IMG/VR virus record: IMGVR_UViG_2579778919_000006
Coordinates: 1 to 42,066 of that record
Strand: one strand, 5' to 3'
From: a virus
Lineage: Duplodnaviria > Heunggongvirae > Uroviricota > Caudoviricetes
Length of the DNA: 42,066 nt
Part shown: positions 1-42,066 of the stretch, in pieces
How the letters are laid out: each line of letters opens with the position of its first letter
How positions within the stretch are numbered: position 1 is the first letter of the stretch
Notes under the pieces: model-generated
Seen by the model: the letters and a program-made list of their open reading frames with translations, nothing else
Database searches by the model: none
Told to the model about the DNA's origin: nothing
Translations under genes and position numbers: made by a program

Positions 1-390
1 TCACATCACCGGGCAATCATCAAACTCTGCATTCCTGGCGTCATTGATGATGTAAGTAAGCACCCCAAATACAGCGGGTGCAGAACTGTAACCGCCATCA
101 TCTACTGGCAGCGCCTCCTTTCTCCCGTTCTCCAGATTAACGAGGTGGGGTTGAGGATGTGTCCGATATCGCTTGATCCTAAATTCTCCGTCTATCGCGC
201 AGATCAGCAGCGAGCCATCACAGGCTGAAAGTGAGGCATCAACAACAAGCAGCGCCCCCTGAATTATCCCTTCCCTGAAATGTGAACGCGATGCACGCAT
301 GAAATAAGTCGCTGCGGGCTGGCTGATTAACTGCTGATCGAGGGAGATTCGTGTTTCAACGTAATCCGTAGCCGGCGAAGGAAAGCCCAT
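1..390 (-). CDS. UmuD'-like protein (peptidase S24 fold, no N-terminal arm, degenerate serine motif)
   Basis: 129-aa ORF starting M-GFPSPATDY, which aligns to UmuD/ImpA immediately after the Cys-Gly self-cleavage site; LLVVD and GEF-x-IKR motifs kept, but the GDSM serine motif position reads RSHF; stop codon is nt 1-3 of the window; TAATG start/stop overlap with the upstream ORF. Confidence 0.6.
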   Translation of the reverse strand: MGFPSPATDYVETRISLDQQLISQPAATYFMRASRSHFREGIIQGALLVVDASLSACDGSLLICAIDGEFRIKRYRTHPQPHLVNLENGRKEALPVDDGGYSSAPAVFGVLTYIINDARNAEFDDCPVM

Positions 391-629
391 TAGAAAACCC
401 TCCCCATGTTACGCAGGATCCAGTATCGGTTCTCGCTTCCGTTTGTCGTCTTATCAGCGAAGTCAGGCTGGTATCGCTCTATCCATGCATTGGCGTCATA
501 CTGGCTGAAATGCCAGTTTCTATCGCGTAATTCAGCAATAAATTTATTTGTATTAAGACAAAGATAGCCCTTCGGATTCTGTTGTATGGCCGCCAAAAAA
601 GCCGCATGGATATCATATTGACGAGGCAT
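390..629 (-). CDS. hypothetical small protein, translationally coupled to the UmuD'-like gene
   Basis: ORF track 390..647 begins at a GTG; first ATG (629) has a GAGGG Shine-Dalgarno about 9 nt upstream; about 79 aa (MPRQYDIHAAF...); no family recognised. Confidence 0.4.
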   Translation of the reverse strand: MPRQYDIHAAFLAAIQQNPKGYLCLNTNKFIAELRDRNWHFSQYDANAWIERYQPDFADKTTNGSENRYWILRNMGRVF

Positions 630-653
630 AAGTGTCGCCCTCACCACACCATT

Positions 654-673
654 GACTGTATGTATATACAGTG
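654..673. promoter_or_regulatory. LexA (SOS) box in a divergent promoter region
   Basis: gaCTGTatgtatatACAGtg matches CTGT-N8-ACAG; overlaps a TTGACT -35 (652-657) with TATTTT -10 (675-680) for the + strand dinI-like gene; lies about 25 nt upstream of the minus-strand ORF start. Confidence 0.75.
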
Positions 674-714
674 GTATTTTTGTTAGTACAGATCAAGTAA
701 GCGAGTATGATGTG

Positions 715-981
715 ATGTTAGTTGAACTGGTTTATGACAAGCGAAATGTTGAGGGACTCGAAGGGGCCAGAGAGATCATTCTGGCCGAGCTGACGAAGCG
801 GGTGCACCAGATTTTCCCTGATGCCGAAGTGAAGGTGAAGCCGATGCAGGCAAATGGCCTAAATAGCGATGCCAGCAAAAGCGATCGGGAAAAACTGAAC
901 CGCATGCTGGAGGAAATGTTTGAAGAGTCCGATATGTGGTTGGTTTCAGAGTTCCCGACTGTTCGCCAGGTTGGCCTATAA
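715..981 (+). CDS. dinI: DinI-family SOS protein (MsgA/DinI-like)
   Basis: MLVELVYDKRNVEGL...EEMFEESDMWLVSE matches the DinI/MsgA family as I recall it; LexA box 45 nt upstream; the track ORF starts further upstream at 652. Confidence 0.8.
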   Translation: MLVELVYDKRNVEGLEGAREIILAELTKRVHQIFPDAEVKVKPMQANGLNSDASKSDREKLNRMLEEMFEESDMWLVSEFPTVRQVGL

Positions 982-1036
982 ATCTTGTTCGGGTAATATT
1001 CCCGGCGTTTGCTCGGGCATGAACACTGAGCAATCA

Positions 1037-1080
1037 ACCGCCGCTCATTCTTACACAAAATGGACGGCGGTTTTTTTTAA
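1037..1080 (+). terminator. putative intrinsic terminator after the dinI-like gene
   Basis: accgccg ... cggcggt stem followed by T8 (1071-1078); the loop is long, so strength is uncertain. Confidence 0.4.
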
Positions 1081-2516
1081 GACCCCTGTTCCTGCTTTAA
1101 AGCCTCTTCCGTTTGTTTCTGTTTCTTTTTCTGATTCCAGATGCTACTCGCTGGCATTTCTACACGAACGCTGACGAACTGATCGGCCGGGATGTCAACC
1201 GGATCGCCATCAGCCAATCCATCACGCTCATTCCTGGCAAATGCTGGAGCCGAAGGATGTTCGCGGTGATAGGTTTTGACCAACACAGAACCATCGGCAT
1301 TAACCTCATAATCCAGCCAAATCAGCGGTTGTTTATTCCGGTCTGTGGGAATCTCAAACCCTCCGTCGATACCGCCCCAGGCAGCGTCTGAATTGAGTGA
1401 TTCACACCCATCAATGAGATATTGGCCTACATCCAGACGAGTGACCGTAACACCTTCTGATTCATCGTTAGTTTCATATCGTCCGTCACCGTAAATCTTC
1501 ACAATTGGTGACGCGATTTTGATAAACCCGTTGCTATCTACGGTTGTGTTGCTTGTATCACGCACTACGGCGAGATTGTACCAGGACTGAGAGTTGGGGT
1601 TATAAACCTTATAACCGAACCCACGTTTACCATTATTGTCGCCATAAAAACCTATTAGCTGCATTCGGGCGGCTTCATCGGCAGAGGTAATATCAATCCA
1701 TGCCCCTAAGGCTCCACCTTCAACCTGGCCAGTAATGAAGCCGGTACTGTTTTTCCAGTAAATGTTCGTCGGTGTATCACCAGGCGCAAACCGTGCTGTC
1801 TTTTGTCTTATGGCTCCAATGTTAGTACAGGCTCCCCAGTAATCTCCGGTGGTTGCCCCCGTTCCGCCATAACGGGTTCCGAGTGGTACCGGATTACCAT
1901 TATCCGAAACAACGACGCCCCATTCGTCTTTTCGTACGACAAGCGCATGATCCCGCGACGGGCCATAGACGATGCTCTGATCTTCCTGGGTAACGAATGT
2001 GCCTAAACCGAGGTTTGTTCGAGCGTCTTCTGCCTTCGTTGCCCCGGTCCCGCCCTGCGCAATAGAAAGCGCAGTAGTGAGTCCTTTCAGCTCCGTGATA
2101 TCGCTGTTTGCCCCCTTTCTGGCAAGTGCACCAATGCCCGGAATATTCACGGAAGCTCCGTTGATGGTAACGGTGATGGTCTGGTTTGCTGAGGTAGTGG
2201 CGAACGTCTCCCACGCGCCAATATTCTCGTCATATTCTTTGATGAGCTGCGACATTGCCTGGGCCAGTCCGTCGACGGAGATAATGTCTGACACCAGAAT
2301 GGCGTATTTCTGGCCGCTCAGCGCCGGAGAAGCTGCAGGCGTTACCGTCATTGACGTGGCGCTATTCACGGATGAAATCTGGAACATCTGAACCGGGTTA
2401 GACATGACAATAATCGTCTGGCCAGCGCGAACCTGGCTGGCCGGTGCAGTCCAGTTTGTACCGGAGCCGGTTGCGGTATTTCCGTTAATAGAGATAGTTC
2501 CGGTGCTATAAATCAT
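1077..2516 (-). CDS. phage tail fibre protein
   Basis: 479 aa, Gly/Thr/Ser/Asn-rich with tail-fibre-like N-terminus MIYSTGTISINGNTATGSG; downstream of J in the tail module; no tail fibre assembly gene follows. Confidence 0.7.
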   Translation of the reverse strand: MIYSTGTISINGNTATGSGTNWTAPASQVRAGQTIIVMSNPVQMFQISSVNSATSMTVTPAASPALSGQKYAILVSDIISVDGLAQAMSQLIKEYDENIGAWETFATTSANQTITVTINGASVNIPGIGALARKGANSDITELKGLTTALSIAQGGTGATKAEDARTNLGLGTFVTQEDQSIVYGPSRDHALVVRKDEWGVVVSDNGNPVPLGTRYGGTGATTGDYWGACTNIGAIRQKTARFAPGDTPTNIYWKNSTGFITGQVEGGALGAWIDITSADEAARMQLIGFYGDNNGKRGFGYKVYNPNSQSWYNLAVVRDTSNTTVDSNGFIKIASPIVKIYGDGRYETNDESEGVTVTRLDVGQYLIDGCESLNSDAAWGGIDGGFEIPTDRNKQPLIWLDYEVNADGSVLVKTYHREHPSAPAFARNERDGLADGDPVDIPADQFVSVRVEMPASSIWNQKKKQKQTEEALKQEQGS

Positions 2517-3026
2517 AACAACTCCTAAATTTAGACAACATGAAGCCCGGAGAGGTATATAACCATCACCAGAAATAATTTCTGAATTGGTTTTTAATAC
2601 ATGTTGGGCAACGCCAGTGTTGGCATAGCTATAGTTGTATCAAATGCCATTGACCACCCACCCAAATAATAATTGCCGACTACTTTATTCCTTTCCGCTA
2701 TGACATTCCAACCTGTCATTACAATTCCTTTATACCTAATATTTCCGTAACCACCAACGTGTCGACAGTTAGCCCCGGTATAAACAATCTGGCAAAATTC
2801 ATCACCAATATTCAGGTTCGCATTGGCGATATTTATTGTCCCATCAAAAATGAATGGCTTCGTGCAAGTAAGAAGACGTTTGCGTTGACGATTGGTTTAT
2901 TCAATCCATCAACTAAAATACCATGTAAACGAATTGCCATGAGTTGTGCCCTTATATAAGATCGGGGTTTACATCTTAAATTATATCCCTATATAGTTGT
3001 TACACACAAACATAAAGGAGTTCGAA

Positions 3027-3305
3027 ATGAAGACTTTAATCTGCGCCATTATCCTTTCTATGACTGCTACTTTTGCTTATGCGACTGGCCCTTCCGGTGG
3101 TACTGGTGGTCCAGGTAATAGTGGCGCTGGTGGCTCATCATTAGGTGGGCATACCGGTGGAGTAAGTAACATTGAGCACCAGACTGTCATCTATGAAGGC
3201 ACTACCGCTGGTAAAGCTAAAGCTGAGTGGATGAAAGGTAAAAAAGTCAAACCTGATTGCTCACCAGCTATGAACCGTGTTGGTTGGTCCGAAGGTTGCA
3301 AATAA
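3027..3305 (+). CDS. small secreted glycine-rich protein (moron)
   Basis: AAGGAG Shine-Dalgarno 7 nt before ATG; signal-peptide-like N-terminus MKTLICAIILSMTATFAYA; Gly/Ser-rich middle; two C-terminal Cys; opposite strand to flanking tail genes. Confidence 0.45.
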   Translation: MKTLICAIILSMTATFAYATGPSGGTGGPGNSGAGGSSLGGHTGGVSNIEHQTVIYEGTTAGKAKAEWMKGKKVKPDCSPAMNRVGWSEGCK

Positions 3306-3307
3306 TT

Positions 3308-3334
3308 AAATAAAGGGCCATAAGGCCCTTTATT
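3308..3334. terminator. bidirectional intrinsic terminator
   Basis: perfect 8-bp stem aaagggcc-ataa-ggcccttt with an A-run on one side and a T-run on the other; sits between convergent J and the secreted-protein gene. Confidence 0.6.
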
Positions 3335-6300
3335 TTATGAGTAAGTAAACGATCCAGAACCTCTTGTTACAATCATTGTTGGACTTCTTAACCATCTATT
3401 AGTAGCACCCTCCTTAAATACGATTTTTGCAGTTACAGTTTCCGCAGTAACACCTTTAAAAGTGGCCATAACTGTACCAGACGTGGACAACATGCCGCCT
3501 TCCGTATTACGAACGGATGTGCCTGCGAATGCGCTTTTAGTAACACCATTCACGGTAATTTCCACCCCTAGTAACATCCCTGGATATTTAGGAACACCAG
3601 AAAGGTTAGCCATGACTGTGATGGTCTTAGTTGTATTAGCCGTATCCTTATAAGTGATTGTACGTGTCATATCGTACGTGCCACCTTCGCCGTATAAATC
3701 GTCAGCAACACCCATGTTGCATACATCACCAATAAAACTAGTAGCTTCTACAGTCCCTTTGAACTTACCGCTTGTTGCTTGTATCTCACCAGTAAATCTA
3801 CCGTCACTAGCATATACTACACCTCTGACGGTCACATTGTTGAATTCAGCATCTCCAGCTTTATTCAACTTCCAACCAGCAGAACCAGCTGCATAGTTGT
3901 TGGACTGGATGTAATTGCCGATTTTGGCGTTCTCAATGGTGCCGTCCTGGATGAAACTGGCCCGGATGAATGTCTGCCCGTTCTGGATCACGAACGGCAA
4001 AGCCACGCTGTTTCCGGCTGCCGTGGTGACGGCGAAGCGGTCAGCCAGGAAGATAACCTGCGACTGCATGCCGGATGGCGTATTCTCCACGCCGATCCCC
4101 ATCCCCGCGGCGTAATACTGACCGTTGCTGGAAACGCCAACCTTGATGTTATACATCGCGCTGAGGTCGCCATTAACGTTGGCTATCGCCTGAGCATTAG
4201 TGGTGATGGCTGAGGTATGCCCGTTCACCGTCGCCGTGATGCTGTTTACCTGCGTGGCCATAGCCTGCTGGTAATCGGAGAACGTCTGGTTCAGGCTGTT
4301 GATGGATGCCTTGTTGCTGTTAACGTCCGTCTGCAGGCTCAGCAGCGAGCGCGCCGTTGCCTCCCTGTCGTTGACAATCACCTCATCAATACGGTCCAGA
4401 TTCGCGCTGTTGCCGGCGACCGATGCAGACAACGTTTTACGCGCGGCTACCTGCGCCAGGTTGCCCTGAATAATTGCGATAGCAGAGTTCTTCACCCCGC
4501 CCGTCATGCCGTCCATAGACACGCTGATGCTGTCTATTCGCTGGCCCAGTGCGGTATCAGCAGTCGCAACAGTCTGCTCAAGCTCTGAGAGAGAAGACGA
4601 CACATCACCGACCGTGCTCGAAAGCTCATTAACACTGGTCTGAACCTGCCCAATGTCCTGCGCGTTTTTTGCGATTTCCTGCGCCTGGAGCTCAAGTTCA
4701 TCGTTGGCCTGTTTGATGTCGTCAGCCATGCCAGCAATTTTTTCGTTGCTGTCCACCGCGTTCTCGATCAGGTCTTTGAACGTATCGGAGTCTTTCATGT
4801 CCTCCAGGATTGCATCGGTGATATCGGATACATCGATGCTGGCCTGCCCGCGCACAAAGTCTGTATACCCTGATTCGTTTCCGCTGCGGTCCACCAGCTG
4901 CGCGCGGTACCAGAAAATTTGCCCAGCCTTTAGGCCCATCTGCTGATATTTGCGCTGCGGGTAAGGCACATCGGCCAGCAGCATGGCATCGTCTTCAGTA
5001 CCGGTCAGGCTGTACTGAATTTCAGTCTTCAGCGTGTCGTCGGTATTCGCCTGGAATCTCCAGTTCAGCTCGATACCGAACACCACGTTTTCAGAGGCGA
5101 TAAAGCCAACCGGCTTCGGTGGATTGCCCACTTTACCCGTCAGCGTTTTCTCTTCTGAATAGCCCCATCCGGATGAAATTTCTGCGGCATTGATTGCGCG
5201 CACCCGCACCAGGTAGCGCCCGGCATAAATCCCCGGGACGTCGAATGACGTGGTGGAGGTGCGCGGCACGTTAACCCAGTTCCCGTCGTTGCGGCGCCAT
5301 TGCGCTTCATAGGCGATAGCGTTCTGCGCCTGGTCCCAGCTCACGCGCATTGTTTCGACGCTGATATTTTGCTGAACCACGGAAAACGAGCTGATCACGA
5401 TATTCGCAGGCGGCGACTGGTTGCCCGGCGGGATCACGCTCACCGGCCGTTGGTCAATGATGGCTCCGGTATCGATACGGGCATATTTATCCGGGTCGTG
5501 CCATGCGCCGGTAATCGAGAAAGTGCCATCATTGTTATCGGAAACGCTGACAACACGATACTGCTGCGCGTAAAGCTCGTCAGATTCAACCACCCAAACA
5601 GCTTCGGCCTGTGGCGTCTCACTGTATGCCGTGGTGACTGTGACTGATTCCCCGTTCACGGCCTGAATGGTCCTGCTCTGCGACGCTCCGGAAGGCAGGT
5701 TGAGAATAAGGCGATCACCTGGTGCTGCATCAGCTACGCGGTCAAGTTTGATAACGCGACCGTTAACGGCGCTGATGCGGCCGCCCATAACCTTTCCGGA
5801 AAGCAGCTCGTCTGCCACGGCGATGATGTAGCCCGGCTGCGGAATGTTTCCGTCCAGCCCGACATCAAACGAAACAACGCGATCCTTGTTATTGGTGAGA
5901 ATACCCCAGCGCCCCTTTCGGTTCGCCTCTGACTGCCTGGTGCAGCCGATGGCTGTCATTTCCAGCTGATTGAAGCCGTACCGCGCCACCAGCGCCTGCT
6001 CAAATACCGGCTCCATCGCGTCGGCATAAGCGTTACCCGGGTCTGACCATGAAACCAGCGCTGTGGTGTAGCGGCTTTTCGTGGTGCTGCTCGAATAGGT
6101 GAAGCGACCGCCAACAACGTTAGCGCGCGTATAGCTGTAATCAACATCGCGCGGCATGTCAGCCAGGGCCACAATCTGATCCCCGCCCCAGTAGGTCATG
6201 CCACGGAAGATAGCGGCAAAATCACGCAGGACTGTGTAGGCGTCGTTCCGGTCCTGAATGTACACGTTGCAGGTATAGCGTGGTTCTGTACCGTTGCCCC

Positions 6301-7279
6301 CTTTGCCGTCTGGTACCATCTGATCACAATACTGAGCAACCTGATAAAGCGTCCATTTATCAATATTCGCAGCGGTCAAACGGTGCCCAAGGCCGAACCG
6401 GTCAGAAACAACCAGGTCGTAAAAAATCCACGCAGGGTTATCCGTCCATGCCCACTTAAACGCACCGGTCCATGTACCGCTATAAGTGCGGGTTTCAGGG
6501 TCGTAGGTATCTGGAACGCGGATAACGCGGCCGCGCGGTTCGCATGAAATTTGAGGAATAGAGCCGTTGAACTGGCTTGAGTCGAATTCGACGTAGAGCA
6601 GCGCGGTGTTCGGGTAGCGCAGTTTGGCGTCAATCACCTCGGTGAAGCTCTGCAGCATCATCGTGTCGCCGATCTTCGCGCTGTTGGCGTCAGAGGTAAT
6701 CTTACGCAGACGTATTGTCCATGTGCTGCCAGCCTGCGGTAAATCGATACGGTGGCTGCGCTCATAACCAGACGTCGTTTTGCCGGTCACGCTGGTATTG
6801 AGTACCGTCTGCCATGTGCCGCCGTCAGTCTGCAGGTCAATCGCATAATTGACCGAGTAACCCACCAGATCGCCGTCGTCTTCCTGTTTGAAAAGCGAGG
6901 GCCATTTAAGACGCAGGCGAACTGCTGAAAGCTGCGTATTGGTAAACGTGCGCGTCCAGGCTGTGGCACTTGATACCTCAGTTCCTACGCTGATCTCGTT
7001 TTCGGTACCGGGAATACCCTGAATATATTTTTGCGCCTGCGTTCCCGCGCGAAACTCCCACGTTACCCCGCTGAAGTTTTGGGAGCCGTCAGCATTCTCC
7101 AGCGCTGTTCCGTCCAGGTAGATATCTTTGCCGGTGAGCTGTCCAGCAAACTCCCCTTCCCCAAGCGCAACGAGGATTTTTGCCTTCGCTACAGATTGCA
7201 GATCATCAGGCTGTTCGGTAGGGGTTCGGGAACTTGAGCTGCCGCCCTTGCGGCCTTTTAACACTTTATCTGTAGCCAT
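3335..7279 (-). CDS. J: tail tip / host specificity protein J
   Basis: 1314 aa; N-terminal and central regions resemble lambda gpJ as I recall it; gene order after I; long divergent C-terminal region. Confidence 0.9.
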   Translation of the reverse strand: MATDKVLKGRKGGSSSSRTPTEQPDDLQSVAKAKILVALGEGEFAGQLTGKDIYLDGTALENADGSQNFSGVTWEFRAGTQAQKYIQGIPGTENEISVGTEVSSATAWTRTFTNTQLSAVRLRLKWPSLFKQEDDGDLVGYSVNYAIDLQTDGGTWQTVLNTSVTGKTTSGYERSHRIDLPQAGSTWTIRLRKITSDANSAKIGDTMMLQSFTEVIDAKLRYPNTALLYVEFDSSQFNGSIPQISCEPRGRVIRVPDTYDPETRTYSGTWTGAFKWAWTDNPAWIFYDLVVSDRFGLGHRLTAANIDKWTLYQVAQYCDQMVPDGKGGNGTEPRYTCNVYIQDRNDAYTVLRDFAAIFRGMTYWGGDQIVALADMPRDVDYSYTRANVVGGRFTYSSSTTKSRYTTALVSWSDPGNAYADAMEPVFEQALVARYGFNQLEMTAIGCTRQSEANRKGRWGILTNNKDRVVSFDVGLDGNIPQPGYIIAVADELLSGKVMGGRISAVNGRVIKLDRVADAAPGDRLILNLPSGASQSRTIQAVNGESVTVTTAYSETPQAEAVWVVESDELYAQQYRVVSVSDNNDGTFSITGAWHDPDKYARIDTGAIIDQRPVSVIPPGNQSPPANIVISSFSVVQQNISVETMRVSWDQAQNAIAYEAQWRRNDGNWVNVPRTSTTSFDVPGIYAGRYLVRVRAINAAEISSGWGYSEEKTLTGKVGNPPKPVGFIASENVVFGIELNWRFQANTDDTLKTEIQYSLTGTEDDAMLLADVPYPQRKYQQMGLKAGQIFWYRAQLVDRSGNESGYTDFVRGQASIDVSDITDAILEDMKDSDTFKDLIENAVDSNEKIAGMADDIKQANDELELQAQEIAKNAQDIGQVQTSVNELSSTVGDVSSSLSELEQTVATADTALGQRIDSISVSMDGMTGGVKNSAIAIIQGNLAQVAARKTLSASVAGNSANLDRIDEVIVNDREATARSLLSLQTDVNSNKASINSLNQTFSDYQQAMATQVNSITATVNGHTSAITTNAQAIANVNGDLSAMYNIKVGVSSNGQYYAAGMGIGVENTPSGMQSQVIFLADRFAVTTAAGNSVALPFVIQNGQTFIRASFIQDGTIENAKIGNYIQSNNYAAGSAGWKLNKAGDAEFNNVTVRGVVYASDGRFTGEIQATSGKFKGTVEATSFIGDVCNMGVADDLYGEGGTYDMTRTITYKDTANTTKTITVMANLSGVPKYPGMLLGVEITVNGVTKSAFAGTSVRNTEGGMLSTSGTVMATFKGVTAETVTAKIVFKEGATNRWLRSPTMIVTRGSGSFTYS

Positions 7280-7291
7280 ATTGCGCCCATA

Positions 7292-7315
7292 AAAAAGCCA
7301 CCCAAAGGTGGCTAC
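7292..7315 (-). terminator. intrinsic terminator 13 nt upstream of the J start codon
   Basis: perfect 7-bp stem agccacc-caaa-ggtggct followed on the minus strand by TTTTTTAT. Confidence 0.5.
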
Positions 7316-7444
7316 TGTCTGAATATCAGGATGTTACAAATCTAAATACCTGGTTATGTTGTGGATTCAGCCCGCCAGCGGTGGGACGCTGGTGAACTCA
7401 TAACAGGTGGAATGGCTGATTACCTCTGGAAAAAGGAGAAGTAA

Positions 7445-7705
7445 ATGGGTTCGATGTTAGAACTGGAAAAAGAAGTGGCAGAGCTTAAACAAAAGCTGCT
7501 TACGCATGAAATTGCAACTGGCCTGATTCTATCGGACATTGTGAAATTACTGGACATTGCCCGGCCAGGCGCACTCGATGCTCTGACTAAAAACTATCAG
7601 GCAGGGCAAGCAAAAATCCCAGAATCAGCTGCACGTAATGATCCGCACACAATTGATGCGTTCACGCGCATCCTTAAAGTTTTAGAGGTGGCATCAAAGA
7701 AATAA
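7445..7705 (+). CDS. hypothetical protein, antisense moron inside the tail operon
   Basis: 86-aa ORF with AAGGAG Shine-Dalgarno 6 nt before ATG; predicted helical; converges on and overlaps the 3' end of the minus-strand ORF at 7674-7991. Confidence 0.4.
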   Translation: MGSMLELEKEVAELKQKLLTHEIATGLILSDIVKLLDIARPGALDALTKNYQAGQAKIPESAARNDPHTIDAFTRILKVLEVASKK

Positions 7706-7991
7706 TTAAATCGAGCTTTTCATTGAATATTTCTTCATGAGTTTTAGCGGCCTCATTCTGGGCCGCTGTTACCGTTCCACCGAAAACCCCTGCATCACCC
7801 TGCGAAATCTTTCCCTCCTTTACTCGCAAACTCCAGCCATTACCGGTGATGGTCGAATGAATAGCGCCACCTGGCCGTAGTGCGTTCTGAATGGCGGAAT
7901 TGACGATTGCCGGGTTATGCAGCTCTGCTATCTCCACCTGCAGGCTCGCGATGGTTGCCTCAAGCATGCTCATGCGCTCTTCTAAAGTCAT
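7674..7991 (-). CDS. hypothetical protein between tail genes I and J
   Basis: start re-set to the ATG with GGAG Shine-Dalgarno (track ORF extends to 8093); coiled-coil-like N-terminus then IVNSAIQNALRPGGAI, a motif shared with the C-terminus of the 24747-25367 ORF. Confidence 0.45.
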   Translation of the reverse strand: MTLEERMSMLEATIASLQVEIAELHNPAIVNSAIQNALRPGGAIHSTITGNGWSLRVKEGKISQGDAGVFGGTVTAAQNEAAKTHEEIFNEKLDLIISLMPPLKL

Positions 7992-8028
7992 AGTTTTCTC
8001 CTGCCTATCAGCTAATAAGTTAATTAAT

Positions 8029-8619
8029 TTACTGTTGATCTTCGACATAAATTCCGGCAGAAATAATCGCTCCGCCGATTCGACGCTTACCATAAAGCAG
8101 AGGCACTGGGTAGCCTTGCGCTGCAGTGTTGGTTACCCCGCCAAACGCATACGATGCACGGTTATCTGCACTTTGTTTGCTGGCCAGCCCCGCTGGTTGA
8201 GGGGAAAGCATCTGAACAACCCCGCCAATCATCATTGCGGCACCGAATTTGTATAAGAATGGTGATGCCGCAGCCCAGGGTGTGAAATTAAGCACCGCCC
8301 CAACGGCAACCAGAACTGCACCAAGTATTGTCTGGAGTAATCCGGCCTTTTTGCTCCCGATAATCACCGGGACAATGCGAATGACATCGCCGGTGACCGG
8401 GTAACCCAGGTCATCAACTCCTATGTTTTTCTTTCCTTTAAAAATGGCAAAGGTTAGTCCGCGGCGCTTGCTGTTTACCATATAACTTTCAAACCCGGTG
8501 ATTGTTTTTGCGAGTGCTACACCTGCTTCAGAAACTTTACTGATAAGTCGCCAATGAGTTTTACCAAATATTTTACCGGGTTCGCCGCCGAGCTCAATTC
8601 GAGTCATTGCTTCAGACAT
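8029..8619 (-). CDS. I: tail assembly protein I
   Basis: 196 aa with RIVPV...GGVVQMLSPQP...YGKRRIGGAIISAGIYVEDQQ, the gpI pattern as I recall it. Confidence 0.8.
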   Translation of the reverse strand: MSEAMTRIELGGEPGKIFGKTHWRLISKVSEAGVALAKTITGFESYMVNSKRRGLTFAIFKGKKNIGVDDLGYPVTGDVIRIVPVIIGSKKAGLLQTILGAVLVAVGAVLNFTPWAAASPFLYKFGAAMMIGGVVQMLSPQPAGLASKQSADNRASYAFGGVTNTAAQGYPVPLLYGKRRIGGAIISAGIYVEDQQ

Positions 8620-8632
8620 ATAAACCTCTTAA

Positions 8633-8660
8633 TAATAAAAAACCCCGCCTGAGCGAGGTT
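8633..8660 (-). terminator. putative intrinsic terminator after the lipoprotein gene
   Basis: 6-bp stem with one G-U pair (cctcgc-tcag-gcgggg) followed by a T-run on the minus strand. Confidence 0.35.
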
Positions 8661-8677
8661 ATATATAATTGCTGCAT

Positions 8678-9091
8678 TCAAAATGCTGTAGGGTAGATAC
8701 CAAAATCACCGTTGGTTCCGTAACCAACTCTAAACATCAAAACCCCAGTATCTGTCACCTTACCCGACTGTTCGCTCATGCCTCCGCCACACATACCTTT
8801 GGGCCAAGCGCTAAAGATATGATCTCCAATTTTGGGATAGACCGTTACCTTTTGAGCTGTATCTAAGTCTGCGACCTCCTTGCCATCAACATAAACTCGG
8901 GTCATGCAGGCGCTGCCCATAAAACCAGAGTCTCGTTTGATTATTACCTTGCCAGTCCCTTCTTTTTTTACTAGCAGTGTATTGCTGATAACCTGTTTTG
9001 CAGGAACATCCTGTGCTTGTTCATTTGTCACCGGCTTAGTTGCACAACCGGCAACCATTAAGATGGAGGTAAAAACTAAAATTCTTTTCAT
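8678..9091 (-). CDS. predicted lipoprotein (moron)
   Basis: start re-set to MKRILVFTSILMVAGC, a lipoprotein signal peptide with lipobox and Cys; about 137 aa; no family recognised. Confidence 0.55.
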   Translation of the reverse strand: MKRILVFTSILMVAGCATKPVTNEQAQDVPAKQVISNTLLVKKEGTGKVIIKRDSGFMGSACMTRVYVDGKEVADLDTAQKVTVYPKIGDHIFSAWPKGMCGGGMSEQSGKVTDTGVLMFRVGYGTNGDFGIYPTAF

Positions 9092-9179
9092 ATCCCTATC
9101 CCCTTTGGTCAATTTTGCCAAAAGAGTAGCAGGGATCGAGCGGTAGCAAAACCGAATGTTATCTTGGTTCACGCGCCCT

Positions 9180-9689
9180 TTAAATACCGGGGAGATACAT
9201 CTGTACTTCATCAGCTACACGCTCCCGTGCTGTGTGTAGAAGCCGCTTGCGGCCACCAACACCCCACTTGGCCATCTGGCTGGCGCACTGGCTGATCGCT
9301 TTGGTTTCGGTGTTAATCACATGGTCGATTTTATTCAAGCGAGACATGGCATCGAACCCGCGACGCATTAGCATTTGAAATGTCTCATAGACTTTGATTT
9401 CAAAAAGCGGATTGAGCCAGGCTGCATAGCGTATAGCGATAAGTTCAAGCCCCCAGGAGCCCTGAAATGGTCCCCCCTTAATTGTCATAACCGATGCGAT
9501 TTTCTTCGCATCGCTCAAGGCTTGAACAAATCGCCTTACTTGCTTGGTTTTGAGAAACTCACCTGGTCGCTGTGATTCAGTGGCTTTGCCTTCAGCCACC
9601 GCTGCGGCGTGGAGATCATTAAGATTATAACGTCCTTCGTTATCGACACGAACTGATACGCCGTTTACAGATACGGTTGGATATTGCAT
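9180..9689 (-). CDS. KilA-N domain protein
   Basis: N-terminal VNGVSVRVDNEGRYNLNDLHAAA...GSWGLELIAIRYAAWLNPLFEIKV fits the KilA-N DNA-binding domain pattern; C-terminal half unassigned. Confidence 0.6.
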   Translation of the reverse strand: MQYPTVSVNGVSVRVDNEGRYNLNDLHAAAVAEGKATESQRPGEFLKTKQVRRFVQALSDAKKIASVMTIKGGPFQGSWGLELIAIRYAAWLNPLFEIKVYETFQMLMRRGFDAMSRLNKIDHVINTETKAISQCASQMAKWGVGGRKRLLHTARERVADEVQMYLPGI

Positions 9690-9830
9690 ATCGGATTACC
9701 TTTTAGTGATGAACCTTGTCGCACAGGAAAACGGCCCCAAGAAGGCTCCGACAGCCAGCCGGTTCCTCAAGGTGCATCCTGAAAGGTTCTTGGTTTGAAT
9801 TGCGCGTGCGGTGCGCGGTGAAATGCGGGG

Positions 9831-9854
9831 TTTAAAAAAACCCACCTGAGTGGG
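9831..9854 (-). terminator. intrinsic terminator immediately after K
   Basis: stem cccac-ctga-gtggg followed on the minus strand by TTTTTTTAAA, directly after the K stop codon. Confidence 0.55.
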
Positions 9855-10565
9855 CTATAGAAGCGTTTTATATCTGACGATCTTCATCGTCCTTTCCTGC
9901 CAGTAGCCACCATACGGCACGCGCTGGCTCAGATGTCCGTACAGGTGGTGCAGCAGCATATTTCCCTCCAGCAGAATTCCCGCGTGGTTCCACTTATCAG
10001 CCTGGACCTGCATGATCACCATATCGCCGGGTTTCGGTGGCCCGTCGAATTCCCGGAAACCGCACTCATACCAGCAATCCTGATAGAAGTTGTCCGGATA
10101 TTCGTTTTCCCACCAGGGATAATCAACCCGGTAATCGTGGAGTTCGATACCATGCGTTTGCCGAAAATAGCTCATTACCAGCCCCCAGCAGTCGAAGTGT
10201 CCAAGCACAAACGGACGCTCCAGCAGCGGCAGTTCTCCGCGCGGCTGGATGGTGCGTAAATCCCCCTCCGGCCAGCTCACAATATGCCAGGGTAAAAGCG
10301 TTGCGTCGCATTGCGCTTTATCCAGTTCGCTCGGTTGCGTTGTGGCGTCAGGGTGACTGTGAACGATGGCGATCACCGTACCCCAGTCCTCAGCAGCGGC
10401 ATAGTCTTCTGGCGACAGGTGAAAATGTTCTGTCGGCTCGGTAGCGAGGTTACTACATGGAAAATATTTCTCTACCCGGCTCTTTTGCGCCACCACGCCG
10501 CAACACTCACGAGGATATTCAGCTGCAGCATGCGCCATAATCGCATCGATGGTTTTCTGACGCAT
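9855..10565 (-). CDS. K: tail assembly protein K (MPN/JAMM plus NlpC/P60 domains)
   Basis: HSHP motif and C-terminal Cys/His-containing segment; position between L and I. Confidence 0.85.
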   Translation of the reverse strand: MRQKTIDAIMAHAAAEYPRECCGVVAQKSRVEKYFPCSNLATEPTEHFHLSPEDYAAAEDWGTVIAIVHSHPDATTQPSELDKAQCDATLLPWHIVSWPEGDLRTIQPRGELPLLERPFVLGHFDCWGLVMSYFRQTHGIELHDYRVDYPWWENEYPDNFYQDCWYECGFREFDGPPKPGDMVIMQVQADKWNHAGILLEGNMLLHHLYGHLSQRVPYGGYWQERTMKIVRYKTLL

Positions 10566-10566
10566 A

Positions 10567-11322
10567 TCAGCTCCTGATCAACGACGTTCCAACGAATCCG
10601 CCATGCGATAACTCATTACCTTTGCCAAAACGTAGCTCACATGCTGCCAACGTACCGTTGCATTCATCCAGCGACGGATCGCTTACCGGGTTGTTGTTTT
10701 TGTCGAAATAGCGCGTACCAGCATAGTCGCAGCCGTCGCCGGTTCGGTACTTGTTCCGGATGCACCATGTGCACAGAGAATGAAGCTGGCGGGTAGGTAT
10801 CATCAGCCCCTGCAGATCCATAGGGCTGGATAGTGTGAACTCAACAACTTCATTGGTTTCACTGCTCTTTGCATCGATGTAGAAAACCTTCAGCTTCTCC
10901 TGGGTCGGATCGGCTGTCGGATTGCCTCCGGTGAAGTTTCTCGCATCGAGATACTTACCAATGGTGTCATGTATCGTCACCTTCGCCTGCAGCATATCGT
11001 CGTAAGCCAGGCAAAGCGCGGTGATCGAACTGTCGAGGTTAGCAACCGAAAGTTTTGGCTGGGCACTACTTCCCGAGGTTGAAGCCTCGATCCCCTCAAT
11101 CTGACACGGCCAGGCTTTATACTCCTCCCCCTGCCACCAGATGGACTTCGCCGGAAGTTTATTCTCATCCCCGCCTGCAGCCTCAATCTCTTCCGGGGTA
11201 TGCGCGATATTATGTGCGTGGAAGCGGAGTACATCTGACATACCGAACGCTGTGCCATCGACAGAAAAAAGCCGGACTTCATTGCCCGGCTCGAGTTTTT
11301 GATAATCAGCATTAAGACTCAT
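10567..11322 (-). CDS. L: minor tail protein L
   Basis: 251 aa with C-terminal Cys cluster (CTWC...C...C) as in gpL; position after M. Confidence 0.85.
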   Translation of the reverse strand: MSLNADYQKLEPGNEVRLFSVDGTAFGMSDVLRFHAHNIAHTPEEIEAAGGDENKLPAKSIWWQGEEYKAWPCQIEGIEASTSGSSAQPKLSVANLDSSITALCLAYDDMLQAKVTIHDTIGKYLDARNFTGGNPTADPTQEKLKVFYIDAKSSETNEVVEFTLSSPMDLQGLMIPTRQLHSLCTWCIRNKYRTGDGCDYAGTRYFDKNNNPVSDPSLDECNGTLAACELRFGKGNELSHGGFVGTSLIRS

Positions 11323-11666
11323 GGTGCAAATGCCTGTTCAAACGTTGCGGTTACGGTTATCACTTTTACGTTTTTAACCACCTTTTTGAGCGTGTCAGCC
11401 TCGACACGCCACAGCGCGGTATCGCCGAAAGGCGGTGTGAAAATAAACGACTTCACTTTATGCCGCCGAAGGAAAGCGTGAATTTCATTCGCTGTAGTCG
11501 GATCCCCTGAAAAGGAATATTCATAGGTACGAATCTCATCATTCAGGCCGGAGCCGCTCACCTGTGCGTAACCGTCGCCGAACTGGACCTTCCTGACGGT
11601 GTCTTTGCTTCCCTCTGTGGGCTGGCTGGAGACCTTAATACCCCAGGAGAATGTTTCTATCGTCAT
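11319..11666 (-). CDS. M: minor tail protein M
   Basis: 115 aa; gene order between H and L; resembles gpM as I recall it. Confidence 0.8.
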   Translation of the reverse strand: MTIETFSWGIKVSSQPTEGSKDTVRKVQFGDGYAQVSGSGLNDEIRTYEYSFSGDPTTANEIHAFLRRHKVKSFIFTPPFGDTALWRVEADTLKKVVKNVKVITVTATFEQAFAP

Positions 11667-11671
11667 AACTG

Positions 11672-14188
11672 TTACCTGCGATTGTTCGCATTCCAGATAA
11701 GCCCACCGGGCTGGATTGCCCTGGCGATACCATCGTTGACAGATTTGTTAATCACCTGCTGATACGCCTTACCCAGCCTGTCTCCGTCATTTTGCTGCTG
11801 TGCGCCACCGGAGGCATTCTCGACGGTCACAGGCGCGTACACGCTCACCCCGAAAGGTGCTGCAGCGGGACCTGTGCCACTGCCCCCGACAAGCCCTCCT
11901 GTGGCGTACCCTTTCATCATCCGGTAAAGGTTGCCGACGCCGATCCGACTGGTAGCCTCTTTGGTGAAAACAAATTCGCCACGGTGAACGACACCTGCGG
12001 GTTCATATTTCCCACCCGAACCGGTGAATCCCCCGCTGGCAAACCCCAGCGCCGTGGAGGCTGAATCTACCAGTCCGGTCATTGCCTGCTTCAGCAGAAT
12101 TTGTGTCAGCATGGAGAGCGTGGAGCGGGTAAAGTCAGCCCAGTCAGCCTTTCCGCGTGTCAGCATGTCTGCCATATTCTGCCCGATGCCATCAAACGTA
12201 CTGGTGGCAACCGACTTCATCTGGCCATAAGCATCTGAAGCGGAATCAACATAATCTGCCCATGCGGATTTGGCCCCGGATTGCCAGTCGTCCCGCAGCT
12301 TATCCTGCTCGGCGTAATACGCCTGCAGCGCCTGCAGCTCATTCTGATAACCAGCGTCGTTCTCCGAACCGCCACCATTTTTCCAGCCCTGAAGAAGCTG
12401 GGCCTCCTCATTGCGGCGTTGTGCTGCACGACTGCTCATACCAGCACTTTCCGCAAGGGCTCGGGTTTTCTCGCCGATCTGCGTGACGTATTTTTGGGAC
12501 GTATCCTGCAGGCGGTTAAGCCGCTCCTGCGCCACTATCTGATCGCCAAGCTTCGCATTCAGCTCCGCACGGGAAAGCACCTCACTTTTACTGGCCAGCA
12601 GGGATTTTTCCTCAGCAGAAAGCGTTCGGGTCTTCGCGGCCTCTTCCAGAACCGTAAAGCGGGACTGCTGACGCCACAGCTCCTGACGCTGCTGGCTGAT
12701 GGTGTCATTGATGCTCTTATGCTCCTGCAGGGTGCGCAGCTGTGTCTGTAGCTCCAGCGTCTGGGCACTGGCCGTATCGGTGGCACGGGCACCTGCGGGG
12801 GTTCTGATTGCCGGGGTCTTCTTCGGCTTTTTAAGGGTGTCTTCGTACTCTTTTTTCGCGGCAGCCAGGTTGATGTTGTAGTCAGCCTGGAGGATCCGCC
12901 CCTCTTTCAGCGCCTTGTTGAGCTCGCTCTGCCTGGCCGTGTATTTCTCCAGTGCCGTCTGCGTTTTGGCATAGTTTGCCTGTGCCTGCGCAGCATACTT
13001 CTGGCGATCCGATTCCGCAGCCGCTTCGCGCGATGCATTCTCTTCGTTCGCCCTGGCAATTCCCGCCTGCTGCTGCGCCATATCCAGCGCAAGCCTGGCC
13101 GTTTCGCGGTCATTCCAGAATCGGGCGCGAGCCTCATCATTGACATATCGGTCACCTTTACGCAGGTTCCAGATTTCATCAGCTTTTTTGAACGCGGCTT
13201 CGGCTTTTGCCACCATCTCCTGCGCGGTGTCAGGTCGGCCAATATCGAGGGCTGCATCCCACATCGACTTGAAGGCGCGCTTCAGGGAGTCCGCTGAAGA
13301 CTCTATCGTCCCCATATTGTCGCGGATGGCTTTGGTCTGATCGTTGAATCCGGCTGTAGCCGCCTCGTTAGCCGCCTGCAGTGCGCCAGCCTCATCACCG
13401 GCACGCTGCAGCTGCGCCACATGGGCAATCTGTTCTGCGGTAACGTTATGGAACTGCTGGGCCATCGCGATCAGGCCCGATGTCGGGTCAGTTGCGAGCT
13501 TGCCGTAGGCTGCAGCGACTTTCTCCACCGGCACGCCGGAGGCATCAGTAAACCGCGCCACCGCCTGGCTCATTTCATCAAAGCGCGAGCCAGTACGCAC
13601 ACCTGCATTGATAAGCTCGGTCAGGGCTTCACTGGTCTGGTTGAACGTTAGCCCCGCTGCCTGTCCGTTCCGCGCCAGTGCCAGCATGCGGTCAGCTGTC
13701 AGTCCGGCTGTGTTCCCCGACAGTACCAGCGTTTTGTTGAAATCAGACAGAGTGGAAGAGCCCTGGTACCAGGCATAGAACAACGCGCCCGTTGCAACGG
13801 ACAATGCACCAATGCCGACCATCAACGGGGAAATCGTCCCCAGCAACGCCCGGAATGTCGGAATGATCCCGCCAAAGGAGTCCTTAACCTGACCGCCCTG
13901 CTGAAGCAGAATCAGCCAGGGGTTCTGCCCACCCGCCAGCTGCGTGGCCACGTCAGTAAACTGCGCCGGGAGCATACGCATCGCTGCGTTATACTGACCC
14001 ACTGAAATACCGGCCTTACGCGCGGCGTTCTCCTGGCGGCTGAAGGACTGCTGGATACGTAACGCTTCATCGTTTGCCGTATTGCCGGTCTGTTTTAATT
14101 CTTTTTTGACGTAGCTGAGCTGCTCGTTGAATTTTGTCGAGTTAACGTCAAGGTTAACGACCAGATCACCGACTGCCGTCTGAGCCAT
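11672..14188 (-). CDS. H: tail tape measure protein H
   Basis: 838 aa, long helical Ala/Gln/Glu-rich protein after the G-T pair. Confidence 0.85.
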   Translation of the reverse strand: MAQTAVGDLVVNLDVNSTKFNEQLSYVKKELKQTGNTANDEALRIQQSFSRQENAARKAGISVGQYNAAMRMLPAQFTDVATQLAGGQNPWLILLQQGGQVKDSFGGIIPTFRALLGTISPLMVGIGALSVATGALFYAWYQGSSTLSDFNKTLVLSGNTAGLTADRMLALARNGQAAGLTFNQTSEALTELINAGVRTGSRFDEMSQAVARFTDASGVPVEKVAAAYGKLATDPTSGLIAMAQQFHNVTAEQIAHVAQLQRAGDEAGALQAANEAATAGFNDQTKAIRDNMGTIESSADSLKRAFKSMWDAALDIGRPDTAQEMVAKAEAAFKKADEIWNLRKGDRYVNDEARARFWNDRETARLALDMAQQQAGIARANEENASREAAAESDRQKYAAQAQANYAKTQTALEKYTARQSELNKALKEGRILQADYNINLAAAKKEYEDTLKKPKKTPAIRTPAGARATDTASAQTLELQTQLRTLQEHKSINDTISQQRQELWRQQSRFTVLEEAAKTRTLSAEEKSLLASKSEVLSRAELNAKLGDQIVAQERLNRLQDTSQKYVTQIGEKTRALAESAGMSSRAAQRRNEEAQLLQGWKNGGGSENDAGYQNELQALQAYYAEQDKLRDDWQSGAKSAWADYVDSASDAYGQMKSVATSTFDGIGQNMADMLTRGKADWADFTRSTLSMLTQILLKQAMTGLVDSASTALGFASGGFTGSGGKYEPAGVVHRGEFVFTKEATSRIGVGNLYRMMKGYATGGLVGGSGTGPAAAPFGVSVYAPVTVENASGGAQQQNDGDRLGKAYQQVINKSVNDGIARAIQPGGLIWNANNRR

Positions 14189-14486
14189 AGCGCACGCCTC
14201 CTGAAATACCTGCAGCCTTCGCCATCAGCGTATCGTCATCCGGATCATCGATGTCGATGGCTTCCGGTGCAGAGGAAAGAATGCTGAAACTGTCCGGGGT
14301 TAACTCCGGATCGGCAAAAAACAGGGTTGAGATGGTGTAGAGCAAGCCGGAGAAATGTGCGTCCAGCTGCGCATCATGAAAGTAATTGTCCTGGTAGAAG
14401 ATTTTCCAGTCGCCGTACTCCGTAGAGGACATGCCAGCAAGCATGGCACGCCAGTCCGGGCGACCGAACTCACGCGCCAGTTTCAT
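14166..14486 (-). CDS. T: tail assembly chaperone T segment (made as a G-T frameshift fusion)
   Basis: ORF in the -1 frame relative to G, overlapping the G 3' end; candidate slip heptamer GGAAAAG at 14513-14519. Confidence 0.6.
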   Translation of the reverse strand: MKLAREFGRPDWRAMLAGMSSTEYGDWKIFYQDNYFHDAQLDAHFSGLLYTISTLFFADPELTPDSFSILSSAPEAIDIDDPDDDTLMAKAAGISGGVRYGSDGSR

Positions 14487-14494
14487 GGCAAATT

Positions 14495-14917
14495 TCAGCT
14501 CACTGGCGAGGACTTTTCCGCAGTAACGGGTTCAGCGGGATCATTACGTTCTTCACCGGATGAAGTCGGTTCTTCAATGACAGGCGCAATCATCCCGGAC
14601 AGGAGTTTCACCTTATATTCCGCTTCGGCAACCAGTTCGGTCGGCCATGACTGCATGACCTCATCCTGAATCTTTGCCACTTCCGCCGCCGCATTTTCTC
14701 CCTGGGAGCCTTTCAGTTCGTGGCCGTGCCAGAGTGACATCGCCACGAGGAACGCCCCACTTTTTACGGTGAGGGTGATGGCCGCCTGAAAATCGCCAGC
14801 TTCAACTGCCTCCAGCTGCTTCAGGTATTCGAGGTATTCAATACGCTGAAGCGCCGAAAGCTGGAACAATGTGACGCTGCTGCCGTTGCATTCAAGAAGT
14901 TCGCTCTTTAGAAACAT
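14495..14917 (-). CDS. G: tail assembly chaperone G
   Basis: 140 aa, position between V and H with the overlapping -1 frame T ORF. Confidence 0.7.
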   Translation of the reverse strand: MFLKSELLECNGSSVTLFQLSALQRIEYLEYLKQLEAVEAGDFQAAITLTVKSGAFLVAMSLWHGHELKGSQGENAAAEVAKIQDEVMQSWPTELVAEAEYKVKLLSGMIAPVIEEPTSSGEERNDPAEPVTAEKSSPVS

Positions 14918-14953
14918 AATTACTCCGGGGGAACGGGGCTCGCGCCCCGGTTA

Positions 14954-15691
14954 TCAGGAAACAGTGACTTTGCAGATCGCCACAAAGTTACCGTCATTGC
15001 TCATAACGATGATTTCGACGGTGCCTGCCGCCACGCCGGTGACCGTCAGTGTGTTACCGTTAGCCGTAACTGTGGCTTTGGCCCGGTCAGCTGACGATAC
15101 GCGGAAGGATTTATCTGACGCACTGGCCGGAAGAACAGATACAACCAGTTGCACAGTTTCACCGACCGCAACAGCTGCAGTGGATTTATCCAGGCTGATC
15201 CCCGTGACAGCAATCGGCGCGGCACCACTGTCTTCTGCCAGTGATGGTTTGCCGTTGTTGGTGATTTTGGCCGTCCGGGTCATGACCTCTTTGGACGTAA
15301 TGGTTTTACCGAGGCTGCTCACCCAGCCCTTAAACACATCGACAACACCATTTGGGTATTTGATTTTATATCCCCTCACGGTGCCCTCATCGAACCAGAT
15401 CACAAGGTCCTGCTGACCGGAATCTCCCGGCATCCACGCGAGCGTCAGGTTGGTTTCACCGGCTGATTTCTGCCCCTGCATGGTTGATGTCCAGTCAGCA
15501 TTCTCATCATCGATGTAGGTATCATCCTCAGATTCGGCGGTCAGTTCACCGGGCTGCAGGTCTTTAATCTTTGCCAGACGCAGCCAGTCAATATCTGAAA
15601 GCGGGTTGGCATAAGGGTCACCGGTTCCGGTGTAAACCCATAGGGTGGTACCAGCACCTTTTGTTGGTGCCAGCGGGTTTGGTGTGGCCAT
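14954..15691 (-). CDS. V: major tail tube protein V
   Basis: N-terminus [30 protein letters not shown] close to lambda gpV as I recall it; C-terminal Ig-like segment. Confidence 0.9.
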
Positions 15692-15698
15692 AGGGTCC

Positions 15699-16097
15699 TC
15701 ACATGTCGTAAGTAATGGAATATTTCAGGTCGGCAGAACTCCACAGCGCCATATCGTCATCGCGCTGGTAGTCATAGCCCTGCTGAACCATTGTGGTGAT
15801 AAGAGATTCAAGCCCCGGAACCTCTGCGAGAACCGGATACACTCTCGTCTCCATCCAGTCATCCAGATCAGAATCAGGTACCTGAGCCTCAAGAAAGACT
15901 TCGATATGCAGAATGGCCTGCCAGCTATCGGCGTCCAGTTCTTCCCCTGTGTATTCCGCATCTGTCAGGTAGACGGCAACAGCGGGAAAATCACCCTCTT
16001 CGAGCACTGCAGGTCTGCCGTCAAAATAAATGACATCAGTACCAATCGCGCTTTCCAGCGCGTCAATAATCACCTTGCGAATATCGCTGTGTTTCAT
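15699..16097 (-). CDS. U: tail terminator protein U
   Basis: 132 aa, gene order and resemblance to gpU. Confidence 0.85.
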
Positions 16098-16648
16098 CGT
16101 GTCAGAATTAACCTGAGTTGGTTGGTAAGGGATGCCCGGAGCTCTTTGGGCATATCTGACTCCATGAGCTTCGGCAGTTCTTCTTTAAATGCCGTAGTTA
16201 ATGGAGCTGCCAGCGGGATGCTGACCACTTCAATGGGGTAACGAGGTTTTGAAGTCCGCCTCATGACATGCCAGCGACCATTTTTAAGTTGCTGGATAAA
16301 GCCGCCCGGAAAACGAAATGGCCCTATGCGCAGAACGCTGTTGGCCCCTTTCTTGTCCCGTTTTCTGCGGGAAAGTCGCACGCTTGCGGTACCGAGTTTA
16401 ATGGCCGGTAAATTTCCCCGGTTTACCCGGATAAGTGCACGAGGTCTATTGACCGTCGCACGCTTCACCCTGGCGCGTTGCTTTACCAGTTTTCGCGGTA
16501 CGCGCGTATCTTTTGATACGACTGCCACGCTGCGGCTGACGGCCCGGTTTGCCACGCGGTTAACGGCCTGCGCCGATGCCCGCGGAACAGCCGTTTTGCT
16601 GATGCTGTTAAGGTTTTCTATGGCCTGTTCAAGGCCTTTTATGGACAT
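16094..16648 (-). CDS. Z: tail completion protein Z
   Basis: 184 aa basic protein in the Z position. Confidence 0.75.
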   Translation of the reverse strand: MSIKGLEQAIENLNSISKTAVPRASAQAVNRVANRAVSRSVAVVSKDTRVPRKLVKQRARVKRATVNRPRALIRVNRGNLPAIKLGTASVRLSRRKRDKKGANSVLRIGPFRFPGGFIQQLKNGRWHVMRRTSKPRYPIEVVSIPLAAPLTTAFKEELPKLMESDMPKELRASLTNQLRLILTR

Positions 16649-16657
16649 ATGCGCTCC

Positions 16658-17011
16658 TTAACGGCGACGCGAAGATGCAGGTGGAGAGCCGTTACCCAGA
16701 CAGATATGACAGGAGCCACAGTCATCCGGACCAATACGTTCAACCCAGAATTGCCGACCGTTAATCGTCAGCGTGTCCATACGCTGCAGCTGCCTGACAG
16801 TGGCGGTTTCCACAAACAGGGTCGGGCTGGTTCCTTCAACACGAATCCCGGCACCGGCATATCCGATATTTTCTGGATCATCGAATACACCGACCAGGGT
16901 GGCACCTGACAAAGCGCCTGACATCACCTTTGCCTCTGTGCCCATCACACCACGGATAGCGCTATCAGCTCGCGACATGGCCTCGTCAAAGAGATTATCG
17001 AAATCAGCCAT
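16658..17011 (-). CDS. FII: head-tail connector protein FII
   Basis: 117 aa, MADFDNLFDEAM... in the FII position. Confidence 0.8.
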   Translation of the reverse strand: MADFDNLFDEAMSRADSAIRGVMGTEAKVMSGALSGATLVGVFDDPENIGYAGAGIRVEGTSPTLFVETATVRQLQRMDTLTINGRQFWVERIGPDDCGSCHICLGNGSPPASSRRR

Positions 17012-17021
17012 GTGGCCCCCT

Positions 17022-17456
17022 TCAGACTTCGAAAGCCAGCCCCTTTGCGATCAAGTCGTCGGCATCCTGTTCAGATACGCGGATAATCACACCAGGCTCT
17101 ACGATAGATACCGGCTCGTTACGCGTGGCATGCAGAGCGTCAATATGCAGGGTGGCCAGCGTTTCTACTGATACCAGGTCACCCGTTGTGGCCGATTCCG
17201 TTTTTACTTTTGCCACGTTAGCAACATTGTTGTCGGTGCTGTCGGTGCTGTCGGTGCTGTCGGTGCTGTCGGTGCTGTCGGAAGCATTCTGCACGCCGTT
17301 TTCACCGTCAACTGACCCGGCATTGCCATCCAGTTCCTCTTCAAGCTCAGCAATACGCATCGTCAGTTCCTGAATGGTGCCGCTGGTACTGACCTCGCGG
17401 TTAAGCTGGGTCCCAAGTTCATTCAGGCGGGCGACCAGCTTTTCTTTTTCTGTCAT
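17022..17456 (-). CDS. FI: DNA packaging protein FI-like
   Basis: position between E and FII; start re-set to the ATG for MTEKEKLV; contains a (Ser-Thr-Asp)n linker. Confidence 0.6.
   Translation of the reverse strand: MTEKEKLVARLNELGTQLNREVSTSGTIQELTMRIAELEEELDGNAGSVDGENGVQNASDSTDSTDSTDSTDSTDNNVANVAKVKTESATTGDLVSVETLATLHIDALHATRNEPVSIVEPGVIIRVSEQDADDLIAKGLAFEV
17231..17280. repeat. 9-bp tandem repeat (GTCGGTGCT), five copies plus a partial
   Basis: read directly from the sequence; encodes the STDSTDSTDSTDSTD tract in the FI-like protein. Confidence 0.9.
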
Positions 17457-17501
17457 GGGAAATACTCCAGAAAGGTGGCCCGACAGGGCCACTGGGGGAA
17501 G

Positions 17502-18527
17502 TTATGCCAGTTTGACGGAGACGAATGCGTCAGGGTCTGGCAGCAGCATCAGCGGAGCTGACTGAATCATGGTGAATTCGCGCGCCGGATCCCCCGACTG
17601 CACCCAGTTTTTCGGGTAGCGTGTCGAGGCATTGATACCTTCGCGCTGGGCATCAGCATCAAGAATGCAGCCATAGGTACGCAGGCCACGAGCCTGGGTA
17701 TTCCCCAGCACCATTGTCAGGTCCGGCAGATAATTCTTTTTGACGTCGTTTTCGACGTACTGGCCGGAGTACACCACGATGGCCACATCGCCAAACATCC
17801 CCTTGTATGAAACAGCCATACCCAGGTCTTTCACGGCAGTTTCCAGCTCAGAGTTAGAACCACGACGCGTATCCAGCTTCTTCTCAACAGCCTTGAAGGA
17901 ACGGAACAGCGCCCAGCCTTTCGGATCGAACACAATGATGTTGACCACACCGCTGGCGTTGAGCGCGTAGGCTTCAATGTCATCGGTCGGGTCATACGTT
18001 TCTTTGTCGCGGGTTGACCATGCAGCCGCACCGGCCTGGACAATGTTGTTACCAGCGCTGCGGCCCATATCGACTTCAACAGGCTCGAACGCTTCCCCGG
18101 TCATGGTGTATTTACCGCTGAGCACCGCCGAAACAGCCTGTTTCTCTTCGACCTGAGCAATCGCCAGCTCTTCATCCTTCATGTTCTGAAGGATAATGCG
18201 GCGACGGCGATAGACCGGGTCAGCGAGATTCTGCGGATCCTCATCCGGCAGGCGGCGGAGAGTCATCAGTGGGTTAACTTCGTGTTTCGGCTTCACATAA
18301 CCCGGCGTGAATTCAGACGTGCTGCCGCCACGGGAGCGGATCACTTTGCCGGAGACAATCGGCGAGACGTAAAGCGCCATATTGACCAGGCCAGGAATTT
18401 GCGACAGGTAAACCTTCTCTGTACTGAAGGGATAGGTTTCGCGGAAAAAGATACGCAGGAAAAGCGGATCGAATTTGAATTTCTTCTCATTGACCGCCAG
18501 CAGTTGGGCAGTGGTGTAAACGGACAT
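17502..18527 (-). CDS. E: major capsid protein E
   Basis: 341 aa resembling lambda gpE along its length as I recall it. Confidence 0.9.
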   Translation of the reverse strand: MSVYTTAQLLAVNEKKFKFDPLFLRIFFRETYPFSTEKVYLSQIPGLVNMALYVSPIVSGKVIRSRGGSTSEFTPGYVKPKHEVNPLMTLRRLPDEDPQNLADPVYRRRRIILQNMKDEELAIAQVEEKQAVSAVLSGKYTMTGEAFEPVEVDMGRSAGNNIVQAGAAAWSTRDKETYDPTDDIEAYALNASGVVNIIVFDPKGWALFRSFKAVEKKLDTRRGSNSELETAVKDLGMAVSYKGMFGDVAIVVYSGQYVENDVKKNYLPDLTMVLGNTQARGLRTYGCILDADAQREGINASTRYPKNWVQSGDPAREFTMIQSAPLMLLPDPDAFVSVKLA

Positions 18528-18594
18528 AGATTTTTCCCGTAAAAAAAGCCGCGCAAGCGGCTTTTATGAATGATGATGGTTGTAGAAATGCGGA

Positions 18595-18927
18595 TTAAAC
18601 GATGCTGATTGCAGTACCGGCGAACGCGTTACGTTTAATGTTGTCGTCGGTGACGGCAGATGGCCAGAGGACATCTTCAATACGGAAAGAGCCAGATTTG
18701 TAATATGCCAGTTCCGCGCTGTTCTGGTCTGCGGTTACAGCCAGGATGCCCATTGCCGCGCCAGCATGAGCACCATCCCAGACGGTCAGCTTGCCAGAAG
18801 TGGCATCCAGCATGAGCGGCGTCATGGCTGGAGTGGAAGCCGTCAGTTCGCCAGGACCATACGCAGTGTGCGCCGGGTCGCTGTTACCGAGCGGCTGGTT
18901 ATGTGTGAAAACTTCAGTAATTGCCAT
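18595..18927 (-). CDS. D: head decoration protein D
   Basis: 110 aa, gpD-like sequence and position. Confidence 0.85.
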
Positions 18928-18936
18928 GATAGCCTC

Positions 18937-20280
18937 TTAAACGGGGGTGTTTAACAAATCGTCAGCGGCATCAGAAGATGCGCTACCTGCTGGGAGTGCA
19001 CCGGGTGCTGTTTCCATCAAACGATCCAGCGCCGTATCGGTACGCGCCTGGGCACTTTGCGGTGCAGCAGCCAGAATGCGCTGTGCGCTCTCTACCGTCA
19101 TACCCGGCGTTTCGGCCAGTGCTCGCGCCTGTGACTCACGCCCTTTAGCCTCATCGCAGTTCAGGATGCCCATGATGCGGCTATTCTCTGCAGCTACTGC
19201 TGCAGTAACCTGCGCACTGACATCTACAGGGGCCGCTACGGAAGCAATGGTCGTGTCAACGGTAGTGACCTGTTCAGCTGAGGCAGTTGTCTGAGTTGCT
19301 GCCTGGTCAACTGGCTTAGTGGTCACAGCTGAAGCAGAAGGTGATGGCATAGTTCCTCCAAGGGTTGTTTTTTTGCGTCTGTCGAGTGCTTCGCGCATCA
19401 CGCCGAGCGCATCGGTATTGTTAACAAGTTCATCCGCCAGTCCGTTATCCAAAGACTCCTGGCCGGAGAATACTGCCGCTTCGGTGTCCAGCACGTCCTG
19501 AACAGACATGCCGGTATAAGCGGAAACCTTTTCGGCAAACATCTGACGAGTGGCATCGATACGCGTCTGGAAATCAGCACGCACATCTTTCGGAAGCTTT
19601 TCGTAAGGGTTGCCGTCGACCTTGCGATCTCCGCTGTAAATCAGCGTGACCTCAACGCCGTTAGTTTTTAGCGCAGCACCATAGTTGCTGTGCGCCATCA
19701 TTACCCCGATGGAGCCGGTTCTGGCCGTTTGCGTGACCAGCCGTCGCGATGCCGAACTGGCTATAAGCTGACCTGCACTGCAGTTCATGTCATTGGCCAG
19801 CGCCCAGATGGGTTTGATATCGCGCATACGGGCAATAATGTCAGCGCAGTCAAATGCCCCTGACACCATTCCACCCGGCGTATCCATATCCAGAAGAATG
19901 CCGTCAACGCCGGGGTCACTGATTGCCTGCTGCAGGCGAGCAATGATCCCGTTGTAACCCGTCATGCCGGAATAAGGCTGAAGCGCACGGGTTTTACTGA
20001 CCAGCGTGCCGGAAACCGGCAAGACCGCGATACCATTTGCCACCTGATAGCTGCGTGATGGACGGGGATCCATGTCATCATCCTCACCAAACAGCGCCAG
20101 CGGTTCGGCTATTTGTCCGGCATCAAGCGTGATGCCAGAGACGGTATCTGTCAGCCGGGTGATGCCCAACTGGCCAGCCAGCGCGCAAAAGAAAACCCGC
20201 GCATAGGCGGGTTCAAGCATCAGCGGCTCATTAAAGGCCATACTGGCAATATGCGGAAGATTACGCAGCTCGTGCGCCAT
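18937..20280 (-). CDS. C: head maturation protease / scaffold (C, with nested Nu3-like region)
   Basis: 447 aa, S49/ClpP-like N-terminal part and Ala/Thr-rich C-terminal part, between B and D. Confidence 0.85.
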   Translation of the reverse strand: MAHELRNLPHIASMAFNEPLMLEPAYARVFFCALAGQLGITRLTDTVSGITLDAGQIAEPLALFGEDDDMDPRPSRSYQVANGIAVLPVSGTLVSKTRALQPYSGMTGYNGIIARLQQAISDPGVDGILLDMDTPGGMVSGAFDCADIIARMRDIKPIWALANDMNCSAGQLIASSASRRLVTQTARTGSIGVMMAHSNYGAALKTNGVEVTLIYSGDRKVDGNPYEKLPKDVRADFQTRIDATRQMFAEKVSAYTGMSVQDVLDTEAAVFSGQESLDNGLADELVNNTDALGVMREALDRRKKTTLGGTMPSPSASAVTTKPVDQAATQTTASAEQVTTVDTTIASVAAPVDVSAQVTAAVAAENSRIMGILNCDEAKGRESQARALAETPGMTVESAQRILAAAPQSAQARTDTALDRLMETAPGALPAGSASSDAADDLLNTPV

Positions 20281-21853
20281 CTTGCTCCTCCTCGTTTGAT
20301 TTTTTCACTCCGGCCTCAAAAGCTGCAGCGGCCCATGCCGGTGGTTTCAGACCCGCAGCACGACGCTCCATGGTTTCCCGGACCTGCTGGGCAAAAATCT
20401 CCTGATAATCATCACCGCGTTTGGCGCACTCTTTTTCATACGTGCTGAGACCTGCCTCAATGAGCATGACGGCCTCCTGTACCTCTTTCAGCCCGTCAAT
20501 TGCCATTCGACCAGAGCCAATCCAGTTGGCATTCCCCCAGGCTGTTCTCGCCTCCTGGAAACTGAACCGGGCTTTCGAAGGAAGCGTGACCACGCGGCGG
20601 ACAATCGCCTCTTCAAGCCAGCAAAGAAACATCTGACAGGCCTGTCGGGATGCCACAAACTTGCGACGCCCCATAAAGTACGCCCAGGACTCGTTAGCAC
20701 TTGCGCGTGCGGTCGAGTAGCTCATCTGCGAATAGTTTCGCGAAAGCTGCTCATACGACACACCAAGCCCAGCGGCAATATAACGCAGCAGGGACTGTTC
20801 AAAAGTCGAGTAGCCGTTATCGGTATCCTGCGCCGACTGAAGGTTGAGAGAATCACCCGGCAACAGGTGTGGAACCCTTGCCCCACCCAGGCGAACAGGC
20901 GCAGCTGAGTAATAGGACGCCATTTCACCGAGCCAGCCTGTCAGTTTGCTCTGCTGCTCTTTATTATCCGCGCCGAGAATAAAGTCCATCGCCGATTGGG
21001 TATCCAGTTCACTCTCGATGGTAGCGGCATACATAGCCTTCACTATCGCGCTCTGGAGCTGGGTATTTTGCAGGGTATCGAGCATTTTCATCTGCTCCAT
21101 CACGCTGTAAAACGCATTGGCCCCACGGGTCTGTCCATCCTCCATCGGTTCGAATACATGGATAAATGAAGGTCGACCGCCGGGTAGTTCGCGAGGAATG
21201 TAGGTCCAGTTCTGCGCCATCCAGCCGGGATAACCATCGTCGCTGACGTAATATCCCAGCGCAGCACCGCTATCATTTATTTTCACACCGGCGCGACAGT
21301 TCCGGGTATCACCGATATTATTCGGATTGCTGACGCGCTTCGGACTGACCATTTTGAACTGAGTACGGAAAAGACGCGTTGAATCGCTGTCCCAGGTCGC
21401 CTGCGTGCATAATTCACCGTTAAACGCGTGCATGGCCACACCTTCTCGGATCATCATCGTAAACGTTCGCTTACGCTCGGCATCAATCCCGCAAAAGTCG
21501 TCCTCGGCATACTCATTCCATGCAGCTTCCACATCCCGCGAGAATGCCCGTGAATCCTCCTCATTTATTCCCAGATAACGCCAGCTTGGTCGATAACTGA
21601 GTCTGAAAAATGACCCGACGATGTGGTCCTGGTGGAGCTGCACGGCGTTTGCCGCGTAGCCATTATTTCGCACCAGATCGTCAGCGCGGGCATTTCCGCG
21701 AGAATAGTTGGGTAGGAGTGCGGCATCTGCACTTTCACTCGGCGGATTCCAGCCTCGCAGCTGCCCACCAAACCCGCCTCCACCGCCATGATATCCTGCG
21801 TATTCCCGAAGGGATGTTTTCCCGTCAGGTCCCACCAAAGATGGTATTTTCAT
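20261..21853 (-). CDS. B: portal protein B
   Basis: 530 aa in the portal position between W and C. Confidence 0.9.
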
Positions 21854-22056
21854 ACGTAAAACCCTGCTGGCCCCCGGCGTCGTGATGTGGTGCCAACCTG
21901 AGATTCAAGGTCAGTAATATATTTTTTGAGATCGCTGACTGAAGTGGCTGTAAATTCCACTCTTCGACCGTCTTTCTGTACCGTCGCCACGCGCTTTCCC
22001 ATCATCAGGTCATGTAACGCAGCGCGCGCGGCATCCAGTTCAGTCTGTGTTGCCAT
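21850..22056 (-). CDS. W: head-tail joining protein W
   Basis: 68 aa, gpW-like, between A and B. Confidence 0.85.
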
Positions 22057-23978
22057 TATTCATCTCCAGATAATGCCCGCGCGTAATCCGCCAGGGTCTT
22101 GTTATTGTTACGGCTGCCTTCTTCCTCCAGCAGGCTGGCCAGAAGTGAATCAAGATTTAGCTGCCAGCGGGATATGCTTATACGCAGCGCCGCCAGTGCA
22201 TAAACAAAGCAATCGAGCGCCTCATTTCGTCGTTTTTTGCTGTCCCAGACGATCTTTTTCTTTCCGTCTACCCATTTTTCCACCTGCTCTTCAGCTGTTA
22301 GTTGTTGGGCCTCTGTTAGATCGTAGATTTCTGGGTTATTCGGGAAATGAACCGCTCCCGCCAGCGGCTCGTCTCTTTGCGCCACCAGCGTGAAACGGTT
22401 ATAAATCTGCTCTTTTGCGGTGTCTGTTCCTACCTCTGTGAGGTAAACACCATTCTTGTTACGCTTGCGTGGCATGTTCGCCACTGGCTTTCCATAAACC
22501 GACGCCCCCTTTATAGGGATCACACGAAACAGACCGTGTTTTTTTGAGCGGTTGTAGACGATGGTGGGATCAATGCCGCCAATATCCCAGCAAGTGCGGG
22601 ATATAACCATTTCGAGACCGTTCTGGCGCTTATACGTCCTGTTGATCGCTTCATCAACTCGAGCGAGAGTCGACTCATCATCATGACGACCCATAATGAT
22701 AATTTTGTCGATAAGCCAGCTTTCCTCTCCCGGCCCCCATCCCCAAACACGCATTTCGTAACGGTCAAGCTGGGAGTCAATACCCGCTGTCAGATATGCC
22801 ACTCGCTCCGGCACAGACGCTTCAAAGTGCTCTTTTCGTTCCGCTAAAACTTCAGCATCGGGTCGTTCACCTATTTTCGGTTCCCACGTTTCGCCCAGGG
22901 TCGTGTTAACGAAAGTTTTTCGCTTACCCGTATCACCTTTTGTTTTTATCCAGTCCTTGACGATCTGCACCCAGGTTGTGAACGGGCTATATGCGGTCCA
23001 GATGTGGAATGTAACGCTGTCAGGAGGTTCAATTTCGGTACCGGATGAAGAAAACCAGTTAAGGCCGTCTCGTGTCCAGATACCTGTTTCATCACAAATA
23101 TACCTGGCCTCCAGAAATTCCAGCTCCTGTTGTTTAATCACACAGGCATTGTGTTCACAGAGGTAGTAAACGCTGGCAGGTTCTCCCGGAGACCATTTGA
23201 AGCCAAATGGTGTCTCTTTATCACCGAATTTCAGATACTGCTCTTCCCCACAGTGTGGGCATGGAACATGGAACCGAAGAAAATGTTCAGACTCCTTAGC
23301 AGCTCTTTCTATCTGGCACGTACCTTTGACTTTCGGTGTAGATCCGCGAATGGATTTCGGCCATACAGAACCCTCAATACGCTTATCACCCAGAAAGGTG
23401 GGAGAACCTTCTTTCTCGATGTCATCATCGAAAGCGGCGAGCTCGTCGTAGCCAGCCACATCAACTGATTTTTCACGGTAGTTTTTTGCAGCCTTACCGC
23501 CCAGGCACCAGAAACCACGACCATTCGAGAAACGCTTCATGCTCAGCGTATTGTCCCGATGTTTTTTACCGTACCAGGGAGCAAGCGCCAGCAACGTCGG
23601 AATATCACGAATGGTCGGTTCTACATGAGACTTCATGAAGTTTTCAGCATCACCGTCGGTTGGTAACCATATTAGGGAGTTACGCTGTTTATGTTGGATG
23701 AAATATGCGTAAACGCCGAGCAACATTTTTGAGTAGCCGACACGAGCCGATTTAACGACATTCACCTCGCGAATATAGTCATTACCCATCGCATTCATAA
23801 TTGCACGCTGAAATGGCAGTGTTTCCCAGCGCCCTTCCTGGTAGGCAGACTCTTTCGGGAGATAATAATTCTCATCTGCCCATTCAACTGCTGTTTGCGG
23901 TTGCGGCCGGTACAGCGAACGTAACCCCGCCCGCGCAGAGTGCTGCAGCCCCTTAACCTGACTGTTCGATATATTCAC
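22056..23978 (-). CDS. A: terminase large subunit A
   Basis: 640 aa starting [11 protein letters not shown], near-collinear with lambda gpA as I recall it. Confidence 0.95.
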
Positions 23979-24498
23979 TCAGCAACCCCGGTATCATTTC
24001 ATCCAGCGCAGCTGCCTTGTTCATGGCCTTAATGATGTCCTTCTTGAGGAAATCAATATGTCGGTTCTCCAGCTCCGGGAAGCGCCGCTGAACCGACAGA
24101 GGTATTCCATCGAGAATGCTGGCGATTTCTCCGGCTACCCGCGACAGCACGAACGTGCAGAATGCGGTCTCCACCACTTCAGCGGACTCTTTTGCATTTT
24201 TTAATTCCTGAGCGTCAGCCTGAGCTCGCGTAAGTCGGTGTCGCTCATATTCAATCGTGCCAGGTTGAAGATCGGACTCAGAAGCGATACGGAGATCTTC
24301 AACTTCCTTCCGCAACTTTTCATTTTCTATAGCTGCATCGCGCGCACTGTACCATTCGATTGCAGCAGCAGATTCAAAGAGAACCTCATTACCTTTGCCA
24401 CCACCGCGGACAACCGGCATACCTTGCTCCTGCCAGTTCTGAATCGTTCGGACGCTTACCCCGAAAATTTCGGATAAGCGTTTTTTGTTAACCTCCAT
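23953..24498 (-). CDS. nu1: terminase small subunit Nu1
   Basis: MEVNKKRLSEIFGVSVRTIQNWQEQGMPV, winged-helix N-terminus as in lambda Nu1; overlaps the A start. Confidence 0.9.
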   Translation of the reverse strand: MEVNKKRLSEIFGVSVRTIQNWQEQGMPVVRGGGKGNEVLFESAAAIEWYSARDAAIENEKLRKEVEDLRIASESDLQPGTIEYERHRLTRAQADAQELKNAKESAEVVETAFCTFVLSRVAGEIASILDGIPLSVQRRFPELENRHIDFLKKDIIKAMNKAAALDEMIPGLLSEYIEQSG

Positions 24499-24700
24499 GG
24501 CTTACTCCTGGCAAAAAACAGAGAAAGGAAACAATCAACGGTAAACTTCCGTTTTCCTTGCTCAGCATTTCCTTTCTGGAGAGAGGACGTTTTTAACAAA
24601 AACAATGAGTAAACAAGAAGAAGAACGGAAATGGCATAAACCAGAAAATTTTCATAAATAGCGAGAATCTGCGCGGACGCCGCCCCGTAACATGTCGGAT
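24499..24700. other. cos: cos site (cosB and cosN; predicted cohesive-end sequence at about 24674-24685)
   Basis: minus-strand sequence GGGCGGCGTCCGCGCAGATTCTCGCTATTTATGAAAATTTTC...TTTCCGTTCTTCTTC...GTTTCCTTTCTCTGTTTTT parallels lambda cosN-cosB as I recall it, directly upstream of Nu1. Confidence 0.8.
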
Positions 24701-24746
24701 AACCGGAAAGGACCCGCGGCCCCCTGGGTGTCCCTGAGGGGGAGCA

Positions 24747-25367
24747 TCAACGCCCTCTTTGTTGAACCCATATTGCACCTCCAGGCTTTAGCGCGTTGCG
24801 GATTGCATCGTTTACAGCATCGTGCATCGCTTGTTTCAGGCCGGTGAGTGAGGCTGTTTGTGCATCGATATTTACTTGTATTGCCGTGAGCAGATCGCTT
24901 TCACGTACAGCATCAATGACGGCCTGCGTCATTTCATCGCCAAGCTTAAACTTCACCTTCGAGGCTGATACCACGGCGTTTCCGACGGTTGATCGAGCGG
25001 CTTCATTTACCTTCAAGGATTCAGCTTTAAACTCGGCCTTTCTTTGCCCATCTTCAACTCCAACAGCCATACCGGCAGCGTGCTCTATGCCATTATTGTT
25101 GATATTCAACTTCACGTTATAGTTCGCAGATACAATGCCACTACCAATAAAGGCATCTTTGATAAAGACCTTGCCATCTTTGACGCCAATAGCCCATCCC
25201 GTGGCTTTATCTTCTGTTACTCGTTCAATGCGGAAACTGAATGGACTCTTTTCATAAAGCCCCATGGCAATCGTTCTTTTCCCATCACGATCATAACGGG
25301 CTGTATACTCAGCCGTTTGAAGCTCATGGCCATCGTCACGTAATATGAGCACCATATCTTTATTCAT
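24747..25367 (-). CDS. hypothetical protein with segments resembling the distal region of J
   Basis: start re-set to MNKDMVLIL (AGGAAA Shine-Dalgarno); ANYNVKLNINNNGIEHAAGMAVGVEDG and KVFIKDAFIGSGIV resemble J segments AMYNIKVGVSSNGQYYAAGMGIGVEN and TFIRASFIQDGTI; C-terminus AVNDAIRNALKPGGAI. Confidence 0.5.
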   Translation of the reverse strand: MNKDMVLILRDDGHELQTAEYTARYDRDGKRTIAMGLYEKSPFSFRIERVTEDKATGWAIGVKDGKVFIKDAFIGSGIVSANYNVKLNINNNGIEHAAGMAVGVEDGQRKAEFKAESLKVNEAARSTVGNAVVSASKVKFKLGDEMTQAVIDAVRESDLLTAIQVNIDAQTASLTGLKQAMHDAVNDAIRNALKPGGAIWVQQRGR

Positions 25368-25528
25368 TTTTTCATTTCCTTTTAGACGTGAGCCTGTCGC
25401 ACAGCAAAGCCGCCGAAAGTTAACGGTTTGCCCAGGCTCACAACTGAAAGACTTTCTACGGTGTGCGCGTGCGATGCGCATAAAAAAGCCCCGCATAAGC
25501 GAGGCTAAATATCGAACAACTTCTTTTG

Positions 25529-25750
25529 TTAACTGCGCGTGAAGTTGTGGTGGATGAAGTCGTCAGAGCCTAACCGATGTGAGCCATAATGGGCTTCATA
25601 GCCCTCACCTAGTGAGGCTGCCTTAGTTTCGGCCACATCTTTGGTGGCGTAAACACCGACTAAATGCCACGGGGCATTCCTTACAACCCCCCACCCCATA
25701 ACCCAACCTATATTATCAAGGTCAGGCTTCAAGCCTTCTGCAACAAACAT
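25529..25750 (-). CDS. hypothetical small protein
   Basis: AAGGAG Shine-Dalgarno before the ATG for MFVAEGLKPD; 73 aa; no family recognised. Confidence 0.4.
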   Translation of the reverse strand: MFVAEGLKPDLDNIGWVMGWGVVRNAPWHLVGVYATKDVAETKAASLGEGYEAHYGSHRLGSDDFIHHNFTRS

Positions 25751-25809
25751 ATTTATCTCCTTTGGGTACCCGGAGATAATGCTAAGCAATTGAAGCTGCA
25801 AAATAAATA

Positions 25810-26055
25810 CTATTCAACAAGCTCTGCTGTAATTGTTAACCAGCTCAAATCAGGCCGATCATGCATCACATGTACAGCTGATTCATCAACATCGACAGCG
25901 TAAATTTTAGTGAAGGGATGGGAAGCTTTACCGGATAAAGAATCCTTCACTATCACACTTTCATTCTGAATAACCTGGAATGTGACGTTTGCGGCTCGAA
26001 CAATACCCTCGTAGTGCTCTTCAAGGTGAGCAATTGTAACTTTAACTTTTTTCAT
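25810..26055 (-). CDS. hypothetical small protein
   Basis: AAGGAG Shine-Dalgarno before the ATG for MKKVKVTIAH; 81 aa; no family recognised. Confidence 0.4.
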   Translation of the reverse strand: MKKVKVTIAHLEEHYEGIVRAANVTFQVIQNESVIVKDSLSGKASHPFTKIYAVDVDESAVHVMHDRPDLSWLTITAELVE

Positions 26056-26162
26056 AGGCTGGCTCCTTGGCTGAATGGCAACAGGCATTAGGTGAGTGTC
26101 TGCTGTAACGCCTATCCCTTAGCGGGGATAATGGTTGCTTTATCCCTTGCTAGGGATAAAGA

Positions 26163-26678
26163 CTATTGACGCTCGCTCTCTATTTGACGAATTCCAGCGA
26201 AATTGTTATTGCCCTTTTCAATCACGGCCAGCAGCGGCTTAATCCAGAGCACAGCCTGGCAGTACGTTATTGAGCCGGCGGCAGCGGTACTATCATCGGC
26301 TGCGTCAGGTCCGTCGGTATCGGCGTGCATTGCGCTGGAACGTAAACGGTACGCGTATTCGAGCAGCCCACCAGCAATGTCAGCAGGAACAGGCAGATCA
26401 CAGGTTTTTTCACGGCGGAGAATCTCCCGGTATTCGATTACAGTTTCTTCGGTGCTGGTGTCGATCAGGGAGTTTAGCCTGTTGGCATGTTCTGCAACCT
26501 GATTGAATCGATTGAAGTTGAATGCCTGGGTGGCGATCACCTGCCCCTGCATAGAGTTGTCACTTCGCAGAACGTCGTTATCGCTCTGAAGGCGACTGGC
26601 GTTGGAGCAACTCTTAGCGAGAGCGACCGAAAGGACAGCAATAACAACAACGCCTATAAGACCCGGATTAATTTTCAT
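26163..26678 (-). CDS. Rz-like inner-membrane spanin
   Basis: N-terminal transmembrane segment INPGLIGVVVIAVLSVALA then a helical periplasmic part; start overlaps the endolysin stop; an embedded Rz1-like ORF was not resolved. Confidence 0.6.
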   Translation of the reverse strand: MKINPGLIGVVVIAVLSVALAKSCSNASRLQSDNDVLRSDNSMQGQVIATQAFNFNRFNQVAEHANRLNSLIDTSTEETVIEYREILRREKTCDLPVPADIAGGLLEYAYRLRSSAMHADTDGPDAADDSTAAAGSITYCQAVLWIKPLLAVIEKGNNNFAGIRQIESERQ

Positions 26679-27214
26679 TGGTCTAACCCCCAGCACGCCA
26701 GCGCGCTTTCCTGGTCCCGTCGCTCAACCTGACCATAGCAGCCATTCTTCTGGCCTTTGGTCAGGCGGCAATCGCGGCCACCGTCTTTAATCCACCAGCG
26801 GATAGCTTCACAGGCTCCTTTCCGGTCACCGGCATTGATTCGCTGGTAGAAGGTCGATGGATAGCATTTACCTGGACCAATGTTGTACGGGCAGAAGGAC
26901 GCAATGCCTACCTTTTGTGGCGCTGTCAGTGGAACCTTGATATTCCTATCGACCCATACAAGCGCTTTGTCACGCTCAATCGCGTTCACCTTCTTACATT
27001 GCGCTTCGGTAGCAGTCATGCCTTTTACGACACGCTTGCCGTCGATAACTGTTACGCCATGGCATAGTGACCAGACGCCACCGGGATCCATCACAGCAAC
27101 GAGCGCATTGCCTTCCTTCTCACTGATGAACTGGTCAAACAGCACAGGAGCTGAAGCACCAGCGGCGATCAGGGATAGCATAGCTGCGCTTAGTTTTGCT
27201 CTGATCGATGCCAT
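26675..27214 (-). CDS. SAR endolysin (lysozyme)
   Basis: hydrophobic N-terminal SAR-like segment LSAAMLSLIAAGASAPVL then a lysozyme-like domain; immediately downstream of the holin. Confidence 0.8.
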   Translation of the reverse strand: MASIRAKLSAAMLSLIAAGASAPVLFDQFISEKEGNALVAVMDPGGVWSLCHGVTVIDGKRVVKGMTATEAQCKKVNAIERDKALVWVDRNIKVPLTAPQKVGIASFCPYNIGPGKCYPSTFYQRINAGDRKGACEAIRWWIKDGGRDCRLTKGQKNGCYGQVERRDQESALACWGLDQ

Positions 27215-27215
27215 G

Positions 27216-27464
27216 TTAGTTATCCTGTGGTGGCGCGGTGATGTAGCCCTTCTTTAGGGCCTTCTCGTATGCCTTGGTCTGGCGTCTTTTGAAGTAAAGG
27301 TTGGTCAGGTATGTGGCGATGCCGATAAGAAATCCGCCAATCACTGCAACCTTGTTCCAGTCGAGGTCGTGCAACCATTGCAAAATGCCGCCTCCACAAA
27401 TAAGACTGCCGGACACGCAATACGAGACTGCGGATGCAATTTTGTCAGGCATATATCGGATCAT
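27216..27464 (-). CDS. class II holin (pinholin-like) with dual-start motif
   Basis: GAGGAG Shine-Dalgarno before MIRYM; two transmembrane segments; ILQWL...YLTNLYFK resembles the phage 21 S protein as I recall it. Confidence 0.75.
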   Translation of the reverse strand: MIRYMPDKIASAVSYCVSGSLICGGGILQWLHDLDWNKVAVIGGFLIGIATYLTNLYFKRRQTKAYEKALKKGYITAPPQDN

Positions 27465-27563
27465 CTCTATCTCCTCGCGTAATGGCGGGAGCTGTGTGTA
27501 AGGGGTCAGGCCCTCGGGACGATTTAACAAGCAGTCATGTCGATGATGGTTCCCGGAGCCTGA

Positions 27564-27594
27564 AATAAAAAAAGCCCGCTTTTGATAGCGGGCT
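27564..27594 (-). terminator. intrinsic terminator in the late leader
   Basis: 7-bp stem agcccgc/gcgggct followed on the minus strand by a T-run. Confidence 0.6.
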
Positions 27595-27743
27595 AATGAG
27601 TTGACTATTTGTAAGGTAGGTGTGAGTAAGACTTATGCTCAGAGGTGAAGCTGTATCGGCTGATTCACTATCGGTCCAGGAGAACCACCGGGCATTCAGT
27701 TACTTCCCACAACTCAAAGCGTAGCAGCAGTTTGCAAAACCAT

Positions 27744-27771
27744 AAAAAAAGGCCTGCGTTTAATGGCAGGC
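27744..27771 (-). terminator. intrinsic terminator in the late leader
   Basis: 6-bp stem gcctgc/gcaggc followed on the minus strand by T7. Confidence 0.55.
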
Positions 27772-27988
27772 TCTCAAGGAATTTGAAACTTGTATTGTAG
27801 TTGTCATGGTGCCGGGTGCCTCCCGGTGACTCTACTCCAGCCAGCAAAGTCGCGCGCATACCTGCAGATAGCAGTTGGCTGGAACGCCCTTTCGCTTAGA
27901 AAGGATTCACCACAGAAATAAATTACGCCGAACTTATTCCTGCAGTCAATGAGATTAGCCATTGCTTCCTGATGGTTGTCTTACAAAT

Positions 27989-28011
27989 GAAAAAACCTCG
28001 CCGAAGCGAGG
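27989..28011 (-). terminator. intrinsic terminator in the late leader
   Basis: 6-bp stem cctcgc-cgaa-gcgagg followed on the minus strand by T6. Confidence 0.55.
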
Positions 28012-28208
28012 CTATTTGAATTTGAGGCACCTCACCCAACAAACCACCCGAGGTTAACTGGATTTTAACGAGATGCTTTTGGATGAGCGCTGAACCCAAA
28101 GGTCAGCATTTTCACACAGCAATTTTGCAAAAAGCAGCGCCCATTCAAAACTAGGTCGCTTTTCAGTCACTCCGGGGACCCCATCATCGCAGACCGAAAA
28201 GCTTAAAC

Positions 28209-28283
<75 letters not shown>

Positions 28284-28286
28284 ATA

Positions 28287-28362
<76 letters not shown>

Positions 28363-28364
28363 AG

Positions 28365-28438
28365 TGGTCCGCCACCGGAGCCTCGAACCCCGTACCACAA
28401 CACCTGGGTTGCCGCTCTTCCCGATGAGCTAGTGGCGG
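28365..28438 (-). tRNA. tRNA-like element, anticodon unresolved (possible degenerate tRNA)
   Basis: acceptor, D and T arms fold (T-loop TTCGAGG, 3' ACCA) but the best anticodon-arm pairing GCAAC/GTTGT leaves a 6-nt loop. Confidence 0.45.
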
Positions 28439-28440
28439 TC

Positions 28441-28517
28441 TGGTGGCCCTTGCTGGACTTGAACCAGCGACCGGGCGATTATGAGTCGCACGCTCTAACC
28501 AACTGAGCTAAAGGGCC
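28441..28517 (-). tRNA. tRNA with CAU anticodon (Met or Ile2-lysidine type)
   Basis: reverse complement GGCCCTTTAGCTCAGTTGGTTAGAGC...; anticodon loop CTCATAA; T-arm GGTTCAAGTCC; 3' CCA. Confidence 0.75.
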
Positions 28518-28642
28518 GGGAGCAAGAAGATACATAGGTAAAACTACCCTTGCAATAATATGGTTTTATGATGAAAAACAATCAGGGAAATGGTTAAATA
28601 TCAAGCGGCAGTGCTTTCAATCTAACCAGAGCAAGGGAAGAT

Positions 28643-29593
28643 ATGATTTTTATTAAAAACGGCAATAGCTTTGATCGCATTAATGACTGGACAGAAATTC
28701 AAGCTCGGGAAAGCTATCATTCCAGGCTGGAACTGACCGATCAACAATTATCCGATGTTTTTGGTTATTATGATGACCTCCCGGAAGAAATCCCGTGTGG
28801 CAAGTCGAGCTGTCGAACAGGCCATAAAAAAGGGTTTCTTGTTCTTACTGAGGATGGTCTGGAGACGAACCTGGGTCACGTTTGCGGTACAAAAGTCTTC
28901 GGTATAGCATTTGAAAACCTAGCCACTGACCTCGAGAAAAAGGCAAATTTCCACAGATATCTAACAGCCCTCAAGGAAGCCAAGAAAAATATTTTTCTCC
29001 ATTACCAAGCAAAAGCCAAAATCGAAGCCAGTGAACCATCATTAGAATGGGTCGCACATAAAATTTTAGATTTAAGAGATTCTAAAGTAGTTGGCCGAGC
29101 CGGGAGTCAAGCTTTGAAACGTATGGCTGCTTTAGGAGATGGAAAAGTTTTACTTCCCAGAAGGAAAACCAAGGAAGAAATGCAGTTGTCGAATGTTATG
29201 TCTCAAAAACCTTCCGATAACGAAGATGAAAATGCTGAGGATAATGTAAAACCACAATTCATCGACGAAGTAATTGGCATTGTTCGTAATCCTGAATGCC
29301 TCCTCAACGATTATAACATAGCGCTAATCTTCGAAAGAGATATTCGCCTTGTGCTGGAAGAACTCAATAATTGCAATCCTGACGATATTCCTGAGAAGAA
29401 GGTCATGTCATTAGGATTAAAAGTTTCCAGGCTGAATGAAAGATTTCAATTCCTTCAGGATCGTTTTGAGAAAGCATGTATATATCTCACAAAGGAAAAC
29501 TTTAAACCTTTAAATCATCAACTACATTTGAAAAAATCAATTAGCAATAAAGATAAGGCCCTTTTCAGTTCTTTCGTTAACTCGCTGCCATAA
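28643..29593 (+). CDS. hypothetical 316-aa protein, AT-rich cargo gene antisense in the late leader
   Basis: ATG-initiated ORF, by eye clearly more A+T-rich than the flanks; Lys/Glu-rich helical protein with a Cys/His cluster (PCGKSSCRTGH...HVCG); hairpin terminator at its 3' end. Confidence 0.5.
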   Translation: MIFIKNGNSFDRINDWTEIQARESYHSRLELTDQQLSDVFGYYDDLPEEIPCGKSSCRTGHKKGFLVLTEDGLETNLGHVCGTKVFGIAFENLATDLEKKANFHRYLTALKEAKKNIFLHYQAKAKIEASEPSLEWVAHKILDLRDSKVVGRAGSQALKRMAALGDGKVLLPRRKTKEEMQLSNVMSQKPSDNEDENAEDNVKPQFIDEVIGIVRNPECLLNDYNIALIFERDIRLVLEELNNCNPDDIPEKKVMSLGLKVSRLNERFQFLQDRFEKACIYLTKENFKPLNHQLHLKKSISNKDKALFSSFVNSLP

Positions 29594-29619
29594 AAAAGCC
29601 CCGCAAGGGGCTTATTGTT
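29592..29619. terminator. bidirectional hairpin terminator
   Basis: stem agcccc-gcaa-ggggct; strong T-run on the minus strand (candidate tR'), weaker T-rich tail on the plus strand. Confidence 0.6.
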
Positions 29620-29701
29620 GAAATCTTTCAGGCGTTACTCCGCATGATTAGAAGCATACACGACAACTTCGGACAAAATCAAGCCTTATGTCGTAATAAT
29701 G

Positions 29702-30538
29702 CTAAATTTCGTCACCTTCTTCGCCTAAACTGGTTGCAGATTGAAATTCTCTTGCGGCGTTTCCCTCCTCCTGCTGACAAATGCTTACCAGCGCCTCAAG
29801 AAACGGTTTCCAGTTGCGAGTCCATGTTCTGACGTGCAGATCCGGAACGCGCTTCAGTATCACTTTATAGGCTGCGGTAGACGGCACCGCAGAAAATCCA
29901 TTTCCGCTGCAGCGCTCGCAGGTTTTAAACACCGGCGCGCCGCGCTCGCTTGTGGCCTTGCGGTCTAGAACCTCGCCTTTACCGCCACAGCGACAACGGG
30001 CGCTTATCGTTCCCTTGCCATCACAGGCATCACAAACTGCTGGCACAATCTCCGTGACCTCTGTCCATTTCTCCCAGTCTGACGGGCGAACAGCACGGGA
30101 GCGGCTGGCCCAGTATGGAGCTTTACCCCATGGGTACGAAACCTTGCGGGTAATCTGTTCGCGGGTTGTTCGTCCGGTACCACTGCAGCTGTGACACGTC
30201 ACGCTTGTAGCCGCCGAACGTGAATAATCAGCAAAGGCAAATTGTGCCAACATCTGCATGCACCATCCGAACTGCCCACCAGCTGCTTTGCGAACATTCT
30301 TCGGTGCGACATCCATCGCATATCGCGCCAGCGCCTGAACTGCGAGCTGTTCATCCGTTTTGCTGATTCCCGCTTTACCGAAGAACGCCGCCAGTCCGAA
30401 GCGCGCACGGCTGCTGGTGGTGCCAATTGCCGCCATTACATCTGTTCCTGTAAGGCGGTCCGGAGAGGTTCCTTTCACGTCGTCGCTGATGTGCACACCC
30501 TGAGGGCTAAAGTGTTTTAGTGATGCTTCCAACTTCAT
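29702..30538 (-). CDS. putative late-gene antiterminator (Q-position protein) with four CxxCxGxG zinc-finger repeats
   Basis: position between replication genes and the late/lysis region; CHSCSGTG, CDACDGKG, CRCGGKG, CERCSGNG repeats; start re-set from GTG to ATG with ATGA coupling to the upstream ORF; family assignment uncertain. Confidence 0.45.
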   Translation of the reverse strand: MKLEASLKHFSPQGVHISDDVKGTSPDRLTGTDVMAAIGTTSSRARFGLAAFFGKAGISKTDEQLAVQALARYAMDVAPKNVRKAAGGQFGWCMQMLAQFAFADYSRSAATSVTCHSCSGTGRTTREQITRKVSYPWGKAPYWASRSRAVRPSDWEKWTEVTEIVPAVCDACDGKGTISARCRCGGKGEVLDRKATSERGAPVFKTCERCSGNGFSAVPSTAAYKVILKRVPDLHVRTWTRNWKPFLEALVSICQQEEGNAAREFQSATSLGEEGDEI

Positions 30539-30846
30539 TGAATGGTTTCCCACTTTTCAGCAGTGCCAAACCAGCCAGGGTGCGCCCACTGGACATCAGT
30601 CACTTTATCGCCGTTACCCCACAGCGTCAGAACACGCATAGCAACGTAGTGCATAAGGATTTTTTCATGCTCTCGCCACTCATCATCAGGAGTGTCTTCA
30701 ACAAATTCAGCGATGGCGTCAGCAATAAGACCGAAACACTCAGGAAAATCACTATGACCGATTGCGATGTCTTTTGCCGTTTCCTGAAGCTCCATAAAAC
30801 GCTGCTTGGTAAAGAGATACGACATTTCTCTAATTAGGCGATCCAT
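30535..30846 (-). CDS. hypothetical protein
   Basis: about 103 aa from the ATG for MDRLIREM; coupled between primase-helicase and the Q-like gene. Confidence 0.4.
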   Translation of the reverse strand: MDRLIREMSYLFTKQRFMELQETAKDIAIGHSDFPECFGLIADAIAEFVEDTPDDEWREHEKILMHYVAMRVLTLWGNGDKVTDVQWAHPGWFGTAEKWETIQ

Positions 30847-30847
30847 T

Positions 30848-32719
30848 TTAATACCTCGTTGCGTTGGTGGCTTCCCACTCAATATCAAGTTCACTTTGCT
30901 GTTTGCCGGCCAAGTAATTGAAGGGCCCTTTATCACCCTCGATAAACTGGTGTGAGCGGGAATCAAAGTTAGCCCCTATGTCTCCGATCCAGCCTTCCCC
31001 TTCACGTTGTTTCAACAGGCGGATCATCGAAGCGGGCATTTGGATAGCAGTCTGTTCGTCCTTATCAAGGCTCTCATACCCCATTCTTTCAGCTTTGCGC
31101 TGCGCCAGTTCGCGCGGGATATTACGCCAGACCGCCATAACGTTGTCGGGCATGTCAGTTAAAGCGCCAGTGCCTTTAACATCCATTTTCCCTGTTGGTG
31201 CAGCTTCGTTTGTTTTTCTGGCATGCGTTACCAGCAGAACATGGCAGTTGTGCTCGTTTTTAAAGTCGCAGAGGGTATCGATAAATTCTTTTTGTCCACC
31301 GTAGTCCTCCTCATCGAGTCCACATTTTGCCAAGTTGTCGATAACGAAAAGATCGATTCCATAGCGGCGTCTGGCATAGGCAAATATTTCCAACAGTCGA
31401 TCGGCCTTGGCTGTTCCGGTGAGTTTGAACACCCAAAGACGATCAGAAAACCACTCGTTAGTCATGATGATTTCAGTACGTTCTGGGTTTTTTCTACAAA
31501 TGGTTTGCCGGGTAAGACGAGCCAACATTTTCCCAGGCTTAAGCTCCAGCGAGGCAATGCATACCCGGACTCCCTGGCTCATGGCATTGACGGCGATATG
31601 TCCCACCAGCTCGGTTTTTCCGTGGCCGTTTACTCCGTTAACCAGCGTCAGCTCTCCGGCGCGGAATTTGAAATTACTGTTCAGCGAATCCCACGGGCTG
31701 GAAAATAATCCAACATCTCGATGCTCGAATGCATCCAGTGTTTCCTGAAGGAGATCACCCGCAGAGCAGAGTTCATCAGGGTCGAAGAATTTAGCGGTCC
31801 CCAAGTAGTGCCAGATTTCATCCTCGCTCATCCCGGAGGTCAGACATTCATTGATATCTTTGTGCGGCAGCTCTACCAGGCGGCAACGATGCTCCCCCAG
31901 GCGACGAGCAATTTCTTTTGCGGCTTCGCGCCCTACATCATCGTTATCGAGGCTTAACCAAATTTCTTCGAATCGGTCGAGGTTGTGATACTCGTATTCG
32001 ATCCATTGCTGTTTGGCCCCTTTTCCACCGCCGAACGGTACCGATAGAGCACTGATACCGAATTGCGAGTAGGTCATACAGTCAATCTCTCCTTCGCAAA
32101 GCACAACAGCGCGAGCTTTCGCGTCCATAGCCTGCCAGCCAAACAGACATGGCTCGCAATCAGCTTCAGCCATGATCAACTTTTTGCCATTTGGTCGTTC
32201 AGTGCCGATTCGCTTTACCTGCAAAAGCTCACCGTTGCGAAGATACGGAAACGCCACTGCCGGAATTTCGCGGTTTTCATCGTGGTACCAGACGACTGCG
32301 TCCGAAACACGGAATTGATCAGCTGTCTCTCGGGTGATGCCACGGGAAGAGAGGTAGTCGTAGCAATGGCTCGCCTTTTTAACGCCTTTTTTGGTTGGCC
32401 GTGAGAAGGTTTTTTTCTTCGCCTCGAAGTGGTTATCGTCGTCCTTCAGCCCAAGGAACTCTTTCGCTTCCCGCATAGCGTCGTGCAGCTGGCAGTTACG
32501 CACCAGCACCCAAAGATCAAGCAGGTCTCCGCTGTCGCCGCTTGCAAAATCTGCCCAAGTCTTCTTACCACCGAGATTAATTTTCAGGCTCTTACCGGCA
32601 TCACCATTGGTATTACCAGCGCACCACTCCTTGCCCTCGAGGTGTCCTCGTGGAAGCAGGTATTTCGCAACTCTTTCGGCGTTGTCCCACAATTTTTCAG
32701 ATAACTCAGCAGGGGTCAT
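30848..32719 (-). CDS. bifunctional DNA primase / DnaB-like helicase
   Basis: Toprim-like central region (LCEGEIDCMTY, DNDDVGREAA) and C-terminal P-loop NTPase (GVNGHGKT, LFVIDNL); start re-set to the ATG with GGAG Shine-Dalgarno. Confidence 0.8.
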   Translation of the reverse strand: MTPAELSEKLWDNAERVAKYLLPRGHLEGKEWCAGNTNGDAGKSLKINLGGKKTWADFASGDSGDLLDLWVLVRNCQLHDAMREAKEFLGLKDDDNHFEAKKKTFSRPTKKGVKKASHCYDYLSSRGITRETADQFRVSDAVVWYHDENREIPAVAFPYLRNGELLQVKRIGTERPNGKKLIMAEADCEPCLFGWQAMDAKARAVVLCEGEIDCMTYSQFGISALSVPFGGGKGAKQQWIEYEYHNLDRFEEIWLSLDNDDVGREAAKEIARRLGEHRCRLVELPHKDINECLTSGMSEDEIWHYLGTAKFFDPDELCSAGDLLQETLDAFEHRDVGLFSSPWDSLNSNFKFRAGELTLVNGVNGHGKTELVGHIAVNAMSQGVRVCIASLELKPGKMLARLTRQTICRKNPERTEIIMTNEWFSDRLWVFKLTGTAKADRLLEIFAYARRRYGIDLFVIDNLAKCGLDEEDYGGQKEFIDTLCDFKNEHNCHVLLVTHARKTNEAAPTGKMDVKGTGALTDMPDNVMAVWRNIPRELAQRKAERMGYESLDKDEQTAIQMPASMIRLLKQREGEGWIGDIGANFDSRSHQFIEGDKGPFNYLAGKQQSELDIEWEATNATRY

Positions 32720-32822
32720 CACACACTCCGTAAATCGAATTTTATAAAGCACATAGTCACGAATTCCTCACGCAAAAAGCCGCGGTTATAGCCAGCAACC
32801 AGTAGACGTTTGAGGATTCTTT

Positions 32823-33833
32823 TCATGGGCGGTTAGCTCCGCGCTTCATGCGGTCAATGGCTGCCTGGCTGATAAATACCTCAGCCGAACCGTCACTTGG
32901 TTTTGCGAACCAGGAAGCACCTGTCCCACCGATGGCGTTTGCGCTTGCGGATATCTGAGGAGCTCCATTTGGTTTTTCATCGTTCCAGCGCTCTCCGTTC
33001 AGGTATGACGCTGGCAGGAGTTTGTCGAACCCCATTTGCTGTGTTTTCACCCGGAGGCTGATATCTTCAGCCAGCATAACGGCGAAGTTCTCAGGCGTAC
33101 CTCGGTTCGCTTTTTTCCAGTCGCGATATTTGGTCCTGAACGCTGACTTAGCCTTGACCTTGGCATCCTTCCTCAGTCCAGCCCCCCAAAAAATATTTTC
33201 GAAAGCGGCATCGACTGGATCTGGGCTCTCAGCATCATCAGATTTTGAATCAGGTTTCCCCTGTGCAGGTTGACCTTTCAACTCGTCAGGTTTATCGCCA
33301 TCGGTCCGATTCGAATCGGACAAATTAGTTTTATTCCTTTCCTCTTCCCTTCCCTTCCTTTCCTTTCCGTCAGTGAGTTCTTCGTGAGCATTCAGTGAGT
33401 CCTCAGTGTTAGCTCCATTGCTTGTATGTGAATCATGAGTTTGTTTTTCATCATTACTCACTGAGCCATCCATGTAATTCGGTGCTGGTTTCCGTGAGTT
33501 ATCAGCAACGTCTTCAGGAGTAGGTATTGTTGTTGCGGATGGTCGGTTAATTTTCTGGTGTTTAGAAAAACCATCAATGTGAATATATTCAACACCACTC
33601 ACTGAATACTCACTGATTAACCCAGCCTGGCTAAGTTCTTTAATTAACGGCTCGCAGTCGATCATGTCCGCAGGGAAAATCTGCATCTTGATACGCTTCG
33701 GGGAGCGCACCAGATTGCCTTTGTCGTCGGCAAAATTGAACATGCCGATAAACATTAGGCGCGCCTCAAATGAGCACTCGACAATCTTCTCATCAGTCCA
33801 GAACTCAGGTTTAATTGTTCTAATGCGTGCCAT
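32823..33833 (-). CDS. putative replication initiator (O-position protein)
   Basis: position upstream of primase-helicase; N-terminal MARIRTIKPEFW domain; acidic low-complexity middle whose DNA carries iteron-like repeats. Confidence 0.45.
   Translation of the reverse strand: MARIRTIKPEFWTDEKIVECSFEARLMFIGMFNFADDKGNLVRSPKRIKMQIFPADMIDCEPLIKELSQAGLISEYSVSGVEYIHIDGFSKHQKINRPSATTIPTPEDVADNSRKPAPNYMDGSVSNDEKQTHDSHTSNGANTEDSLNAHEELTDGKERKGREEERNKTNLSDSNRTDGDKPDELKGQPAQGKPDSKSDDAESPDPVDAAFENIFWGAGLRKDAKVKAKSAFRTKYRDWKKANRGTPENFAVMLAEDISLRVKTQQMGFDKLLPASYLNGERWNDEKPNGAPQISASANAIGGTGASWFAKPSDGSAEVFISQAAIDRMKRGANRP
33335..33616. repeat. iteron-like repeats (ACTCACTGA / TCAGTGAGT) plus a polypyrimidine tract; candidate replication origin
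   Basis: copies at about 33369, 33391, 33456, 33596 and 33608; CT-rich tract at 33335-33367; all inside the putative initiator gene, as lambda ori lies inside O. Confidence 0.5.
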
Positions 33834-34187
33834 CTATCAGCCCTCCATCAGCACAAATAACCTCACTTACATCAGGCTTTGACTGGAATTTGGCATCAAC
33901 TAGGGAAGCCTTGCGCGCATTGCAGGAATCACACAAACATTGCATGTTGTCTGGGTGGTGAGCACCACCGTTACGTCGCGATACAATGTGATCTGCGACC
34001 AATTTAATGCGGTCTTGACTGCCACAATGACGGCATTTGAAACCGTCGCGCCAAAGAACAAATTCGCGTAGTGCGCGATGGCAAGGTACGCGCATTTTCA
34101 GGCGACCTTTGATCGTGGGCACTTTCCATTTGTTGCCGTTCTGGTCTAACCAAAACTCAGACGGCACCTTTCCGTAATCACGCATTT
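33820..34187 (-). CDS. HNH endonuclease
   Basis: CRHCGS...DHIVSRRNGGAHHPDNMQCLCDSCNARK motif; start re-set to the ATG for MRDYGKV. Confidence 0.75.
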
Positions 34188-34399
34188 TGCGCCTCCGAGA
34201 CCTTCGTAAAATATTGTTGGAACTTCCAGACAGGCTGCATACATTCATGCGGATAATTCTGCCTGGTGAAGTACACCTGCTGTTTATCCCGATTCCAGCC
34301 GGTGACATGCACAATCACACCGCGCGGATCGCGATAATCGATATCCAATGGCTTAACTTGGTTTTCGGTAGTGATTGAGTGCGACATATCACACCTCAC
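34178..34399 (-). CDS. hypothetical small protein in the cII position
   Basis: 73 aa; ATGA start/stop overlap with the Cro-like gene. Confidence 0.4.
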   Translation of the reverse strand: MRCDMSHSITTENQVKPLDIDYRDPRGVIVHVTGWNRDKQQVYFTRQNYPHECMQPVWKFQQYFTKVSEAQNA

Positions 34400-34623
34400 A
34401 CCTCATTTCCCGGATGAGGGAATGTGTCTGGAAGGTCTGGGCGGATCTGGTAGGCTTTAACTTCGCCACCAGTAGCTTTAACAATGGACATGACATGATC
34501 AGCCTTAACCCGGCTACCATTAAGCCAGCGAAAAACAGCTGGTTGAGTAACCCCACAAGCCCTTGCTAATGCAGCTTGTCCGCCGAGAATATCGATAGCT
34601 CTCTTGACATGTTGATTGATCAT
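34396..34623 (-). CDS. cro: Cro-like HTH regulator
   Basis: 75 aa from the ATG for MINQHVKRAIDILGGQAALARACGVTQPAVFRWL; divergent from the cI-like gene. Confidence 0.7.
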   Translation of the reverse strand: MINQHVKRAIDILGGQAALARACGVTQPAVFRWLNGSRVKADHVMSIVKATGGEVKAYQIRPDLPDTFPHPGNEV

Positions 34624-34732
34624 AAAAATACCAAAAGTTATTGAACACAAGGAAAGAGTATAACCTTGAATAACTTTATGCAATAACTTATCGTATTTGC
34701 CACTTAATAACTTTTTGTATAGGCTTATTGGT
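34624..34732. promoter_or_regulatory. immunity-region operator/promoter with repeated AATAACTT motifs
   Basis: three direct copies of AATAACTT (34669, 34682, 34706) and one inverted copy (34636-34643) between divergent cro-like and cI-like starts. Confidence 0.5.
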
Positions 34733-35431
34733 ATGAACACATTCTCAGATCGTCTTCAAAAAGCGATGGTTGACGCTGGCCTTACACAGGCAGAATTAGC
34801 GATGAAAGTTGGGGTTTCGCAACCAGCTATCTGGCGCCTTGTTGCAGGCAAAACCAACACAACACGTAAGCTGGTTGAGATTGCGAATGCGCTGGGTGTA
34901 AGCCCTGAATGGCTTTCTACCGGGAAAAATCATGTACCCCACAGACAGGGGTATGTGATAGAGACTATGCCCGACAGGGAAGTAAAGGATAACGCTGGCA
35001 TATTCAGGGTCGAAGTTCTTGACCTTTCGGTGAGTGCTGGGCCTGGCACGTTTATGCTTTCAGAATATGTTGAGGTTTTACATGCTATAGAGTTCACTAC
35101 TGAACACGCAAAATCCCTTTTTGGAAATCGTAGTGAAGATGTCGTAAAAGTAATGACAGTCAATGGCGACAGCATGGCCAGCACATTCAATTCCGGTGAT
35201 CGTGTCTTCGTTGACATTTCCGTCCGACACTTTCTAACAGATGGTGTATATGTCTTTGTTTTTGGTAAAACATTTCACCTAAAACGACTCCAGATGCAGG
35301 GAAACAGGCTAGCAGTGTTATCGGATAACCCAGCATATGAGAAATGGTATATCACGGAAGAAAACCAGGATGACCTTTACGTGATGGGTAAAGCCATAAT
35401 GCACGAATCAATCAATTACAATAGGCTCTAA
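34733..35431 (+). CDS. cI: CI-like repressor (HTH plus S24 LexA-like peptidase domain)
   Basis: N-terminal HTH (LTQAELAMKVGVSQPAIWRL), Ala-Gly in the linker (SAGPG), GDSM serine motif and KR lysine motif. Confidence 0.85.
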   Translation: MNTFSDRLQKAMVDAGLTQAELAMKVGVSQPAIWRLVAGKTNTTRKLVEIANALGVSPEWLSTGKNHVPHRQGYVIETMPDREVKDNAGIFRVEVLDLSVSAGPGTFMLSEYVEVLHAIEFTTEHAKSLFGNRSEDVVKVMTVNGDSMASTFNSGDRVFVDISVRHFLTDGVYVFVFGKTFHLKRLQMQGNRLAVLSDNPAYEKWYITEENQDDLYVMGKAIMHESINYNRL

Positions 35432-35452
35432 CCTTCAACACCACACCTTTTG

Positions 35453-35478
35453 AAGCCGCTGAAAAGCGGCTTTTTCTT
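35453..35478 (+). terminator. intrinsic terminator after cI
   Basis: perfect 7-bp stem agccgct-gaaa-agcggct followed by TTTTTCTTT. Confidence 0.7.
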
Positions 35479-35559
35479 TATCAATAGCTGTATACATGCA
35501 GTAAAACAATAAAATTTAATCAGAAAAATCAATGCATTAAACCAAATTGCAAAATAAAA

Positions 35560-35592
35560 ATAAGTTTTGTTATTGCAATAAGTTATTGCGTG
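35560..35592. promoter_or_regulatory. operator-like palindrome (putative OL)
   Basis: perfect palindrome TTATTGCAATAA (35570-35581) and AAGTTATTG, the 9-mer also found in the cro/cI intergenic region. Confidence 0.4.
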
Positions 35593-35632
35593 ACTTAAAG
35601 TTCATTCATCGGCAAACAACGGAGCCAATGAA

Positions 35633-36064
35633 ATGAATACTCAAATCACCGTAGCCAAAACCATCGGCAAAAGAATATTAAATCAAAGATCTTCGCTTCG
35701 ACTCTCTCAGGATTTTTTGGCTGATCATCTTGGTTTAACAACCGAAACCATTAACAACTGGGAAACGGAAAAAACAGTTCCGTTTGCTGACCAGTTAATC
35801 CAATTGGCTAACATTCTTCATTCTGATGTTCTGTGGCTCATTTCAGGCAACGAGCAGTGCGGTGAATTTACAGAACCAACAAGTATTATAACGTCCAATC
35901 AACTTAACTCATGGTCTGCTGATATTGGCAATTGCAGAATGGCTTTATCTAACGCTATGGATTGCATGCCTCCGGAATTGTCGGCTATCGGTACACTAAC
36001 TATCGTTTATGAAAAATTAGACGACTTGCAAGAAACCATCTGCAAGCAAGCCGACAAAATTTAA
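35633..36064 (+). CDS. XRE-family HTH protein
   Basis: HTH segment LSQDFLADHLGLTTETINNWE; C-terminal 60 aa unassigned and contains Cys-Gly (NEQCGEF); by eye A+T-rich. Confidence 0.6.
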   Translation: MNTQITVAKTIGKRILNQRSSLRLSQDFLADHLGLTTETINNWETEKTVPFADQLIQLANILHSDVLWLISGNEQCGEFTEPTSIITSNQLNSWSADIGNCRMALSNAMDCMPPELSAIGTLTIVYEKLDDLQETICKQADKI

Positions 36065-36124
36065 AATTAATTAACATTATTTAATTAACACCTTTCTTGG
36101 TGGGGACAAACTCACCCTTAGGAA

Positions 36125-36517
36125 ATGAAAATGCAAAATTCCGTCGCAATTAATCAGCCAGTTAAAACACCTCAAATGCTGTTCGGATCTGACAACATTA
36201 ATGACTTTGGCAACCGCGTTCAAAGCTGCCGGATGGAAGGTGATTCAATGCAGCCGACCATAGAACCATGTGAGGTTGTGGCTTTCGTTGATTGCGGTGG
36301 ACGTGCGCTTACCTCTGGCATTTATGTTTACACAATGGATGCTTTTGGTCGCCCATGCCTTTTCATTAAGAGAATCGAGCCATTAGCTGATGGCTCATTA
36401 AAAATCATCTCAGATAACCATCATTACGAAACTTTCACCCTCAACACCAATGAACAGAAAGAAATCAAAATTCACGGTCGGGTAGTCGCTTCTTTGGCTG
36501 TGAGGCGCTTCGTATGA
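36125..36517 (+). CDS. stand-alone S24 (LexA/UmuD-like) peptidase domain protein
   Basis: MEGDSMQPTI serine motif and FIKRI lysine motif, no HTH domain; AGGAAA Shine-Dalgarno. Confidence 0.6.
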   Translation: MKMQNSVAINQPVKTPQMLFGSDNINDFGNRVQSCRMEGDSMQPTIEPCEVVAFVDCGGRALTSGIYVYTMDAFGRPCLFIKRIEPLADGSLKIISDNHHYETFTLNTNEQKEIKIHGRVVASLAVRRFV

Positions 36518-36623
36518 CTTTCATCAAGGATAAGACGGCATACAGAACAGCATGCCTTTATGCAGCCTGCGGTTACGAGGTAATCGCTCGTCTTTATCTT
36601 AAAAAAGCATATGGTCGTTAATT

Positions 36624-36848
36624 ATGGGTGTTTTAAAAAGACAGGATATTCAGGAAGTGAATATCAAAGCGGAGAAGTTGTCAGGCTTGACGCAAGCATT
36701 ATTTGAATATCACGACAAACTGGACCATTTCCAACTTAAAACTATTTGCTCTCTTGTTTATGACATTGCTGGAGAAATTAATGATTGGACCGAAAAAGAA
36801 GAGGAAATTGTTATGAGCTTAGAGGAGGAGGTTCGCCGCAATGGATAA
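36624..36848 (+). CDS. hypothetical small protein
   Basis: 74-aa ORF in the rightward early operon; no family recognised. Confidence 0.35.
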   Translation: MGVLKRQDIQEVNIKAEKLSGLTQALFEYHDKLDHFQLKTICSLVYDIAGEINDWTEKEEEIVMSLEEEVRRNG

Positions 36849-37248
36849 ATTAATCGAGACATATCGCCGCCGAATTTTAAAGGCAGCGTTATTACGCCAC
36901 CAGCGTAAAACGGGCAGTAACTGCCTTGTTATTAAGCTCAATAAAGGCGGTATTAACACGGTCGAGTTAACAGAGATTCTTCTCGATGGATTATTACGAA
37001 AATTCGAAAGGCTCGCGATCAGTGAGTACGGAAATGTCGAAGGTGTAAAAGCTATTAAGGGGATTTACAGCAGCTCTGTTGATGTTAATGGCAGCGGTGA
37101 ATTCCTCACAAATAGCGGGAAGGAGTTAATCGACGAGCTCATTTCTGAGCTGGTTGAGTTCGTCAAAAAACAAAAAGTGGAGGCTCCGAAAACGGAGGGT
37201 CATGAAATGGAGGAATCTGATGGCTCTTACAGCGATACGAATTCCTGA
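36841..37248 (+). CDS. hypothetical protein
   Basis: 135-aa ORF; overlapping start with the previous gene; no family recognised. Confidence 0.4.
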   Translation: MDKLIETYRRRILKAALLRHQRKTGSNCLVIKLNKGGINTVELTEILLDGLLRKFERLAISEYGNVEGVKAIKGIYSSSVDVNGSGEFLTNSGKELIDELISELVEFVKKQKVEAPKTEGHEMEESDGSYSDTNS

Positions 37249-37441
37249 GTGGGTTCACCTCAAAGCCGCACACGTTTTAAGCCAGTTCAGAGCAAGGCGC
37301 ATTCACCCCTGCCGTATGCACAGCTCCGGTAATTTGAGCCTCAAGGTTAATCATCGCTGGCGGCTACTATCCCGCGATGGCGGAAAGAACTGGGAAGTAA
37401 TGAGTCACGAACGATACAGCAAAGTTAAGGACCGGAAATGA
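37202..37441 (+). CDS. hypothetical small basic protein (start uncertain, 37202 or 37220)
   Basis: both candidate ATGs have GGAGG-type Shine-Dalgarno sequences; overlaps the 3' end of the previous gene. Confidence 0.3.
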   Translation: MKWRNLMALTAIRIPEWVHLKAAHVLSQFRARRIHPCRMHSSGNLSLKVNHRWRLLSRDGGKNWEVMSHERYSKVKDRK

Positions 37442-37851
37442 ACGATAAACGCACCGTAAGCATGATTGACCTGGCATTACAGAAACACGATACGCCAGTT
37501 GGCCCACTGTTCGTGGCAGTACGCCACGGTCGTATCAAAAAATGCTTCACGCGAGATACGGCGATCCGCTATCTGGCTTTCTTCATGACCACCGAGGCTT
37601 TTGAGCGTTCAGGTTTTCCGCAGCGTCACCCGCGGGTGCGTATTGATCGCGATGATAGGGAGGTATGGCGAGACGGGGAAACAAAGGCTGAGTATCTGGC
37701 CGCCCATCAGCGTTGTGTTCGCCGTCTACGTCGCATCCTGGCGCGTAAGCGAGAAATGGAGAAGTGGCGTAAGAAATGGGACGCGATGCATGACCGGTTC
37801 ATTAAAGAGGTCGATGCACTTCAAGCCATCAAGCCTAAAGGAGTGTATTGA
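37438..37851 (+). CDS. hypothetical protein
   Basis: 137-aa Arg-rich ORF with ATGA coupling to neighbours. Confidence 0.4.
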   Translation: MNDKRTVSMIDLALQKHDTPVGPLFVAVRHGRIKKCFTRDTAIRYLAFFMTTEAFERSGFPQRHPRVRIDRDDREVWRDGETKAEYLAAHQRCVRRLRRILARKREMEKWRKKWDAMHDRFIKEVDALQAIKPKGVY

Positions 37852-38429
37852 TGATTGCTTCAGCCTTTACTCCGGAGCCGACATCAACAGGCATCCGTTT
37901 TGGTAACCGCGTCATTGGTTATTCCGTCGCTGTTCGCCAACTCGACAATGGCATCTATGACAAACGAATTCCGGATGGATTAGATCTGCTGGCTTGCATC
38001 ATGGAAGCGATTGAAAGCGGCTGGTTTACCCCTGGCATCGAGAAAGAAATCATCCTGTGGCGCTGGCTTGTGGCAACTGTGTTCATCAACGAAGAGAGGG
38101 ATAAGAACGGCACTATCGATATCCCTAACGAGTCCGGAGGAGTCGACACCGCAGTTATTTATTCGGGTAAGAAAGGCGATCTGAGTATCTATCCTGGCCC
38201 ACTACGCTTTTCTCTTGCCAACCACGTAGAAAGTATCGCGATTGAGAAATACGGCGTGGAGAAGGGTTCAATGATGGCCCTTCGCATGTACCAGAACATG
38301 GTGATAGCAGATCCAGAAGACGGATTCAGGATGTCACCCTTTGGACGAGAGGGGCTTGAGATGCTTCACGATGACTACATCGGAATGATTAAAACCAGCG
38401 GCATGCCAGATATGCCAGTTATGCACTGA
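37848..38429 (+). CDS. hypothetical protein
   Basis: 193-aa ORF; no family recognised. Confidence 0.4.
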   Translation: MMIASAFTPEPTSTGIRFGNRVIGYSVAVRQLDNGIYDKRIPDGLDLLACIMEAIESGWFTPGIEKEIILWRWLVATVFINEERDKNGTIDIPNESGGVDTAVIYSGKKGDLSIYPGPLRFSLANHVESIAIEKYGVEKGSMMALRMYQNMVIADPEDGFRMSPFGREGLEMLHDDYIGMIKTSGMPDMPVMH

Positions 38430-38437
38430 GGGAACTG

Positions 38438-39271
38438 ATGATGAATAACCAGCTGATGACATTTAGTTCAGAAGAGCTCGATTTTTCGATGAGTGGGGTC
38501 CTCTACGAAGGAAAACCAGCATTTGACGCAGTTGAATTGGCTAAGTCGCTTGGGTATACGAACCCAGCAAAAGCACTGAAAGACCATTGTAAGTCTCTGA
38601 TTAAACTTAATTATAACGAATCGTTAGAATTGGGATTTGGTGAAAAACCACGTGGCACTCAACTTGCCGGTCAGGCTGATTTGTTCCGACTGATCCTGCG
38701 TAGCCAGCTCCCATCCGCTGAACGTGTGCAGGACTGGGTTTGTGAGGATGTACTTCCAACCATCATGGCCACTGGCACATACGGCAAAGAAGTGCCAGTA
38801 ACTAAATCACACCAGCAGGGGATCAGCATGAATAACGATATTCTTTCCTTGGCCCGGGTGGTTGCCGAAGCAACCGCATCAGCGACGATGAAAGCGGTTT
38901 TGGAAGTCAGCGGTACTAGCCTGGTTACTACTGCGACCGAATCCCCCGCAGCGCCACAGCAACGCATCAGTTCAACTGAATTCATTAGCACTGACGCTGA
39001 GTTCGTTCCGGTGCATAAGATTTCGTGGGAAACCGGTCTGTCCGATCCTTCCTGCCGTCGCCTCGTTCGGTTCGCAAACCTGCCATCCAGGCAATTACCA
39101 GGCGTTCGCGGTCTGTGCGTGCATCGTGAATCATTCATGCACGCCTTCCAGGTTCTGCTGGAAGAATCCACTCCCCCGGGCGGTAAGCGCAAGCGCTGGC
39201 AGCATACGGAGTTTGGCGGATTCGTTCTGCGTAAGGCACCAGTAAACGCGAATGATGAGAGTGCTGTATGA
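38438..39271 (+). CDS. Bro-N domain protein (antirepressor-like)
   Basis: N-terminus FSSEELDFSMSGVLYEGKPAFDAVELAKSLGYTNPAKAL...ADLFRLILRSQLPSAERVQDWVCEDVLPTI fits the Bro-N/AntA-type pattern. Confidence 0.65.
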   Translation: MMNNQLMTFSSEELDFSMSGVLYEGKPAFDAVELAKSLGYTNPAKALKDHCKSLIKLNYNESLELGFGEKPRGTQLAGQADLFRLILRSQLPSAERVQDWVCEDVLPTIMATGTYGKEVPVTKSHQQGISMNNDILSLARVVAEATASATMKAVLEVSGTSLVTTATESPAAPQQRISSTEFISTDAEFVPVHKISWETGLSDPSCRRLVRFANLPSRQLPGVRGLCVHRESFMHAFQVLLEESTPPGGKRKRWQHTEFGGFVLRKAPVNANDESAV

Positions 39272-39492
39272 AGATCCAATATCAGGACTACGGCGCCGCA
39301 GCGAACATCGTGATCACCAGTACCGTGTTTGAATTCCGTAAACATAACCGGGTGGTAGACGCCGCCCTGCTCTGCACGCCAGGCATCATTGCAACCCGTA
39401 GCGGCGTGCTTTTCATGAAGTCGGTTTTGTCCGGTAAATCTCTCGACATGTTGCGAGCCTACAAGACAATCCAGCGAGAGGCGACACGATGA
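39268..39492 (+). CDS. hypothetical small protein
   Basis: 74-aa ORF coupled to neighbours. Confidence 0.35.
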   Translation: MKIQYQDYGAAANIVITSTVFEFRKHNRVVDAALLCTPGIIATRSGVLFMKSVLSGKSLDMLRAYKTIQREATR

Positions 39493-39950
39493 GCAAAATT
39501 CAGAACCCTGTCGTGCTTATCTATAAGCGCGAAAACAGTGATACCTACGCTGTCGCGATCACCAATGGCAGCCAGGACTATCACGACGCCGTTCTGATGG
39601 CGACGATGGAACCGGATATGGCCGGTGATGATGTAGATACCTGGAGCAAAACCGGTTACTACATGGCGGCGGAGATTCAGCGCTTACGCCAGCAGTTGAT
39701 CGCCCCTTTAAGTATTGGGGAGTTAATTCAGCGTCTTGAATCGCAGACTGGCGACCACTGGGAGAGAGTGGTTTGCGATGTCACTTCTGGTAAACCGTTG
39801 ACCATCACCCTGCCAGATATCACGTCAAAGGCGTTCTGGAGCGGTACCGGGAAAAGCGAGGTATTCCATCCGGAAAGCTATAAGCGCTGGGTAAAGGAAG
39901 CTATAGAACGAGCCTGTGTTATCGCAGGGATCGGTGTGGAGGTGAAGTGA
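39489..39950 (+). CDS. hypothetical protein
   Basis: 153-aa ORF; no family recognised. Confidence 0.4.
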   Translation: MSKIQNPVVLIYKRENSDTYAVAITNGSQDYHDAVLMATMEPDMAGDDVDTWSKTGYYMAAEIQRLRQQLIAPLSIGELIQRLESQTGDHWERVVCDVTSGKPLTITLPDITSKAFWSGTGKSEVFHPESYKRWVKEAIERACVIAGIGVEVK

Positions 39951-40312
39951 TGCAAAAATCATTTATCAATACAGACAATCTGAACTCTGTAAATGACTGC
40001 CTCCAGCAACTGGTAATCGCTGAAGAAACACAACTGAGCATTGAAGACCAGTTGTCCAACTCAAACAGTAGTAGTGAATGGAGTGCGTGGCGCAAAAAGG
40101 CAGAGAATGCCTTACGGGTTGTAAAAGCGAAGCGTCGCATCATCACAGCCCGTCTTGCTGTTCTCCGCCAGATTGAAAAAGAAAACAACATGCAACTCCA
40201 CCAGCGACACAACGATTACCTGGTTGCTGAGTTGAAAAAGATTGTTACGCCGTCGTCGTTTGAGCGTTGCGTTCGTCGGGTTGATGAAAAATTGGAGGGA
40301 TCAATTGAATAA
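39947..40312 (+). CDS. hypothetical protein
   Basis: 121-aa ORF; no family recognised. Confidence 0.4.
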   Translation: MMQKSFINTDNLNSVNDCLQQLVIAEETQLSIEDQLSNSNSSSEWSAWRKKAENALRVVKAKRRIITARLAVLRQIEKENNMQLHQRHNDYLVAELKKIVTPSSFERCVRRVDEKLEGSIE

Positions 40313-40460
40313 GGCATTTGAAATCTGGGTGCGTCAGCGGTACGGAAACCGCTACGACCTCTCGAGGGATCAGGAAGGATTCTACTGCCGGGAAGTGGTT
40401 AAACGAATGTTCGAAACGTGGTGCCACTGCCGTGGCCTGAACGTGGTGTGAGGCGGGTAT

Positions 40461-40697
40461 ATGAGCAATGTTATTCAGTTAGCTCCTAACGATTGGGTTT
40501 GTGAAAGTGTTCTGATCGCGGTGACCGGGCTCAAGCCCGGTACCATCCTCCGGGCCAGAAAAGAGTGCTGGATGGTTGGGAGGGAGTATATCCACGTATC
40601 ACCTGACGGGAATCCAAAACCTTCCAGTGAGTGCATGTATAACAGAAAGGCTGTAGATGCCTGGGTCGCTTCAATGAAAAGCAAGCAGCCAGGATGA
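40461..40697 (+). CDS. xis: putative excisionase
   Basis: 78-aa protein immediately upstream of the integrase; LAPNDWVCESVLIAVTGLKPGTILRARKECWMVGREYIHVSPDG resembles small excisionase-like proteins of enterobacterial prophages as I recall them. Confidence 0.55.
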   Translation: MSNVIQLAPNDWVCESVLIAVTGLKPGTILRARKECWMVGREYIHVSPDGNPKPSSECMYNRKAVDAWVASMKSKQPG

Positions 40698-40752
40698 TTT
40701 GATGCCATGAAAAAGGTAAGCTCGTATTGCTCTTGGGCGTCTGGAGGTATTA

Positions 40753-42066
40753 ATGGATAAAATCACATATCCAACAGGCGTCGAAAACCACGGTGGCAGT
40801 CTGCGCATCTGGTTTAATTTTAAAGGTAAGCGCGTCAGGGAAAACCTCGGTGTCCCTGACACCGCTAAGAACAGGAAGATCGCCGGGGAACTGCGGGTGT
40901 CGGTATGCTTTGCCATCCGCACGGGAAGCTTTGATTATGCTGAACGGTTTCCAGATTCACCTAACCTTAAAATTTTTGGGTTGGGCAAGAAAGAAATCAC
41001 AGTGAAAGAACTCGAAGAGAAGTGGCTGGATCTGAAAAAGATGGAAATCAGCGCGAACGCGCACAAACGGTACGAGTCGGTCGTGGCAGTTGTTGTACCG
41101 CTGATCGGGGCTACCCGACTGGTGACAGCGATTGAGAAAGAAGAGTTGCTGTACATCAGGAAAGAGCTTTTGATGGGTTATCAGTGCGCGGCAAAGGGCA
41201 GGATCCCTGTTAAGGGCCGGAGCGCGGTCACCGTCAATTACTACATGACGACTATCGCCGGAATGTTCCAGTTCGCCGCCGATAATGGGTACATAAAGGC
41301 AAATCCCTTTGATGGAATAAAGCCATTAAAAAGGGCCAGGGTGGAGCCAGATCCGCTCAGCCGTGATGAATTCATCCGTCTGATAGATGCGTGCCGGCAT
41401 CAGCAGACGAAAAACATGTGGTCACTGGCGGTGTACACAGGTGTTCGTCACGGAGAACTGGTTTCCCTGGCATGGGAAGATATAGACCTTGAAGCGGGTA
41501 CAATAACAATTCGCCGTAATTATACAAAACTGGGCGAGTTCACACTACCGAAAACGGACGCCAGTACGGATAGAGTGATACACCTCATTCAGCCAGCCAT
41601 CGATGCGTTAAGGAATCAGATGGAAATGACCAGACTCGGGCAGCAGTATCACATCAACGTGCAATTGCGTGAATATGGTCGAACAACGCAGCACAGCTGT
41701 ACATTTGTCTTTAACCCTAAGATAGTCCGTCGAAGTAAGGATGTGGGGGTTATCTACAAGGTTGATTCGTTTGGTGACTCGTGGGACGCAGGGTTAAAAA
41801 AGGCGGGGATCAGGCATCGAAAAGCTTACCAGTCGCGCCACACTTACGCGTGCTGGTCACTGGCTGCTGGCGCCAATCCAAGCTTTATAGCCAGTCAGAT
41901 GGGGCACGCTAGTGCGCAAATGGTTTTCAATGTGTACGGCGCATGGATGGCAGACAATAACGCAGAGCAGATCGCAATGCTGAATCAGAAGCTGGGTGAT
42001 TTTGCCCCATTGATGCCCCATAGACCACAAACTAGCAGTAGAGGATTATTAAAATCAGCAAGTTAA
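40753..42066 (+). CDS. int: tyrosine integrase (lambda Int family)
   Basis: 437 aa; C-terminal catalytic region with conserved Arg (TGVRHGEL), His/Arg (HRKAYQSRHTYA) and Tyr (MVFNVYGAWM); ends at the last base of the window. Confidence 0.9.
   Translation: MDKITYPTGVENHGGSLRIWFNFKGKRVRENLGVPDTAKNRKIAGELRVSVCFAIRTGSFDYAERFPDSPNLKIFGLGKKEITVKELEEKWLDLKKMEISANAHKRYESVVAVVVPLIGATRLVTAIEKEELLYIRKELLMGYQCAAKGRIPVKGRSAVTVNYYMTTIAGMFQFAADNGYIKANPFDGIKPLKRARVEPDPLSRDEFIRLIDACRHQQTKNMWSLAVYTGVRHGELVSLAWEDIDLEAGTITIRRNYTKLGEFTLPKTDASTDRVIHLIQPAIDALRNQMEMTRLGQQYHINVQLREYGRTTQHSCTFVFNPKIVRRSKDVGVIYKVDSFGDSWDAGLKKAGIRHRKAYQSRHTYACWSLAAGANPSFIASQMGHASAQMVFNVYGAWMADNNAEQIAMLNQKLGDFAPLMPHRPQTSSRGLLKSAS

Follow-up and report, generated by a model that had tools for sequence, protein, structure and literature searches.

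The window, which is the whole stretch of 42,066 nt that was analysed, carries on its minus strand a 278-codon gene assigned here to the late-gene antiterminators of the Q-lambda family. Just downstream of this gene lie a predicted pR' promoter, a Q-binding element within the promoter spacer, a putative pause element and a predicted intrinsic terminator, tR' (Table 1). The gene comes after the replication genes and before the tRNAs, holin, lysozyme and Rz, all encoded on the minus strand. Its ATG is the start used by RefSeq in a 98% identical E. coli prophage, NCBI names the 98% identical proteins 'antitermination protein (Q)', and the annotation of the prophage in E. coli MS 115-1, which is 98% identical, lists holin, lysozyme and a lysis protein.

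Table 1. Positions of the features of the late-gene region, in coordinates of the window
Feature	Position	Strand	Basis or remark
Q gene, late-gene antiterminator (Q-lambda family, phi80 subtype)	29702..30538	minus	278 aa from ATG
Codons 1-60, homologous to lambda Q N-terminal 'nozzle' segment	30359..30538	minus	alignment to lambda Q 1-60
Cys motif K1, C115HSCSGTG	30173..30196	minus	exact CxxCxGxG; C115, C118, G120 invariant
Insertion, residues 123-168	30035..30172	minus	missing from lambda Q; in phi80 Q too
Cys motif K2, C169DACDGKG	30011..30034	minus	exact CxxCxGxG; C169, C172, G174 invariant
K3 (C182RCGGKG), 18-residue arm interior, K4 (C207ERCSGNG)	29897..29995	minus	counterpart of lambda Q arm, lambda 114-152
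Helix-turn-helix (HTH) of Q body, residues ~220-250	29789..29881	minus	homology to lambda Q body
Putative pR' -35 hexamer TTGATT	29677..29682	minus	conserved in 60 class-A loci (TTGCTT in one)
Inferred Q-binding element TTGTCCGAAGTTG	29664..29676	minus	register, conservation, class A/B covariation
Putative pR' -10 hexamer TATGCT	29653..29658	minus	18-nt spacer
Inferred sigma-dependent pause element, AATCAT (29649-29644) + GCGG	29640..29649	minus	nAnnnT conservation
Predicted tR' intrinsic terminator, AAGCCCC-TTGC-GGGGCTT + T-run	29590..29613	minus	predicted
Downstream context: three tRNA genes, STnc100-like RNA, three terminators, holin gene	27216..28517	minus	
Further terminators	28013-27994, 27771-27752, 27594-27573	minus	
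Holin gene	27530-27216	minus	opens late operon

The Q protein and its cysteine-rich arm

A sequence-only reading of this DNA had recognised a protein in the antiterminator position, which homology, predicted fold and gene position now bear out, but could assign it to no known Q family. In a Pfam scan, PF03589 matched the 278-aa ORF at 180.1 bits (E=8.2e-54; cut-off 26.7) in two stretches, the better of which (residues 176-262) spans the full profile, and neither Q21 (PF06530) nor Q82 (PF06323) matched at E<=1. PF03589 is the Q-lambda family according to Yin et al. 2022, with the family-to-Pfam mapping in PMC9388147. The lambda Q chain 7UBM_Q was matched by phmmer at E=2.8e-39, in a two-block alignment that pairs residues 179-262 with lambda 115-199, and PHROG 127, 'anti-termination protein Q-like', matched at E=4e-101. 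Furthermore, the AF2 model of the protein (pLDDT 84.6) has 7UBN_Q as its top Foldseek match, with a target-normalised TM of 0.78, E=4.5e-12 and a probability of 1.00. By sequence and predicted fold, the ORF is a member of the Q-lambda family; within this family it is, by sequence comparison, of the long-arm subtype of phi80 Q, whose four motifs it shares position for position. Nothing placed the protein in an unrelated family together with another late activator elsewhere.

Codons 1-60 contain a GTDVMAA.G motif and an invariant G39. The corresponding segment of lambda Q folds into a 'nozzle' at the RNA-exit channel (PMC9388147), and a nozzle function is predicted here by homology. Towards the other end, the HTH of the body comprises helices at 220-228 and from 236 onward.

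Between these parts lie the four cysteine motifs, K1 to K4, which the sequence-only reading had given as four CxxCxGxG repeats; three of them (K1, K2 and K4) are exact, but K3 is CxCxGxG, shorter by one residue. K1 and K2 are present in 232/232 full-length homologues and K3, always in the CxC form, in 231 of them. All four motifs, with K4 matching the search pattern, were found in 214; each of the remaining 18 has a single off-pattern motif, in nearly every case K4, and in a 144-sequence alignment both cysteines of K4 are invariant, as is R183. Such conservation across the 232 homologues argues that the motifs are not due to chance. When the arm was modelled on its own, about 40 of its residues could be superposed on the arm of lambda Q at 2.3-3.7 Å with 39-46% identity (Foldseek). 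Residues 123-168 are predicted in the AF2 models to form a long beta-hairpin with strands 123-134 and 157-168, and its tip, YPWGKAPYW..SRAVRPSDWEKW, is the best-conserved part common to this Q and phi80 Q. Across homologues the spacing is variable for K1-K2 (34 to 58 residues) and fixed for K3-K4 (25-26). These sequence and model data suggest that the four motifs make up a tandem pair of zinc ribbons, in which K3+K4 would correspond to the lambda arm and K1+K2 would close the extra beta-hairpin, a pairing based on superposition statistics and spacing rather than on model coordinates.

The same motifs had been taken for a DnaJ-type zinc-finger signature, which holds at the motif level but not at the level of the domain. 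Like the cysteine-rich (CR) domain of DnaJ/Hsp40, this protein has repeated CxxCxGxG motifs, with eight cysteines that would be expected to bind two zinc ions. A chaperone-like zinc-finger protein with a DnaJ-type cysteine-rich domain that merely sits at the Q position would fit the four Cys-Gly motifs, a PF00684 (DnaJ CR) match at E=6.9e-6, weak NCBIfam DnaJ matches, and the presence of PF00684 among the precomputed domains of many homologues. However, the PF00684 score (26.7 bits) is under the gathering cut-off of 32.7, TIGR02349 reaches 21.7 bits against a cut-off of 377.2, and the Pfam scan of the ORF found no J domain at E<=1. The alignment with lambda Q spans the whole protein, the motif spacing (54, 13, 25) differs from that of DnaJ, and the CR domains of DnaJA2 and DnaJA3 match the arm model at E>1, with an rmsd of 9-16 Å and a TM of 0.27 or less, whereas the arm superposes on the lambda Q ribbon. 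A DnaJ-type protein is effectively refuted, with a negligible probability, and the misleading "DnaJ-like" label is dropped. Judged from the models, the motifs belong to the zinc-ribbon 'arm' of the Q-lambda family, and the V-shaped interleaved two-zinc topology of DnaJ, which was not recovered, is unsupported by fold comparison. A narrower proposal, that only the zinc sites interleave as in DnaJ (K1+K4, K2+K3), with residues 123-206 as a nested insertion in a single lambda-type ribbon, appears improbable. In its favour, HMMER also puts the first lambda knuckle, with its upstream context RSAA..C, on K1, K3 follows the end of K2 after only five residues, and DnaJA2 is among the weak fold matches. 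On the other side, the stretch of K3, interior and K4 resembles the arm of lambda Q by sequence, by three-dimensional superposition and by its spacing of 18 residues, a match possible only with K3 and K4 side by side; the hairpin predicted between K1 and K2 is in the style of a classical ribbon, and the variable K1-K2 and fixed K3-K4 spacings also favour two tandem ribbons.

Predicted promoter, Q-binding element and pause element

The promoter-like hexamers TTGATT and TATGCT, described earlier as about 18 nt apart, were located with a spacer of 18 nt. They match the consensus at 8/12 positions, which is under the promoter-scan threshold, and terminator-like sites in the region are as frequent as expected from shuffled sequences, so that the promoter/terminator pair is not above chance from this sequence alone. 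On comparative data from 89 related loci, the predicted pair is well above chance. In these loci the -10 hexamer reads T-A-n-n-n-T (1, 2 and 6 invariant), variation being confined to the middle three positions, and the 29 class-B loci have TTGACT as the -35 hexamer, the same as lambda. A 40-bp island from the -35 hexamer to the second -10-like hexamer carries 1.3-1.8 bits, versus 0.6-0.9 in the flanking coding and leader DNA. Two other arrangements were rejected: TTGTCC-18-TCTAAT, whose -10 has no A at position 2 and which is not conserved, and AATCAT as the primary -10, for which the -35 spacing, 11 or 21 nt, is not usable and which has no upstream TG.

The inferred Q-binding element, TTGTCCGAAGTTG, is the most conserved non-coding stretch in the 89 loci. 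It stands in the same register to the -10-like hexamer as CGCGGAAAAACTG in phi80, where JX871397 annotates an overlapping Q site, and as TTGAATAAAATTG in lambda, a 13-mer positioned by way of the phi80 annotation and the common register, as the published lambda QBE sequence is given in figures only. Residues 221, 225, 236, 237, 238 and 240 of the HTH split perfectly with two classes of binding site that differ in its upstream half, 60 loci versus 29 with zero exceptions; residues 236-240 read VRTWT in class A and QSSWS in class B. This covariation could be plain linkage, the HTH and the half-site being about 200 bp apart. By analogy, the upstream half of TTGTCCGAAGTTG would be read by the HTH and its downstream TG by the zinc-ribbon arm. 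The 89 natural loci provide matched pairs of HTH and half-site variants (TTGTCCGAA vs TTGCATAAA) that are usable for specificity rules. PMC6266700, on the diversity of pR' in Stx phages, contains nothing on a phi80-subtype Q of this kind.

AATCAT, the second hexamer, is a candidate sigma-dependent pause element. The pattern nAnnnT stands at a fixed offset from the -35 hexamer in 87/89 loci and within 1 nt of it in the other two, and the only invariant positions in the -10 and in the second hexamer are those recognised by sigma. In lambda the pause element is AACGAT at +1 to +6, followed by GGG (PMC4005639). Lambda, P22 and SfV have AACGAT 14 nt past the Q site, and AATCAT has the same place relative to the inferred site here; phi80, too, keeps this interval between binding site and pause hexamer. 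Another candidate, AGTAAC in the leader (AATAAT in some loci), was set aside: it is unconserved, and its distance from the Q site is 36 nt, compared with 26-29 nt in characterised phages.

The spacing to the promoter is different. AATCAT starts 3 nt after the -10 hexamer, versus 6 in lambda, and because of this 3-nt gap the start is predicted inside AATCAT and a paused transcript would fall about 3 nt short of its lambda counterpart. To our knowledge, this geometry is undocumented for any studied Q. In addition, lambda has a -35-like (TTGACT-like) element upstream of its pause hexamer that repositions sigma region 4, whereas a search of this locus found no -35-like hexamer upstream of AATCAT. 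It is conceivable, if unlikely, that the loading site has been re-arranged in this phi80-type branch of Q, with the core promoter 3 bp nearer the pause hexamer, the start within the pause element, a paused RNA of about 13 nt and no -35-like site; the ribbon formed by K1, the hairpin and K2 might then supply anchoring through direct contact with sigma, RNA polymerase or NusA. If true, this would be a distinct mechanism for loading a nozzle of the Q-lambda type. The shifted geometry of the -10 and pause element in the 89 loci is itself usable for loading rules.

Predicted terminator and leader RNA

The strong minus-strand terminator that had been read from the sequence at 80-100 nt past the stop codon was found to begin 89 nt after it. 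The tR' stem-loop (29613-29596) has 7 pairs, 5 of them G-C, and a 4-nt loop. The leader RNA is predicted to run from about 29645 to about 29593 (about 53 nt), and a 57-nt putative leader including tR' folds at -17 kcal/mol (z = -2.3). A hairpin with a T-run is present in 82/89 loci, ending 53-70 nt after the -10 in 74 and 95 nt after it in 8, and the 82 terminator-bearing loci have 41 distinct hairpin sequences. Homology between the mosaic E. coli prophages breaks off at the T-run of tR'. The short pR'-to-tR' unit suggested by the sequence-only reading is a prediction supported by homology, by the fold model, by where the gene lies and by how the downstream DNA is conserved.

A convergent 316-aa ORF, with no PADLOC or Pfam match, raises a different explanation: the hairpin at 29596-29613 could be the terminator of this gene, the hexamers chance matches, and the real late promoter elsewhere. 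The ORF does stop only 3 nt from the hairpin, and the agreement of the hexamers with the consensus and the frequency of terminator-like sites are as modest as stated above. Against this, the terminator occurs in 82/89 loci but the convergent ORF in only 23/88 related loci, the T-run is 3' of the hairpin on the minus strand, the island from promoter to second hexamer is the most conserved part, above the adjoining Q coding sequence, and the layout is that of the annotated pR'/tR' of P22 and phi80. We consider this explanation very unlikely, and the tR' hairpin may serve both directions. A further proposal adds a function to the pR'-tR' RNA, which would be made constitutively in lysogens and might also act as a regulatory sRNA like StxS of Stx phages. 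In PMC7547250, pR' is described as always active and terminated immediately downstream in lysogeny, with a short regulatory RNA as by-product; the RNA predicted here would end with a strong hairpin and U-tail, and class-A loci show partial conservation of the leader. However, no Rfam family matched (best matches at E 0.5-0.9, far under the gathering scores) and leader conservation is low (0.7-0.9 bits); an sRNA role is improbable. The preferred reading of the short transcript is that of a terminated leader on which Q would act.

Proposed mechanism and comparison with known Q systems

By homology with lambda Q (mechanism in PMC9388147 and PMC4005639), the switch would operate as follows. Sigma70 RNA polymerase would initiate at pR' (TTGATT-18-TATGCT) at about 29645, and sigma region 2 would recapture the polymerase at AATCAT, causing a pause. 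Without Q, transcription would terminate at tR', giving the ~53-nt RNA. Q, made from the early rightward transcript, would read the upstream half of the spacer element (TTGTCCGAA) with its HTH and the conserved TG about 10 bp downstream with its lambda-like zinc ribbon (K3-K4, including R183); its N-terminal 60 residues, together with NusA, would refold to form a nozzle at the RNA-exit channel. The modified polymerase could then pass tR' and three more terminators to transcribe the tRNAs, the genes for holin and lysis and a structural operon of about 27 kb. We regard it as highly probable that the 278-aa ORF is the late-gene antiterminator of the prophage and that the sequence immediately following it serves as its cognate site for loading and testing.

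Taken as a whole, the locus is in all likelihood an ordinary late-gene switch of a lambdoid prophage, with Q, predicted promoter, Q site, pause signal and terminator, and it leaves current understanding unchanged. Its value is that the switch is now annotated, from Q through the predicted pR', Q site and pause element to tR' and the terminators which Q would have to override.

Among the closest known systems, phi80 gp17 (Q; JX871397) is of the same family and long-arm build, with motifs that start at 115, 169, 182 (CxC) and 207, as here. Its K1-K2 insert shares the tip KVSYPWGK.PYW..SRAVRPSDWE.W with this Q, and its pR' has the layout predicted here, with the Q site in the promoter spacer and a terminator within about 85 nt. 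The two proteins are about 40% identical overall and differ in their HTH residues; the upstream half-site is CGCGGAA in phi80 and TTGTCCGAA here, and phi80 has a 17-nt spacer with the pause hexamer 6 nt after the -10, where this locus has 18 and 3. The phi80 Q/pR' pair is reportedly the subject of a study by Guo & Roberts 2004 (J Bacteriol 186:3599).

Lambda Q and P22 gp23 (PDB 4MO1, 7UBJ-7UBN; PMC9388147) also belong to PF03589 and have in common with this Q the N-terminal nozzle segment, a four-helix body with HTH and the zinc-ribbon arm. Among these structures, 7UBN_Q is lambda Q in an engaged loading complex. The predicted order of QBE, pause element and terminator here is that of lambda and P22, with 14 nt from the end of the QBE to the pause hexamer. 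The lambda and P22 proteins have 207 aa, one ribbon and two Cys motifs, whereas this Q carries some 54 additional residues and a further two motifs, and the lambda residues that contact the flap-tip helix (C53, H56 and L58) are F, A and I here. The annotated pR'-tR' unit of P22, about 59 nt, has a short leader like the one predicted here. The lambda leader is far longer, the 6S RNA being about 194 nt.

The Q proteins of Shigella phage SfV and Stx2c-converting phages (250 aa) are likewise of the Q-lambda family with four Cys motifs, so the doubled ribbon is a common form. Long forms make up about 33/59 evenly sampled Q-lambda-family matches in phage records; the doubled arm is thus the commoner form of Q-lambda, and a solved structure is known only for the single-ribbon lambda protein. 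The SfV and Stx2c-phage proteins differ from this Q in a shorter K1-K2 insert and in a third motif that is CxxC rather than CxC, and their pR' keeps the lambda layout, with a 17-nt spacer and AACGAT 6 nt after the -10, unlike the arrangement found here.

A long-armed member of the Q-lambda family

The protein at the antiterminator position belongs to the Q-lambda family, phi80 subtype, although the sequence-only reading could not assign it to a known Q family. The HMM check suggested there, against Q families and DnaJ cysteine-rich domains, gave 180 bits in a Pfam scan for PF03589 (Antitermination protein Q; cut-off 26.7), which is equated with the Q-lambda family (Yin et al. 2022, PMC9388147), no match at E<=1 to Q21 (PF06530) or Q82 (PF06323), and a sub-threshold 26.7 bits for DnaJ_CXXCXGXG (cut-off 32.7). 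By sequence, lambda Q tops the PDB matches (7UBM/7UBN, 4MO1; E=2.8e-39), and the AlphaFold2 model, derived from 144 sequences (pLDDT 84.6), best matches lambda Q of the engaged loading complex (7UBN_Q; E=4.5e-12, target-normalised TM 0.78). Many homologues already bear the name 'antitermination protein Q', with precomputed PF03589 and PF00684; many also carry PF27659 as a precomputed accession, which the Pfam scan did not report for the window protein. The window element is a new, previously unstudied representative of a well-known kind.

Lambda Q consists of a four-helix body with a helix-turn-helix (HTH) and an 'arm' (residues 114-152) that is a zinc ribbon. In the 13-bp Q-binding element, positions 1-4 are read by the body and positions 11-13 by the arm; the arm tip contacts sigma region 4 and the ribbon the zinc-binding domain of beta', and the nozzle on the RNA-exit channel is formed by residues 1-44, which refold together with NusA (PMC9388147). 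The window protein aligns with lambda Q in two blocks (1-125 to 1-128; 179-262 to 115-199) and so amounts to lambda Q carrying an insertion of about 54 residues at its zinc ribbon. In addition, E. coli 90-3040 (NZ_CP027459; L005 2363-3193) encodes a natural chimera whose residues 1-52, the nozzle-forming segment, are identical to lambda Q and whose remainder is a window-type long-arm Q, suggesting that the N-terminal module can be swapped between subtypes.

Four CxxCxGxG repeats of DnaJ type had been read in the protein. Three are exact (C115HSCSGTG, C169DACDGKG, C207ERCSGNG; motifs K1, K2 and K4), but K3 (C182RCGGKG) is a CxC form, one residue short. Two protein searches gave 232 full-length homologues. 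The first two motifs occur in all of them and the third in 231, as CxC wherever found; all four fit the search pattern in 214, and the other 18 have one motif off pattern, nearly always the fourth, whose cysteines never vary in the 144-sequence alignment. Spacing is 13 for K2-K3, 25-26 for K3-K4 and 34-58 for K1-K2. The four-motif form is a known variant of the family: phi80 gp17 (269 aa) has its motifs, CxC included, at identical positions and shares the same insert, KVSYPWGKPPYWSKMSRAVRPSDWESWT; SfV Q and Stx2c-phage Q (250 aa) also have four motifs but a shorter insert; and an evenly spaced sample of 59 tblastn matches of the Q-lambda family in phage records contained about 33 long and 26 lambda-length forms. 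This phi80 Q is reportedly the one that Guo and Roberts studied.

The likeness to DnaJ goes no further than the motifs: the Pfam scan found no J domain at E<=1, the DnaJ models of NCBIfam reach about 20 bits where the cut-offs exceed 300, and DnaJA2 is a fold match to the whole model only at E ~3. A DnaJ-style interleaved arrangement of the four motifs appears quite improbable; against a separate model of the arm (residues 106-220, pLDDT 74), DnaJ cysteine-rich domains match only at E>1 with rmsd 9-16 Å, and the top PDB matches are lambda Q arms (38-43 residues, 2.3-3.7 Å, 39-46% identity). Because of this superposition, the long beta-hairpin (123-134, 157-168) predicted between K1 and K2 and the lambda-like strand-helix-strand between K3 and K4 in both models, and the K3-K4 interior of 18 residues as in lambda, the region would form two tandem zinc ribbons, K1 and K2 closing an extra hairpin and K3 and K4 corresponding to the lambda arm.

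The putative pR'-tR' unit

The promoter-like hexamers and the minus-strand terminator reported downstream of Q are both present (see table). The hexamers agree with the consensus at only 8 of 12 positions and were for that reason unreported by the promoter scan, terminator-like sites in the region are as numerous as expected from shuffling, and the pair is statistically unremarkable from the window sequence alone. The case for a late promoter and its terminator (pR' and tR') therefore rests on comparison of 89 loci: 8 annotated prophages/phages, 80 IMG/VR contigs and the window.

In an alignment anchored on the -35, conservation reaches 1.3-1.8 bits per position over the 40 bp that run from the -35 to a second -10-like hexamer, against 0.6-0.9 in the final 80 nt of Q coding sequence and the leader, and about 0.45 in the terminator. 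In all 89 loci, positions 1, 2 and 6 of the -10 are invariant and the middle is free; the second hexamer, 3 nt downstream (AATCAT, AATCGT, GATTAT, CATCGT, others), keeps just A at position 2 and T at position 6 constant, and its offset from the -35 is fixed in 87 loci. This conservation would fit elements read by sigma region 2. In lambda the pause element, AACGAT, occupies +1 to +6, GGG comes next and the pause occurs at +16 (PMC4005639); its putative window counterpart is AATCAT, then GCGG.

A hairpin with a T-run recurs in 82 of the 89 loci, in 41 different hairpin sequences; its end lies 53-70 nt past the -10, or 95 nt past it in eight of these loci. The putative 57-nt leader with the tR' hairpin folds at -17 kcal/mol (z = -2.3), and P22 has about 59 nt from annotated pR' start to tR', which makes short leaders usual for this Q family. 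Together with PF03589, the fold match, the gene position and the conserved island, this recurrence supports the proposed antiterminator with a short pR'-tR' unit. Relatives of the convergent 316-aa ORF occur in the same place and orientation, beside different Q alleles, in only 23 of 88 related loci, so the terminator would be associated with pR' and not with that gene. The ORF matches PHROG 7003 (unknown function) and nothing in Pfam or PADLOC; it looks like a lysogen-expressed moron, since late transcription from pR' would cross it antisense. A Megablast search of 5,426 complete E. coli genomes located the module in 37, and many alignments stop at query 1107-1110 (window 29594-29591), the T-run end, a mosaic boundary directly after tR'.

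Features of the Q region in window coordinates
Feature	Position	Strand	Remark
Q ORF	29702-30538	-	278 aa from ATG
-35 hexamer TTGATT	29682-29677	-	18-nt spacer to -10
-10 hexamer TATGCT	29658-29653	-	T-A-n-n-n-T across loci
tR' stem-loop AAGCCCC-TTGC-GGGGCTT + T-run	29613-29590	-	starts 89 nt past Q stop codon
Convergent ORF	28643-29593	+	316 aa; stops 3 nt from tR' hairpin
'tRNA-???'	28365-28438	-	2-nt anticodon; fourth ARAGORN call
Terminator-like sites between tR' and holin start	28013-27994, 27771-27752, 27594-27573	-	intrinsic type
STnc100 match (Rfam sRNA family)	27740-27946	-	53.1 bits, gathering score 47
Toprim primase/DnaB-like helicase fusion	30848-32752	-	634 aa

Genes around the unit

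The Q start codon and the stop codon of the ORF before it share the overlap ATGA (30535-30540, minus strand), which suggests translational coupling; this preceding ORF (103 aa, function unknown) matches PHROG 33270. Further upstream lies a fused Toprim primase/DnaB-like helicase in place of the O/P-type replication genes of lambda. Past tR' on the minus strand, three tRNA genes, an STnc100-like RNA and three terminators precede holin, lysozyme, Rz and structural genes, a stretch that would be the path for Q-modified polymerase. These three terminator-like sites all lie before the holin start; late transcription would need processive antitermination well past tR'. The STnc100-like RNA lies between the tRNA cluster and holin and ends in the middle one of the three sites. 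The 'tRNA-???', flanked by the Met/Ile-CAT and Thr-TGT genes, probably represents a tRNA gene in decay; Rfam has no tRNA match there, and RefSeq annotates none in a 98% identical prophage.

Q-site recognition and promoter geometry

By the upstream half of the inferred Q site, the 89 loci divide into class A (60, spacer TTGTCCGAA..) and class B (29, spacer TTGCATAA..). Only protein columns 221, 225, 236, 237, 238, 240, 254 and 271 split the classes perfectly, six of them in the HTH, where K225 stands against R and, at the second-helix start, VRTWT against QSSWS. This covariation would fit HTH recognition of the upstream half-site; linkage is an alternative cause, as these residues lie only ~200 bp from the site. 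For each phage, the 13-mer ending 14 nt before the -10-like hexamer was taken: TTGAATAAAATTG (lambda), TTGAATAAAGTTG (P22), TTCAAAAAATATG (SfV), CGCGGAAAAACTG (phi80, overlapping the annotated Q site of JX871397), TTGTCCGAAGTTG (window) and TTGCATAAAACTG (class B relatives). All six end in TG, and the first half differs between phages. R183 adjoins the K3 cysteines and never varies in the 144-sequence alignment, and the shared TG would be consistent with arm contact by conserved residues such as this one. For the window locus we infer pR' start, pausing, Q binding, readthrough and zinc stoichiometry alike.

In the characterised phages the spacer is 17 nt, the 13-mer starts at spacer position 3 and 6 nt separate the -10 from the pause hexamer, whereas the window has 18 nt, position 1 and 3 nt. 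Its core promoter thus appears displaced, so that the predicted start (~29645) falls within the pause hexamer. In lambda a TTGACT-like element upstream of the pause hexamer serves to reposition sigma region 4; none was found just upstream of the window pause hexamer. The shifted geometry of -10 and pause element is the sole unusual feature of the window element.

Follow-up and report, generated by a model that had tools for sequence, protein, structure and literature searches.

Can the gene of a prophage initiator contain the very origin on which its product acts? The lambda origin, composed of iterons and an AT-rich tract, lies mid-gene in O (PMC7466680), and the origin of plasmid pSK41 is located centrally within rep, where the N-terminal domain (NTD) of Rep binds the Rep boxes, the C-terminal domain (CTD) binds primase and the origin-encoded linker is dispensable (PMC5703833). 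The stretch of DNA analysed here, 42,066 nucleotides long and called the window below, raises this question because an earlier note had read a cluster of repeats in the gene at its O position as a candidate origin. We consider it likely that the prophage carries its vegetative replication origin embedded mid-gene in its own initiator, a predicted origin of the lambda-O/pSK41 type.

The initiator gene and its product

The components of the locus discussed below are as follows, in the direction of transcription.

33820-34185, minus strand: HNH endonuclease gene (Pfam HNH), 121 aa from the ATG at 34185
32823-33833, minus strand: initiator gene, 336 aa, matching PHROG "replication initiation protein" families (phrog_1408, E = 1.4e-41)
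33597-33618: iteron pair, two abutting 11-mers making 22 bp, ACTCACTGAAT and ACTCACTGATT on the plus strand, in the NTD coding region (aa 72-79)
33489-33499, minus strand: degenerate iteron, reading ACTCACGGAAA on the coding strand; the neighbouring copy is 33 bp away
33456-33466: single iteron, ACTCACTGAGC on the plus strand, in the linker coding region
33368-33411, minus (coding) strand: four tandem 11-mers, TAACACTGAGG, ACTCACTGAAT, GCTCACGAAGA and ACTCACTGACG, the last abutting the purine tract
33334-33368: 35-nt polypyrimidine run on the plus strand, polypurine on the coding strand (GGAAAGGAAAGGAAGGGAAGGGAAGAGGAAAGGAA), candidate unwinding or helicase-entry site
33322-33333: short 12-bp AT-rich stretch, AAATTAGTTTTA, flanked by the palindrome and the purine tract
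33304-33321: perfect 18-bp palindrome, GTCCGATTCGAATCGGAC, from an inverted-repeat search, within the homology block 32700-33334
32823-33333, minus strand: coding region of the distal linker and CTD, a partner-specific module accompanying the primase-helicase
30848-32752, minus strand: primase-helicase (Pfam Toprim_2, AAA_25 and DnaB_C; phrog_239 "DNA primase/helicase", E = 4.6e-147)

The gene order, cI, a Cro-like gene, the HNH gene, the initiator gene and the primase-helicase gene, is that of the lambda-O position, the initiator gene lying downstream of cro as in lambda, and all clustered repeats as well as the tract fall inside the 336-aa open reading frame, in agreement with the earlier note. 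The initiator is composed of an N-terminal winged helix (residues ~1 to 105), a disordered linker (residues ~117 to 203) and a helical CTD, with AlphaFold2 pLDDT values of ~90 at residues 20 to 90 and below 50 at residues 117 to 203. The fold predicted for the NTD by this model is that of a winged-helix DNA-binding domain. The primase-helicase is presumed to be the replicative helicase that is recruited to the origin, in place of the lambda P-type loader of host DnaB.

Searches of Pfam and NCBIfam with the whole initiator and with its isolated domains gave no match (in Pfam, none at E <= 0.01 for the full-length protein and none at E <= 10 for the isolated NTD), so curated libraries offer no name for the family. 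Unlike its gene position, its sequence does not resemble that of lambda O, with no match to Pfam Phage_rep_O even at E = 10. Against the RepA_N initiators (Rep of pSK41 and pTZ2162; PDB 4pt7, 4pql and 4pta), there is no match to PF06970 at E <= 10, and the structural score is unexceptional next to the scores of other winged-helix proteins; RepA_N initiators belong mainly to Firmicutes plasmids, whereas the present family belongs to Enterobacteriaceae prophages. A DnaT-like reading was also considered, since a profile of the family (A1) matched DnaT in PDB sequences. These matches stem from other members of the alignment, and the CTD of the window alone gave no DnaT (PF17948) match in the PDB or Pfam, so this reading was abandoned.

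Repeats and purine tract within the initiator gene

The exact 9-mer ACTCACTGA is present in five copies within 247 bp (33370-33616), starting at 33370(-), 33392(-), 33456(+), 33597(+) and 33608(+), and in six copies in the entire window, where 0.23 are expected and where six were reached in 0 of 100 shuffles. The cluster of five copies in about 250 bp described earlier is thus real, and the repeat-finder check proposed with it gave a concordant answer: Tandem Repeats Finder, independently of the 9-mer count, reports a period-11 array at 33370-33408, along with a period-5 array at 33334-33368. A further copy with one mismatch starts at 33491(-). The full repeat unit is an 11-bp near-palindrome, ACTCA[C/G]TGA[G/A]T, of which the locus holds eight once degenerate copies are included. 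Their spacings are 11, 11, 11, 11, 33, 45 (33456 to 33411) and 108 bp, and 66 bp (6 x 11) separate the iteron at 33456 from the one at 33390. The remote sixth 9-mer, at 37019(-), was considered as a second site; since it fits the full unit at only 9 of 11 positions and chance alone would place ~9.5 matches of that quality in the window, the idea was dropped.

Are these repeats a property of the DNA or of the encoded protein? The units start in reading-frame phases 2, 1, 1, 1, 2, 1, 0 and 2, and the 9-mer core, which can be read on either strand, encodes peptides as different as ISEY, SVS, DSLN and ELTD. The presence of copies in all three reading frames indicates that the repeat belongs to the DNA and not to the protein. 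The earlier note had them encode an acidic low-complexity linker, which holds for the other copies and fails for the pair at 33597-33618, since its residues 72 to 79 form a predicted beta-hairpin of the confidently folded NTD.

Relatives of the locus give the same picture on a larger scale. In a family set of 56 non-redundant IMG/VR loci, whose NTDs are 72 to 99% identical to that of the window, every locus carries 3 to 11 motif matches of at least 9/11, and such matches reach 18.5 per kb in gene nt 200 to 480 versus 0.19 per kb elsewhere, a 97-fold enrichment. Family-wide, 145 iterons start in phase 2, 134 in phase 1 and 11 in phase 0, and 165 of 242 spacings between adjacent copies are a multiple of 11 bp. 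The iteron pair occupies gene nt 216 to 237 in 55 of 57 non-redundant relatives and nt 219 to 240, 3 nt downstream, in the other two. Within it, third-position entropy is 0.00 bits at the four-fold codons 73 (Leu), 74 (Thr/Ser), 77 (Ser) and 78 (Val), compared to mostly ~1.1 to 1.9 bits at the other four-fold codons of the NTD. The tandem array of relatives terminates in or near ACTCACTGACGG, immediately upstream of a purine-rich tract; this 12-mer abuts the tract directly in about half of them, and the remaining ones have a one-mismatch variant of it and/or an (ACGGAT)n spacer before the tract. In 42 of 57 relatives the equivalent place holds a purine run 23 nt long or longer. Inside these tracts, 53 of 54 Arg codons are AGG, because the purine run forces that codon, compared to 7% of Arg codons outside them.

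These data leave a vanishingly small probability that the repeats are a by-product, devoid of cis function, of a repeated peptide or of linker low complexity, created by protein selection or slippage. The linker is indeed disordered and compositionally biased, and fragments such as DSLN.H..LTDGKEGKG recur among relatives. However, copies of a single 9- to 11-mer are translated in three frames into different peptides, two copies sit in a folded domain where the four-fold third positions are invariant and neighbouring ones free, and the linker peptides of relatives are otherwise hypervariable in both length and sequence, with conservation confined to the segments that the repeats and the purine tract encode. 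The skew toward AGG points the same way. The reading-frame and synonymous-site results effectively refute the peptide explanation: with three frames, both orientations and invariant synonymous sites, the repeats are under DNA-level selection.

The polypyrimidine tract noted earlier beside the repeats is present, although its length is 35 nt (33334-33368) and not 33 nt. It is the longest homopurine/homopyrimidine run in the window, the runner-up being 16 nt. Its GC content is 0.49, versus 0.51 for the window, and its duplex instability is at the 73rd percentile, values that set it apart from classical AT-rich unwinding elements. The idea that it serves as a thermodynamic unwinding element was rejected. 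Since it is neither AT-rich nor unstable, the tract is a site of unwinding by inference only. Next to it, a 30-bp segment starting with the AT-rich stretch at 33322 reaches the 98th percentile for duplex instability within the window, and the least stable DNA near the locus is at 33545-33595, in the NTD coding region. A search of Rfam with the region gave no match, which rules out a structured RNA as the explanation. Promoter and terminator scans of the region yielded nothing beyond shuffle expectation; the terminator scan picked out the 18-bp palindrome, solely on the non-coding strand.

Exchange of modules among relatives

The Hendrixvirinae phages Fraca, LMessi and CharmingMan allow the boundaries of the locus to be drawn. 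Their DNA is 85 to 97% identical to the window over 32700-33334 and again from 34133 onward, so that the segment 33335-34132, holding the HNH gene and the repeats, is replaced relative to these Fraca-type phages. Shared between both types are the C-terminal half of the initiator (84 to 95% amino-acid identity), the primase-helicase (90 to 100%), the AT-rich stretch and the 18-bp palindrome, which is kept in all three phages as part of the common module. In place of the window-type NTD and ACTCACTGA, the Fraca-type genes have an unrelated NTD and, at the corresponding positions, another repeat, GAAGGGGCT; no HNH gene lies upstream. The absence of BLASTP similarity between the two NTDs (E = 0.26) suggests that they are different domains and not variants of one. 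The layout is nevertheless the same: GAAGGGGCT forms 11-bp-spaced pairs at gene nt 184/195, in the NTD coding region, and at 451/462, just before a purine-rich tract.

The two halves of the initiator follow different partners. The window-type CTD and the primase-helicase occur together in 24 of 24 loci, and 65 loci with the same NTD have neither. Klebsiella phage Kp4865-4 combines the same NTD and ACTCA-type repeats with a DnaT-like CTD (PF17948, E = 6e-28), a kind of CTD found in many relatives with this NTD. The repeat co-varies with the NTD, being GAAGGGGCT with Fraca-type NTDs and ACTCACTGA with window-type NTDs, even where the latter are joined to other CTDs. Distant NTD homologues (35 to 48% identity) bear repeat arrays of their own directly after the NTD, of the CTGATTC type in Pseudomonas, Bordetella and Vibrio phages and made of GGAACAG or GGATCAG in P12026 and Tyrion. 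Iterons travel with the NTD partly because they lie inside or next to its coding sequence, so co-inheritance alone is a weaker argument than it appears; the invariant synonymous sites and the conservation of repeats within hypervariable linkers are stronger ones.

Could the repeats instead be sites that the HNH endonuclease recognises or homes to, or signals for recombination marking a mobile cassette of HNH gene and NTD? The HNH gene does sit in the same replaced cassette as the NTD and the iterons, it is present in all 16 loci with the closest NTDs, and a single PHROG profile, phrog_5718, matches both the HNH protein and the initiator. Since Fraca-type homology resumes at 34133, the first 17 HNH codons derive from a Fraca-type initiator. 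However, the same repeats stand at the same positions in ~40 non-redundant loci without an HNH homologue (L021-L084), Fraca-type genes show their analogous repeat layout without an HNH gene, and helical phasing of several copies is characteristic of initiator sites, not of endonuclease targets. An HNH-related function of the repeats is therefore highly improbable.

The closest proteins to the initiator come from Enterobacter. A near-identity DNA search of complete Escherichia coli genomes with 33300-33900 as the query gave no match, indicating that the NTD/iteron module is absent from the genomes searched.

The predicted origin and its opening

Taken together, DNA-level repeats at a conserved position with 11-bp spacing, their joint change with the NTD, the constant pairing of the CTD with the primase-helicase and a predicted winged helix lend computational support to the earlier reading of the region as a candidate origin. 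We infer from these features binding of the NTD to the repeats, initiation of replication at this locus, the place of duplex opening and a contact between the CTD and the helicase. The winged-helix NTD would bind the 11-bp dyad-symmetric iterons at the 22-bp pair 33597-33618, at the copies at 33489 and 33456 and at the four tandem units 33368-33411. Most iterons being one helical turn apart, the bound initiators may all lie along the same side of the DNA and assemble into a nucleoprotein complex resembling the lambda O-some. The DNA beside the last iteron, comprising the 35-nt tract, the 12-bp AT-rich stretch and the 18-bp palindrome (33304-33368), would then open, and the CTD would bring in the phage's own primase-helicase.

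In its design, this predicted origin resembles ori-lambda, as found also in Stx phages and other lambdoids. It lies at the boundary between an N-terminal origin-binding and a C-terminal partner-binding part, with several dyad-symmetric repeats and a compositionally special tract on one side of them; the N-terminal part and the repeats form an exchangeable specificity module, and the C-terminal part remains coupled to the gene for helicase delivery. It differs from lambda in the repeat unit, 11 bp (22 bp when paired) versus 19 bp, in the position of one pair ~140 to 250 bp from the main array, within the NTD coding sequence, and in the tract, a 35-nt homopurine run of 49% GC versus ~40 bp of AT-rich DNA. 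In RepA_N origins the iterons converge on a poly-A tract, whereas here ACTCA-N-TGAGT repeats are followed by a GGAAG-type purine tract.

Another explanation is that the repeats bind the initiator or some other regulator for autoregulation, roadblocking or handcuffing and that the origin is elsewhere, for example in AT-rich intergenic DNA at 35.5 to 36.1 kb. Iteron-binding plasmid initiators commonly autoregulate, the least stable stretches of the whole window, at about 35470-35550 and 36053, are away from the repeats, and the tract adjoining the repeats is not AT-rich. Yet an operator 216 to 466 nt downstream of the start codon would be unusual for autoregulation, and a scan of the window away from the array, promoters included, found no iteron match above chance level. 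Moreover, the layout of NTD, phased repeats, strand-biased tract and partner-specific CTD matches that of proven intragenic origins, and the purine tract follows the last repeat also where the CTD differs. We thus regard a purely regulatory role of the repeats as improbable. The locus is very probably an origin of a known type, that of lambda O and pSK41, in an initiator family that has no curated Pfam or NCBIfam annotation. Full-text literature searches covering the motif, the phage group and lambdoid origins with a primase-helicase, with Weigel & Seitz 2006 outside their scope, returned nothing specific, and the literature searched describes no experimental binding or origin firing for this initiator family.

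For a group of temperate phages of Enterobacter, Klebsiella and Escherichia, in which the initiator carries no annotation beyond "hypothetical protein," the prediction places an origin precisely, specifying the motif, the number and phasing of the sites, the boundaries of the modules and the helicase that acts as partner. On this reading, the lambda rule extends to an unrelated protein family that uses a primase-helicase: the origin lies in the initiator gene, the NTD can be exchanged together with its sites as a specificity cassette, and the CTD is tied to the helicase. Possible uses include the annotation of prophage origins, the prediction of replication incompatibility or exclusion between co-resident prophages and the design of phage-derived replicons.

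The non-AT-rich purine tract is the sole feature departing from the textbook picture. Does a GGAAG-type homopurine tract of ordinary GC content represent a distinct mode of origin opening or strand choice? We find this rather doubtful, although the tract might act through strand-specific capture of an all-pyrimidine or all-purine single strand or through an H-DNA-like structure formed under supercoiling. As a separate observation, the tract is kept despite the rare AGG codons it imposes and travels with the NTD/iteron module across different CTDs. If true, the distinct mode would span a large superfamily of winged-helix initiators without Pfam annotation, reaching from enterobacterial phages to those of Pseudomonas, Vibrio, Myxococcus and actinobacteria. 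Distant NTD homologues (35 to 48% identity) bear repeat arrays of their own directly after the NTD, of the CTGATTC type in Pseudomonas, Bordetella and Vibrio phages and made of GGAACAG or GGATCAG in P12026 and Tyrion.

Repeats inside the initiator gene

All of the repeats and the pyrimidine run lie within the ORF of a 336-aa initiator protein, which the earlier note had placed in the O position. Its same-strand neighbors are a Cro/YdaS-like gene and an HNH endonuclease gene upstream and a Toprim and DnaB-like primase-helicase gene downstream, with an S24 cI-type repressor gene transcribed divergently, and the equivalent gene series of the related phage Fraca runs on to a Q antiterminator and a holin; therefore, this label is fair. 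The features are as follows, with "gene nt" counted along the initiator gene.

32823-33833, minus strand: initiator ORF, 336 aa, containing all repeats and the pyrimidine run
33820-34185, minus strand: HNH endonuclease gene (PHROG match listed for 33820-34314)
33597-33618 (gene nt 216-237), coding strand: iteron pair AATCAGTGAGT and ATTCAGTGAGT
Gene nt 335, coding strand: iteron copy ACTCACGGAAA
Gene nt 368, coding strand: iteron copy GCTCAGTGAGT
Gene nt 423-466, coding strand: four tandem iterons, TAACACTGAGG, ACTCACTGAAT, GCTCACGAAGA, and ACTCACTGACG
33304-33321: perfect 18-bp palindrome GTCCGATTCGAATCGGAC, within the coding sequence, encoding SDSNRT

The five clustered copies of the 9-mer ACTCACTGA reported from inspection were recovered exactly, at 33370(-), 33392(-), 33456(+), 33597(+), and 33608(+), together with a one-mismatch copy at 33491(-) and a distant exact copy at 37019(-). 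Tandem Repeats Finder, a check of the kind suggested earlier, returned two arrays, one at 33370-33408 (period 11) and one at 33334-33368 (period 5). Chance is refuted as the source of the repeats: 0.23 copies are expected in the whole window against the six exact ones found, a number reached in 0 of 100 dinucleotide-preserving shuffles. The distant copy, the only exact one in the window outside the cluster, matches the full unit (37017-37027) at 9/11 positions; it is probably not a second iteron site, because about 9.5 equally good matches are expected by chance.

Position counts across aligned relatives define the iteron unit as an 11-bp near-palindrome, ACTCA[C/G]TGA[G/A]T. The units start in reading-frame phases 2, 1, 1, 1, 2, 1, 0, and 2 and encode unrelated peptides (ISEY, SVS, DSLN, and ELTD); therefore, the repeat exists at the DNA level. 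Repetition of the protein sequence as the explanation is contradicted by these reading frames as well as by the synonymous-site results below and is refuted. An Rfam search of the repeat region gave no family match.

The copies had been described as encoding a linker, which is correct except for the pair at 33597-33618. This pair encodes residues 72 to 79, a strand of the β-hairpin ("wing") in the confidently predicted N-terminal domain. The AlphaFold2 model, built with a 51-sequence alignment, has a pLDDT of ~90 for residues 20 to 90, with predicted helices at 22-34, 45-52, and 60-69 and a hairpin at 73-78/81-86; residues 117 to 203 fall below 50, and a helical C-terminal domain (206 to 278) is moderately confident. 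From this model we conclude that the N-terminal domain has a predicted winged-helix fold. The presumed binding site thus encodes part of the very domain predicted to bind it. The isolated N-terminal domain had zero Pfam matches at a cutoff of E = 10, and membership in RepA_N was not concluded for that reason; the closest database proteins of the initiator are "hypothetical protein" entries from Enterobacter.

Conservation of the array in relatives and distant homologues

A scan of IMG/VR with initiator residues 1 to 109 found 80 loci at 71 to 99% identity, 56 of them nonredundant over the first 520 nt. Nearly all of the 56 have the iteron pair at nt 216-237, followed by 2 to 9 further units at nt 320-470 in the linker coding region, where the peptide outside the units is hypervariable in length and sequence. 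Matches of at least 9/11 occur at 18.5 per kb within nt 200-480 versus 0.19 per kb over the other 269 kb of the loci, with 3 to 11 per locus in all loci, and of 242 spacings between adjacent units, 165 are multiples of 11. Over 55 gap-free aligned sequences, codons 73 (Leu), 74 (Thr/Ser), 77 (Ser), and 78 (Val) have a third-position entropy of 0.00 bits, compared with ~1.1 to 1.9 bits at most other 4-fold-degenerate codons of the N-terminal domain (Val18, 1.17; Ser44, 1.75; Leu63, 1.62; Thr13, 1.52). We read the zero entropy in the iteron pair as showing directly that purifying selection acts on the DNA sequence itself.

More distantly, tblastn against phage genomes found the N-terminal domain at 26 to 48% identity in 462 records, including those of Mycobacterium, Gordonia, Pseudomonas, Ralstonia, Vibrio, Bordetella, Mx8, and others; several records carry the annotation "replication initiation protein" or "RepA-like replication initiator." Five of the six distant homologues examined have short tandem arrays of their own just past the N-terminal domain (nt 380-470), with periods of 7 to 8 bp:

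LESφ2 (L086, Pseudomonas), a Bordetella phage (L087), and a Vibrio phage (L090): CTGATTC-type array
Tyrion (L085): GGATCAG x3 array
Marinomonas phage P12026 (L089): GGAACAG x5 array

P12026 also carries TTCACTGAAT...ATCACTGCAGGAAAGG, reminiscent of the final iterons and purine tract of the window. These arrays are probably equivalent origin repeats of another periodicity. On sequence comparison, having a repeat array where the N-terminal domain ends is a deep feature of this initiator family.

Modular exchange of the N-terminal domain and its repeats

Fraca, LMessi, and CharmingMan are 85 to 97% identical to the window over 32700-33334, a block that stops exactly where the purine tract ends, and match it again from 34133 or 34165 onward, whereas the intervening 800 bp differ and no similarity to the window N-terminal domain is detectable. 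Their repeat is GAAGGGGCT, unlike that of the window, occurring as an 11-bp-spaced pair at nt 184/195 in two different frames and as a second pair at nt 451/462, directly followed by a purine-rich tract and then by the AT-rich stretch and palindrome common to the window. The layout is shared, but the DNA-binding domain and the repeat differ. Conversely, Klebsiella phage Kp4865-4 and dozens of IMG/VR loci retain the window-type N-terminal domain and ACTCA-type repeats with other C-terminal domains, often DnaT-like. All 24 loci with the window-type C-terminal domain also have the primase-helicase, irrespective of the N-terminal domain attached, and 65 loci with a window-type N-terminal domain but other C termini have neither. 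Thus, the repeats follow the N-terminal domain and the helicase follows the C-terminal domain.

The HNH gene opens with 17 codons (MRDYGKVPSEFW...) that share homology with the beginning of the Fraca-type initiator gene, and the homology breakpoints lie at 33334/33335 and 34132/34133. Compared to the three phages, a cassette of ~800 bp (HNH body, new N-terminal domain, new iterons, and purine tract) has taken the place of the old N-terminal domain and iterons, and the HNH protein has a chimeric N terminus as a result. The HNH gene may mobilize the origin-specificity module, because it is present in the 16 loci whose N-terminal domains are closest. The reading of the repeats as HNH target sites is unlikely, since ~40 nonredundant loci have repeats without an HNH gene. 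Positions 1 to 120 of phrog_5718 ("HNH endonuclease," 394 positions) match the initiator N-terminal domain and 107 to 183 match the HNH protein; therefore, winged-helix/HNH fusion proteins probably exist in other phages.

The purine tract and a proposed initiation mechanism

The polypyrimidine tract noted beside the repeats is present, although its length is 35 nt (33334-33368) rather than 33; it is the longest homopurine/homopyrimidine run in the window (next longest, 16 nt). On the coding strand the final iteron directly abuts GGAAAGGAAAGGAAGGGAAGGGAAGAGGAAAGGAA, followed by TAAAACTAATTT and the palindrome GTCCGATTCGAATCGGAC. In relatives, the array finishes within or close to the 12-mer ACTCACTGACGG, with a purine-rich tract beyond it; the 12-mer directly adjoins the tract in about half of them, and in the rest a one-mismatch variant and/or an (ACGGAT)n spacer comes between. 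Of 57 genes, 42 have a purine run of ≥23 nt at the corresponding position. Arg inside the run is encoded by AGG, which makes up only 7% of Arg codons elsewhere in these genes, a partly circular comparison since no other Arg codons than AGR fit in a purine run; still, it shows what retaining the run costs. In locus L016 (IMGVR_UViG_2877195390_000005), the GGAAG-type tract (gene nt ~466-505) is 5 nt longer, the initiator ORF is shortened to 221 aa, and the C-terminal domain carries on in another frame, reflecting either a sequencing error or a slippage-prone tract able to switch the initiator off.

The palindrome, kept in Fraca, LMessi, and CharmingMan, scans as terminator-like on the noncoding strand. 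In ori-λ, a palindrome lies to the right of the AT-rich region, a position that GTCCGATTCGAATCGGAC, placed after the biased tract, recalls.

By analogy with λ and pSK41, both characterized by experiment, we propose that the N-terminal domain would bind the phased 11-bp units to form a one-faced nucleoprotein array, that DNA would open immediately past the last unit (purine tract, AT-rich stretch, and palindrome), and that the C-terminal domain would deliver the primase-helicase. In λ, the origin occupies the middle of O and combines 19-bp imperfectly palindromic iterons with an AT-rich tract; the O protein has single-stranded DNA binding activity as well (PMC7466680). The pSK41 origin is central within rep; the Rep boxes are bound by the winged-helix N-terminal domain and DnaG by the C-terminal domain, and the origin-encoded linker is dispensable (PMC5703833). 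The opening site is the weakest step, because the tract is 49% GC and of average stability and the least stable local DNA lies at 33545-33595, between the iteron pair and the linker copies; this homopurine, non-AT-rich tract is the sole element departing from textbook origins. That the initiator sites are purely regulatory, with the origin elsewhere, we regard as improbable. An origin within the initiator gene is a textbook principle; the instance here belongs to a family unannotated by Pfam or NCBIfam. No paper on the origin of this family was found in the literature covered, a key review lying outside that coverage.

Two observations concern the surrounding genes. The Cro/YdaS-like ORF as listed (34396-34740, minus strand) overlaps the start of the cI-type repressor ORF (34697-35431, plus strand) by 44 nt; its start codon is probably internal, because Cro homology begins only at residue 39 to 45, which would place the operator region at ~34600-34700. 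Downstream of the Q-like region, a four-tRNA cluster (28209-28517, minus strand; Gly-TCC, Thr-TGT, one with an aberrant anticodon loop, and Met-CAT) is adjoined by a match to the STnc100 sRNA family (27740-27946, minus strand; 53 bits versus a gathering score of 47).
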